Origin: Octopus vulgaris | Lineage: Eukaryota | Direction: 5' to 3' | Assembly: GCA_951406725.2 (NCBI GenBank) | Contig: OX597831.1 | Location: 81,096,001-81,160,000 of the forward strand | Length of the DNA stretch: 64,000 nt | Part shown: piece by piece, positions 1-64,000 of the stretch | How the letters are laid out: each line of letters begins with the position of its first letter | Position numbering within the stretch: position 1 is the stretch's first letter | Made by a program: the position numbers and the translations under genes | The notes under the pieces: model-generated | Told to the model about the DNA's origin: nothing | Seen by the model: the letters and a program-made list of their open reading frames with translations, nothing else | The model's database searches: none

Positions 1-845
1 AATAAAAAGGAGTACTGGTGGAATGTCCCAGTGAAGACCTAAATAAAATGTAAGCACAACAGACCTGATATAATGATTTGGGACAGAGAAAACAAACTAT
101 GTACAGTGGTGGAAATTAGCTGCCCAGCGGATTTTAGCATAAAGCTGAAGATCAGTGAAAAGGAGAACACCTACGCTGAACTATTGAGACATCTGCAGTT
201 ACTCTATCCAGATTACAAGGCCAGGTTTATACCTGTAATTATTGGGGCCCTGGGATGTGTAACACACTGCCTAAATACTAATCTTGAAATATAAGGCTTC
301 TCAAAACCAGAAAGGAGAAAGCTAATTCGAAGACTACAGATCCAATCCATCACTGGAACTGTAAAAATCTGTAAAACTTTCCAGAAGTTTATCATTTAAA
401 TATATATAAGTGTGTCTAGATATGCAACTATATGCATGAGAAGACATACATACATACAATACATACATACATACATACATACAATACATACATACATACA
501 TACATACATACATACATACATACATACATACAATACATACATACATAAGGACATACATACATACGTACGTACGTACGTACATACATACATACATACATAC
601 ATACATACATACATACATACATACATACATACATACGGACATACATATATGTATGCATGCATGCATCCATACATACATGCATACATACATACATACATAC
701 ATACATACATACATACATACATACATACATACAAAAATACCCTGTTGCTGATGTTGAAATTCCAAAGAAGGAGCCCTGGACCTAGATTAGGAACCGATTC
801 TTTCTCTATTGACAAGAAATCTTGAAATAAACTGAATAATGACAT
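1..845 (+). mobile_element. 3' part of an R4/Dong-like (restriction-like endonuclease) non-LTR retrotransposon with an internal (TACA)n tract in the 3' UTR; truncated by the window start
   Basis: Translation HNRPDIMIWDRENKLCTVVEISCPAD..EKENTYAELL..FIPVIIGALG matches the RPD..E..K REL endonuclease motif. A close copy lies at 34489-35133. Premature stop at 292-294. Confidence 0.8.
445..731. repeat. (TACA)n microsatellite
   Basis: Direct reading; source of the YVCM/HTYI pseudo-ORFs. Confidence 0.97.
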
Positions 846-1576
846 ACATATACATATATGTATATATGCGTCTGTGTGTCTTACCATTTACAAGTATGCA
901 TATAATCGTATATGTCGGTGTATGTCTGTGTGTCTGTGTACGAGTGTATACACTTACCCACACATATACATACTACATGTACACACACACACACACACAC
1001 ATTCATATATACAAACAAACGCACTCACACTTCATAATCCGTTTACGTCGAAATTATTCTAAACATGATATTTGATACAGATATAACAATGAAATTAAAC
1101 ACCTCGGATAATATCTAATCCGATAGTCTTAAATATCATCGTATATGATATGAGATTATCGGAAAGAAGAAAAAGAACAACATCACCAACACCGGCGCCA
1201 CCACCATCACACCAAGGATCTCAACAACAACAACATCAACAACAACAAAAACATGGAGTTTGTCACATAAAGGTTATAAAATAAACAACAGTCGAAACGG
1301 GTGAGTATGGAGTAGAAGACGGTGTCCAACATGGCAGCTAAATCGAAAGCGAGGTCGGTGATAAAACTATCATTACTCAGGCAAAAGTGTTGTAGTGTCA
1401 CATAAAACCCGGAGTTATGAGCGGTGGCGGGGGGGTGGGGGTAGGGGGGGGGGGCTGGTGAAATATATTAACGATAAATGGTGGAGAGTTTGGAGTGGCA
1501 GGATTTTGAAGTGGTGTGATCTGTACTCACATAATTGGTGTAGGTAATAACGGGAAGAAGACACGAAAAGCAACCC

Positions 1577-1620
<44 letters not shown>

Positions 1621-1806
1621 GTATACACAAAAATACGCACACATACACGTATACACACGCACATACACGTTTGCAGACACTACACAGAATCATACGAATG
1701 TATGTATGCATGTATGTGTGTTTGTGTATGTATATGTATGTATGCATGCGTACACGTACGTATGTGTATGAGTAAGTATCTATCCATCTATATGAATGTA
1801 TGTATT

Positions 1807-1848
<42 letters not shown>

Positions 1849-2081
1849 CACTTTGGCATATTTCACCGCACCAATTCGCAGCTGACCGACCAACAATCAT
1901 GACGCATATGTTGCGTTTGTGTGTTCAATAATGTTTGCAACACAAGCGCAGCTTCTAATCGATATTTGTATTTATTCTTACGTATTCATCATTCGGGCAA
2001 CCATCAGATGGTTTTTACACCATTTTACTTATAGTCATGGACAGGCTTTTCAATTTGCCACCGGCTCGGTTCAAATACGTA

Positions 2082-2122
2082 ATGTTGATGAGCCACAAAA
2101 ATAGCGAAACATCGATATTCAT
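2082..2122 (+). ncRNA. Degenerate type I hammerhead-like motif
   Basis: aug-UUGAUGA-gc..gc-GAAA-c-aucgau-a-UU-cau: C3U core, 2-bp helix II, palindromic helix III loop, 3-bp helix I. Confidence 0.3.
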
Positions 2123-2600
2123 CGCTCCTGGGTGGCATTTGGGGTGAGTTGTCCCGCATGCCTATGGCCGTCGGGTGTTTTAACACTCGGCACTTTGAGA
2201 GTGTCCTCCCCACGGCGTCATGTGGCTGCCTACCGGAGGACAAACTAAGCACCAGCATTGCATACGTCTGTTCGATAAGGCACATATGAGTGTGTGTATG
2301 TGTGTGAGTGCGTGCGTGTATGCGTGTTTAAGACATTCATGTATGTATGTATGTACGTATGTATGTGTGTGTGTATTTATGTATGTATGTGTGTATGTAT
2401 GTATGTGTGTATGTATGTATGTATGTATGTATGTATGTATGTATGTATGTATGTATGTATGTATGTATGTATGTATGTATGTAGGCCTTATTAATAGCAG
2501 ATACCCGTAGCTAGAGAAAGCAGCGATTCTTCCATCAGCGACATACATAGCACCACAGTGACTAAGGCACTAGTGATGATGATGATGACGATGATGATGA

Positions 2601-3155
2601 TAAATGCCCCGATGCAGTACCAGGCACTGGTTCACATGGCTTCTGATCTTAACTGATTGGAAGTGTTATCATGTACACTGTTTTGTCTTGATCTAAAAGA
2701 TGGCCTACAACAAATATTCTGCTCAATACCACAGATTTGCTTGTCAGTTGTTTGGCCTTAATCAGTTGAGCATGTCCCTTGGTGACTGACGATATGTGCA
2801 TCTCTGATCCCGGACAGAAACAAAGGGGAGCATCATAGCCATGTGTTGAGAGGTGTTCTTTCGGGGTTTGGATAACTCACCTTTGGAAACATGGGTATTT
2901 CATTCCACGTCCTAAAAAAACTCTTATTCAGGGACCTTTTGAGCAGGATTTGTTACTCGACCTGAAGAAAATTCTAACTGGGCCCCACCTGCAAGATCAA
3001 GTGCTGCTTATCTTGATATGAGATCACCATGTCGCGCACATATGGTTGTGATGCATGTGCCTGGTGTACCCTTATTAGACGGGTAGTCATGACTGATATA
3101 TTGGGCTTCGTATATTCTATCCCAGTGTCAGTTTGTTGGCCTGCACTACTCTCTT
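2601..3155. repeat. Probable interspersed repeat between (GAT)n and (AAT)n tracts
   Basis: Sharply bounded non-coding block between microsatellites. Single copy in the window, so family status is inferred. Confidence 0.35.
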
Positions 3156-3158
3156 ATG

Positions 3159-3201
<43 letters not shown>

Positions 3202-3224
3202 TAATAAAAATAATAATAATAAGA

Positions 3225-3372
3225 GCTGGCATTTATTTTATCAACACTGAAAGGATGAAAAGCAAGGTCGATCTTGGCGGCATTTGATCTCAGAACGTAA
3301 GAACGGACGAAATGCTGCTAAGCATTTTGACCGGAGTGCTAACGATTCTGCCAGCTCGTCGCCTTAATAATG

Positions 3373-3454
<82 letters not shown>

Positions 3455-3682
3455 AACCGATGATGATGATCCTTTCTCCTATAGACACAAGGCCTGAAAT
3501 TTGGGGGAAGAGGATAGTCGATTACATTGACCCCAGTGAATAACTGGTACTTATTTAATCGACTCCGAAAGGATGAAATACAAAGTCGACCTCGGTGGAA
3601 TTTGAACTCAGAACGTAAAGCCGGACGAAGTACCGCTAATCATTTCGTCCGGCGTGCTAACAATTCTTCCAGCTCGCTACCT
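3225..3682 (-). mobile_element. Two SINE family B copies separated by (CTA)n
   Basis: Reverse complement of the 38127 element (cgttctgagttcaaattccgccgaggtcgac...). Confidence 0.8.
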
Positions 3683-3837
3683 AAATAATGATAATAATAA
3701 TAGCACTGCACACGTCCTACGCAGAACACTTTCCATACAATAACCATCAGAGCATCACAACAAATCACAGCACATACCCAAGGCACACAGAGCTGCGCTC
3801 GGTAGTGAAGTGAAAGCACGCTATAAAAATAAAACTA

Positions 3838-3840
<3 letters not shown>

Positions 3841-3914
<74 letters not shown>

Positions 3915-3939
3915 TAATAATAATAATTATTATTATTAT

Positions 3940-3975
<36 letters not shown>
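3841..3975. repeat. (AAT)n/(ATT)n/(ACT)n compound microsatellite
   Basis: Direct reading. Confidence 0.95.
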
Positions 3976-4439
3976 CCTGCATCAACTCGTTAACTCCCCA
4001 GTGTCAGGTGATATGGGCCAATGAGGGTTAAGTGCGCATGTTTGTCGGTTGAGGATATTTCTCGGTCAGCTGTAGTTGTTAATGTATCGATAACACATCA
4101 GGACAGAGAATCAACGGATCAGATATCTGTAATCGATGCTAGTTTGTAATTTCGATGACAGGAATGTGATATCGAATGTAAGGCTGCGAGAGAGAATTCC
4201 TCAGAAGCTTATTGGAAGAGAAATTGCATATAATTGAACAAGAGAGAAACTAAATGGGATCTGATGCAGAGTTAGTGATGTAGAGATTTAAGAGTGTCCT
4301 AAGCACAGATACGAGGCGGACGAGTGAGAGAGAGAGAGGGAGAGAGAGAGAAGGAGGGGAGTCCGGAGATGTAGGGAAATATAAGGAAACCAATATGAAG
4401 GAAGATAAGCAAGAGAAAACGATGGAGGGTAGGAGGGAA

Positions 4440-4487
<48 letters not shown>

Positions 4488-5163
4488 CGAAGTAATTATG
4501 CATGTATTTCATGATTAGTGGCCGAAGAAAGATTGGACTTACAGAGCGGAAGTGTCCATGCATAATGTGACGTTATTTCCGGTTAACTTTGAAGCTCGTT
4601 CTCCTGTTTCAGCAATATCTACATTATGAAGTGTAATAAGAAAATAAGTTATCGATGTTAAATGAGCAGGAACCACTCCGTCTTAGAATACATCAAAGCG
4701 TTAATTGCACATGTTAATGTGATCTGGGTAATAATATACATGAAGCTAAATAACCAACCAACCTCTCAAATAGAACCTTTATTTCTTCAGCTTGTCCGTT
4801 TGGGCCTTACATCATCTCATCGTCCTACGCCCCTTGCAACCATCAATGTTATTAGCACACAAATGACCAATGTACACTGATGCATTCCACTCAATAACAG
4901 ACTGAAATGCGCTTTAATGCGCAATTATGCCATAAACAAAACCCAAATATGAAGTAATCTGGCTTTCTTCTCTCTCATCTTTCTTTATGGCGGCATTCTA
5001 GTTTTAGTATCCATCCGTCCATCAATTCTCTCCCTTGCCACCCCATCTCTCTCTCTCTCTCTTTATACATACATACATACATACATACATACATACATAC
5101 ATACATACATACATAACATGCATGCATATATACATGCATGCATATATATATATATATATATAT

Positions 5164-5214
<51 letters not shown>

Positions 5215-5251
5215 TGTCTATCCTATGTCTGTCGCTCTCTCCCATATTTTG

Positions 5252-5305
<54 letters not shown>

Positions 5306-8300
5306 CACGTACATATGTGTATGTGTGTGTGCATAATTGAACGTGTATAAAATCATTTTATATATATTTCCATTTACATCTATGTTTGCATATGTATACA
5401 CACTTTACTGTATACACAGAAAGATACGTGAGACGTGCAATAGTTTAGAATCCTGGAGCGGTGTATACGAGGGACATAGTTCACATTTGACATGCTGCCC
5501 TCCTTTGAACCACCCCTCATCACTGCACCAAACTCTAAGCCAACATTTCACAGCCCTTTCAGTCTAACGATGTCAGTTTAATTGACACCTTTACTAATCG
5601 GATAAATTTATTTCAATCTGTTTCCCACCCACATTGAAATCCTGACAGAGCACCCCCACCCCCCGAGGACAGTCGACGAAGGGCGGCGCTCTTGATTTTC
5701 TTCAAGGCGTCCGCAACTTGTGCAAGAAATATATCTGTTTATAACATTGACGCAGCTCTATTAATCGTCTTTTAGTTCCATTAAAAATGGAATCGTCTTA
5801 ATAACGCATGAACCAATGGCTCAGCTGCTGGTGTAAAATTTCCAGTTTAATGACATCAAAAGACAGGAACGATTTATTTCTGAAGTAATGAACAGAACAT
5901 GAAGCATCACTTGCACTAACAGGTTCCGCCTACGTTGGACGTTTCACATGGAAAATCCTATCAGAACTACTGGTCTGTGGTTTTCATCCATCTCTTGTCT
6001 CTTGAAAGATGTAGTTCTCTCTCTCTTTCTCCCTATCCTTCTTCTCCCTTCTCTCTCTCTCTCCCTGGTATTTTCCAAGGTTCGGGTTTGTCGCCTACAC
6101 TCTCACTCTGATTCATCCAAAACCTACCTGCTGTCACCTTCATTAACGCGCAGAAACACACCTAAGCAGGTGACACCAAACTTTACAGCACCTTAACCTC
6201 CCGCACTCAACCATCTTTCACATGTAGCCTTGATATTCCACGCCAAATCTGATTTGACTCCATAAACAGCCCCTTCAGGGGCCCAAATATCATAGTCTCT
6301 TTCAGCAACACAAACCCTATCCCATATCAATAAAACTATCTTGTATTATCACCAGACATGCACAACATGTACATAAAAATCCGTCAAGGTTGTTACGAAC
6401 GCAAGACCTCACTGCCAATTCGTATTTCTTCTGGTAAATGCAGTTCTTTAGTAGAACCAAAACTCTATCTTAAAGGCTCAAACTATCAATAACTATTGAT
6501 TCCCAACGGAGCCGAGTTGATAAGCGCAATGGAATACTGATTCGACATTTGAGCGATGTTGCTGTTATTTGAGAGAGTTTGCTGTATGCGGCCTTCCGTG
6601 TTGCGAAACGAGCCTATTGGAATTGTTCGTAGAATATTTTGGGGTTTTGATGTGAGAATGGAACCGAAGCGGAGGACGTAGAATCCATGGTTGATCTAAG
6701 ATTGTGTTTGTATATCGGCATTGCTGTTTCACTGACCAAATGTACTGGATGAGAGTGTAATGAGGACGTTGGGAGTTGCTTTGCCGGCGTTATGGCTTGT
6801 GAATGTGATGGCGGTGTACTGTTACTCGTCTCACTCATTTAGACAGCGGCCATGCTGGGGTACCACCTTGAGGAATTTTAGTCGAACGAATCGGCTCCTC
6901 TACTTTTATTCCTTAAAGCCTGCTATTTATACTACGGGGATGTAAACAAACCAACAGCAGCTGTTTATTTGTATGAGTGTATAGCATCTCATCATGAAGT
7001 TTCTCTTCGAATTATCTACTGAGATAATTCGAGTTACCTTTTAGTGAACAATATTCACGTCATTCACACATTTAAAACATTTGATTTCGCACACATAAAT
7101 ATTTGCACACAGAATTGCATACTGACACACTCACGTACACGTATATACACACACACACACACGGCACACCCCGCATGTACACACACACACATATACATCC
7201 ATCCATCCATCCATCCATCCATCCATCCATCCATCCATCCATCCATCCATACATACATACATGCATACATACATACATACATACATACATACATACAATA
7301 CACACACACATACATACATACATACATACATACATACAAATACAGATACTCCTAACCACATACAAACCTAGCTCTTAAAAGTGATTTCTCATCATTTATT
7401 TGTCTTTTAAACACAGCAATACATAATCTACAACCATTTATTTACCATTGAATTCACATCACGTGAGTTCCTAAACCAACCAATCGTTGGCTACTGTAGG
7501 TGGCGACAGTGACTAAACATTTCCTGTCTCAATATAGATATCTCACGCTTGATTTCAATTTATTTAACAATAACCGAAACATTTCCGAGAATTTCGTTGA
7601 AGCAGACGATATATTTCTTTATCATTTAAATTAGTTTTATTAAATGAATTATGAATTTGTTTTTTACATTTTGTTGTTCACCATTGTTTTTTTTTCCTTG
7701 TGTGTGTCTCCATTAATTTGTAGAATTAATTTGTTTATGAATCGAATCAGTCTTTGTGAATCTGATTGTTCTCTAACAACCATATTACTCTTTAAGTGCT
7801 CGAACGTTCCGCTCTAAGCAACCTCAACTATAGAAGGAAATTAAACATAATCTATATATTTAACATAATCAAGCAATGTCATAAAGATCGATAAACTTTT
7901 GCAGCAAAATCAAAATAAGTATCGATATTCTTTGAGTCTTGGAGTGGAGAAGTGGATTGCTAGGAATGATAGAGAGAACTTTCAGTAGTTAATTCTATCC
8001 TTAGCGTTCTGAATCAAAAAATAACCTTGATTTTTTTTTTACCTTTCTGAATACCATGGAGTAAGTACCAGTCATATAACCAGGAGCAATACACTCCACT
8101 TAATCTCCTTCCTTAAGATTCTGGGCTTCTTTTTAAGAGGGAATTTACTTGTTATTCGCCTCTGTATTTAGTCATTAAGTCCAAACAGATTTTAAACAAA
8201 GACCAACGCGAAGAACCGAATTGGTTTCGGCTCTGAGAAAATAATGAATAAATAAATAAATTTCCAAGAACAAAAGCAATTAAAATAAACAAACAAACAA

Positions 8301-9291
8301 AACAAAGAATATTTAAATACCTTTTCTTTAAGACGAAGAAAACAAAGAATAGAAAAAGAAAGTTGGAAGCTGTTTATCTCGCCATCTTCTCGTCAGATAA
8401 ACTTGTCAGTTGAATGAAGAATGGAAGGAAACTTTTATTTCTATTTATTGAAATAACAAACCATTAAATGAGATTTTTTTCGTTTTATCTTTCAATTTTT
8501 CTTATTGTGTTTTTCTTTTGTGCTTTTGGTGTTTTTTTTTTTGTCTAAATTTCTTTCTTTTACGTGTTAAATGTATTTTCTCAGTCGACTTCACCTACCT
8601 TGACCAAGACTCGAAACACTATAACTATACTTTATTTTATTGCATCACTAACGTTGATACAAGTTTTAATAGTTTCTCCAAGACATTCGAAACCATTTTA
8701 TCAAAACCAACGATTCAATTCAACAAGCAGAAAACAATATTTCACGATTTTTGAAATGTGCGAATTTCGGCAGACGATCAGTTTTGTTGTATCATGGAGG
8801 TTTGTGCCTCGATGTCGCTACGTTTGTGGCTGTATCTATGTATCTCTGTGCATGGACGCTTCGCTCTCCCTCTCTCTCTCACTTTCTGTCAGTCTGTCAG
8901 TCTCTTTCTCTCTCTCACTCTCACTCTCTATGCATGTATGTATGTATGTATGTATGTATGTATGTATGTATGTATGTATGTATGTATGTATGTATGTATG
9001 TATGTATGTATGTATGTATGTATGTATGTATGTATATATATATATATATATCTTTAAACAACTTATAAACAAGGGCAAAAGAAAAAAATTTCTAATGCCA
9101 AAAATGCCGAAACTAGACACATCGTCCATACCTTTAAAGGTATTTTTTAATATGCTGGCCATTGATAAAATTTTTTTCGAGAAATTTTATCCTATATATA
9201 TATATTATATATATATATAAATAAATAAATATACATATATATATACACACATTTATATATGTATATATATGTATGTATATATATATAATAT

Positions 9292-9659
9292 AGGCTGCGT
9301 GTAAGAAGTTTGCTTTCCGACTACACGCTTCCAGGTTCAGTCCCACTCCGTGGCACCTAGGGAGAGTGTATTCTACTATAGCCACGGGCCGACCTTGTGA
9401 TCGGATTTGGTAGATGGAAACTGAAAAAAGCCTGTCGTACATATGTGTGTGTATGTGTCTTTGTATTTGTTTTTCTCCCCTTTCCCTCCACCATTTGACA
9501 ACCGGTGTCGGTGTGTTTACGTCTTTATAACACTGAGGAAGTAAGTGCCAAGCTCTAAGAAAAATAAGCAGTGGGACTGATACATTCGATTAAGAATTCT
9601 TCAAGGCGGTGCCCCAGCATGGCCGCAGTCTAATGACAGAAACAAATAAAAGAAAAAGA
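9292..9659 (+). mobile_element. tRNA-derived SINE family A
   Basis: B-box-like ggttcagtccc; tail ggcggtgccccagcatggccgcagtc..gaaac; homologous to 39542-39955. Confidence 0.8.
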
Positions 9660-9690
<31 letters not shown>

Positions 9691-9841
9691 AGTTAGAGAG
9701 AGGGGGATAGAATGTTGAATGCTTGTATATCGTACGATTGGTTATCATTGGTGTAAAAAGGTGAAACAAATCTCTCGTCGAAAGCACACAGACAACATAT
9801 ACACAGTAATATACACACAGAATATACACTCGTGCACAGTG

Positions 9842-9917
<76 letters not shown>

Positions 9918-11454
9918 GCACGCATATACATGTTCACACATTTGTCCAAGTGGCCACTACACTCTGCGTAGATGTGTGAACGGTTGTAGAAGCCATAACT
10001 CTTTACAAATGTCTTTTATCAAGTGTTACAAGTCCGCCATTTATAAACGACTTCCTGCCGCCAAGAATTTGGATCTTTTCACAAGGATTTGCCCTCTCTT
10101 TGACACTAGCACCACCCCTAACCACTCCAGCGACACCTTTGCCCCCACCTTTAACGACACACATGAGACAACAAGGGAGTCACTACGTGGTCGCTTAAAA
10201 TCGTAGAAATACCAGCCACATGTCCCTCAAGTGACACTACCGTTTTAAACCAACCACACAATGTGTGCTTTACATGTTGAGGATGGTTGGTCACAACTGG
10301 AATGCATTTTGGTCATGTCTTCTGCACAAGGGATGGCTTCGGGTCTAAACAACAAAAACAACAAAAGTATTTGCACGCGTTCCACCACCAAAACTGAGAG
10401 AACCGCTACACGGTAACTTGATCTGCTAAAAATAACACCCAAATCCCTCTCGAATCGCACCTTATACTAAAGATTTAAGGTGGTGGAAAGCGGTAGGTAA
10501 CTATAGTGGAGCGGAGGATGTTGTAGTAGTGGTACTAGGACCACAGTGAGGAGAGAGAGAGAGAGCAGTATGTGTGTGTATTAACTGAGTCGTGAGTGTT
10601 TACTAAACAGTTGGATGGTTTAAATGTGGTCTACTCTCACCACCATCATCACCACCATCAACGCCGCCGCCACCACAGCCACCGCCGCCACCACCGCCAC
10701 CAACACCACCAGCACCGCCGCCACCACCGCTACCACCACCACCACCACCACCACCACCACCACCACCATTAGTACTACCGCCGCCGCCGCCACAGCACCA
10801 TTATCACCACTACCACTACGACCACCTTCAACAACACCACCACAAATATCACAGTTGCTACTCCTACTTCTGTAACAGACACGCATACCACGGCGACGAT
10901 GACCACCACCAACACCACCACCGCTACCCCCGCCACCACTACCACCCCCGCCACCACCAAGAACAACAACAGCAACAGCAATCACAACATTTCAATTCAA
11001 CAAAAATGTCGGCTCTCTATTTCATTTGATTTATTGAATTTTGTATTTATTTAGACAAAATTTCACGTCGTGTGGATGTGTGTGTATGTGTGCGTGTATG
11101 CGTGTATGTGTGCGTGTGTGCGTGTGTGTGTGTGTAGATATGTAAATATACACATATATGTATATGTGTGTTTATGTGTGCTTACAGTAGGTTAACCAAC
11201 TTCCCTCTACTTCACCTTACACTTATCCATGTTTGGTAGACACCCACTCACTCATATCTTTTGTTCCTTTTTTTCAGCTTTAGACATTAGTCAACGTCCA
11301 TGCTGTAGCACCGCCTTCAGGAGCTTTAGACCATCTGATAGACACACATACACACACACACATATACACACACACATACACACACACACAGTCAAACAAA
11401 TAGACACCTCTATATGTAGATATGGAGAGAGAGAGAGAGGCATATATATATATA

Positions 11455-11870
11455 TATATTCTTTTATTCTTCTACATGTTCGAGCCATTTAACTGCGGCC
11501 ATGATGGAGCACCGCCTTAGAGGGTTTTAGTCGAACAAATCGACCGCAGGATTTATTCTTTGTAAGCCTAGTGCTTATTCTATCGGTCTCTTTTGCCGAA
11601 CCGCTAAGTTATAGGAGCGTAAACAACAACATCAGTTGTAAAGCGATGGTCGACGACACAAACACACATACACACACACACACACTCACACACATAAATA
11701 TATGACGAGCTTCTTTCAGTTTCTGTCTACCAAATCCACTCACAAGGCTTTGATCGACCCAGGGCTACTGTAGAAGAAATTTGCCCAAGTTGTCACGCAG
11801 TGGGACTGAACCTGGAACCAAATGGTTGGGAAATAAGCTATTAATACTTACCACACCGCCACGCCTGCGC
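11455..11870 (-). mobile_element. tRNA-derived SINE family A
   Basis: Full-length reverse-complement homolog of 39542-39955. Confidence 0.85.
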
Positions 11871-11871
11871 C

Positions 11872-11918
<47 letters not shown>

Positions 11919-11934
11919 AGAAATAGATAGTCAA

Positions 11935-12275
11935 ATACATACTTTGATAGGTTTCGGTCAGTTTTGGCCCAGGCCATGTCTAACTTGATGGCACCACCTT
12001 GGCGAAGTCATTCAAATCAGGAATCGAGCAACATAGCCCACTCGAGAAGAGAGTGGGCCATTTACGGAGGCATATCCGGGTGGAGGAGGTTTATCCGGGA
12101 TTTCTTGAAGGAATTTTGCCAAAGATTTCTTGAACTTCATGGGGTCTGTTTCTGCTGTAATGTGTTTTGGTGTAATGTCGGAAAGACAAGGGTAACAGTG
12201 TTGATATCTCTCGACTGGAAAGTCCTGAGAATCAAAGAATGCATTCTGTCGGCCATGTCAACTTTGCTGGTTACA
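11935..12275 (-). mobile_element. CR1-group LINE 3' fragment with internal deletion (same family as 55725-56945)
   Basis: KVDMADRMHSLILRTFQSRD; 3' tail aagttagacatggcctgg..gaccgaaac matches 56896-56935. Confidence 0.7.
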
Positions 12276-12610
12276 ATAGATAGATAAATAGATTTGTTCG
12301 TACATACGTACATACATACATACATACATACATACATACATACATACATACATACATACATACATACATGCGTACATATATACATACACACAGACATGCA
12401 TACATGCATACAAACATATACATACATATATACACACATACATATATTTATACACACATACATACATACATACACGCACACACATACATGCACACATACA
12501 CATATACATATACGTGCTTGCATACATACGTACATACATGCACACAAACACATACACACATATAAACATACACACACACACATACACAATACATACATAC
12601 ATACATACAT

Positions 12611-12649
<39 letters not shown>

Positions 12650-12668
12650 CATACATGCATACATAATG

Positions 12669-13057
12669 TATTATTACAGAGGTCAGCTGCCCCGCAGAAG
12701 TAAATATCTCTTTGAAAATCAAAGTAAAAGAGGATATCTAAGGACAACCGTTTCGAAACCTTTCAGTTTCTATATCCAGACTATGAGTTCATATTCCTAC
12801 CAATAATAATTGGAGCACTGGGTTTTGTTAGTAAATGCTCAAAGGAGAATCTGGATAAACTGGGATTTTCAGAAAGAGAAATGGACCGGCTGATTCGTAT
12901 ATTACAAGTGCAATCTGTGAGTGGAACAGTAAAAATATGCAAGACTTTTCTCAAGTTCCAAATGTGAATTTGTCTGTGTTAACTACATCCCAAAGATGGA
13001 GCCTTGTTGGAAACTGGCTCCCTCCTCAGTGGAAAATTTATAATAATTAAAAAATAG
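12669..13057 (+). mobile_element. R4/Dong-like REL LINE 3' fragment (second subfamily) embedded in (TACA)n/(CA)n
   Basis: EVSCPAEVNISLKI..IPTIIIGALG..LIRILQVQSVSGTVKICKTFLKF, homologous to 1-400. Confidence 0.75.
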
Positions 13058-13184
13058 AAGATACACACACACACACACATACAGACACACACATACATAC
13101 ATGAATACATTCATACATACATAAATTCATTCATACATACATACATAAATACATACATACATACATACATACCTACATACATAC

Positions 13185-13219
<35 letters not shown>

Positions 13220-13680
13220 CAATACGTAAAAGAACAAAGTCAAATGAAACTGGTTGTGCTCTGTAAAAATATATGTAGGTGCATGTGTGTCTATGTAAGG
13301 GTGTTTAATTGTATTTTTATTGGTGTGTGTGTGTGTGTGTATAGTTACATGCGTATAGGTGAGTATGCGTATCTGTGCGTCTGTGTGTGTATATGTGTGA
13401 ATGTTTGAGAGCCTTTTTTTTATAAATGTAAGTGAGGAAATGTATGTCCCAACATATAACGATGCCTTTTGTCCCAGCCATGTCCTATGACGGGTGAGGC
13501 CACTGACCAGCGATAAGCAGATCATAAATCAAAGCCGGGCTGACCGCAACTCCATACAGGTTGGTGACAACGGTGACGCCATCAAGTCGGCTAAACTGAC
13601 CCATTCCCTCCATCAAGCGATTTAGGACAATCACACAAAATAATGTGATTAATATTATCATGGTCACAATCTCTCACTCT

Positions 13681-13722
<42 letters not shown>

Positions 13723-13753
13723 GCATGTATGTATGTATGTATGAATGTATCTC

Positions 13754-13804
<51 letters not shown>

Positions 13805-13809
13805 ATCTA

Positions 13810-13841
<32 letters not shown>

Positions 13842-14193
13842 TCTATCTATTTTTTTAATATAAACTATCTTGACATTCTTTTTACTTTACATAAAATACT
13901 CTTTACATCCTACTGTTGTTTTATTGCCATCTATTTCCGAGTGTTATAATTTTATTGGTAAAATATTTTTCTGGGAAAGAATTACGATTTATAACATTGC
14001 TACTATAGGATATTACAGTTCTGTTTTACGAGTTTTCGTTTTACGATCGGTCTCCAGGAACAAATTTACTTGCATATCGAGGCATTACTTTATATATATA
14101 TGATTGATTCCAGTTTCAGCTTATGAGCTGTGGCCATAAATATATCCACATATATACACGCACATATATGTGTGTAAGTATATATATATATAT

Positions 14194-14515
14194 ATCAAAA
14201 TAAGCAATAAGTATATGCGAGGTAGGGTGGTACAATTGTTTCATGCTACTTAATTTTATTAAACACTGTAAGTATTACATCAGTTTTAAAATGTCGAGCA
14301 ATCTTCAGCCACTTGCTCGACATTTTAAAACTGATGTAATACTTACAGTGTTTAATAAAATGAAGTAGCATGAAACAATTGTATCACCCTACCTCGGATA
14401 TACTTGTTGCTTATTTTGATTATAATCGCCCCATTTGATTTATATGGATAATACCATACAAAATTCTGGTGCCTTTGACTTAAGTACCATATTCATCTGC
14501 ATCTAAATTTTGCTG
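14194..14515. mobile_element. (TA)n-flanked foldback element: arms 14194-14301 and 14313-14420, 11-nt spacer, ~95-nt one-sided tail; PLE-like inverted pLTR
   Basis: Arms are reverse complements with only a few mismatches; contains a hammerhead fold. Confidence 0.85.
14227..14312 (-). ncRNA. Type I hammerhead ribozyme, canonical core
   Basis: gugg-CUGAAGA-u-ugcu..agca-u-GAAA-C-aauu-G-UA^ccac: helix I 4 bp, palindromic ACAAUUGU helix III, GUA cleavage triplet (cut between 14231 and 14230). Confidence 0.8.
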
Positions 14516-14525
14516 ATATATATAT

Positions 14526-14667
14526 AAAATAATATGCTACAATTATACAATAGTCCAGATAAAACTCTGAGTTTCGGATGGCGAAGTGGAAATCCACAAC
14601 ACCATCTCTTCGGTTATTTGGCCATCCGAAAAACGCTATGAAAAAATACCGTTATTAAAGGGAAATT
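14526..14667 (-). mobile_element. (TA)n-anchored short element, second copy at 23524-23666; contains a hammerhead-like fold at 14555-14621
   Basis: Reverse-complement homology to 23524-23666; CCGAAGA..GAAA fold. Confidence 0.75.
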
Positions 14668-14765
14668 ACTGTTATAATTCCGCTACTTATATAAATTAAG
14701 ATTAAAAGTTCATAGTAAACACGTAAACATGGCTACTCATACGCTCACATGTCTGAAAAACGCTA

Positions 14766-14955
<190 letters not shown>

Positions 14956-16099
14956 GTACACACACATGTATGGATAAATGTATATATGTACGTATAGTAA
15001 GACTGAATAGTACATTTGTAATTTAATATCAGCAATGACTCATCCGAAATTCAAGATTATTTAAAATGATGTTTGGACCGTTTTTTGTGAAGCACTTAAA
15101 TATTTAGAGCTTAAAAATGCAGATTTCAACACAGTTTGTTTCGGTGCAACGTGAGAGACGAATGATTCAAAGAATGAAATAGTTAATGTTTTGTGGATGG
15201 TTAGAGATTATTGTGTCAGTTAGATGAACGGACAAGAAGAAAGAAAGATAGAGCGACAGAGAATGAAGCAGAGAAAGAATGAGAAGATGAGAGCGGGATG
15301 GGGTGTTGATATTCTATGACCTGCAGCCAAACGAAGAGTCCCAAAACTTTTCTGAGTAACAAAAGAATTTATAATGCCTGGAGAATTCGACTACAGAAAA
15401 TAAATGGCGAGACAAACGGAGAAAGAGAGGGAACGAGAGAGAGAGCGAGAGAGAGAGAGAGAGAGAGGAAGGAGAGAGAGAGAGAAGGAGAGCTGAAAGT
15501 GGTTTTATGTAAATGAAGCTGATTGTTACACGACATACTAAGAAGAGAAGAAACCTCTACAATTTATTTATTTGTTTGGTTGCTAATTGCTTTTGGACGG
15601 TGGACTTACTCTGATGACAACAAGATATTTGCAAACATCAAACATCTGCACTTTGATCAGATTGCAAACCAATGCCTGGAGGCTTGTTTGACGTCACTGA
15701 TAAATGTCTTAATTATAAGTTGAAGCAGTCAACAAATTGCGATTAGACTGGCAGAACTAGAGTAACAAATACACTTTTAACTTTATTTATTGCCGGAGCC
15801 AGTAAATATAAGGCATTGCCAATATTAGCCGGGTTTACTCGCCACCTTTTCCTTTCGTTTTCTAATGACAACTTGATGAATGCAATTTGCACTCAGAACT
15901 CTAATCTAACACACGTGTCTACTTTTACTGAAAGAATATCTCCAAACACCTACTCAGACAAATACTCACATAGAGGCATCTACGTGTATGTGTATGCATG
16001 AATGTATGTATGTATATATACATAATATGTGTGTGTGTGTGTGTGTGTATGTGTATACGAGGACACACACATATATATGTACAGAAATATATATACATA

Positions 16100-16144
<45 letters not shown>

Positions 16145-16766
16145 CACACATGTATAGATATATGCATAGATGTGTATATGCACATATGTGTCCATGTGTT
16201 TGTATGAGTGTGTGTGCATACATGTAAATATACACATGGTCACGATATAAATATATATATATATATATATATGCACATACACACACACACACTCACGCAC
16301 GCACTTGCATACATACGAGGCATATTCGCTGATGGCTTTCCGTATGTTGAAGCGGAATTTGTCACGTTCTCTCTTCGCAAACATGAGTCTTTGGAGGATG
16401 ATACTGAATGAGAGAGAAGTCGAGGCAGATAGGCTGAATAAGGGAGGGAGAGAGAGGAGGAAATTGATAACGAAAGAAGGAAGAAGGAAAGAAAAGTAAA
16501 TTAGATGTGTGAAATGTTGCTATCTTCATACACACACACACACACACACACACATACACACGCACACGTATATATTTTTTAGTATTGCAGTCTGGTCTGT
16601 GTTATGTAGCTATGATGTCACTACCGAATGTTAGCAGATATATTTAGTTAAGTAGTCTTTTTTTACGTCCTTCACACACATACATACAACCACATACATA
16701 CGCATATTCAAGTGCATGTTTATATACGCGCATACGCATTTATGTGCGTGTGTGTGTATATATATA

Positions 16767-17074
16767 TAATAGAAATATTAAAATTACTAAGTCTCTCTAA
16801 AGGAGATTACGGCAGCGTTACTGGATATTAATAGTTATCGCCATACTAATATGGCAGTCTATAAATATAAGACTAAAGCTGTCGCTGATTAGCTCCAAGA
16901 GGCCAGGTTCGTGTGTCATATAGCTAGCTAGAGGCGATGGCCTCTTGGAGCTAATCAGCGACAGTTTTAGTCTTATATTTATAGACTGCCATATTAGTAT
17001 GGCGATAAATATAAATATCCAGTAACGCTGCCGTAATCTCCTTTAGAGAGACTTAGTAATTTTAATATTTCTAT

Positions 17075-17076
<2 letters not shown>
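16767..17076. mobile_element. (TA)n-flanked near-perfect palindrome: arms 16767-16905 and 16938-17076, 32-nt spacer, no tail
   Basis: 139-bp arms with about 3 mismatches by eye; TA repeats on both sides. Confidence 0.88.
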
Positions 17077-17135
<59 letters not shown>

Positions 17136-17250
17136 TGTGGCCCGAGGCTACAGTGGAAGTCACTTGTGCAAGGTGCTACGCAGTGGGACTAAATCAAAAA
17201 CCATGTGGTTCCGAAGCAAACGTTGTACTACACAGCCACGACTGCGCCTA
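17136..17250 (-). mobile_element. SINE family A 5' fragment
   Basis: Homology to the head of 39542-39955. Confidence 0.7.
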
Positions 17251-17257
17251 TGTATAC

Positions 17258-17288
<31 letters not shown>

Positions 17289-17504
17289 TGTATGTATGTA
17301 TGTATGTATGTATGTATGTATGTATGTATGTATGTATGTATGTATGTATGTATGCATGCATGCATGCATGTATGTATGTATGTATGTATGTATGTATGTA
17401 TGTATGTATGCATGCATGCATGCATGCATGCATGCATGTATGTATGTATGTATGTATGTATGTATGTATGTATGTATGTATGTATGTATGTATGTATGTA
17501 TGTA

Positions 17505-17845
17505 TTTTCTAACTCGACTCCTCCGGTCACGAATGACCATGGGTGCACCTAAGAGGTTCCCCTGGTGTACAAGTCTGGGCGGAAAGTCGCCTCGCCGGCG
17601 AACGAAGAACCTATGGAAGAACAGCAGTCGCCCATGCGTAACAGCCTCCTCCCCTTCATGCCACCGATGTTATCCACAGCTTGGCACCAGTGACGTCGTA
17701 ACTCATTTCTACAGCTGAGTGAACTGAAGCAACCTGAAACAAAGTGTCTTGCTCAAGAACACGACATGCAGCCCGGTCTGGGAATCGAACTCATAACCTC
17801 CCGATCGTAAGCTCGATGCTCTAACCACTGAGCCATGCATCCTCA
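17505..17845 (-). mobile_element. tRNA-derived SINE family D
   Basis: Minus-strand A box tggctcagtgg and B box gagttcgattccc followed by tgttcttgagcaagacactt. Confidence 0.75.
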
Positions 17846-17864
17846 CACACACACACACACACAC

Positions 17865-17944
<80 letters not shown>

Positions 17945-19269
17945 ATGCATATATATATGTATATATTTATACATACATAGATATGTGTGTAAGTGTGTGT
18001 GTGTGTGTTTGTGTGCAGTGCACATTGGGTTGAAATTGGACGAAAAATAAGCAGTGTCTCGATGTACTTTTGTATATCCAAAGGGAGACTGTCAGGAGGA
18101 CTTTTTGGAAGATTTTCTTCCCATCACTGATATTTATTGTTAATGAAACGTGCGTAAGTTGATGTAATTAAGTACTATAGAAACAAAGCTTCCCGTTTTG
18201 TTTTACTTTCTACATTTATATATAAAGTATTTTAGTGGATGCGTGTGTGTGTCTGTGTGTGTGTGTGTGTGTGTGTGTTTGTCTGTACGTGTGTGTGTGT
18301 ACGTGTCTGTATGTGTGTGCGCTAATGTTTATTTCTCTGTATGCAAAAGCAGGTTTCTATATCTGTGCGTATAAGTGAGTATGTGTGTGTGTACATCTGT
18401 GCACATACGAGTGGATATGTGTGGTGTGTGTGTGTGTGTGTGTGCGAACAACTTGTACCCTGTATCTTCTTTATACTCTGCTCCCTAGACCCACCCGAAA
18501 TAACCTACACCACCTTATTTTCCTTTACTTCCTCTTTGATCTATAAACACACCCATTTATCACATCATAATATCCCTCCACCTCGAACCCCTACAAACAC
18601 ACCTCGCCCCAAATCATTTGTGATTTATCTCCCCTTTGTTTTAGAATTCTTCACTTCTCACGATATTTCATGTGCAAATCTCACCCTTCTGTTTCGGACC
18701 AAATAATAACGGACAGCTATAAAATCTAGATTAATGCGCGGCATCAGAGCAAAATTTATTTAACAGTAGCCGGAGGGATTGAGCGAACGGGCGGCGAGAT
18801 TGCTAGCTTGATTCACGCCTTCTGAGGTTTGAATCAAATATAACAAACCTCCTCTTCCACCTCCTCCTCCACCACCACCACCACCACCACCACCACCACC
18901 ACCACCACCACCACTACTTCCACTTCCTCCTCTTATTCGTCTACATGTCTGTCTATTTGGACCTATTAATGTGCTTGTGTGATAGTGAGTGTATATGTGT
19001 GTGTGAGTGTATGTATATATGTATGTGTATGTGTATATGTATATATATGCATATATAGACATGTACGTATGTCCATACGTACGTACATGTATATAGCTAC
19101 ACACATACACACATGCATATATACACCCACATACATACATATATACATATATATCGACATATAAAACGAAAGCATGGAGAAAGTGACTGAAGGTCGAACC
19201 AAAAATAGCCTTAGAATGTGGCATCAGATCCACTCGACCACGTCTATGAACCACCAAGTGTCAAAGTGC

Positions 19270-20200
19270 ATTCACGCATGAACTTACCATAAATGATGCC
19301 AATAACTGGATGAGACTTAGAAAGAGACGTCTCAGAAAGTATTCTCTGCGTGTTGCCCTGAGTTATAAACCCTGGAAAGTGGGACAATTCTACTGCAACA
19401 GATCATCAGAAGAAAAACTGTTTGCTTACCACGAGCAGTTAGCGTATAGCTTCAGTGCAAGAAGGCTTTAAAGTTACAGCAACATTCATAACCAGTCTGT
19501 TTTGGTCCTACGAGCAAGAGGTCAGCTCCGAATTTGAAGGCTATATTTTTGTAATATGGGAAGAAGAAAGAATGAGGAAATACCTGATGGCGAAAAGGGA
19601 TAAAGATGCAGATAAACCTATTGGAGGCAAGCAAACTGTTAACATGTAAAAACCGATGCAGACTCTGTGGATGTAATGAAGAAGATACTATCCGTAGGTT
19701 AAATAGGTGTCTCAAAATGTCATTGCAGTGTTATCTTCCTGTAAGTCAATAAACCGAAATCAGTAGAAAGGATAATCCCAAGGATAAAGATGTAAGAAAC
19801 TACAGAATGATAACCTTTAATATGGAAGTATGCTGGAAATATGTTACCTTCAAAACATGTCTGAAGTACAAGCATAACAGAGAAGAGAAGACATAGCGAC
19901 CTAGGAGTGAGGATAGTCAATGTGCAACAGAGTTGGAGGCATTTGCACAACAAATGTTAAAGATTAGCAGAAAAGAAAACCTATGCCGAACTGATGAGCA
20001 ATCTGCAGCTAGTCCGGCCGGACTATAGATTTTGGTTTATACCAGTAATTATTGGAGGACTTGGATTATATAACTAACTGTCTCACAACCATTGTTGAGA
20101 AACTGGGTTTCACAAATCCGGAGAAAATATGTGAAAGAAATTCCAGCTCCAAGTAATTTATGGAACTGTGAAAATATGTAAAAACATTCCAGAATGTGTG
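19270..20200 (+). pseudogene. Degenerate R4/Dong-like LINE fragment (zinc knuckle plus REL domain)
   Basis: EGYIFVIWEE (EG++ AIQE-like), CRLCGCNEEDTI knuckle, then KHSDL..TYAELMSNLQLVRPDYRFWFIPVIIGGLG; many stops. Confidence 0.7.
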
Positions 20201-20216
20201 TGGATGTATGTATGTG

Positions 20217-20485
20217 GACTTCACCAATCGACCGCAAATTAAAAATCACCATCGTTTTAAACTTTTGTTTCTCATCCTCCATGAACGATAATGTTGTTTA
20301 GTCTCAGGTCAGCTCTGATCAAGCACACATTTAATAAAAATGTTCCATCAGTGGCCATCCCTTCTTTCATTAAGACATTCTGCGTCAAGGATCATATTAC
20401 GCACTGTCCGTCATATTTTAAGACACAAGGTTCCTACTTGGGAAAGATTGGGACAGCATTCAATGAAACCGGTCGTACACGTACA
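20217..20485 (+). repeat. ~265-bp block duplicated at 33962-34230
   Basis: Near-identical direct repeat; both copies are followed by (TACA)n. Confidence 0.9.
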
Positions 20486-20577
20486 TACATACATACACAC
20501 ATACATACATACATACATACATTAATACACACATACACACATACATACATGCATACGTACATACATACATACATACA

Positions 20578-20611
<34 letters not shown>

Positions 20612-20722
20612 CATACATATACATACATACATGCACACATGCTTATATAAATACACAAATGCACACACACACATACGCCTACATACAGATATACTTATTT
20701 ACATATATGTATACATGTTCAT

Positions 20723-20782
<60 letters not shown>

Positions 20783-21387
20783 TACGCACACAGAGTTATC
20801 CAGATATCAGTATTCGACCAAAAGGAACTTCGATAATCACGTGAATATCCGAAAAAGGAATCTAAATCTTCAGATGCTGCAAACATCCAGTTTTGTGGAT
20901 TAGCATCACGACTAGTATTCTGAGGGATACGATGGTTTTTCTGGGGTTTATCGATAATTCTGCTAGGTAGATAGGTTATTGTAGACATGTGATTCGGAAT
21001 TAATCTCCCCTGCGCCAGGGATCTGACGTGGACCACTCGCCCTTCCCTAGGGGGCCACATTTAACAGGGGCGATTTGTAGTTTCTTGAGTTACCTTTTCA
21101 GAGAAGTTTATGTGAGTGTGTATGTGTGTGTGTGGGGTGCTTGGTACACAAACACAGAAATACGCAGAGAGAGAGAGAGAGAGAGGAGGGAGGGAGGGAG
21201 GGAGGGAGGGTGGAGAGGGAGGTGTTATCCGCCATGTCACAAATGATATGAGACATTCTCGTAATGATTCTTTGAATGTTCGTAGATTGAAATGTCAACA
21301 TAGCTAAGTAGTGTATAGAATAATACGTCAGTATACGCACATAAAATACATAGATACAAACACACACACACACATTCATGCATGCAT

Positions 21388-21444
<57 letters not shown>

Positions 21445-21770
21445 CATGCATACGCATGTAAGTATGTATATATATGCATATACACATAAATGTTGATATG
21501 ATAAGGTACACACACATGTGAGTGTGTGTTTATATACGTATATAAAGACATATGCCTACATACATATGTACCTATATACATACCTATATACATATATTAA
21601 ATGCAATGAACAAGCAATAGATAGACGGATGGATGGATGGATGGATGGATGGATGGATGGATAAATAGCACGAAAAAGAGGTCTGAAATGTCTGTCTGTC
21701 TCAACAGTTTGTCTTCAATCTGTTTTTTTACTGACCTACCACTCCTCTCCTCGCCCCCATCTCTCTCCCA

Positions 21771-21801
<31 letters not shown>

Positions 21802-22183
21802 CTTATATATGCCTGTACACGTCGTCCATACATCACTGCCTGGTTGGCCACTTGTATTTTCTTTCTACATAACTCAACTATGTTCAGTATTTCGTACATC
21901 GCAGCAACCCACCGAGATTCTTCTGTCTACAATAATTATGTTTAGATTGTTGGTTCGGTATTAAAGGTTTGCTAATAGAATGTTCTTTTAAAACACCGCA
22001 CAGACCATCAACATCACCACATCAACAATGTATCAAACATTAATCAGTCTTCTTCTAGCCTCTTGGTCTGTTTGTCTGTTATTTTCGTTCCAATTTGTTA
22101 TATTTTGACATTTTTGTTTATTAAATATATTTTCTGTGTATTGGGTGTACGTGTATACACCAGACACACACGGAGATAAGTAT

Positions 22184-22228
<45 letters not shown>

Positions 22229-22359
22229 CGCATGTATATGTAAGTGGCGAAATCATAGTGATATCTGTAGGATAGCTGATGATGGAGGTATGTTGGATTG
22301 TTGGCATGGCTGTTATCGTATGTGCGGAATAGAATTATAATGCATCCATTTGATATGTA

Positions 22360-22416
<57 letters not shown>

Positions 22417-22420
<4 letters not shown>

Positions 22421-22810
22421 CCGTAAATCCTTAAAAATGTTTCAGCCCGGAGGCTGCGGCCATGCTGGGGCACCACCGTTGAATGAGCTACACTAGTATG
22501 TGAAACCACCTCTGATACGTGGCACTTGGTCAACTAGGGAGTTCGACGCCGCTGACCGTATCTGTGTCTCCTGCCGAGAAGAGATCCAGTTTAGTTTTAA
22601 AGAAACCCACATCCACACCATGCAAGTCTATCAGGTATTTAGGGAGGATGTTGAAGATCTGTGGTCCTCTGAAAACCAAGCTGTTGCAGTATCTGGTCCT
22701 GTATTTTGATGATGATGTTGGAATCTTTGGCACCATGCAGTGGCGCCCCGTTCAGCGGTTGGGGTAACTTTGAATGCCAAAGTTTGGGACAAGACCCTCC
22801 AGGATTTTCC
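22417..22810 (-). mobile_element. CR1-group LINE 3' fragment, same family as 57191-60628
   Basis: High identity to 57195-57616 (one ~21-bp deletion); tail abuts (TA)n. Confidence 0.9.
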
Positions 22811-23244
22811 AATCAAAGCCGAGAATACTGCAGGGAGACACACTCGCCCCATTTCTTTTCATCATTGTCGTTGACTATGTGCTACGTATGTCAGTTGATA
22901 CCATCTCTGGCAAGGGCTTTGAAATAAAACCAAGAAGTTCCAGACACCCAGCTGAATACTTGACAGACACTGACTTTGCTGACGACATCGCTCTTATCAG
23001 TGATTCTCTCTCCAATGCCCAGTCTCTTTTACAATCTTTTGAAAAAGCCTCAAATTGTGTAGGTCTTTACCTCAATGAGGCCAAGACTGAATATATAAAC
23101 AAGTGCCTGTCCAAAAGTGATTGCATCATCCATACTCTCAACAATGCGCCCTTAAATATGGTTTCTGATTACAAATATCTTGGGTCATACATATCACCAT
23201 CTGGGAAAGATTTTCTAACTAGAAAGGGTATGGCCTGGTCAGCC
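22811..23244 (+). pseudogene. RTE-clade reverse transcriptase fragment
   Basis: ILQGDTLAPFLFIIVVDYVLR..LTDTDFADDIALIS..GLYLNEAKTEY..YKYLGS..RKGMAWSA. Confidence 0.85.
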
Positions 23245-23525
23245 TCTACAACAATGTCCAGCAAACTGGACTCTCCTACCTTTCACAAGAGATGACACAG
23301 GTAGTAGTTTCCCATATATTTGCATTTTGGTTGGATGGCGCTTCTACAAGAGATTTTGAGCTCTCATAAGGAGGCGAGTGTAGGTTCCATCCAACCGCCT
23401 CTCAAGCTTCTTTGATAACGTCCAGGATTCTGAGCCATATAGTAGAATTGGTTCGACTGTGGCTTTGAAGATTTCAAGTTTGAAGTCTCTACTTAGATTT
23501 GATGACCAGATCTTATGCATGTCAT
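23245..23525 (-). pseudogene. Inverted continuation of the same RTE ORF
   Basis: NDMHKIWSSNLSRDFKLEIFKATVEPILLYGSESWTL..RRVQFAGHCCR reads on directly from AWSA but on the opposite strand. Confidence 0.85.
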
Positions 23526-23571
23526 TTCCCTTTATATAACGGTATTTTGTCATAACGTTTTTTAGATGGCC

Positions 23572-23634
23572 AGATAACCGAAGAGATGGTGTTGTGGATT
23601 TCCACTTCGGCATCTGAAACTCAGAGTTTTATCT
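23572..23634 (+). ncRNA. Type I hammerhead-like fold with U4C core, within element 23524-23666
   Basis: agauaa-CCGAAGA-gaug..[gugga/uccac]..cauc-u-GAAA-cuc-a-gag-UU^uuaucu; helix I 6 bp; conserved in the 14555-14621 copy. Confidence 0.6.
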
Positions 23635-23659
23635 TGACTATTGAGTAATTGTAACATAT

Positions 23660-23799
<140 letters not shown>

Positions 23800-23828
23800 C
23801 AAATGAGTAACAAGGATGTCCAGCTAAT

Positions 23829-24266
23829 ACTCTCTTTACTCTTTTACTCTTTTACTTGTTTCAGCCATTTGACTGCGACCATGCTGGAGCACCGCCTTTA
23901 GTCGTGCAAATCGACCCCGGGACTTATTCTATGTAAGCCCAGTACTTATTCTATCGGTTTCTTTTGCTGAACTGCTAGGTAACGGAGACATAAACACACC
24001 AGCATCGGTTGTCAAGCAATGATAGGGAGACAAACGCAGACACACAAACACACACACACACACACACACACGCACATATATATATATATATGTATATATA
24101 TACGACGGGCTTCTTTTAGTTTCCGTCTACCAAGTCCACTCACAAGGCTTTGGTCGGCCCGAGGCTATAGTAGAAGACACTTGCCCAAGATGCCACGCAG
24201 TGGGACTGAACCCGGAACCATGTGGTTGGTAAGCAAGCTACTTACCACACAGCCACTCCTGCGCCT
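23829..24266 (-). mobile_element. tRNA-derived SINE family A, full length
   Basis: High similarity to 39542-39955. Confidence 0.9.
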
Positions 24267-24385
24267 AATACCTGAACTTCTTTGTTACTTATCTGCTTTT
24301 TATTCACCTAACTTCGAGCCGTGTGGACAATACTGGACTGACTTGATGCCTCAATTTAAATACCTAATTCAACTGAATTTTTATT

Positions 24386-25000
<615 letters not shown>

Positions 25001-25092
25001 ATATATATACATAAATATAAATACATATATATATATATATATATATATTTACAAATATGTGCATATATATAAATACATACATATATAATATA

Positions 25093-25138
<46 letters not shown>

Positions 25139-25395
25139 GCCGGTGTTTTCAAAGCGATGTTTTTGCCGAAACTATGGTTTCCTTTGTTCTCTTACTTTAT
25201 TATCATCTTATAATCATCTCTTAATATTGACTTTTATGACTGTTATTACTACCTCAGTCCATCTAATTGTATATATTTGTAGTTACCTGTCATAAAGAGC
25301 CTTTTTCTATTTACAATGTGCATTTTCGTTGATTTTTCTTATTTTCCCTTTACATTTCCACGTGTATTTTATATTTTCTTTTTGTAACATATTTC

Positions 25396-25457
<62 letters not shown>

Positions 25458-25459
<2 letters not shown>

Positions 25460-25765
25460 GGGAAGCTTTATGAAAATAGACAAAAGACGAAGGCAGGTGG
25501 GAAACAAACAAACAATTGTATTAGTATGGCGCTCAGGAAATATAAATAAAACAAGTCTTTAACGTTTCGAGCCTACGCTCTTCAACAGAAAGATACACAG
25601 AGAGAAAAAAAACACAGAAAGAATGAGAGAAAAAAAATGCGTGCAGTAACTAACGAATCAACATGGCGATCTGATTTCGGCCAGAGGTCAAAGATCAAAC
25701 ATGAGACGCGAGAGCGAAATAAGGGGAGATAATAGGGTTGATAATAGGGTTGAATGAGCAGCTAT
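25458..25765 (-). mobile_element. PLE-like 3' terminal (pLTR) fragment abutting (TA)n; hammerhead-like motif at 25556-25593
   Basis: Reverse-complement homolog of 54930-55165; ucuuu-CUGUUGA-a-gagc-guag-gcuc-GAAA-cg-UU^aaaga. Confidence 0.7.
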
Positions 25766-25837
25766 TAGTGCGTATGAGAGGTCTGGACGTGTGTATGTAT
25801 AGGGTTGGTGTATGTATTAGTATGTATTAGTATGTAT

Positions 25838-25880
<43 letters not shown>

Positions 25881-25915
25881 AGAGAGTATTAGTGCGTATA
25901 TATATATATATATAT

Positions 25916-26542
25916 ATATGAATAAATGAAAGAATGGAGTCGAACGAAGATTTTAACAAAATTCCTTTACTCTCGACATATGTTTCGAAGACGGCATATT
26001 TTTAATTCCGAAGGAATGAAGGGTGAATTATGCCATATTCTCATCAGGAAAGATAAGGAGCCTCTTTCAGCCACAAGACGAACAACATTTTTTTGATGTT
26101 TGCCTACATGGTGACCATAGTGATAATGAGTGTTTTTTAAAAAATAATCCGTTATAAGCAATGACGTCAAAAGTGGGTAGAAGTAGGAAGTAGAAAAAAA
26201 TAGGTAGGGGACAATATGTATGCTGTATGTATGGGGATGTGCGGGTGTGTGCTTGTGTTAATGAGTGCGAGTGTTTGTGTATGTGTATGAGTGTGTGTAT
26301 ATAACTGCATTTGTGTCTGTGTGTGTGTATGTGTGATTGTGTGTGTGGGGAGAGTAAAGGAATTTTGTTAAAATCTTCGTTCGACTCCATTCTTTCATTT
26401 ATTCATATAAAAAACACAAATTTCCACACAAGAACACGGAGTTTCTACCCTTGACAGGTCGCTTCAACCGTGTTTTCTGACGTGAATTTTCTACCTAGGT
26501 ATCGATTAAACGAATTTTCCATGCTGGGATAATTCATTCACC

Positions 26543-26544
<2 letters not shown>
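25916..26544. mobile_element. (TA)n-flanked PLE-like inverted element: arms 25916-25974 and 26350-26408, tail 26409-26544
   Basis: Arms are exact reverse complements by eye; a hammerhead lies in the minus-strand copy. Confidence 0.85.
25962..26059 (-). ncRNA. Type I hammerhead ribozyme, canonical core
   Basis: cuuuc-CUGAUGA-gaauauggcaua..uaugccgucuuc-GAAA-C-auau-G-UC^gagag: helix II 11 of 12 pairs, palindromic ACAUAUGU, GUC triplet, helix I extended by uccuu/aagga. Confidence 0.88.
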
Positions 26545-26617
<73 letters not shown>

Positions 26618-26640
26618 ATATATGTATGTATTTATATATA

Positions 26641-26673
<33 letters not shown>

Positions 26674-26691
26674 GAATATATGTATATCAAT

Positions 26692-27095
26692 TGTTAGCGA
26701 CGGATGTAATAGTCACACCAAAAGGTAACATTCCGCCCTTTTTAATGCTCGATACTGTGATAGTTACCACTACAGAAGCTTTCGTATTGGCTTCCGATGC
26801 CATTCTGTTTGCATTGATAGCGGGGAGATAAATCGCCCGTCATCGCCACCGCCGAGACAACCAGATCACGTGATATCAGCCTCCCTTGGCCTTGTCAATG
26901 ATAGTCTCTCGGATGCTAGAGATAGCAGCTATTATTACCTTTTGTTATCAATACTGCGTCTATCGCTGATAATCATTTTTTAATAAGCCCACTGGCTATT
27001 CGCCACTCCAATGTAAACACGAGTGCTTATATGCATCAAAAGACCATATGGGAGGTTCCGGCATGGTAACTCTCGCACTATTTTGCCTTCTAACA
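26692..27095. mobile_element. Candidate solo LTR
   Basis: TGTTAG...CTAACA inverted termini, 404 bp; no clean target-site duplication. Confidence 0.35.
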
Positions 27096-27213
27096 CAGCA
27101 CTATTAAGTGGGGGTAAAGATACTACACACACACACACACACATACAGACGGTGCTCCAGTATGGCCACAGCCTTAGGTCTGGAACATACAAAAGAATAA
27201 AAGAATATATATA

Positions 27214-27525
27214 TATCACCGTGATCACTGTGACCGACCAGGCTATCAGATGTTGCTACACATCGCTGGTCACAATGCGCTTCGCATTGTTTTAGCCTCC
27301 AAATGACGCCACCCCGCTGGCTAAGCGAGCAGGCCAACAGAAGAAAGAGTGAGAGAAAGTTGAGGTGAAAGAGTACAGCAGGGATCACCCCCCCCCCTGC
27401 TGGAGCCTCGTGGAGCTTTAGGTGTTTTCGCTCAATAAATACTCACAACGCCCGGTCTGGGAATCGAAACCGCGATCCTACGACCGCGAGTCCGCTGCCC
27501 TAACCACTGGGCCATTGCGCCTCCA
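27214..27525 (-). mobile_element. tRNA-derived SINE family C
   Basis: Minus-strand A box tggcccagtgg, B-box-like ggtttcgattccc, tRNA-like head, short tandem tail (gtgatcac). Confidence 0.8.
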
Positions 27526-27538
27526 CACACACACACAT

Positions 27539-27574
<36 letters not shown>

Positions 27575-28390
27575 TGAGAGAGAGAGGGGGAGAGAGATAG
27601 AAGGGAAGATATAGTTAGTGACGTCAATAAACTCACATAGGCTTGATATATAAAATACACACATACAGAGAGAGGGGGGAGGAAGGGAGGGAGAGATTGT
27701 TTTGGAAACACGTTAAGCAGTTTCGGTGTTTTCCTCAAAAGTTTTGCATTAAGACTATCGAGATTAATGTTGAAGTTTTGAATGTTTTCGATGGAGAAAC
27801 TCCATAGCAACGTAACAAACTGAAATATGTCGGCCATTATAGCTCTATGGGAAGATGAAAGAAATTCAAAGTGTCTAATTTATGAAGAACAGAGATACCT
27901 TCTGGGAAAATACCATTTTACAAATCGAGGGTAAGATAGAAAACTGCCCAAAATCTGAGATAGAAAAAGTCAATATTTATGTGGAAGGCTGGGAAAGGGT
28001 TGCAATTAAAATAAAAAATCCAGCCATACCACACACGTATGACAACAATAAATGAGTCCATGACATGGTCCTGCTGAACAGTCGGGTGTCTGTTAGTGAA
28101 GCGGAAAATATTTAAGAAAATTAGGGTTCCTTCTCTAAGTTCGTGGGAGATGGTTTCGCATTTGCCAGACTTTTGGAACAGTTTTGATAAACGAAGGCGG
28201 AACCTTTTTGGAAAACGAAGTATGGAAATAACAGTACGAATAAAGAGGGTAGCGAAGAGAAATTTCTACGATCTTCTTCCATGGAAATGACCAAAACCAT
28301 TCCAGAAAATAAATCTGGCAGTAATTTGTGTGACTATCTCTCCCTACCTCGCTCTCTCTCTCCCACTATCTGTGTGTGTGTGTGTCTGTT

Positions 28391-28446
<56 letters not shown>

Positions 28447-28620
28447 AGCACAATGCACATAAATATGCGCACACACACATACACATATACATACATACAT
28501 ACATACATACGTACATGGATACATGATCATGTTTACATTTGCAAATATATGCATGGGAAGACATACATAAATGAAACCTAAAAATTTGCATTTATATATA
28601 CATACGTACATACATACATG

Positions 28621-28722
28621 CATACAAAAATACCCTGTTGATGTTGAAATTCCAGAGCCTTGCATCTAGGTTAGAAACCGGTTCTTTTTCTATTAGCAAG
28701 AAATCTTGAAATAAAAATAATG
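28621..28722 (+). mobile_element. R4/Dong-like 3' UTR terminal fragment
   Basis: Matches 731-843. Confidence 0.8.
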
Positions 28723-28755
28723 ACACACACACACACATATGCTTATATACATATA

Positions 28756-28791
<36 letters not shown>

Positions 28792-28803
28792 TATATGTGT
28801 GTG

Positions 28804-28873
<70 letters not shown>

Positions 28874-29001
28874 TATCACTCTGCCTGTCGAGTGATAGTA
28901 ATAGATAGGTAGATAGGTAGATAGGTAGATAAACAGACAGACATACAGAGTTAGATAAATACTTCAACCGCTGGCTGTCTGATTATTCCTCTCTCTCTCT
29001 G

Positions 29002-29045
<44 letters not shown>

Positions 29046-29480
29046 ACTATCAAATTTAATAATTATATCCCTCACCCTCACTACCACCAACACCCCACTA
29101 GTCCCGTCCCTACAAAATCCCTCACCACCTTCCGACCGCTATCACCACCACCTCCCTACGGCTTCCCCTCCATGCTGCCTCCGTCACCCCCCCACCCCAC
29201 TACAATCTACAACAAACATCCACCATCAGCATTCTCTCATCACCGCCACCGACGCTGCCTCCGCCGCTATCCCCCACCACCGCCATCGCCACAAACCCCT
29301 CCACTGCACAACCGTATACAACCCTTCTCCTCCCTCCCGAACCCCACCAACGCCTCGACCGCCATATACAATTCATCCACCTCTTTGCCAAGGCTCGCCG
29401 CCACCGCCGCTACCGCCGCGCCGCCACAACATTCACCGCCATCTTCCCCCACACGTCCTGCTCCCTGGCTACCCCCCTCC

Positions 29481-29533
<53 letters not shown>

Positions 29534-30127
29534 TCGCTCCCTAAAACCGCGACAATGGCTAATCATTTAAACCCTGAAAATCACAAGGTTTGACACTCCA
29601 CTTGAGTGGTCCCTCCTCCTCTATTTCACTTTGTGGACCCTTAATAAAATGAAAATAGGGGCCCCTCCCTTCCAGCAGACCTATTAAATCTGTCTAAACG
29701 GCTTTTTATTCTGTCACTCTTTTCAAGTTGACCACACAAAAACACACACGTACACGTGCATTCACACACTTACGCACACACAAATACGAACACATGTGCA
29801 CACACACACATGCAAGCGTGTGTGTAGGTGTAAATACAACAGCAGCTACGGGTAGTTAGTATACGTACGTACATACATGTACATACATACATACATACAT
29901 ATATATATGTGTGTGTGTTTATGCACTTACACACACACACACACACACACTTAAGCACATACAGAAAAGTATTTATACGCATGTATGTGGGGGTGGAGCG
30001 ATTGTGTATGTAAATACGCCGGTTGCTAGAGATCATTGTGTGTGCGTATATATACATATATATATGTGTGTATAGATATGGGTGTATGTAGATAGACAGT
30101 TATGTACATACATATATATTTATATCT

Positions 30128-30912
<785 letters not shown>

Positions 30913-30944
30913 TGTGTACCTAACTGTCTATCTACACATACGCG

Positions 30945-30979
<35 letters not shown>

Positions 30980-31304
30980 AAACACGCACACAAAACGCTT
31001 ACCTTCTTACATGCGTGCATGTGAAGCATAAACAGAGCGGGGGTTGGGGGCTGTTACCATTTCTCAAACAATTACAAAATATCTAATATTATTTCAGCTG
31101 ATAATTTACTGGTTAAGCTAATTACCAACCAGTCTGGTTAATTATACCTATTAATTGAACACAATTACTAAATATACAAAAGAGAACTTGTATTATTAAT
31201 TTTACTAATGTATAATTGCTAGTATTTCATTGATTTTAATTAATTACTTATCATTCATTAAGAGTACTTGTCAAATTATATTAATTAATATAATTGATAA
31301 TAAT

Positions 31305-31865
31305 ACTGATTTCAAATTTTGGCAGAAGGTCAGCAATTGTTGAGGAGGGAGTAAGTTGATTACAGCGACGCTAGTGTTCAAGTGCTGCCTGGTTTATCGA
31401 CCCCGAAAGGGTCAAAAGGAAATTCGACCATTGCGGAATTTGAACTCGGAACGTAAAGACGGACGAAATGCAGCTACCCATATTGTCCGGCGTGCTAATG
31501 ATTCCGTCAGCAGCTTGCCTTAAAATCTCAAATTCCCCTAAAGTCGACTTAGCTTTTCATTCTTTGGGGGTCAATATGATAAAATGCCAGTGGAGACCCC
31601 GGTCAGTGGAATCGACTTAACGCCCATCCCTATAAATTTCAGACTCTGTGCAAAATTTTGAAACGGAATCGTCAGCATGACGGACAAAATGCTAAGCAAC
31701 ATTTCGTCCGGTTTTACGTTCTGAGTTCAAATTCCGGCGAGGTCGACTTCGTCTTTTATCCTTTCGGAATCGATAAAATGAGTACCAGCTGTGTACTGTG
31801 GTCGATGTGATCGACTTTTCCTCCTTCCCCGAAATTGCTGGCCTTGTGCCAAAATTTGAAACCAT
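31305..31865. mobile_element. Cluster of SINE family B copies in opposite orientations
   Basis: Homology to 38127-38300. Confidence 0.75.
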
Positions 31866-31876
31866 TATTGTTGTTG

Positions 31877-31910
<34 letters not shown>

Positions 31911-32119
31911 GAAATGAATATAAAGATAGCAATTAATTCGTGCTTGGTAAGATTTAAATAGAGGAGAGGTAGATATTACCCAAGATAGGACGCTATCACC
32001 AATATGTGTGTGTAGAGAGAGAGAGAGAAAGAGAGTGAGAGAGGGAGAGAGAGAGAAAGAGAGAGACAGACAGAGAGAGATTATTAACAACATGCATACA
32101 ATATATATTTACAATGTCT

Positions 32120-32525
32120 TTTATTTATTTATTTTTTGTTTTCGTGTTTCAGTTTTTGGACTGCGGCCATTCTGGGGCACTGCTTTGAAGAATTTAGTCG
32201 AACAAATCGACGTCTGTATTTATTATTTTTTAAGTCTGGTATTCATTCTGTCGATCTCTTTCTGCTGAACCGCTACGTTACGGGAAAGTAAACAAATCAA
32301 TACCACGTTGTGAAGCGGCAGAGGTGGGGACAAACGTAGGCTCGAAGACACACACATAAGTATAAAAATACATACGACAGACTTCCTTCAGTTTCCACCA
32401 ACAAAATCCACTGCTCAGGCTATGGTCCGTAGAAGGCACTTGCCCACGGTGTCTCGCAGTAGAACTGAGCCCGAAGACATGTGGTTGGAAACAAACTTCT
32501 TATTACATTGGTGCGCTTCTGCCTG
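32120..32525 (-). mobile_element. SINE family A, diverged
   Basis: Homology to 39542-39955. Confidence 0.75.
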
Positions 32526-32589
32526 TTCTCACCACTCTGTCTCGCATTAACTCCATGTTTACAATTTATATTTATAAATTTACTGATAG

Positions 32590-33260
32590 TAAAACTGTGC
32601 AGGCGAATCGCTGGATAGATTCTGAGGTCATTCAGAACCCGGAAAAAGGATGACTTGCCCACGCCTATAGAGTACTTTCGATCTCGGTCATCTGGATTAC
32701 TGCAGGGCATCGAACTGATGGCAGATCTTGAGGCAGTTCAGCGCCACTGCCCTAACAAGACTGAGCCGATGCAACAGACGAGCTACTGGGAGAGACTAAA
32801 GGAACTGAAGCTCTACTCTCTAGAGAGAAGACCAGAAAGCTATGCAGTGATATACATATGGAAAATTCTGGAAGAATTAGCTGCCAACTTTGGAATTGAA
32901 AGCTTTGCCAACCACCGAACCGGACGCCACTGCAGAGTACAAAAGATCACGTCCTCTTCATCTAGAATAAGGACCTAATACGGTAACAGCTTCGCTTTCA
33001 AGGGTAACAATTATTCAACATTCTGCCAATCCTCCACCCAGAGATTTGTGAAGTGCAGATGTGGTGGTCTTCAAAGAACGTCTGAGCAATTTTTTTTATC
33101 AGAGATACCAAATGAACTCAGCTCACAGCAGGAAGCACAAGGATGTGCAGCTCCATCCATCTCGCTACTTCACAAGAAACCGTAGAGAAAAGAAACCCAA
33201 GTCACACTGAAAGGCGGTGTCCCAGCATGGACTTAGCCTCTGGCTGAAACCAATAAAATA
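32590..33260 (+). pseudogene. Degenerate CR1-group LINE 3' fragment
   Basis: LEAVQR..SYWERLKELKLYSLERR..YAVIYIWKILE; tail ggcggtgtcccagcatgg..ggctgaaac. Confidence 0.85.
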
Positions 33261-33382
33261 ATCTATATACATATACACGTGTGTATACATTGATTAAACT
33301 CATCTATAGGGCATGTGATTGATACATACATACACACGCATACACATATTTTCACATATACATACACTAAATAATTTTAGTG

Positions 33383-33437
<55 letters not shown>

Positions 33438-33735
33438 CGCGAAAACCTTCGTTCCGTACATTTACGAATGTATGTCTACAGGTCAGTCTCCGTTCCTGTC
33501 TGTCCGAATGTTTTTATGCACGCATTAACGGAAGGATGGATGGACCATACCCATACATTACGCGTGTTTTCTAGTAACAAGTGAGTGTGTCTACATACTC
33601 ACACACACACACACACACGGTTAGATGACATGGATAAAGCTTCTCTTACTGTCAACGAAATGGTGATAAACACGGATTTATGTTCGCTTTTCGTGGGAGA
33701 TCATTCTTCCCACCCTTTCTTCCTCTCTCTCTCTC

Positions 33736-33773
<38 letters not shown>

Positions 33774-33961
33774 TCTCTCATTCTCTTTCTGTCTTCATTT
33801 TCTGTTATTTTGTTCAGTAGATAAATGTCACTAAAACCGTCTCCATTCGTGCGTTATTCATCGGCATCATTAATATACATACACCACACATAGCTATACA
33901 CACTCACTCATACACACACACACACACAAGCACATACAAACACTCTTCATGCACCCGAATC

Positions 33962-34230
33962 GACTTCACCAATCGACCGCAAATCAAAAATCACCATCGT
34001 TTTAAACTTTTGTTTCTCATCCTCCATGAACGATAATGTTGTTTAGTCTCAGGTCAGCTCTGATCAAGCACACATTTCATAAAAAATGTTCCATCAGTGG
34101 CCATCCCTTCTTTCATTAAGACATTCTGCGTCAAGGATCATATGACGCACTGTCCGTCATATTTCAAGACACAAGGTTGCTACTTGGGAAAGATTCGGAC
34201 AGCATTCAATGAAACCGGTCGTACACGTAC
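33962..34230 (+). repeat. Second copy of 20217-20485
   Basis: Near-identical direct repeat. Confidence 0.9.
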
Positions 34231-34488
34231 ACACATACATACACACATACATACGTACATACATACATACATAAATACATACATACATACATACACACAT
34301 ACATACGTACATACATACATACATATATACATACATGCATACATACACACATACATACGTACATACATACATACATACATACATACATAAATACATACAT
34401 ACATACATACATGCATACATACATACATACATACATACATACATACATACATACATACATACATACATACATACAAACATACATGCAT

Positions 34489-35133
34489 CCGTCGGAAGGA
34501 TAATCCCGTAGCCACTTGTGGAATCCTTGTGGAATGTCCTAGTGAAGACCTAAATAAAATGTAAGCACAACAGACCTGATATAATGATTTGGGACAGAGA
34601 AGAGAAACTGTGCACAGTGGTGGAAATTAGCTGCCCAGCGGATTTTAGCATAAAGCTGAAGATCAGTGAAAAGGAGAACACCTATGCTGAACTATTGAGA
34701 AATCTGCAGTTACTCTATCCAGATTACAAGTTCAGGTTTATACCTGTAATTATTGGGGCCCTGGGATGTGTAACACACTGCCTAAATACCATTCTTGAGA
34801 AATTAGGTCTATCAAAACCAGAAAGGAGAAAGCTGATTCGAAGACTACAGATCCAATCCATCACTGGAACTGTAAAAATCTGTAAAACTTTCTAGAAATC
34901 TATCATTTAAATATATATGAGCATGTCTAGATATGCAACTATATGCATGACAAGACATACATACATACATACAAATCTGCACATACATACATACATACAT
35001 ACATACATACATACATACATACATACATACATACAGACAAAACTACCCTGTTGTTGATGTTGAAATTCCAGTAAAGGAGCGTTGGATCTAGGTTAGAGAC
35101 CGGCTCTTTCTCTATTGGCATGAAATTTTGAAA
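34489..35133 (+). mobile_element. R4/Dong-like REL LINE 3' fragment flanked on both sides by (TACA)n
   Basis: ORF 34584-34895 carries the REL motif; close to 1-845. Confidence 0.82.
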
Positions 35134-35145
35134 TGCATACATACA

Positions 35146-35181
<36 letters not shown>

Positions 35182-35230
35182 TATGTATATATATATGTGT
35201 GCGCGTATGTATCCACATACGCACACACAC

Positions 35231-35274
<44 letters not shown>

Positions 35275-35425
35275 TTGTGTGTTTGTGCGTGTTTTCTCGA
35301 GTATGTGAGTGTGTGTGTGCTTGTTTGTGCGTGTGTGCCTATGCAACAGTGACACAGACATAAAGGTGAAAGGAAAGTTTTATTATTCGTTTGATGCTCA
35401 ATGTGAGATTACAACAGTTGATGTG

Positions 35426-35466
35426 CATTTTGACGTTTCGAAGTTATGTTCTTTATCAGAATGTTA
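35426..35466 (-). ncRNA. Degenerate hammerhead-like motif
   Basis: cauu-CUGAUAA-a-gaa-cauaac-uuc-GAAA-cg-UC-aaaaug; G8A change and imperfect helix I. Confidence 0.35.
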
Positions 35467-36021
35467 GCCAGCTGGACAAGTGTATCGAATGGGGAAAACA
35501 TTTGAGTAATAGAGAAATGTGTTTAAGTTTGTGCCATATTAGTTCAAAACGAGCAAAGGGGAAATATGTCAAATAGGCCAACATCAAGAATTTCACTAAA
35601 CAAATTTAGTGGCGGCTTTCGAAGGTGTATAAAATTGCAGGAAATTAAAGATTCTTGATATATTGTTTATATACACAATGTAAAACTTGATCTTTGTAAA
35701 CAATGGGAAAACGATGGACTTGTTTTGATTTTACTGCGTTTCAACAGCACAGGGCAATCTATCGAGAACCAAACCTGCTTTGACCATTTTCCAGCAATAT
35801 TTTGAATCAGTAAAAGTGTTACTAAATAGCAAGGCTATGTGGTTATGAAGCTCATTTCACAACCACGCAGTTTCGGGTTCAGTCCCGCTGCACAGGTCTT
35901 TTATGAAAGTGTCTTTTACTAGATCTACGGGGTTTCAGTGATTTGCGAATGAATTTGGTTGGCGGAATCTGCCAGAAACCCATAATATATTTATCTGTTT
36001 GTGTGAGAGCGTGTGTATAAA

Positions 36022-36282
<261 letters not shown>

Positions 36283-36299
36283 ATACACACACAGAAACG

Positions 36300-36338
<39 letters not shown>

Positions 36339-38126
36339 TCAGCTAACTCAACACAAACATGTTAAGACCCCCGCGCTCCATATTATAACTGAACCAATAA
36401 CAGGAATAACAACAAGAAGAATAACAACACCGCAAACATAACAATATCAGTCGAGAACAAAGTATTCGTGGGAAGAGAAAGGTGAGTGGTGGGGGTGGGG
36501 GAGATAGATGAGTGGGGGCGGAGTGACAATTGGAAAATTAAATGTAAAAAACAGAACTTTTGTTGTTTTTATTTCGTGTGGTTTCTCGTCTACCTTGCAA
36601 CTTCACCTCCTCCTCTCCTCCCTTCCACCTCTTCGCCACCTCATCTCCTCCACCTCTTCCCCCCCCCCATCCGATCATGTCCTGCCACTTCATATAGTTT
36701 TACACCTATTAGGTATTAATGAAGGTAAACAACTAACGATGCTTTGATTTATGACTTTGTATCTCACCTTTGGTCATTGGAGGAGGAGAGAAACCAGGGC
36801 GGAGCGGCCCAGGGTGAGGGGGGGGCTTCAAACAAGGCTATCGGGTTTCTTGGCGGAGGAGTTAGCGTGAAGTGAGCCAATTCAAGACGACATAAGACAA
36901 TTGGGGAATTCCTCTTTGGTCCACCACTGGCTAGGCCGGGGTCATCGTTGTAGACTTGACCCCTACATCCAGTCACGGGTCATTAGCTTGGCGCCATCGT
37001 GCTGTGACTTATATTTATCGTGCCGTCTAAATTAAGATAAATCACTCGAAAATTAGCGTGGGAGAATGCACGCGCGACTCGCTATCTTTTTTTACCTTTT
37101 CCTTTTTTCGGGACCCAATTTTCTTAGATTTTTCTCCAAGGAAAAGATCCAGGGTTTGCAACCAAGGAACAAGGCTGGATCGTTGGATTTTCGACACTGA
37201 ATGCGTGGAATATATGCATATATATATACATATACGCATATGTGTGTGAGTGTGCTTGTGTGTGTGTGTGTTAATGTGTGTATGAATGTATTTGTATACA
37301 CACATGCACACACAGACACACACACGCACACACACACACACGCATGCACATACACACGCATTTTTATACACACGCATCTTAATACACACACACGCGTACA
37401 CACATGCACACACACGCACACACACGCACACACACATACACACACGCACGTGCATACGCACATACACGCACACACACTCGCACACACAAGCATGCATACA
37501 CGCACGCATCTTTATACACACACACACATACATTCACGTATCCCCCACCCCAAACGTCTGAATCTTGACACGTGTGTGCATGCGCATGCTTCAGGTTAAA
37601 CCTGTGCAATGTTTTCACATAGTTTTAATTCCATAAATTGTTTGAAATTTAAAAAAAAAAATATTTATGATCAGTCTACCAAGGTGGTAAGCTGACAATC
37701 GTTTGACCCCGGGTGAAATACTTAGCAGCATTTCGTCTGCTTTCACGTTCTGAGTTCAATTTCTGCTGAGGTCGAATTTACATTTCGTCCTTTCGGGGTC
37801 AATAAAGCAAGTGGGATCCGGACGAAACCTCCCCGGTTGTATTTTTGGCGGAGGTGCACAATAAGCGCCTCACCCCACTATTTTATAATTTTTTTTACAA
37901 ATTCCGATGCTTTTGTTAACGGAGATTCCGATTCTGACAAAAATATTCGGCATTTCAATATTTTTATTTTCCTTTCAATTTTTGTAAAAAATACTTTTGG
38001 ATTCCACGTAGGAAAATATGAACATGATTCTGAAAAAGCTTTTTTTCTAAAATCTCAATTTCTTAAAAATCAATTGACGCCCCTTCCCACCCCACTCCCA
38101 TCCACACCAATATTTCGGATGTCTAA

Positions 38127-38530
38127 AGCGGCGGCGAGCTGGCAGAAACGTTAGCACGCCGGGCGAAATGCTTAGCGGTATTTCGTCTGCCGCTACGTTC
38201 TGAGTTCAAATTCCGCCGAGGTCGACTTTGCCTTTCATCCTTTCGGGGTCGATAAATTAAGTACCAGTTACGCACTGGGGTCGATACAATCGACTTAATC
38301 CGTTTGTCTGTCCTTTTTTGTCCTGTCTGTGTGAAGCCCCTTGTGGCTAGTAAAGAAATAGGTATTTCGTCTGCCGCTACGTTCTGAGTTCAAATTCTGC
38401 CGAGGTCGATTTTGCCTTTCATTCTTTCGGGGTCGATAAATTAAGTACCAGTTGCATACTGGAGTCGATGTAATTGACTGGTCCTCTTCCCCCAAATTTC
38501 GGGTCTTGTGCCTAGAGTAGAAAAGAATAT
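38127..38530 (+). mobile_element. SINE family B, dimeric arrangement
   Basis: Head ggcggcgagctggcagaa, B-box-like gagttcaaattcc; internal unit repeated at 38361-38475; similar copy at 43354-43585. Confidence 0.85.
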
Positions 38531-39037
38531 TCCGGATGTTGTTAAACTAGTTCCCTCATTTGCGCATGCGTAGATGATTTTGAACCAGTACATGCAGTGA
38601 GGCCTAGAAGATCTCTCCACATGCTAGAAATAACAACCAAATCTCTTGAATTTTATTTTAATCATACGTAAACAAAAACGGAAATTGAGGTTGCGAAAAA
38701 CTTTATTTTCCAAAATTCCAACTTTTTGATAAACAAAAATATATTCAATCGAAAATAAATAAGTAGAATCAATAAGAGAACACGAGAGATTTTACTACTA
38801 AATGTACATATTTTCTGAATTCTAACATAAAAGGGAAGACATTAACTTCAAATGTGTTTTACAATCATCATCATCATCATCATCATCAACACCATGACCA
38901 CCAGCATCGTCACCACCGCCACCACCGCCACCACCATCATCATCACTATCATAATCACCATCACCACCGGCAAAACAGTGACCAGCAATGAAAACCACCA
39001 TGACCATCACTACCAACAGCAACAAACTCAACCTTAG

Positions 39038-39086
<49 letters not shown>

Positions 39087-39541
39087 ATTCAAAATTGAAA
39101 TTTAGAAAAGAACAAAAAAAGAAAAATGCCGATTTTTTCCCTCAAAATCGGGATCTCCGTTGTCGAAAACGTCGGAATATAAGAAAAAAAAAAAAAGAAA
39201 AAAATGGGGTAGGATGCTTATTGTACATTTCCGTCAAAAATATAAGGGGTTTTATCCTAGTGGGGTTTTGTCCTACACACAAAATAAGTATCAGTTGAAC
39301 ACTAGGATCAATGTAATCAAGTCACGCCCGGAATTGCTGGCCTTGTGCCAAAATTTGAAATCGTATTTGTGTTCTTTCTGCCTTGTGGAGACCAATTACT
39401 CAAGAGTAATATTGAAATAATACATTACCTGGCTAAATCCCCCACTTAATTACTGGTACTATCTAAAACAAGTGGAGGCAGATTTCTCGATAGTTCACCA
39501 TAAGTGTGTGTGTATATATATATTAGGTGTGTATATATATA

Positions 39542-39955
39542 TAGGCGCAGGAGTGGCTGTGTGGTAAGTAGCTTGCTAACCAACCTCATGGTTCCGGGTT
39601 CAGTCCCACTGCGTGGCATCTTGGGCAAGTGTCTTCTGCTATAGCCCCGGGCCGACCAATGCCTTGTGAGTGGATTTGGTAGACGGAAACTGAAAGAAGC
39701 CTGTCGTATATATATATATATGTATGTGTGTGTTTGTGTGTCTGTGTTTGTCCCCCTAGCATTGCTTGACAACCGATGCTGGTGTGTTTACGTCCCCGTT
39801 ACTTAGCGGTTCGGCAAAAAGAGACCGATAGAATAAGTACTGGGCTTACAAAGAATAAGTCCCGGGGTCGATTTGCTCGACTAAAGGCGGTGCTCCAGCA
39901 TGGCCGCAGTCAAATGACTGAAACAAGTAAAAGAGTAAAGAGTAAAGAGTAAAGA
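39542..39955 (+). mobile_element. tRNA-derived SINE family A, full length and apparently young
   Basis: A box tggctgtgtgg, B box ggttcagtccc, internal (TA)/(TG), LINE-like tail, (taaagag)n end. Confidence 0.92.
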
Positions 39956-40005
39956 GATATTTGTCTCCTCCTCAATCTGTCTATCTATAATCTATCTATC
40001 TATCA

Positions 40006-40074
<69 letters not shown>

Positions 40075-40084
40075 TCTATCTGTC

Positions 40085-40121
<37 letters not shown>

Positions 40122-40149
40122 ACTATAAGTAGCAAATTTTATTTTGCTG

Positions 40150-40430
40150 CTTATAGGAGCAACTGTCTTTAAAGACTCATATTGTCATTCAGTACTCGAA
40201 ATGAGGAGTAGACAGACAGCCGACATCTGATGAAGGGTCGTTCTTTATGTTACTTGTCCTGTTTCCCATTTGTTTCTCTCGTTGTTTGCGTATCGAACTC
40301 ATTTGTTCCCGTATTTCATGTTGTTTGCTGTTGGCGGCGTCCTGTACCCATGTATGCATGTATATATACATATATTTCGTTTTTGAATTATAAGTCACGA
40401 AAAGAGAGTGACTCTCCCCAGACACAACAG
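40150..40430. repeat. Composite TA-associated repeat; right end matches the arm terminus of 53644-53921
   Basis: attataagtcacgaaaagagagtgactctccccagacacaacag at 40387-40430. Confidence 0.6.
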
Positions 40431-41321
40431 TATATATATATATGTACAAATTGCGTGAGTGGAACGGGTAAAATGCACGCTACATATATTTCTTAGCTAG
40501 CTGAGTATCTGATGTAGTATTTATGCAATGAAGGGTGCTCAACTAACTTATAGGCTAAGTTGAGCTCCCCTTTTAAATTTACGGCATTATCATTATATTT
40601 TTATATAGATTATTGTGAAATAATTTTATAAAATATTTTTTCATATGTTTTAAATTGTTCTATACTGCTTAAAGTATTTTTTGTGATTTAATCAGTGTTT
40701 ATCATGCTCAACCTACAGCATATATATTTCCTATATATCTACGCATACAGCATTAATCGCAACCATCAGTTAATTCGGACAAGGGGCTAAAACGAGCATC
40801 CTTATTACAATGGTTTAGCAACGGGTTTCAGTCACTTCTCAACAACAATAATTTTTCTAAGCAATGAAACAATGTCGAAAACTGTGTTTTATTATTATTA
40901 TTTATTTTTTTTTTATAACCATGGATGTTTCTTCCCTATATCCTAATAGTGATCACGATGGATGCTTAGAAGGAATGAACAACACGGGAATTTCATTATA
41001 TCTAGACAAAGCTATTTGATTAAATATTCTTTCTCTTTTTCTTTTCTTTGTCTTTTTTTCTTTCTTTTACTTTCTTTTTCTTTTTGCTAGTTGAAAAATT
41101 GAAAATTGAAGCCTAATTCTGTCATTGCATCGAAGTGGGAACGCAAGATCTCCTCGTCCAAACTTTTGAATATGAATTTCTATGTATCACTTCATTTTGA
41201 ACTCGACAAAGACAGGTTTGCAGTCGAAGTATCGTTCAACCAATAAAATATCTATTGCAATCGTGTCGTGCACTTCGCATTGTCTATTTACCTTCGTGAC
41301 GAGTTACGACAGTCCTTTTAA

Positions 41322-41387
<66 letters not shown>

Positions 41388-41429
41388 GATAATAATAATC
41401 CTTTCTATTACAGAAGGACCTAAAGAATG

Positions 41430-41990
41430 ATCCTTCTCTTCAGAGCCAGAAAATGCTTCAGCCCTCACCAAATATTGGCATTATACAAAGCGGTCGAAAG
41501 GGAACATTGCTCTTTTCCACGTTTGGAACAATGTTGTTGTGGTACACACACACACACACATACTCACACATACATGCATACATACATACTCACACACACA
41601 CAAACACGTGCGCGCACACACACAGTACACACACGCACACACATACATACTCACACACAGACATACTCACGCGCGCGCACACACACACACACACGCGCGC
41701 ACACGTACATACACACACACACATAACACAAACACACACACGCACAAACATCTTACGCCACATCCAGGCGAGGGCCACTCAAAAGATTAGCATAAAATCC
41801 CTTCCAGACATTTTTCAAATGGCGAATTCTTCAAATGGTGTCTCAGTGAACTTCTGTTGGATCCCGCTCCTAAAACTGACTCCCACCATCTACTTGTGCA
41901 ATAGCAATGACAACATCCGCTGCAGACATCTTGAGTCCTGCCAAGTGTTTCGTCAAAGGGAACCGTTGCCATTTGCATCGAAAGTTATGA
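41430..41990 (+). pseudogene. Degenerate Jockey/CR1-group RT C-terminal fragment split by (CA)n
   Basis: LFRARKCFSPHQILALYKAV..IQARATQKI resembles the post-RT region of these LINEs. Confidence 0.5.
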
Positions 41991-42348
41991 CATTTCAGAA
42001 AAAAAACCTGATCAGGAGATTCTACGAGAAATAAAAGTGAATAAATTAGAAATCAGAGCTAAACGATCGTTTCAGTGCCCTTCAAGGGTCAGTTCGGGGC
42101 CAGCTACTCATTCCGTTCCATATTTTTGTTTTTTAAACTTTCCTGTTGCCGTCATGCGGAACATATTTGCTGATTATCCCTCTTTAGTTAGACTCATCAA
42201 CTCTGCCAGTCCAGCAGGACATGAAATAATTTATGTGTTTTATAAATAAAATAGACAGTATTACATTACAACAGACGGCAAGGAACAAATTACGATGATC
42301 AACGAACAGGTCATAAAATTCAACTATGTCATATATAAATATAAATAA

Positions 42349-42416
<68 letters not shown>

Positions 42417-42421
42417 CTTTA

Positions 42422-42458
<37 letters not shown>

Positions 42459-43353
42459 TGAATACACACACACACACACACATAAATTTCTTATATTCCC
42501 ATGCATGTAAATACATATATTTGGTCGGACATTTATCTTTGCAACGCCCCCTGTCCGAAATAATCTATCTATTTATGAAATACAGCCGTGAATAGATAAA
42601 TATTTTAAACAGTTTGTAAAGACCCAGAAGTCATAGCCAAGAATATGAAACAAATACAGAAAACAAATGAATAAATAAATAAATGGTGGTGTCAGAATCG
42701 TGACAATGCTGCCACCTGGGGTTCTAACAAGTCATATTTCTGAGCTGGTTATTGTTGGGAACAGTCACCATTACATGGAGTCGTGGCGTGTTTGGTGGGC
42801 AACGTGAGGCTTTTGTGTATGACAGACATAAACCTAACACACTTCACTGAGAACGTGTTGGCCGTTTCGCTTCAAACAGTTTACTTAAAGCTGAAATATA
42901 CGATTTCATTTTATGGCTGCCATTTTTTCACATCAGCCAATAGATATATATATATGATATTTGATTTTGTAGTTTAATACATTTTGCGCTCCAACTGAGG
43001 CGCACCCGACCGAGTCCACCTTACTCGCCTTCACGCTAGCCACCACAGAAGCCTGTACACGCCCGTTTGTTCTGCTAGGAATAACAACCCAATTCCCTCA
43101 AATATATTCTAATGTCATAGAAAGACAGATATCGAACGAATGGTCTTTAACATACAAAATAATGGAAGGTACACGGATGGAACGCCTTTGATCTATGGAA
43201 TTCACAACGCGTTAGACAATAACAAAAACAACATCGAGGGAGCTTTTACGTTGCTCAGCTAGAAATTGTAGCTAAATCTGCCTCAAATCACACACCGTAC
43301 CATCTTGAAGGTCACGTTGGAAAAGGATATTCTAAATATACTATGACAGGATA

Positions 43354-43585
43354 AGGCGGCGAGCTGGCAGAATGGTTAGCACGCCGGGCGAAATGCTTGG
43401 CGGTATTTCGTCTGCCGTTACGTTCTGAGTTCAAATTCTGCCGAGGTCGACTTTACCTTTCATCCTTTCGGGGTCGATAAATTAAGTACCAGTTCCGCAC
43501 CGGGGTCGATGTAATCGACTTAATCCGTTTGTCTGTCCTTGTTTGTCCCCTCTATGTTTAGCCCCCTGGTGGGCAGTCAAGGAAT
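43354..43585 (+). mobile_element. SINE family B
   Basis: High similarity to 38127-38360. Confidence 0.88.
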
Positions 43586-45320
43586 ATATACAAAGACAGG
43601 AATGGTAACGGCTGGAATCTGTATCCGTGTAAAATGACATTCTTTGTCTCACCTTTCCCCAGCATCTTTCAGTGTCGACTTTAACCACAGGAGGAGTTGA
43701 ACACGGAACTGTAAGGTAATGTGGCTCTTCTCTCTAGACGTGTGTAGTAGATAACGTAGCACGTGTGCATAGTACCTATTGACAGCTACGTGGACTGAGC
43801 AACAAACAATATAATGTATTTGACAATGAAAAGACAACAGATAGCCAATTGCTCGGAGAATAGATTTCGCTGTTTAGAATTGATGAACAGTGGCTCTCTC
43901 TCATCTCTTCTTACCATTATTCAGGTGATTTGACCACAAATATCCTCTTTTTTTGTTTTATTTGTAACATACCGGATTACACTCTTGCCGAATTATATTC
44001 AAATGTACACAAGACGATAATGCAAGCAAAGCATTTCACTTCACGGTGTACCAGTCCACTCCACTACCAGGAGTTAAACCTACGAAGGACTGTCGAATTC
44101 TCCAGGGGTAAGTCTTATACTTTCTCTCTTACATTTCATGGAAACCAGACTTTAAAGGTTTTTTTTTTCTTTTTTGAAACCTATATTGAAAAGCTAGAAA
44201 CCCTCTTTTGCATATTAGAGGCCGATATGCTTAAAATTGATGGACTGTTTCACATCACACATCAAACATAATCCGTAGCTGGAAACAAACCGAACATCCG
44301 GGAGCAAACTTTTGAGAAGATTTTTTTCAATTATTACCTCAACTCTCTGTCACTGACAAAGTACGAACCCTCATCTGTTGGACTGTAGTCCATTATTCTT
44401 CATACTGTGTGTCATCTGTAGCTATCTTATTACAAAAAATATAATTTTATTATTGAAAGGCCTCGTGTGAAATATTCTGAGGTGGGCGGTGTAGGGAAAA
44501 GTTGAACAGCAAATACTGTAGTTCTGTGTCTCCATCTCTCTGAACTTTCCACCTTACTCGCTACTCTCTTCACTTATTGTCTAGGATCGTTAAAAAGGCG
44601 CCGAAAAGAACAAGTCTGTCATGATTTGTTTTATACTGAACTTCTACTTACTATTTAATATCTTTCTCTGTAGTTTCTCATTCACAAACGAATCCTTACA
44701 CAGATGGGAAAAAAAAAAAAACTAAAATGAAATAAAATGAATATGGACACTGTGAAGGGCAAATTTATCACTTGACTTCATTTTATTACAGAGTTGGTGA
44801 CAAACAATTTAGTAAGAAATAATCCTGCAATTTCATTTTTTTTTTCTCTGCCTCTAATATTAATTAACTTCAAAGTCACTCGCCATTCGCTTTAGTCAGC
44901 ACCATTAATAAAGACGAAAACAATACAACAAACAACAAACAACAATAACAGCAATACTAAAAATTTTCATTTTGATTTCTGGGACGTGAAAAACGATAGA
45001 AATTTTTCAATCATCACCTTTTGTAACAAGATGGCGAACACTTGTAAATTGTGCGTTTTGTTTTTTAATATTTTTTGTTGGTTGTTATTGTTTATAAAGT
45101 CTTGTCTCTCTTCTGTTTATTAATTTAGTCAAAAAGAAATGAAGAAAAAAAATTTAATTGAATTTTGTTGCTGAAGAATAAAAAATACAAACCATTATTA
45201 TTTTGTGAGGTGTGCTCGTGTTTCATCAATCAAAATCGAATTTAATTTTAATTTTTGTTTTTTGTTTTTTCCTGTGATTTTGCTATATTATTGTAGTTGT
45301 TGTTGTTGTTGTTGTTGTTG

Positions 45321-45351
<31 letters not shown>

Positions 45352-46122
45352 GGAAAATGAATTTCTTTTAGAAATTTCCACCATTCCACTCCAAATTCTC
45401 AACAGAAAAAAAGTGGTAGCAGGTGCGTGAGGGTGATATGATTATTATAAATTCTTTGAGTGAGGTAGAAGACCTTTCGTGTAAAGGGGACGGAAATTGT
45501 CGATATGGTGGATACCAAGTTATTACTGGTATTTATTTATCTAAATTTGAGCGCTGAATAGAAATGTTTGTCCTGGAAAATTTTTAACTAAGAAATATCG
45601 GAAATAAGAAGATATTCTGTGTTCGGAGTTCAAATCCCTCTGGAGTCAACGTTGGCTTTTCTTCTTTTCAAGGTCGATAAATAAAATACCATTCCACGGT
45701 AGTGGGTTGACGGAACTGTAAGAACACCGGAATAGATGCCTTGTGGTATGTATTCCAGTTCTTTGCGATCTGAGTTCAAATTCTGTCATGACCTTCATAC
45801 GTCGTAGACTCCATCCATAACATGGTTCAACAGCATCCCCTCCCACCTCTGGTTTCTTGCGTGCCCTTAGCGGAGTCTACTCTGCAACAAGCATTCGAAC
45901 CATGTCTCCAGTTTAAGCATCCTTTCTTTCCTCTCTCCCACTTTCACCACTCTCAGAGACCCTGTAAAGGGCACTGCTTTCCTTTTCACTAAAAGAAAAA
46001 GAAGCTGAATGAGAGAGCCTCTATGTGGTAAATCGATCTGCTAGAAATACAGCTTAATTTCCAATTAATTATCACCAACTATATCAAGAAACTGAAGAAC
46101 ACATTAAACTATGTAGTTTACA

Positions 46123-46182
<60 letters not shown>

Positions 46183-46293
46183 ATATAATGTATGTATGTG
46201 TGTGTGTATGTATGCATGTATGTATATATATAGTTGAAATATTTGTAACGATTAAAAAGCTGCCTAGCCGTACTTACCCTTCCTTTTGACTTT

Positions 46294-46380
<87 letters not shown>

Positions 46381-49300
46381 AGTCACAGCTGCAGTAAGTC
46401 TTATCCATCAGGGGCTATGAACCGTCTTGAAAATAAAGAACCTGGTGAAATAATGTTCGTTAACATTCAGACTTTCTATTAATTATCGTGTTATACTCAT
46501 TAGGTAATAAAAAATGTCTATGGTTTTTCACAATTTAAAAATGAGAGGCGTCAGCCGTCGCATCGAAACAAGCCATCATTATAAATTACCACAAGCAACT
46601 TCCTGTCCTTTGGTCAGATCAAACTCTCTAGGATCTCTGCATTGCAATTGTTGGAAGCAAGGAGTTCCGTGTTTTATTATAAAAACGGAAAACAGAGAAA
46701 AAATCTAGAAAAAGTCTAGAGTATCTGAGCTAATTAATTGATGTATTACATCATTAACAACTTAATTGCTATCCCCATAATGTAGTAATTTTAAATCACA
46801 TTAATAATGTTTATAACTATACAAACACACACTTACACACAATCACGCACACACACACACACACACTCACACACACTCTCCTATACACTTATACAGGCTC
46901 ACGCACACTCACACACATTATCTTTATAAAGTCCTTGTGTAATTTAAAATTTAAAATTTTTAAATTTTACTGGTTTCCTTCTCGAAATATGATGGAATTA
47001 ATTTGCAAAGAAAATTTCAAAGTTTGATTCATAGGTTTTATCGTCATTACTAAAAAAAAATTAATTTAATTATTGATATTTTAAGAACTGAATAATTCCT
47101 TCAAGCTTATTTTATAAGGGACCGTTAAAGACTGCTTTTAAATAGATGAGTTACGGACAGAATAGCTGATGAGATTTAGGTTGCTGCGGAAAACCAGCTG
47201 CAGAAACGTATCGACCCTCAGAATCACACAACAGTTTTTCTCTGTAATGACGGTTGTTCTCAAGAATAAATTTCGTCCAAAATCTAATAAATTCTTCCTC
47301 ACCTTTCAGGGATTAATTTTAACAAATGTAGAACTGAAATTGTACAAATTTAGAATCATGTAAGAATTTTATGGTGCCAAGGTAGAAACTGATTCTGAAA
47401 AATGGTCTAGCGGGGTTGGTAAACATAGTGCATGGAATATAAATATCAAAGGGTTGTATCTGCTGCTTTTTTGAAAGAAATTTCATCTTTCATCAGCATA
47501 CACTTTCAATAACCAAAAATTATTCTCGGACCATGCACTGGCATTTAATTGATTATTCTATCTGCAAAATACATTTCAAAAAATATACTTTGAACTCGTT
47601 CATTCCATACTATTTGTTGGAAGTCAGATCATTTCCTTGTTAAGCTGCAAAATATCTTTCAGAATTTTAGAAAACCATAAAAATATCACAGTTCCTTGAT
47701 GTATAAATGATAGGTCATTCAAAATTGTGGAGAAGAACAGCGAGCTCTGAGATAAATTAGATGAAACTGTTAAGTATAAATTTACCGGAAAACATTGAAC
47801 AATCTTGGCAGAGGCAGGGAACCTCATAGCAACAACAAAGTCTACTTCTTTCGAATTACTGGGAATACCTCATCCTAAGCCTTGAGATTAGTTTGGTGAG
47901 AACTATCTTGAAGTGAAGTCTCTCTTAGAACATATATACTTCACACAAAATTGGAATATCGGAAAAGATATTTGCCAAATGAAAAAGAACGTTTGCTTTT
48001 AAGAAGTATGAAAGAAATATGACGGGTACAAGAACCAAATGAGATTGAACCTGCAGTTAAAGTATTCTATGAAAGTCTGAATTCAAAAGGTTTATGGATC
48101 ACAAACCTAGGGTTTATCTCCTGGGATGTTTACTGAAGAAAGAAAACTGGTGGTTGAAGAAAAAATAGCATTTCTCAAAGATCTAAGAAACAGTTTTAGA
48201 CTGTAATATTGATTGATTCATCACTTAACGAGGTTATTTTTTCAACAGTTCCACAAAATCCAGAATTTATACAAATGGCAAAAAAATCTAATTCATGTTG
48301 CAATAAAGAAAATTGCGCCTGATTAATATGGCATCGGTCTTGAAGTCTACTAATATGGTGGCAAGGCATCGGATAATACTGAATGAAACCTAGTCTTATT
48401 GGATCTTACTAGGTCTTATTTGGTCCAACTGGGTATAACTTCGTCAAACTCTGCTCAATCAGAGGGGCTAAACAACACCAACCATAATAATTAGTACCAC
48501 GAAATACCACCTCACCTCCACCACTACCATCACCATCGCCATCATCATCAACAGCAGCAGTAAAAAATATAATAGCAACAACTCCATCCTCATCACCGTC
48601 ATCATCGCCGCCATACACACGTTCTGTCAAGAGACATTTATTAATAAAGGGACAACAGTTGATTGGGCTTAAGCTTAGTGTATAATATATATTTTGCTGC
48701 TTTACTGTGATTGAAAATTTGGAAAGCTATGATACCTTGGCAGCTATAGCTAACTTTGATTGAGTTATTATCAAAGATATAGCTGGATCTACTCTATCCT
48801 ATTTTTCAGGTTTTATGTACCTTTGTTTTTCTAAGATGGTTGAGAGTAGTTTAAGATAGATTTGGCTGATATTTTTAGCAGGTGAGGCACCATATTCTCA
48901 GAGAGAGAGAGAAAGAGAGAGAGAGAGAGGATATTCTCAAACCAGATATCTGCTTTCAACAGAGTAGCCTTCCCTAAAAATATCCACGGTGTAGAGTGGT
49001 GGTGGAGTTAAACTGGGGTAATAGATGTCTACCATTGAAGGATTCAAATTCTGAAATGGTGCTTTATTTATCGACCCTTGAGATAAAAAGATAAAGTTGA
49101 CTTTAGGGAGATTTGAACTCAAAGCACGGAGAGCTGGAGCAAATACCAAGTTCTGTTGATTTTTGCCAGTTCGCTGCCTGTGGTGGTGGTGGTGGTGGTG
49201 GTGATGGTGGCAATGACGGTGGTGGCGGCGGTGGTAGGGGTAGTGGTGGTGGTGGTGGTGATGGTTGAGGAGATAGTGTTGAATGTGCGTGTGCGTGTGT

Positions 49301-49384
49301 GTGTGTGTTGTTAGTAATGAAGAGAATAATATTGATAAGGTAGCGATTGCTGTAACAGTAGCATTGGTCAGGGACCAGTGCTAT

Positions 49385-49556
49385 GGTGGTGGTGGTGGCG
49401 GCGGCGGCGGTGCTGGTGGTGGTGGTGGTGGCGGCGACGGTGCTGGTGTTGGTGGTGGTGGTGGTGGTGGCGGCGGCGGCGGCGACGGTGCTGGTGGTGG
49501 TGGTGGTGGCGGCGACGGTGCTGGTGGTGGTGGTGGTGGTGGTGGTGGTGGTGGTA
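49385..49556. repeat. (GGT/GGC)n with higher-order unit ggcggcgacggtgctggt
   Basis: Direct reading. Confidence 0.9.
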
Positions 49557-50852
49557 GGGTTGTGACAGTAATAAAAGAAAGGAAGAATGAAAGAAATGGC
49601 GAAATAATTGATTTAAGAGAAAACAACTACGAGAAGAGATGTTAAAAACCAATGTTTTAATAGCAGACGATATTGGAAGATGGAGCTACGGAGAGGGAGA
49701 GAAAGAGGGAAGAGAGAGAGAGAGAGAGAGAGAGAAGGAGAAAGTTAGTGGAGGGGAGAGAGAAGGAAAGAAAGAGAGAGTGGAAGGGAGAGAGAATTAT
49801 GGTTTTATTGGATAGAAGTTCGAAATGAGATGGAATTGGTGAGTTTGAAGGGTTTCGCTTCGCTGCTCCAAACCGACCAAACCATACCACTACCTCCTCC
49901 CCCCCATTATTTTTACATTTACAAAGGAAATGGTGACAACTGTCAATTGGATTTTAAATGCATTCCATTCATATTGCTGCACTTAAACCTCCTCCTCCTG
50001 CCTCACCTCCCCTGCCCGCCCCGCCACTGGTTTTACAATGCACTTAAACACAACTATAAAATATTCTTACTATCGCAATACTACAAGCTGTTAAATACGA
50101 TTCTGCTGCAATGGCCGGCGATTTATGGAATTCTGTAAAGCCACCATTTGCAAAAGATGGCTGATCTAGCTTATAAACTTTCTCCCGCCGACAGCCGTAT
50201 GCCATGGCCTGTATACTGATTGTTTCAAACGTCGGAGTCAGTTAATTACTGAATATACCAAGTAAGAAACTGAACAGCCAATTGGTTCACTAATTAAGAA
50301 GTAGATAAAGAGTTAACCAACAAGGAAACCAATCAACAAGCCAATAAAATAACCATATGAAGCGATAAGCAATATGAACGCCTATACCTCTATGTGGTTG
50401 CTGGTGTGCTAGAAATAGGAATTATATCTTCCTCAAATATATGTGTGTGTGTGTATGTGTATGAATGTAATTTAACTATATATGTGTGTCTGCATGAGTG
50501 TATACAATTGTTTGTGTATATCTTTCTATGGCGTATAACGACGAAGGGTGTAAATCTCAGAAGAGAAAATGGTGCTTTTCGACTGAAGCCTGTTCCATAT
50601 TTGTTCTGCAACGAATTGCAGGCACTTTCATAGGAATATAATCAATGCAGAGAATAGTGAATTATGTTATTGGAAGCCATTAATTAGTAACTATTGATAA
50701 CAAATTACGATATAAAATAAAATAAAATAAGATAAATAAATATCTGATCACAAAATTGGATCGATCGATCAATACATCGAGCAGATATATTAAAACGGCA
50801 AAGATACATTTATATAACGGACTGTATAATGCTCTTGACATCACATACTGTG

Positions 50853-51257
50853 GGTGCGGGTGTGGCTGTGTGGTAAGGAGTTTGCTTCCTAACCACATAG
50901 TTTCAAGTTCAGTACCACAGCGTGGCACCCTGGGTAAGTGTCTTCTACTATAGTCACAAAGCCTTGTGGGTGAATTTGGTTGACGGAAACTGAAAGAAGC
51001 CCGTTGTACACACACACACACGCATGCACACACACACACATGATGTGTGTGTCTTTTTTGTTTTCCCCCTCATCACAACCGGTGTTGGTTGTTTACGTTA
51101 ACGTAACCTAGCTGTTCGGCAAAAGAGACTGATAGAATTAGCACAAGCGTTTAAAATGTACTGGGATCGATTCACTCGACTAAAAAAAAAAAACTCTTGA
51201 AGGTGCTGCCCCAGCATGGCCGCAGTCAAATGATTGAACCAAGCAAAAGATAAAAGA
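50853..51257 (+). mobile_element. SINE family A
   Basis: Homology to 39542-39955. Confidence 0.85.
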
Positions 51258-51799
51258 TGGAAGATAACTGAGAGTAACTACCTTTACCGAAACGATTCCA
51301 GCGAAGCAAATTCAATGACAAGATACCAGATTGTCATGTGACTAACTGCATAAATTTACATTTGAGGCGCAAGCTTTTAACGAACTGTGGAGCGGGATTC
51401 TATGGAACACAATTTAAACCTAAATGAATTGAAAGAAGTAGCAATGTTTGAGCAACATAAACAAGTACAGGTCTATCAAATACCATGTATCATACATTCT
51501 TGATTTACTAGAATGATCTTCGCCTGTAGAGGACAGTATCGCAATTACCAAATGGCAATTGAGACAAGCTCCACTTGAGATTCGTTGAAATGACCGGAAG
51601 GGAAAGGACAAGCTTATTGCTTGGCGAAAAAAAGGACAGTCACACCAGACACGTTTCAGCCTCAATAGCCCTCATCTGCCTGACAATTGACCGTCCTTCT
51701 TTCCAGGAAGCAAAAGTCTTAGACTTTTACAGGAAGGAGTAAAGAACAAAATAACTATATTAATATTAAACAGCCATGTTTAATATCAGATAAGAATGG

Positions 51800-52010
51800 T
51801 TTTAAATTCTAGTACAAGGCCAACAAGCTCGGGGAAGGGCGTCAGTCGATTACATCAACCCCATTCATCGACTGCTACTTACTTCATCGACTCCGAAAGG
51901 ATGAAAGGCAAAGTCGACCTCGGCGGAATTTGAACTTAAAACGTATTGCCGGACAAATCGCAGCGAAACATTTTGCTCGGTGTGCTAACGATTCTGCCAG
52001 CTTGCAGCCT
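51800..52010 (-). mobile_element. SINE family B
   Basis: Homology to 38127-38300. Confidence 0.8.
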
Positions 52011-52411
52011 TGCAACAAAAAGATAAAGAGGCATACGGCGATGAATTGTGAAGCGTTGTTAATAACATAACTTTATATTTCACAGATAATATACAGCTGT
52101 GTAACTGCTGCGTAAATTATTCATTATATACACTGATGTAATTACCTGTATAGTATCATAAATAATATATATATATCCAGGTATGTAATTAACAAAGTGA
52201 CTCATCGATAAGACAAATCAATGAAGTTTAATAATGAATTTACTCATAATTATCAACCAAATAAAGCCGCACATTTGATGGTTGACTGAACTGTTATGAA
52301 ATCCATCAAATAATTAAGAAAACAAAAATATTGAGCAAACTGTCGTCAACCAGAAAATCTCTCAGCTGCAGCCAACCACATATATAAACCATTAATCAAA
52401 CTAACCAGGCT

Positions 52412-52500
<89 letters not shown>

Positions 52501-52510
52501 CTCTCTCTCT

Positions 52511-52568
<58 letters not shown>

Positions 52569-52748
52569 CAGACAGACAGACAGGCACACAATGCCGGCCT
52601 TGTGCTAGACTTTTTGAAACCAATATTATTGGAAGGAATATACGAGGTCCTATTTTATGAAATTACATTATGGTCGATTCATGCATGTATATACATGTAT
52701 GTATATATGTGTGTGTGTGTGTTTGTGTGCGTCCGTGGGCGCGCGCGA

Positions 52749-52977
52749 ATATTTATATTTATATTAAGGGCATTATTATACATAAATGCCTCATGCTATG
52801 AGGACTCTTAATGTCAAAAGTTTTTTTTTTATTTTAAGAGTCCCTCATAGCACGAGGTATAGCGTGTGTAGTAATGCCCTTAATATTAATAAATATATTT
52901 TTAGGAATAATTAAACATTTTTCCTTTATGAGGTTTTTCACGCTGACTACTTGATAAATTCTTATAAAGATTTTATC

Positions 52978-52980
<3 letters not shown>
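52749..52980. mobile_element. Foldback element: arms 52749-52811 and 52834-52896, tail to (TA)n at 52980
   Basis: attaagggcatta..cctcatgctatgaggactcttaa versus ttaagagtccctcatagcacgagg..taatgcccttaat. Confidence 0.75.
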
Positions 52981-53013
<33 letters not shown>

Positions 53014-53017
<4 letters not shown>

Positions 53018-53206
53018 TGTTTGGAGGTGATGCACAGGTATTATATATTAGAAGAACTAAGGTACTCAGAAATCTGGATGGTTTTATATTTACAGAAGAA
53101 TCCACTAGAGTTGATGCAAGCGCTAATATATGATTTATAAAAAACGTGACATATTAATAAAAATCTGTAAATATAGAACCATCCAGATTTCTGAGTACCT
53201 TATTTC

Positions 53207-53217
<11 letters not shown>
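53014..53217. mobile_element. (TA)n-flanked inverted element: left tail 53014-53042, arms 53043-53096 and 53164-53217
   Basis: ~54-bp inverted arms with few mismatches. Confidence 0.8.
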
Positions 53218-53437
<220 letters not shown>

Positions 53438-53643
53438 CACACACATAGGAATAATTAAGATTCAGTTGAATTATGTACTTAGGCTGACACACCATGTCAG
53501 TCCGGTATTGTCCGCTCAGCTCGAAGTAAGGTAAATAAAAAGTAAATAAGTACCAAGGATGTCCAGTGGGCTACGCCCGTTTCAAGCGCGGCTCAATATA
53601 ATCGTCCAATTGCAAGCATTACATCAATTTGAAATATATATAT

Positions 53644-53980
53644 ATATTCTGTTGTGTCTGGGGAGAGTCATTCTCTTTTAGTGCCTTATAATTTAACACA
53701 CTCACCGGTAAAATTTCCACTCATTTCCTTCTTTATTTTTCTAAAATTTTCGTTGCGTCTTACAACTTTTTCAATAGAGAGTCAACAACTATTGAAAAGG
53801 TTGCAAGAGGCAACGGAAATTTTAGAAAAATATGGGAGGAAATGAATGGAAATTTTACCGGTGAGTGTGTTAGATTATAAGGCACGAAAAGAGCATGACT
53901 CTCTCTAACACAACAGAATATGCTTCAAGACACGAACTCACATAAAGAATCATGCAAACCGAATCTCCAAACGAAATGCG

Positions 53981-53983
<3 letters not shown>
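53644..53983. mobile_element. (TA)n-flanked foldback element: arms 53644-53777 and 53789-53921, 11-nt spacer, tail 53922-53983
   Basis: ~133-bp inverted arms, moderately diverged; hammerhead-like fold near the centre. Confidence 0.85.
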
Positions 53984-54047
<64 letters not shown>

Positions 54048-54264
54048 TTGTGTGTGTAGTGATGGTTTGATGTCTACTTAATTTGATAGTCCCAGGAAAG
54101 GGAAGAATGCTACTGCTATTTAGGCCCAGGAAACACCGTTTTCAGTTGGCCATGTGACACAAGCGTTCTGTGTCCTTATGTTTTCAAACAGGGGAGATAA
54201 GCATCTCCACCCAGCAAAGCCAACAACCAGACACTAGTTTCAGAGTCATTACTCTTCATCTGTC

Positions 54265-55165
54265 TGGAGTAGCTTGGCTTAGGGATTAATCTTCTCTCTT
54301 CGTTCCTTTGCGCCACATGGGCTCAACTCTCCACCCCTCTTTATCTAACCTCCTCTCCTCGCCTCTCTCACCCGCCTCTCTCCCTCTCACACCTACTTCC
54401 TCACACCCACCTCTCCTGTTTTGCACCGACTTCTACTTCTCTTAATTCCTCCCCTTCTCTCTTCTCTTCACTCCTACCCACCACTCCTTCCCCTTTATCG
54501 CCACCCTCCCTCGTAACCCCATCCCAGCCCTACACATTCCAACCCCACCTTCCCTATCCTTCCCATCCCATATACCCCCTCTACCTCACCCTCTGCCTAA
54601 CCACATACCTCACTTCTACCCCACCCTCAGCCTAACCCACACCCCACCCTTGCTTTCCCCACCTCCCAACACCATCACACCACACAACACATCACATCAC
54701 ACCACGCACACACTAGCACTGACCACTTCCCAGTCCCACATTTTCACACCTGCATATACACACACGCACACATGAAGGTCGCCATGGAGTAGCTTGGCTT
54801 AAGGATTAATCTTCTCTCTTCGTTCCTTTGCGCCACATGGGCTCAACTCTCCACCCCTCTTTATCTAACCCATGCGCACATACATACTCTCCTATACACA
54901 TGCAAGCGCCCCTTCGTTTTGGGATCACCACTACTTTTATTATCTCCCCTTCATCCTAGCTCTCCTGTGTGACCCTTCTGTCGGGCATTCGCCATGATAG
55001 ATTGCTAGCCACTACACATTCTTTATTTTCTCTCTTTGTTTCCCTCTGTGTTCCTTTCTGTGGAAGAGCGTAGGCTCGAAACGTTATAGACGGTTTCACT
55101 TCCCGAGCGTTAAACTAATGTATCTGTTTGTTGTCTACAACACCCGTCTTCGTCGTTTGTTTTGA
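54265..55165 (+). mobile_element. Penelope-like (Neptune-type) element 3' end: GIY-YIG C-terminus in two tandem copies, pyrimidine-rich UTR, hammerhead-like pLTR
   Basis: 54283-54348 reads GLIFSLRSFAPHGLNSPPLFI-stop (I+.L.+..P.GLN terminal motif), repeated 520 bp later; motif CUGUGGA-a-gagc-guag-gcuc-GAAA-cg-UU at 55058-55085. Confidence 0.7.
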
Positions 55166-55568
55166 CAAGACGTTCTTCTCATAGCTCCGGCCGGTCAGTA
55201 GCCAAAGAAGCATATTTCAACTCAAGCTAGCAGTAACTTACCTTGTTTTTAGTCCCAGAACTCTTGAATTCTACTATTCTACTATTTTACTACCATCGGA
55301 GGATAAATTTACACAAATTTATATACAACCTGGCGAAACAAATATAAACGAAAGTTAAAACAAAGATTAATTCTAAAACTAGGCCCATGAGTACAATTAT
55401 TTTCCCTTGATTTGTATTAAACACTCCGCTCATTCTGATTTGTACTAAATACACTGAACTCCCCGCCACAAACCCAGATATCGACACAAACTTTTCAACG
55501 GTGCATTCACTATTATACACCAAGTCATCAATAACTGACACACAGTGTATAATACTGTCCCACTGAAT

Positions 55569-55730
55569 ATGGCCAATAATTTTCCAAAACGCCACTGGGC
55601 AGAAAACGAAATCCGTGCACTGATAAACGCTTGGTACACTCACCATAACGATTGTGTAAAAGCTAATGTCTACGGTAAAATCGCTGAAAAATTAGCGTCA
55701 CAATCCTTTCACAGATCTGTAAAATTCTGA
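55569..55730 (+). pseudogene. Truncated Myb/SANT-like (trihelix/MSANTD-type) DNA-binding domain ORF
   Basis: RHWAENEIRALINAW..NVYGKIAEKLASQSFHRS fits W...E+..LI..W..+Y..IA..L....+.R+; cut by the LINE at ~55725. Confidence 0.6.
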
Positions 55731-56945
55731 TGTCATATATCTTGACTTCAGTAAAACGTTCGACAGGGTTGACCATAACATTTTACTCTCAAAATTGGCA
55801 AATGTTGGAATCCGGGGAAAACTTCTACACTGGATTAAGTATTTCCTGGCGAATAGAACACAAGACGTTGTGGTCGATGGAATCCACTCAAGCCCAGCAA
55901 AATCCACCAGTGGTGTTCCTCAGGGGACTGTCTTGGGCCTGCTCTTCTTTATAATTTACATAAATGACCTTTCCAGCGTCGTAAATCACTGCAAAGTGAA
56001 AATATTTGCTGATGACACTAAGCTCCTGCAAATCCTCAATGAAGAAGAAAACCGAACTCAACTCCAGTCTGATCTATATGCTGTGAGTCAATGGGCAGAC
56101 AGAAACAAAATGCAACTGAACGAGGGAAAATTTGAGCTGATGCATTTTGGAAAAAGGTCTATACTAAAACAGCCATCCCTCTGGGGAACCGCTCACGGCA
56201 TCTAATAATATCAGAGACCTGGGTGAAATTGTTGATAACAATCTCAGTTGGAGTGTCCACATCAACAATAAGGTTGATATAGCTCGTAGGATGAGCTCCT
56301 TTATCTAAAGAATATTCCGGTCCAGAGAACAAGGTACATCATTCCACTTTTCTCCTCCTTTGTACGGCCACACCTCAAATACTGCTGCCCACTGTGGTCT
56401 CCCCATACAAGACAAAACATCTCGAGGATTGAATTACCCCAGAGGGCACTCACTAAACGAACTGAAGGCATGACTGATTTAGATTACTGGGACCGCCTTA
56501 AAGCCTTGAAACTCTACTCTCTCCAACATCATTTGTACGGTGTGGAGAATATACCGCCAGCATTGCCCAAATGACCTAAACATTAGTTCATCCAAGGCTG
56601 GGACCATGGGCCATACGTCCCCTGCCCAATTCAAGATCACAACATATAGGTACACTGCGACACAATTTCTTTTCCTCAATAGGCCCTGCCCTGTTTAACA
56701 TTGTCCCGAAATTGTTTAAAGAGGAAAAGGATCCCATCACCTTTAAACGGAGTCTGGACAGATTTCTTCAAGGAATACCAGATAAGCCACCCATACCTGG
56801 ATACAACTCACTCAACAAGAACTCACTACTTGAATGGACTATAAACAAAACTTGACTTAAAAAGGATTTAGATAATCCTATCAGGTGGTGCTATTAAGTT
56901 AAACATGGCCTGGACCAATCATTGGTCGAAACATATCTAAGGTTT
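55725..56945 (+). pseudogene. 5'-truncated degenerate CR1-group LINE (RT to 3' tail)
   Basis: DVIYLDFSKTFDRV, SGVPQGTVLG, IFADDTKL, RDLG, YCCPLWSP; frameshifts; tail ends in (TA)n. Confidence 0.9.
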
Positions 56946-56990
56946 ATATATATATATATATAGCTATAGTTATATATATATAGCTATAGC

Positions 56991-57149
56991 AAAGAAGCCA
57001 CCTGTATCCGGATACAACTTACTCATCAAGATCTCACTACTTGGACCATGATACCGAAAACTGGACTTAAACAGGATTTAGATAATCCTATCAGGTGGTG
57101 CTATTAAGTTAGACATGGATGGACCGATCTTTGGTCGAAACATATCTAA

Positions 57150-57153
<4 letters not shown>
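56991..57153 (+). mobile_element. Second, short 3' end of the same LINE family
   Basis: Diverged repeat of 56780-56945. Confidence 0.85.
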
Positions 57154-57192
<39 letters not shown>

Positions 57193-57270
57193 TTAAATCC
57201 TTAAATCCTTAAAAATGTTTTAGCCCGAAGGCCGCGGCCATGCTGGGGCACCACCGCTGAATGAGCTACA

Positions 57271-59784
57271 CTAGTTTGTGAATCCACCTCTGATACGTGG
57301 CACTTGATCAACAAGGGAGTTCGATGCTGCTGCCCGCATCCGTGTCTCCTGTCGTGAGGTAGGTTCATCTGGGACTCCCAACAAGAAGAGATCCAGTTTA
57401 GTTTTAAAGAAACCCACATCCACACCATGTAAGTCTCTCAGGCATTTAGGGAGGATGTTAAAGAGCTGTGGTCCTCTGAAACCCAAGCTGTTGCAGTATC
57501 TGGACCTGTATTTTGATGGTGATGTTGGAATCCTTTGCACCACGCAGCGGCGCCCTGTTCTGCGGTTGGAGTAACTTTGAATGCCAAAGTTTGGGACAAG
57601 ACCCTCCAGGATTTTCCAGATGTATATCACTGCATATCTCTCCCGCCTCCGCTCCAGGGAGAAGAGGTTTAATACCTTCAGTCTTTCCCAGTAGCTGACA
57701 TTTTGCATTGAGACGATTTTCTTTGTGTAGCTTCTCTGAGTTGCTTCGAGTTCTGCTGTTTGTTTTATATTGTGTGGTGACCAAAGTTGGGAGCAGTAGT
57801 CCAAGCGGCTGAGGACAAATGTTTTCCATAGGACCATCAGTGTCTCCTTCTCTCTTGTTCTGAAAGTTCGGAGAATCCATCCAGCTAGCCGTCTGCATTT
57901 TATCACCAGATTAGCAATATGCATTTGGAAAGATGCATCATTGCTCATGTCAATGCCCAGGTCACGCACTGATTTTGACTCAGGGATTGCAATTCTTCCT
58001 GGGCCAGTGTATCCAGTCTTCACGTCATTTACCTTTGTGTGCCAGTAGCGCAGGGCCTGGAACTTACCTGCATTAAACTGCATGTTGTTGTCCTCAGCCC
58101 ACCTGTATATTGTGTCCAGCTCATGTTGCAGATGCGCAATATTTTCAGGGTTTTGTATTGCGTGGGAAACTTTTGTGTCATCTGCATAGCTAGCAAGGGT
58201 GGTCATCGTAGCAACTGAAGGCATGTCTGAAAGGGCCACTATGAACATCAGTGGCCCCAAGACAGTGCCCTGTGGGACACCGCTTGTTATTTGCGTTTCC
58301 CTGGAGGTGGCTCCATTGCTCACAACTGCCTGTTTTCTGTATTTTAGGAAGTTGTGCAGCCACTCTCCAAGTTTCCCGCCTATGCCGAGACCACGCAGTT
58401 TGTGACAGATCATACCATGGTCGACTTTATCAAAGGCTTTTGCAAAGTCAAGATATATTACATCCACATTTGAGCCATTTAGTAGCTGTTTCAACACCCA
58501 GTCATAGTGTTGCAGGAGCTGTGTTAGGCAGCCTCTACCTGGTCGAAATCCATGCTGGGTGTCAGACAGTAAGTCATTTTCTTCAAGGAACATGATTAGT
58601 TTCTTACGGACTATTCGTTCCATGACTTTGCTGATGTGTGAGGTCAGAGAGATAGGCCTATAATTTTTAGCATCTGCTCTGCTACCTCCCTTATGGATAG
58701 GGCATATTACCCCCTCTTTCAGTTTGACTGGGAGCTTACCACTTGCAAGAAAGCTCTGAAAAAGAAGCTGTAGCGGTTTTGCAAGGGCTCGTTTGCACGA
58801 TTTGAGAAGGATCGCTGGGAATCCATCAGGTCCAGCAGCTGAGTTTGTGTCAATCTCATCAATGGCTAGTGTGATATCATCTTCTTCGATGTTGATGTAC
58901 TCAATTTTTGTCTCTTTGGCCGCTGGTAAAGTGGCAAAGAATTCTTCTGGGTTGTTTACTTGCCTGTGTCCTAGAGGTGTAGTGAACACACTTTGGAACT
59001 GTTCGTTCAGTATTTCACTTATCCTCGTGGGATTTCCTGTGAGAGAGCCATCTTTTTGGAAGAGAGGTCCTATTCTCTGGTGCACTGTGGCTGTCTCTTT
59101 GGCAAACTTAAAGAAAGCTTTAGGGTTTGATTTTATATTTTCTATTACCCAAGCTTCTTTATCTGCTATCTCCTTTTCATGGGACTGATGTAGACTTTTC
59201 TCAGTTTCCATTAGCATTCTTTCGAGCCGAGACTTCTCACCACTTTTGGTGTGCTTGCTCAGGCGGTTTGCAATCCTTGTCCGTCGTCTCATAAGAATCC
59301 TCCTTTCTCTAGGGATCCTGTTTTTGTTCTTGTGTGTGCTGGCCCTGCACATTGGGACATATTTGTCACATATGGCTTGTATTATGGACATGAAGTGTTT
59401 GTGTTTCATGTTTATGTCCGGTGTGGAGAGACATTCAGGCCAGTCCTGTTTGAGGATCTCTTTCTCAATCGACTTCCAGTTGGCTTTATGAAAGTTTAAG
59501 TTGGAGAGATGGTGGGTGCTTCGTATAGGCTGTGTGTCTGCGGGGGCTTTTGTTCCATACATAGACAGCTCTATTATGTTGTGATCCGAGATCATTGTCG
59601 GCATCACATTAACATTATGGATAATATCCATATTGTTTGTGAAGCAGAGATCCAGTATATTATCTGCCCTTGTTGGTTGCAGAACTATTTGCTCCATGAA
59701 AGAGGCATTTGTGAGATGGAGCAGGGACTCCACCTGTGCCTGCTGATGGTGTGTCATCCCTGGGAGCATCTGCCCCCAGGCCAT
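57271..59784 (-). CDS. LINE ORF2: C-terminal part of APE endonuclease plus reverse transcriptase (837 aa open)
   Basis: RADNILDLCF, SDHNII, NYRPISLTS, QHGFR, YLDFAKAFDKVDH, SGVPQGTVLGP, YADDTK. Confidence 0.93.
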   Translation of the reverse strand: MAWGQMLPGMTHHQQAQVESLLHLTNASFMEQIVLQPTRADNILDLCFTNNMDIIHNVNVMPTMISDHNIIELSMYGTKAPADTQPIRSTHHLSNLNFHKANWKSIEKEILKQDWPECLSTPDINMKHKHFMSIIQAICDKYVPMCRASTHKNKNRIPRERRILMRRRTRIANRLSKHTKSGEKSRLERMLMETEKSLHQSHEKEIADKEAWVIENIKSNPKAFFKFAKETATVHQRIGPLFQKDGSLTGNPTRISEILNEQFQSVFTTPLGHRQVNNPEEFFATLPAAKETKIEYINIEEDDITLAIDEIDTNSAAGPDGFPAILLKSCKRALAKPLQLLFQSFLASGKLPVKLKEGVICPIHKGGSRADAKNYRPISLTSHISKVMERIVRKKLIMFLEENDLLSDTQHGFRPGRGCLTQLLQHYDWVLKQLLNGSNVDVIYLDFAKAFDKVDHGMICHKLRGLGIGGKLGEWLHNFLKYRKQAVVSNGATSRETQITSGVPQGTVLGPLMFIVALSDMPSVATMTTLASYADDTKVSHAIQNPENIAHLQHELDTIYRWAEDNNMQFNAGKFQALRYWHTKVNDVKTGYTGPGRIAIPESKSVRDLGIDMSNDASFQMHIANLVIKCRRLAGWILRTFRTREKETLMVLWKTFVLSRLDYCSQLWSPHNIKQTAELEATQRSYTKKIVSMQNVSYWERLKVLNLFSLERRRERYAVIYIWKILEGLVPNFGIQSYSNRRTGRRCVVQRIPTSPSKYRSRYCNSLGFRGPQLFNILPKCLRDLHGVDVGFFKTKLDLFLLGVPDEPTSRQETRMRAAASNSLVDQVPRIRGGFTN

Positions 59785-60282
59785 TCCACATTGGGGAGGT
59801 TAAAGTCACCCATGAAGAATACACTGTTGTGCTGTTCAAGGTTGGTGAGGACTTCTCCTATTTTTGTTAGGCAGTCTTCAAACATGCCTGAGTGTTTTGG
59901 GGCATCTGGTGGGCGATATGTAGTGCATATGACGATATTCAGTTGTCTTATGTGTACAATTTGAGTTTCACATACTGAGTTTGAATATGACAGCAGGACC
60001 TGGGGCGTGAAGTCATCTCGGATGTACATTGCAACTCCACCATGGCTCCTCCCTTTTCTATCTGTGCGTATGACTGCATATTGCGGCATGTGTATTTCTG
60101 CATCACCTATATCGGGTTCAAGATGCGTTTCTGTGAGTGCCATGCATATAGCTTGATTGCATGTCACAAGGTCTCTCAGGAATGAAATTTTCTTTTTACA
60201 GTTTCCGCGCAGCAGCCCTCCTACATTCAGTAGAAATATTTTTGTGGTGTGTGTGTTGGTGTTGGTGTCTGTGGTGGCCATC
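59773..60282 (-). CDS. LINE ORF2 N-terminal APE endonuclease part, separated by a single frameshift at the C5 run 59773-59777
   Basis: LLNVGGL, LTETHL, RTDRKGRSHGGVAMYI, TYRPP, MGDFNLP. Start codon uncertain. Confidence 0.88.
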
Positions 60283-60748
60283 CTGCATCTGTTGGAGGTG
60301 GCCTTATGTGGTGGTAGTTCCAGCTTTGTGCTTGTAGCCAGGTCAGCTGCTGAACAATTTTTTGTGCCATGCACAAAAAGACTGCTGTTCAGCTGCCGCC
60401 CTTCTCACATCTGGGTGAAGCTGGCCACCTGTTGGGTTTCCGCGCACCACATCTGCATACCGTCTTTCAGTAGTGGTCAGTGCGCTTTTTTCCCTTCTTT
60501 TAACTTTTTGTTTTTGTTTTTGTTTTTGTTCTCCCTGAGGGAGGGACCTCTGTCTCGCGTCCGTGCGGTTTTGGTAGGGCCTCCGATGTGCAAAGCGACA
60601 GTTTGCACCTTCAACGCCGTACCAGCATATATATACATCATATAATTAAGGGCTAAAGTGGGTTATTCTAAAGCCAATACACTGATTTATCCACTTATAA
60701 TCCCCTTGCTACAGGAGAATTGAAACTGACTTCATCCTATATTGCTAG

Positions 60749-61060
<312 letters not shown>

Positions 61061-61084
61061 CAGCTATTTGAAATAGACACAATT

Positions 61085-61121
<37 letters not shown>

Positions 61122-61259
61122 TCTCTCTGTTATAGTTTCACTGCTTAATTAACTTTCAACTAGAAATGAAAGCAATTTACATTTAAAATAGTCGTCATCA
61201 TTACTTTTAAAGCTTTTAGAAGCTCAAATTCCTTCCAAACAATATTTATTTTGTGAATT

Positions 61260-61660
61260 CTTTCTACTACAGGAATAAAGTCTGAATGCTGGGGGAAAGG
61301 GTTGGTTGGTTACACCAAACTTATTGCTCGAATAGTATTATTTTATTGTCTGTGAAAGGATGAAAAGTAAAGTCAACCTCGGTGGAATTTGAACTCAGAA
61401 CGTAAAGACGAATGAATTGCTGCTAAGCATTTCCTCCGGCGTGCTAACGATGAATATATCTAATAATTATTTCAAATGTTTGCCACAAGGGCAACTTGGT
61501 GAAGGTGGGGATGAGTCGATTACATCGAGCCCAGTATTCAACTGGTACTTATTTTATCGACCCCGAAAGGATGAAAGACAAAGTCGACCTCGGTGAAATT
61601 TGAACTCAGAACGTAGCGATGGGCGAAATACCGCGCTAACGATTCTGCCAGCTCACCGTC
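61260..61660 (-). mobile_element. Two SINE family B copies
   Basis: Homology to 38127-38300. Confidence 0.8.
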
Positions 61661-61898
61661 TTTATAAATCTATCTAATATTAAAACTAATTTGTATGAAC
61701 AATTAACAATAAACGAATAACAAATCTGAAAGTATATTTTTGGTCAAACTTTTTCAAAAATATTGAAATTATACGAAATAATCCAAGGTTTCTTATTCTA
61801 GGAGCTATGACTCTCTAAGGAGTTTTCAATGCTGTGAATTATAAATATATATAGAGATTTCACTTCGGCACAGCGATACTAATAACCAGTTGCCAAAA

Positions 61899-61942
<44 letters not shown>

Positions 61943-62249
61943 AAATGCATTAGAGTAGAGAACGTAATTTCAATTAATGAATAAGGCAAAAAAACAGGAG
62001 TGACGTAATCATCTTCGTTAACTTAAAGACGTTTCTGCAACGAGAAGCAGTACACTTAAAACTGAAAGCTTGTGAAACATCCTATTGCTTCCTCGGAGCC
62101 ATTAAACTCACGCCCGCTCGATAAACTGCTATACATTACACTTAACGGTTGCATCCAGTGTCCCATTGTTCCACAAGAATAATTAGGAAATGAAAATTCA
62201 GAGCTTTAAACCGAGCTGTTGGGATTATGGTAAGTTTGGCGCTCTTGTT

Positions 62250-63460
62250 TTAGATGCTTCCATGCGCTGTCCACGTCGACGCTGGGCGAATTGAAGAAGT
62301 TATCAAAATCCAGTTTAAGCACACATGTTTTCAGTCGTCTTTCCTCTTTTCCTCCACAAATGATCAACCATATCTGATATGGACCATGTCTTTCCTACTT
62401 GAGATGGTGATTGCTCAGAGAATGAGTTATTTAGGTTGACTTGAGAGAGTACTCAGGTGAGTGGTACCATCGAACACAAATGCTGGATGCGAATTCTTCC
62501 TCACAGAAATACGACAAGCGAAATGGGCGTTTTTATCCCTGCATGATTCGCCATAATGTTTTTCTTCACCTTCTTAATTATTCTACTTAGTGTCCCAGTT
62601 ATTATAGATTTTGATTGTACTTTGGTATTTTATAGTTTGCTTATTTTCATTTCATGACCCATCAACAGCGGTAGTTTCCCAAATTCCTTCCCTAACGATA
62701 TTTTAGGATGAAAAAAATGGTAGACTATGGAGTGGTGTTTATTCCCGTTTTTCAATATTATATTTTGGAATTCCGTTTTCAGTTTGTCTTTTGTTTTATT
62801 TTTAACAATTTCAGTTGTTTTCCGCAAATCTAAAATATCTTCTTTTGTGTTATTAACTTTCAGTTTGTACTTTATCATTGCTCCTATATATAAGAATATT
62901 TTTTTTCTCTCATTTTCATCTTGTTTCTTTACTGCATTAACTACTTTCCCTTTCATTGCTTTCAAACATTTTTGAAACCTTCTGTTGTTATTTTGTAATA
63001 GTTTTCTATTTGCATCAAGCTTTGTCTTCTTTATGTGTGCACGAAATAGATTCCGTCCCTCTCAGCTACGGGGTTTGTTAATGGTTTATAGTTTCTTGAT
63101 TTTTATGTTGAAGCTATTCATTCCACTTCTAAATAATTATGTTGGAGCTACAGTTTGTAAATGAGATGGATATCATATTTATACTTATCGCCTTCTTATT
63201 TTATTCCTATCATTGAATTCAGTAAATATTTGTCTGACAATTCCGTAATACCTTTTCTCACTTTCTTCATTTCTGTGTGTTGTACTTGTAATTTCATCCA
63301 ATTCTAAGTATTTTCATCCTCCTACAGAACTACTTTAATATGTATTAGATATATATAATTTGATAGTTTCAGTACTAATTATATCTCCCCTTCTGACATT
63401 AACTTTTGCTATTTCTCTTCTCTCATACACGTTTGTTTATCGTGGCTAAATTCAAGGCGG
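62250..63460 (-). pseudogene. Possible ancient LINE relic (linker between endonuclease and RT)
   Basis: Lys-rich open stretch 62630-62965 with strong strand-biased A richness; no diagnostic motif survives. Confidence 0.3.
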
Positions 63461-63945
63461 GTCGACGGCCTTTTTTTCTTTCTCTGTAACTTGACTGGAT
63501 CTACTTAGAAATATCAAATATACAGGAAGAGTTATGATAACGTATGTTTAGATTAAAAAAGAAGAAAAAGGAAAAATCCATTGAATGAGTTTGACAGCCA
63601 CCATTTGCAATGCTTCGTTTTCCTGGAATTGTGAAGTAAAAAATAAAAAGGAATAACTGAGATGTTTCCTTCTCGTTTCTTGACCGTAGGGAATGAAACC
63701 ATCCGAGTTTACCGAGTTTATTACGAGGGCCGAGGGGGGAGTGGTGGTGTGGGGGGGGGGGGTGACCATTAAAGCATTCAAACTTCACTGAGGCACAGAG
63801 AGTTATTAATAATAAATATTTCATTGGAACTGGCTCAGTGTGTGAAACATAGTACAAGGCAAGCATCCCAGGACAGGGAGAGAAAGAGAGAGGGAGATAC
63901 AGAGGGAGAGAAATAGAGACATAAAGGTGGATAGAATGAGACGAA

Positions 63946-64000
<55 letters not shown>

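Follow-up and report, generated by a model that had tools for sequence, protein, structure and literature searches.

A 227-bp foldback at positions 14194–14420 of the 64-kb window (the whole stretch of DNA analysed here) is probably the 3′ stub of a Hydra-type Penelope-like retroelement (PLE), or of a derivative that is non-autonomous, of which two 5′-truncated copies entered a TA run head to head. The same reading, held with equal confidence, includes a minimal type I hammerhead motif borne by the stub and predicted to cut only as a dimer.

Two unequal truncated copies form the foldback

The insertion was delimited by an arm walk, self BLAST and the divergence of its repeat family beyond 14312. 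Its parts are as follows:

14194–14420: head-to-head insertion, 227 bp
14194–14312, minus strand: longer copy, 119 nt, with a complete hammerhead motif and a 33-nt 3′ tail
14313–14420, plus strand: shorter inverted copy, 108 nt, with U10.1 as its first base
14302–14312, minus strand: spacer, made of the helix I 5′ strand (14312–14309) and the core box CUGAAGA (14308–14302)
14180–14193 and 14421–14426: (TA)n target run at the left end of the hairpin, and TATAAT at its right end

The arms (14194–14301 and 14313–14420) measure 108 bp apiece and differ at 4 pairs of positions: 14252/14362, 14230/14384, 14217/14397 and 14208/14406. An initial annotation of this DNA had described the 11-nt spacer between 108-bp arms as the reverse complement of CUGAAGA together with the helix I 5′ strand; the arm walk bears this out, the minus-strand reading of the spacer being GTGGCTGAAGA. 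Its statement that a whole ribozyme is encoded on the minus strand only also stands. The companion claim, that the plus arm has no core, does not: this arm retains helix II, GAAAC, helix III, GUA and the tail, and is missing only the CUGANGA box (here CUGAAGA) and the helix I 5′ strand. The spacer is a mere 11-nt length difference between two truncated copies.

The outer ends of both arms fall on the same base, beside TA, and no one-sided PLE tail of 30–40 nt, an optional feature as target-site duplication is, can be seen. The outer flanks of the two arms differ from one another, and any target-site duplication is inseparable from the (TA)n run at the hairpin ends. Self BLAST found no further copies of the hairpin element elsewhere in the window. 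A 155-bp repeat (14516–14669, 92% like 23521–23675) begins at a TA-rich run immediately right of the hairpin; the left flank (13870–14140) consists of two other high-depth repeats, with ~14100–14140 the deepest segment in 3 of the 4 sequencing runs compared below.

The minus strand carries a minimal hammerhead motif

That a hammerhead motif lies on the minus strand and coincides with the spacer was confirmed by the arm walk and a descriptor scan, its cleavage being predicted. Its elements are:

14312 to 14227, minus strand: type I hammerhead motif, 86 nt
14227–14230, minus strand: 3′ strand of helix I (GUGG/CCAC, 4 bp)
14243–14301, minus strand: helix II, with U·U at its base, a 4-bp stem (14300–14297/14247–14244) and a 49-nt extension
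14231–14242, minus strand: GAAA box (14242–14239), helix III palindrome (14239–14232) and predicted cleavage after the A at 14231

Three helices surround the core: helix I (4 bp) is open, helix II has 4 bp plus the extension, and helix III has 2 bp. The core boxes CUGAAGA and GAAA are present, the cleavage triplet is GUA, A15.1 pairs with U16.1 and position 17 is an H. Positions 10.1 and 11.1, which are usually a G-C pair, hold U·U. This does not disqualify the motif as a type I hammerhead, since U-U at 10.1/11.1 is a natural and the best-tolerated mismatch (PMC3088659) and the commonest state among Hydra-clade PLE hammerheads, found at the helix II base in 14 of 25 families by our own count in the rows of PMC8557442 File S2. 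The hammerhead is not canonical, contrary to the first description: the motif is minimal, its helix III has 2 bp, Rfam hammerhead models gave no match at the gathering score, and no hammerhead appeared among the 45 matches listed at E up to 10. Rfam matches to miRNA precursors, all under their gathering scores, were set aside as reflecting the long hairpin only.

Two loci in the window fitted the type I descriptor, whereas shuffles averaged 0.047 (300 block-wise dinucleotide shuffles) and no shuffled match had a helix III palindrome of 8 nt. A second pattern, drawn from published Hydra-clade hammerheads and with its gap widened to fit the hairpin motif, matched once in the window and in 0 of 100 shuffles. 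Among the variant rows listed (40 of 105), 2 fall inside the element and none in the core, too few for covariation scoring.

In folding predictions, the constrained hammerhead fold of the isolated motif lies at most 2.2 kcal/mol from the free ensemble. Helix III is an 8-nt palindrome, ACAAUUGU, that gives 2 bp in the monomer. For two 86-nt motifs, the minimum-energy co-fold is a double hammerhead (−30.2 kcal/mol, with −9.9 kcal/mol for a single monomer), with swapped helices I and a predicted 8-bp helix III. We model the motif as a minimal dimer-type hammerhead, with cleavage predicted in the dimer only. A 2017 paper reportedly describes small hammerheads linked to PLEs whose cleavage takes place in dimers.

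Helix II had been characterised as an unusually long loop of ~60 nt with a U-U closing pair. The U-U is there, and the length comes to 59 nt between the core boxes and 49 nt inside the stem (UGCU/AGCA). Unusually long is also apt, given loops of 3–10 nt in 25 of 25 Hydra-clade rows of PMC8557442, a range that is typical of these elements and not defining; loop is not, the 49 nt being predicted to fold as an irregular extended stem. This long extension hides the motif from Rfam.

At position 14252 the first arm carries A, whereas C, the base of the second arm (14362), makes up >99% of the depth in all 4 runs. The predicted fold of the extension is −8.8 kcal/mol (z −1.1) for the first arm and −12.8 kcal/mol (z −2.8) for the second arm with the family base, the family C re-forming one pair in the extension. 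The A is a private change of the ribozyme-bearing arm and is predicted to weaken helix II.

The arm is an abundant repeat, the foldback is not

Parts of 13870–14740 occur in 20 of 24 listed sequencing runs, from four organisms; each run holds at most 0.28 of the query words, so the samples are relatives or other individuals. Four runs from three related organisms (X1, X2, X7 and X8, the last possibly RNA, which is a guess) were compared over 13870–14335, except 14147–14206. Summed contig depth over the arm was ~4–5 × 10^4 in X1, 0.7–1.1 × 10^6 in X2, 4 × 10^5 in X7 and 4–8 × 10^3 in X8, where summed depth is not copy number and single-contig depths among the contigs listed were 4–143. The arm is an abundant, very high-depth repeat.

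Coverage passes through the spacer and ends at 14312, where 20, 47, 27 and 5 contigs in the four runs branch into a shared upstream sequence starting ATATAGAATTTTT, which differs from the second arm. Depth at the start of the second arm (14318–14333) is 0 in 3 of the 4 runs and 86.5 in X2. Copies continue beyond the catalytic strand into upstream sequence of their own, so this strand belongs to the normal make-up of the repeat family, and the foldback is not a family feature. Two observations, the divergence of family contigs at 14312 and the zero depth at the second arm's start in 3 of 4 runs, show that the foldback is no design of the family. The hairpin junction is private or rare; X2 depth across it (86.5 and 32.9) is at single-copy level, a weak hint of the junction in another sample. 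At position 14228, 5 X1 contigs share a different stretch right after the cleavage site before returning to the sequence of the tail; they may represent a subfamily in which the 3′ side of helix I differs.

Read-through RNA would bury the ribozyme

The initial annotation had proposed that read-through RNA would fold into double-stranded RNA sequestering the ribozyme. As a prediction this holds: in a 227-nt minus-strand read-through, the ribozyme fold is predicted to be 88.7 kcal/mol worse than the long hairpin. Sequestration looks, however, like a by-product. Growing-prefix folding favoured the hairpin from the first prefix that includes helix II; the hairpin is predicted to form as helix II emerges because the antisense arm is transcribed first. 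Any read-through RNA here would be a long duplex, so the copy at 14194–14420 is probably inert as a ribozyme. The models place burial at this locus with no switchable state, and the buried ribozyme is probably an accident, not a switch.

A second hammerhead and other foldbacks share the window

Further features in the window include:

25970–26052, minus strand: second type I hammerhead motif, of unrelated sequence and the same build (descriptor scan, self BLAST)
26350–26409, plus strand: inverted copy of the second element's 3′ end, 60 of 60 identical
16757–17086: foldback with 149-bp arms, 3 mismatches, a 32-nt spacer and (TA)n on both sides
52748–52899, ~53040–53220 and 53644–53921: three older AT- or TA-flanked foldbacks of differing sequence

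The second motif has 54 nt between its core boxes, G-C at 10.1/11.1, a palindromic helix III and a GUC site; its helix II extension has a z of −2.9, and it lies ~50 nt from a (TA)n run. The second element, 12 kb from the hairpin, is TA-anchored with an inverted 3′ copy, and that copy starts at 26350, the first base past the second motif's predicted cleavage site. Within 25915–26409, ~300 nt of partly microsatellite-like sequence separate the second motif from the inverted 60/60 copy.

The type I descriptor detected no hammerhead in at least 4 further TA-flanked foldbacks of other sequence, of which the one at 16757–17086 is possibly another truncated inverted PLE end. Since foldbacks are frequent in the window, one that holds a ribozyme is less surprising. 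A 75% match at 28740–28799 was rejected as microsatellite.

No PLE reverse transcriptase (RT) or GIY-YIG gene was found in the window when 274 of 274 complexity-filtered open frames of at least 45 aa were searched; these frames gave LINE-type RT/AP-endonuclease, a Myb-like piece and weak DUF matches only. Nor was there a PLE gene among the window's 7 long ORFs. The Hydra clade is defined by an ORF with RT and C-terminal GIY-YIG carrying RWK, DKT and CxCX5C motifs, and our assignment to it is putative, made from the motif, its position and the target. Microsatellites abound in the window, which gives the impression of an octopus-like host; its DNA is of animal type and contains remnants of LINE RT and AP-endonuclease. 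A LINE at 57271–60404 (minus strand) comprises an AP-endonuclease piece and an 837-aa RT frame; additional RT fragments lie at 22774–23295 and 55723–56205, and a Myb/SANT-like domain fragment (55539–55727; Pfam PF13837, E 3.9e-6) stands directly before the latter.

Wider scans gave candidates that we discarded: the single metagenome match, a 51% GC bacterial-type coding stretch with no similarity to the window, was put down to chance, and none of 5 matches in prokaryote genomes and 1 in a viral scan had a hammerhead context. In D. virilis an intron ends at helix I (PMC4209133); this reading was rejected for the hairpin, the family's upstream sequence having no AG there.

Origin of the insertion

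The favoured origin would run as follows. The element's nuclease would nick both strands of the TA target, and reverse transcription would begin at the same 3′ point on either side and proceed through the tail into the ribozyme. Synthesis of one cDNA would halt after 119 nt, where helix I ends, and that of the other after 108 nt, on reaching the base of helix II; the resulting ends would then be joined without microhomology. Snap-back of one cDNA would also give this product, but in the loose-end consensus the bases that come next in the family differ from those with which the second arm starts, and primed snap-back is unsupported. In the parent element, two motifs would pair through the 8-nt palindrome into a double hammerhead that processes the transcript.

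It is unlikely that the sequence descends instead from a hammerhead-bearing non-LTR retrozyme or SINE-like unit, with the hairpin arising later and independently of insertion, by a DNA-level fold-back (a template switch during repair or replication). Such a source would account for the absence of a linked PLE gene and for a junction without microhomology, and animal retrozymes do have type I hammerheads with a weak palindromic helix III, a U-U variant among them (PMC7229834). Self BLAST, however, shows neither tandem head-to-tail monomers nor another copy in the window, and the outer ends share one base beside TA, which is what insertion with a fixed 3′ starting point would give. Retrozymes have themselves been proposed as PLE derivatives (bioRxiv 10.64898/2026.07.22.740005), so this account departs from the PLE stub mainly in how the hairpin formed.

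A selected device, in which the antisense arm switches the ribozyme off or hairpin RNA feeds small RNAs against the family, strikes us as quite improbable. The 108-bp duplex, if transcribed, would be a Dicer-type substrate; the folding models predict full sequestration, the junction has both of its ends at ribozyme boundaries, and the X2 depth means that it may occur in another sample. Yet a gap of 89 kcal/mol leaves nothing to be switched, 3 of 4 runs lack the junction, the private change at 14252 weakens helix II, and at least four other TA-flanked foldbacks in the same window have other sequences. Still less credible is a DNA transposon of the MITE or foldback kind, with terminal inverted repeats that are long, a TA target and the hammerhead as passenger. 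Long inverted arms, a short spacer, TA flanks and high depth would suit it, but its family should repeat the junction, and the run comparison, with contigs diverging at 14312 and zero depth at the second arm's start in 3 of 4 runs, largely refutes it. Least probable of all is a sequencing or assembly fold-back artefact. No contig piece among those listed covers the entire stretch, and assemblies are troubled by inverted PLE structures (PMC8557442); an artefact would duplicate one arm exactly, whereas here 4 of 108 arm sites are mismatched and the outer flanks are unlike. We therefore retain the truncated, head-to-head PLE stub as the best account.

Implications for PLE hammerheads

The head-to-head inverted arrangement is already known, and as a ribozyme hidden by design the hairpin matters little, since it is the expected leftover of a Penelope-like insertion. 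More speculative, and in our judgement rather doubtful, is the idea of a lineage with thousands of long-helix-II PLE hammerheads, in at least two families, that descriptors and Rfam have missed, and in which the ribozyme sets the inner ends of inverted stubs. All 3 placeable junctions fall on ribozyme landmarks (the helix I start, the helix II base and the cleavage site, 26350); this placement was noticed after the fact, with n = 3, and may be chance. If true, inverted stubs would be a genomic record of cleaved, folded RNA as the in vivo template, in contrast with the in vitro finding of unprocessed RNA as the main template. The long helix II hides an abundant ribozyme family from standard searches, so hammerheads are probably undercounted in genomes of this kind. 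PMC11167929 and PMC8557442 treat the role of PLE hammerheads as open, and the distance from the cleavage site to the point at which inverted stubs begin bears on whether cleaved RNA is reverse transcribed in vivo. In the open-licence literature we found neither the hairpin family nor any animal PLE hammerhead whose helix II is structured and 50 nt long.

Comparison with known systems

Craig et al. 2021 (PMC8557442) list Hydra-clade PLE families and their hammerheads in Files S1 and S2. In File S2 the commonest parse runs stem I, ctga[t/a]gat, tgc[c/t], loop, [g/a]gca, tgaa, short stem III, H, stem I, and the hairpin motif parses in the same way. With Hydra-clade PLEs, Penelope-1_HM, -5_HM, -13_HM and Hydra-1_cRog among them, it has in common type I topology, a 4-bp helix I, CUGANGAU followed by a UGC stem, U before GAAA, a short near-palindromic helix III and an inverted 5′-truncated copy. 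Penelope-13_HM has such a copy, with its hammerhead on the other strand. The target is (TA)n in 26 of 27 families of File S1. By our working from the position and size columns, ~30–40 nt separate the end of the hammerhead from the 3′ end of Penelope-1_HM and Penelope-3_HM; the hairpin motif is placed likewise, 33 nt from the arm end, with (TA)n beyond. Unlike Hydra-clade PLEs, the shorter copy ends inside the ribozyme, no ORF is linked, and loop II is a structured 49 nt. Two spike-moss PLE-X rows marked deviant in PMC8557442 have a loop II of ~29–35 nt; the core search of that paper used 7–17-nt spacers, and 35–50-nt "half-core" cases were noted. A Hydra element, Hydra-1_Obim, is listed there for Octopus bimaculoides, and the hairpin hammerhead differs in sequence from its hammerhead row. 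We sought 9 short window motifs in the available supplement and found none, where line breaks and cut long runs may hide matches. Beyond the Hydra-1_Obim row, no octopus-genome hammerhead surveys were found in the open-licence literature, and the available text of PMC13282606 does not mention ribozymes.

The axolotl retrozyme hammerhead HHR_Amex2 (Cervera and de la Peña 2020, PMC7229834) is likewise type I, with U-U at the helix II base and a 2-bp helix III, and cleaves better as dimers. Non-LTR retrozymes in that paper are tandem repeats of 150–450 bp yielding circular RNAs, whereas the window shows no tandem.

Closer parallels come from PLE hammerheads. In Cervera and de la Peña 2014 (PMC4209133), minimal PLE hammerheads are dimer-type and weak in vitro; they are, as ours is, mostly found in solo copies of truncated elements, and opposite-strand pairs lie 100–700 bp apart. 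The pseudo-LTR hammerheads of that study share with ours a short helix I, a palindromic helix III for dimers and opposite-strand pairing. Their consensus has an extra base after A9, G10.1-C11.1 and a helix II of 4–8 bp with a short loop, against the U·U and long helix II extension of the hairpin motif.

Inverted 5′-truncated copies and head-to-head junctions are typical of PLEs in PMC8557442 and Arkhipova et al. 2013 (PMC3846280), the latter describing head-to-head inverted pseudo-LTRs as the usual form and proposing self-priming. The Adineta vaga Penelope junctions of that study resemble the hairpin in having head-to-head inverted terminal repeats of which the inverted one is shorter; those junctions have small palindromes or overlaps, and the repeats flank a coding body, often with an 8–10-bp target duplication, whereas the hairpin consists of two stubs only. 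In Frangieh et al. 2024 (PMC11167929), the hammerhead is protein-assisted and dispensable in vitro, reads ending at the cleavage site are absent, and a purified PLE protein acting on AT-rich DNA nicks the two strands and extends each from the same RNA start.
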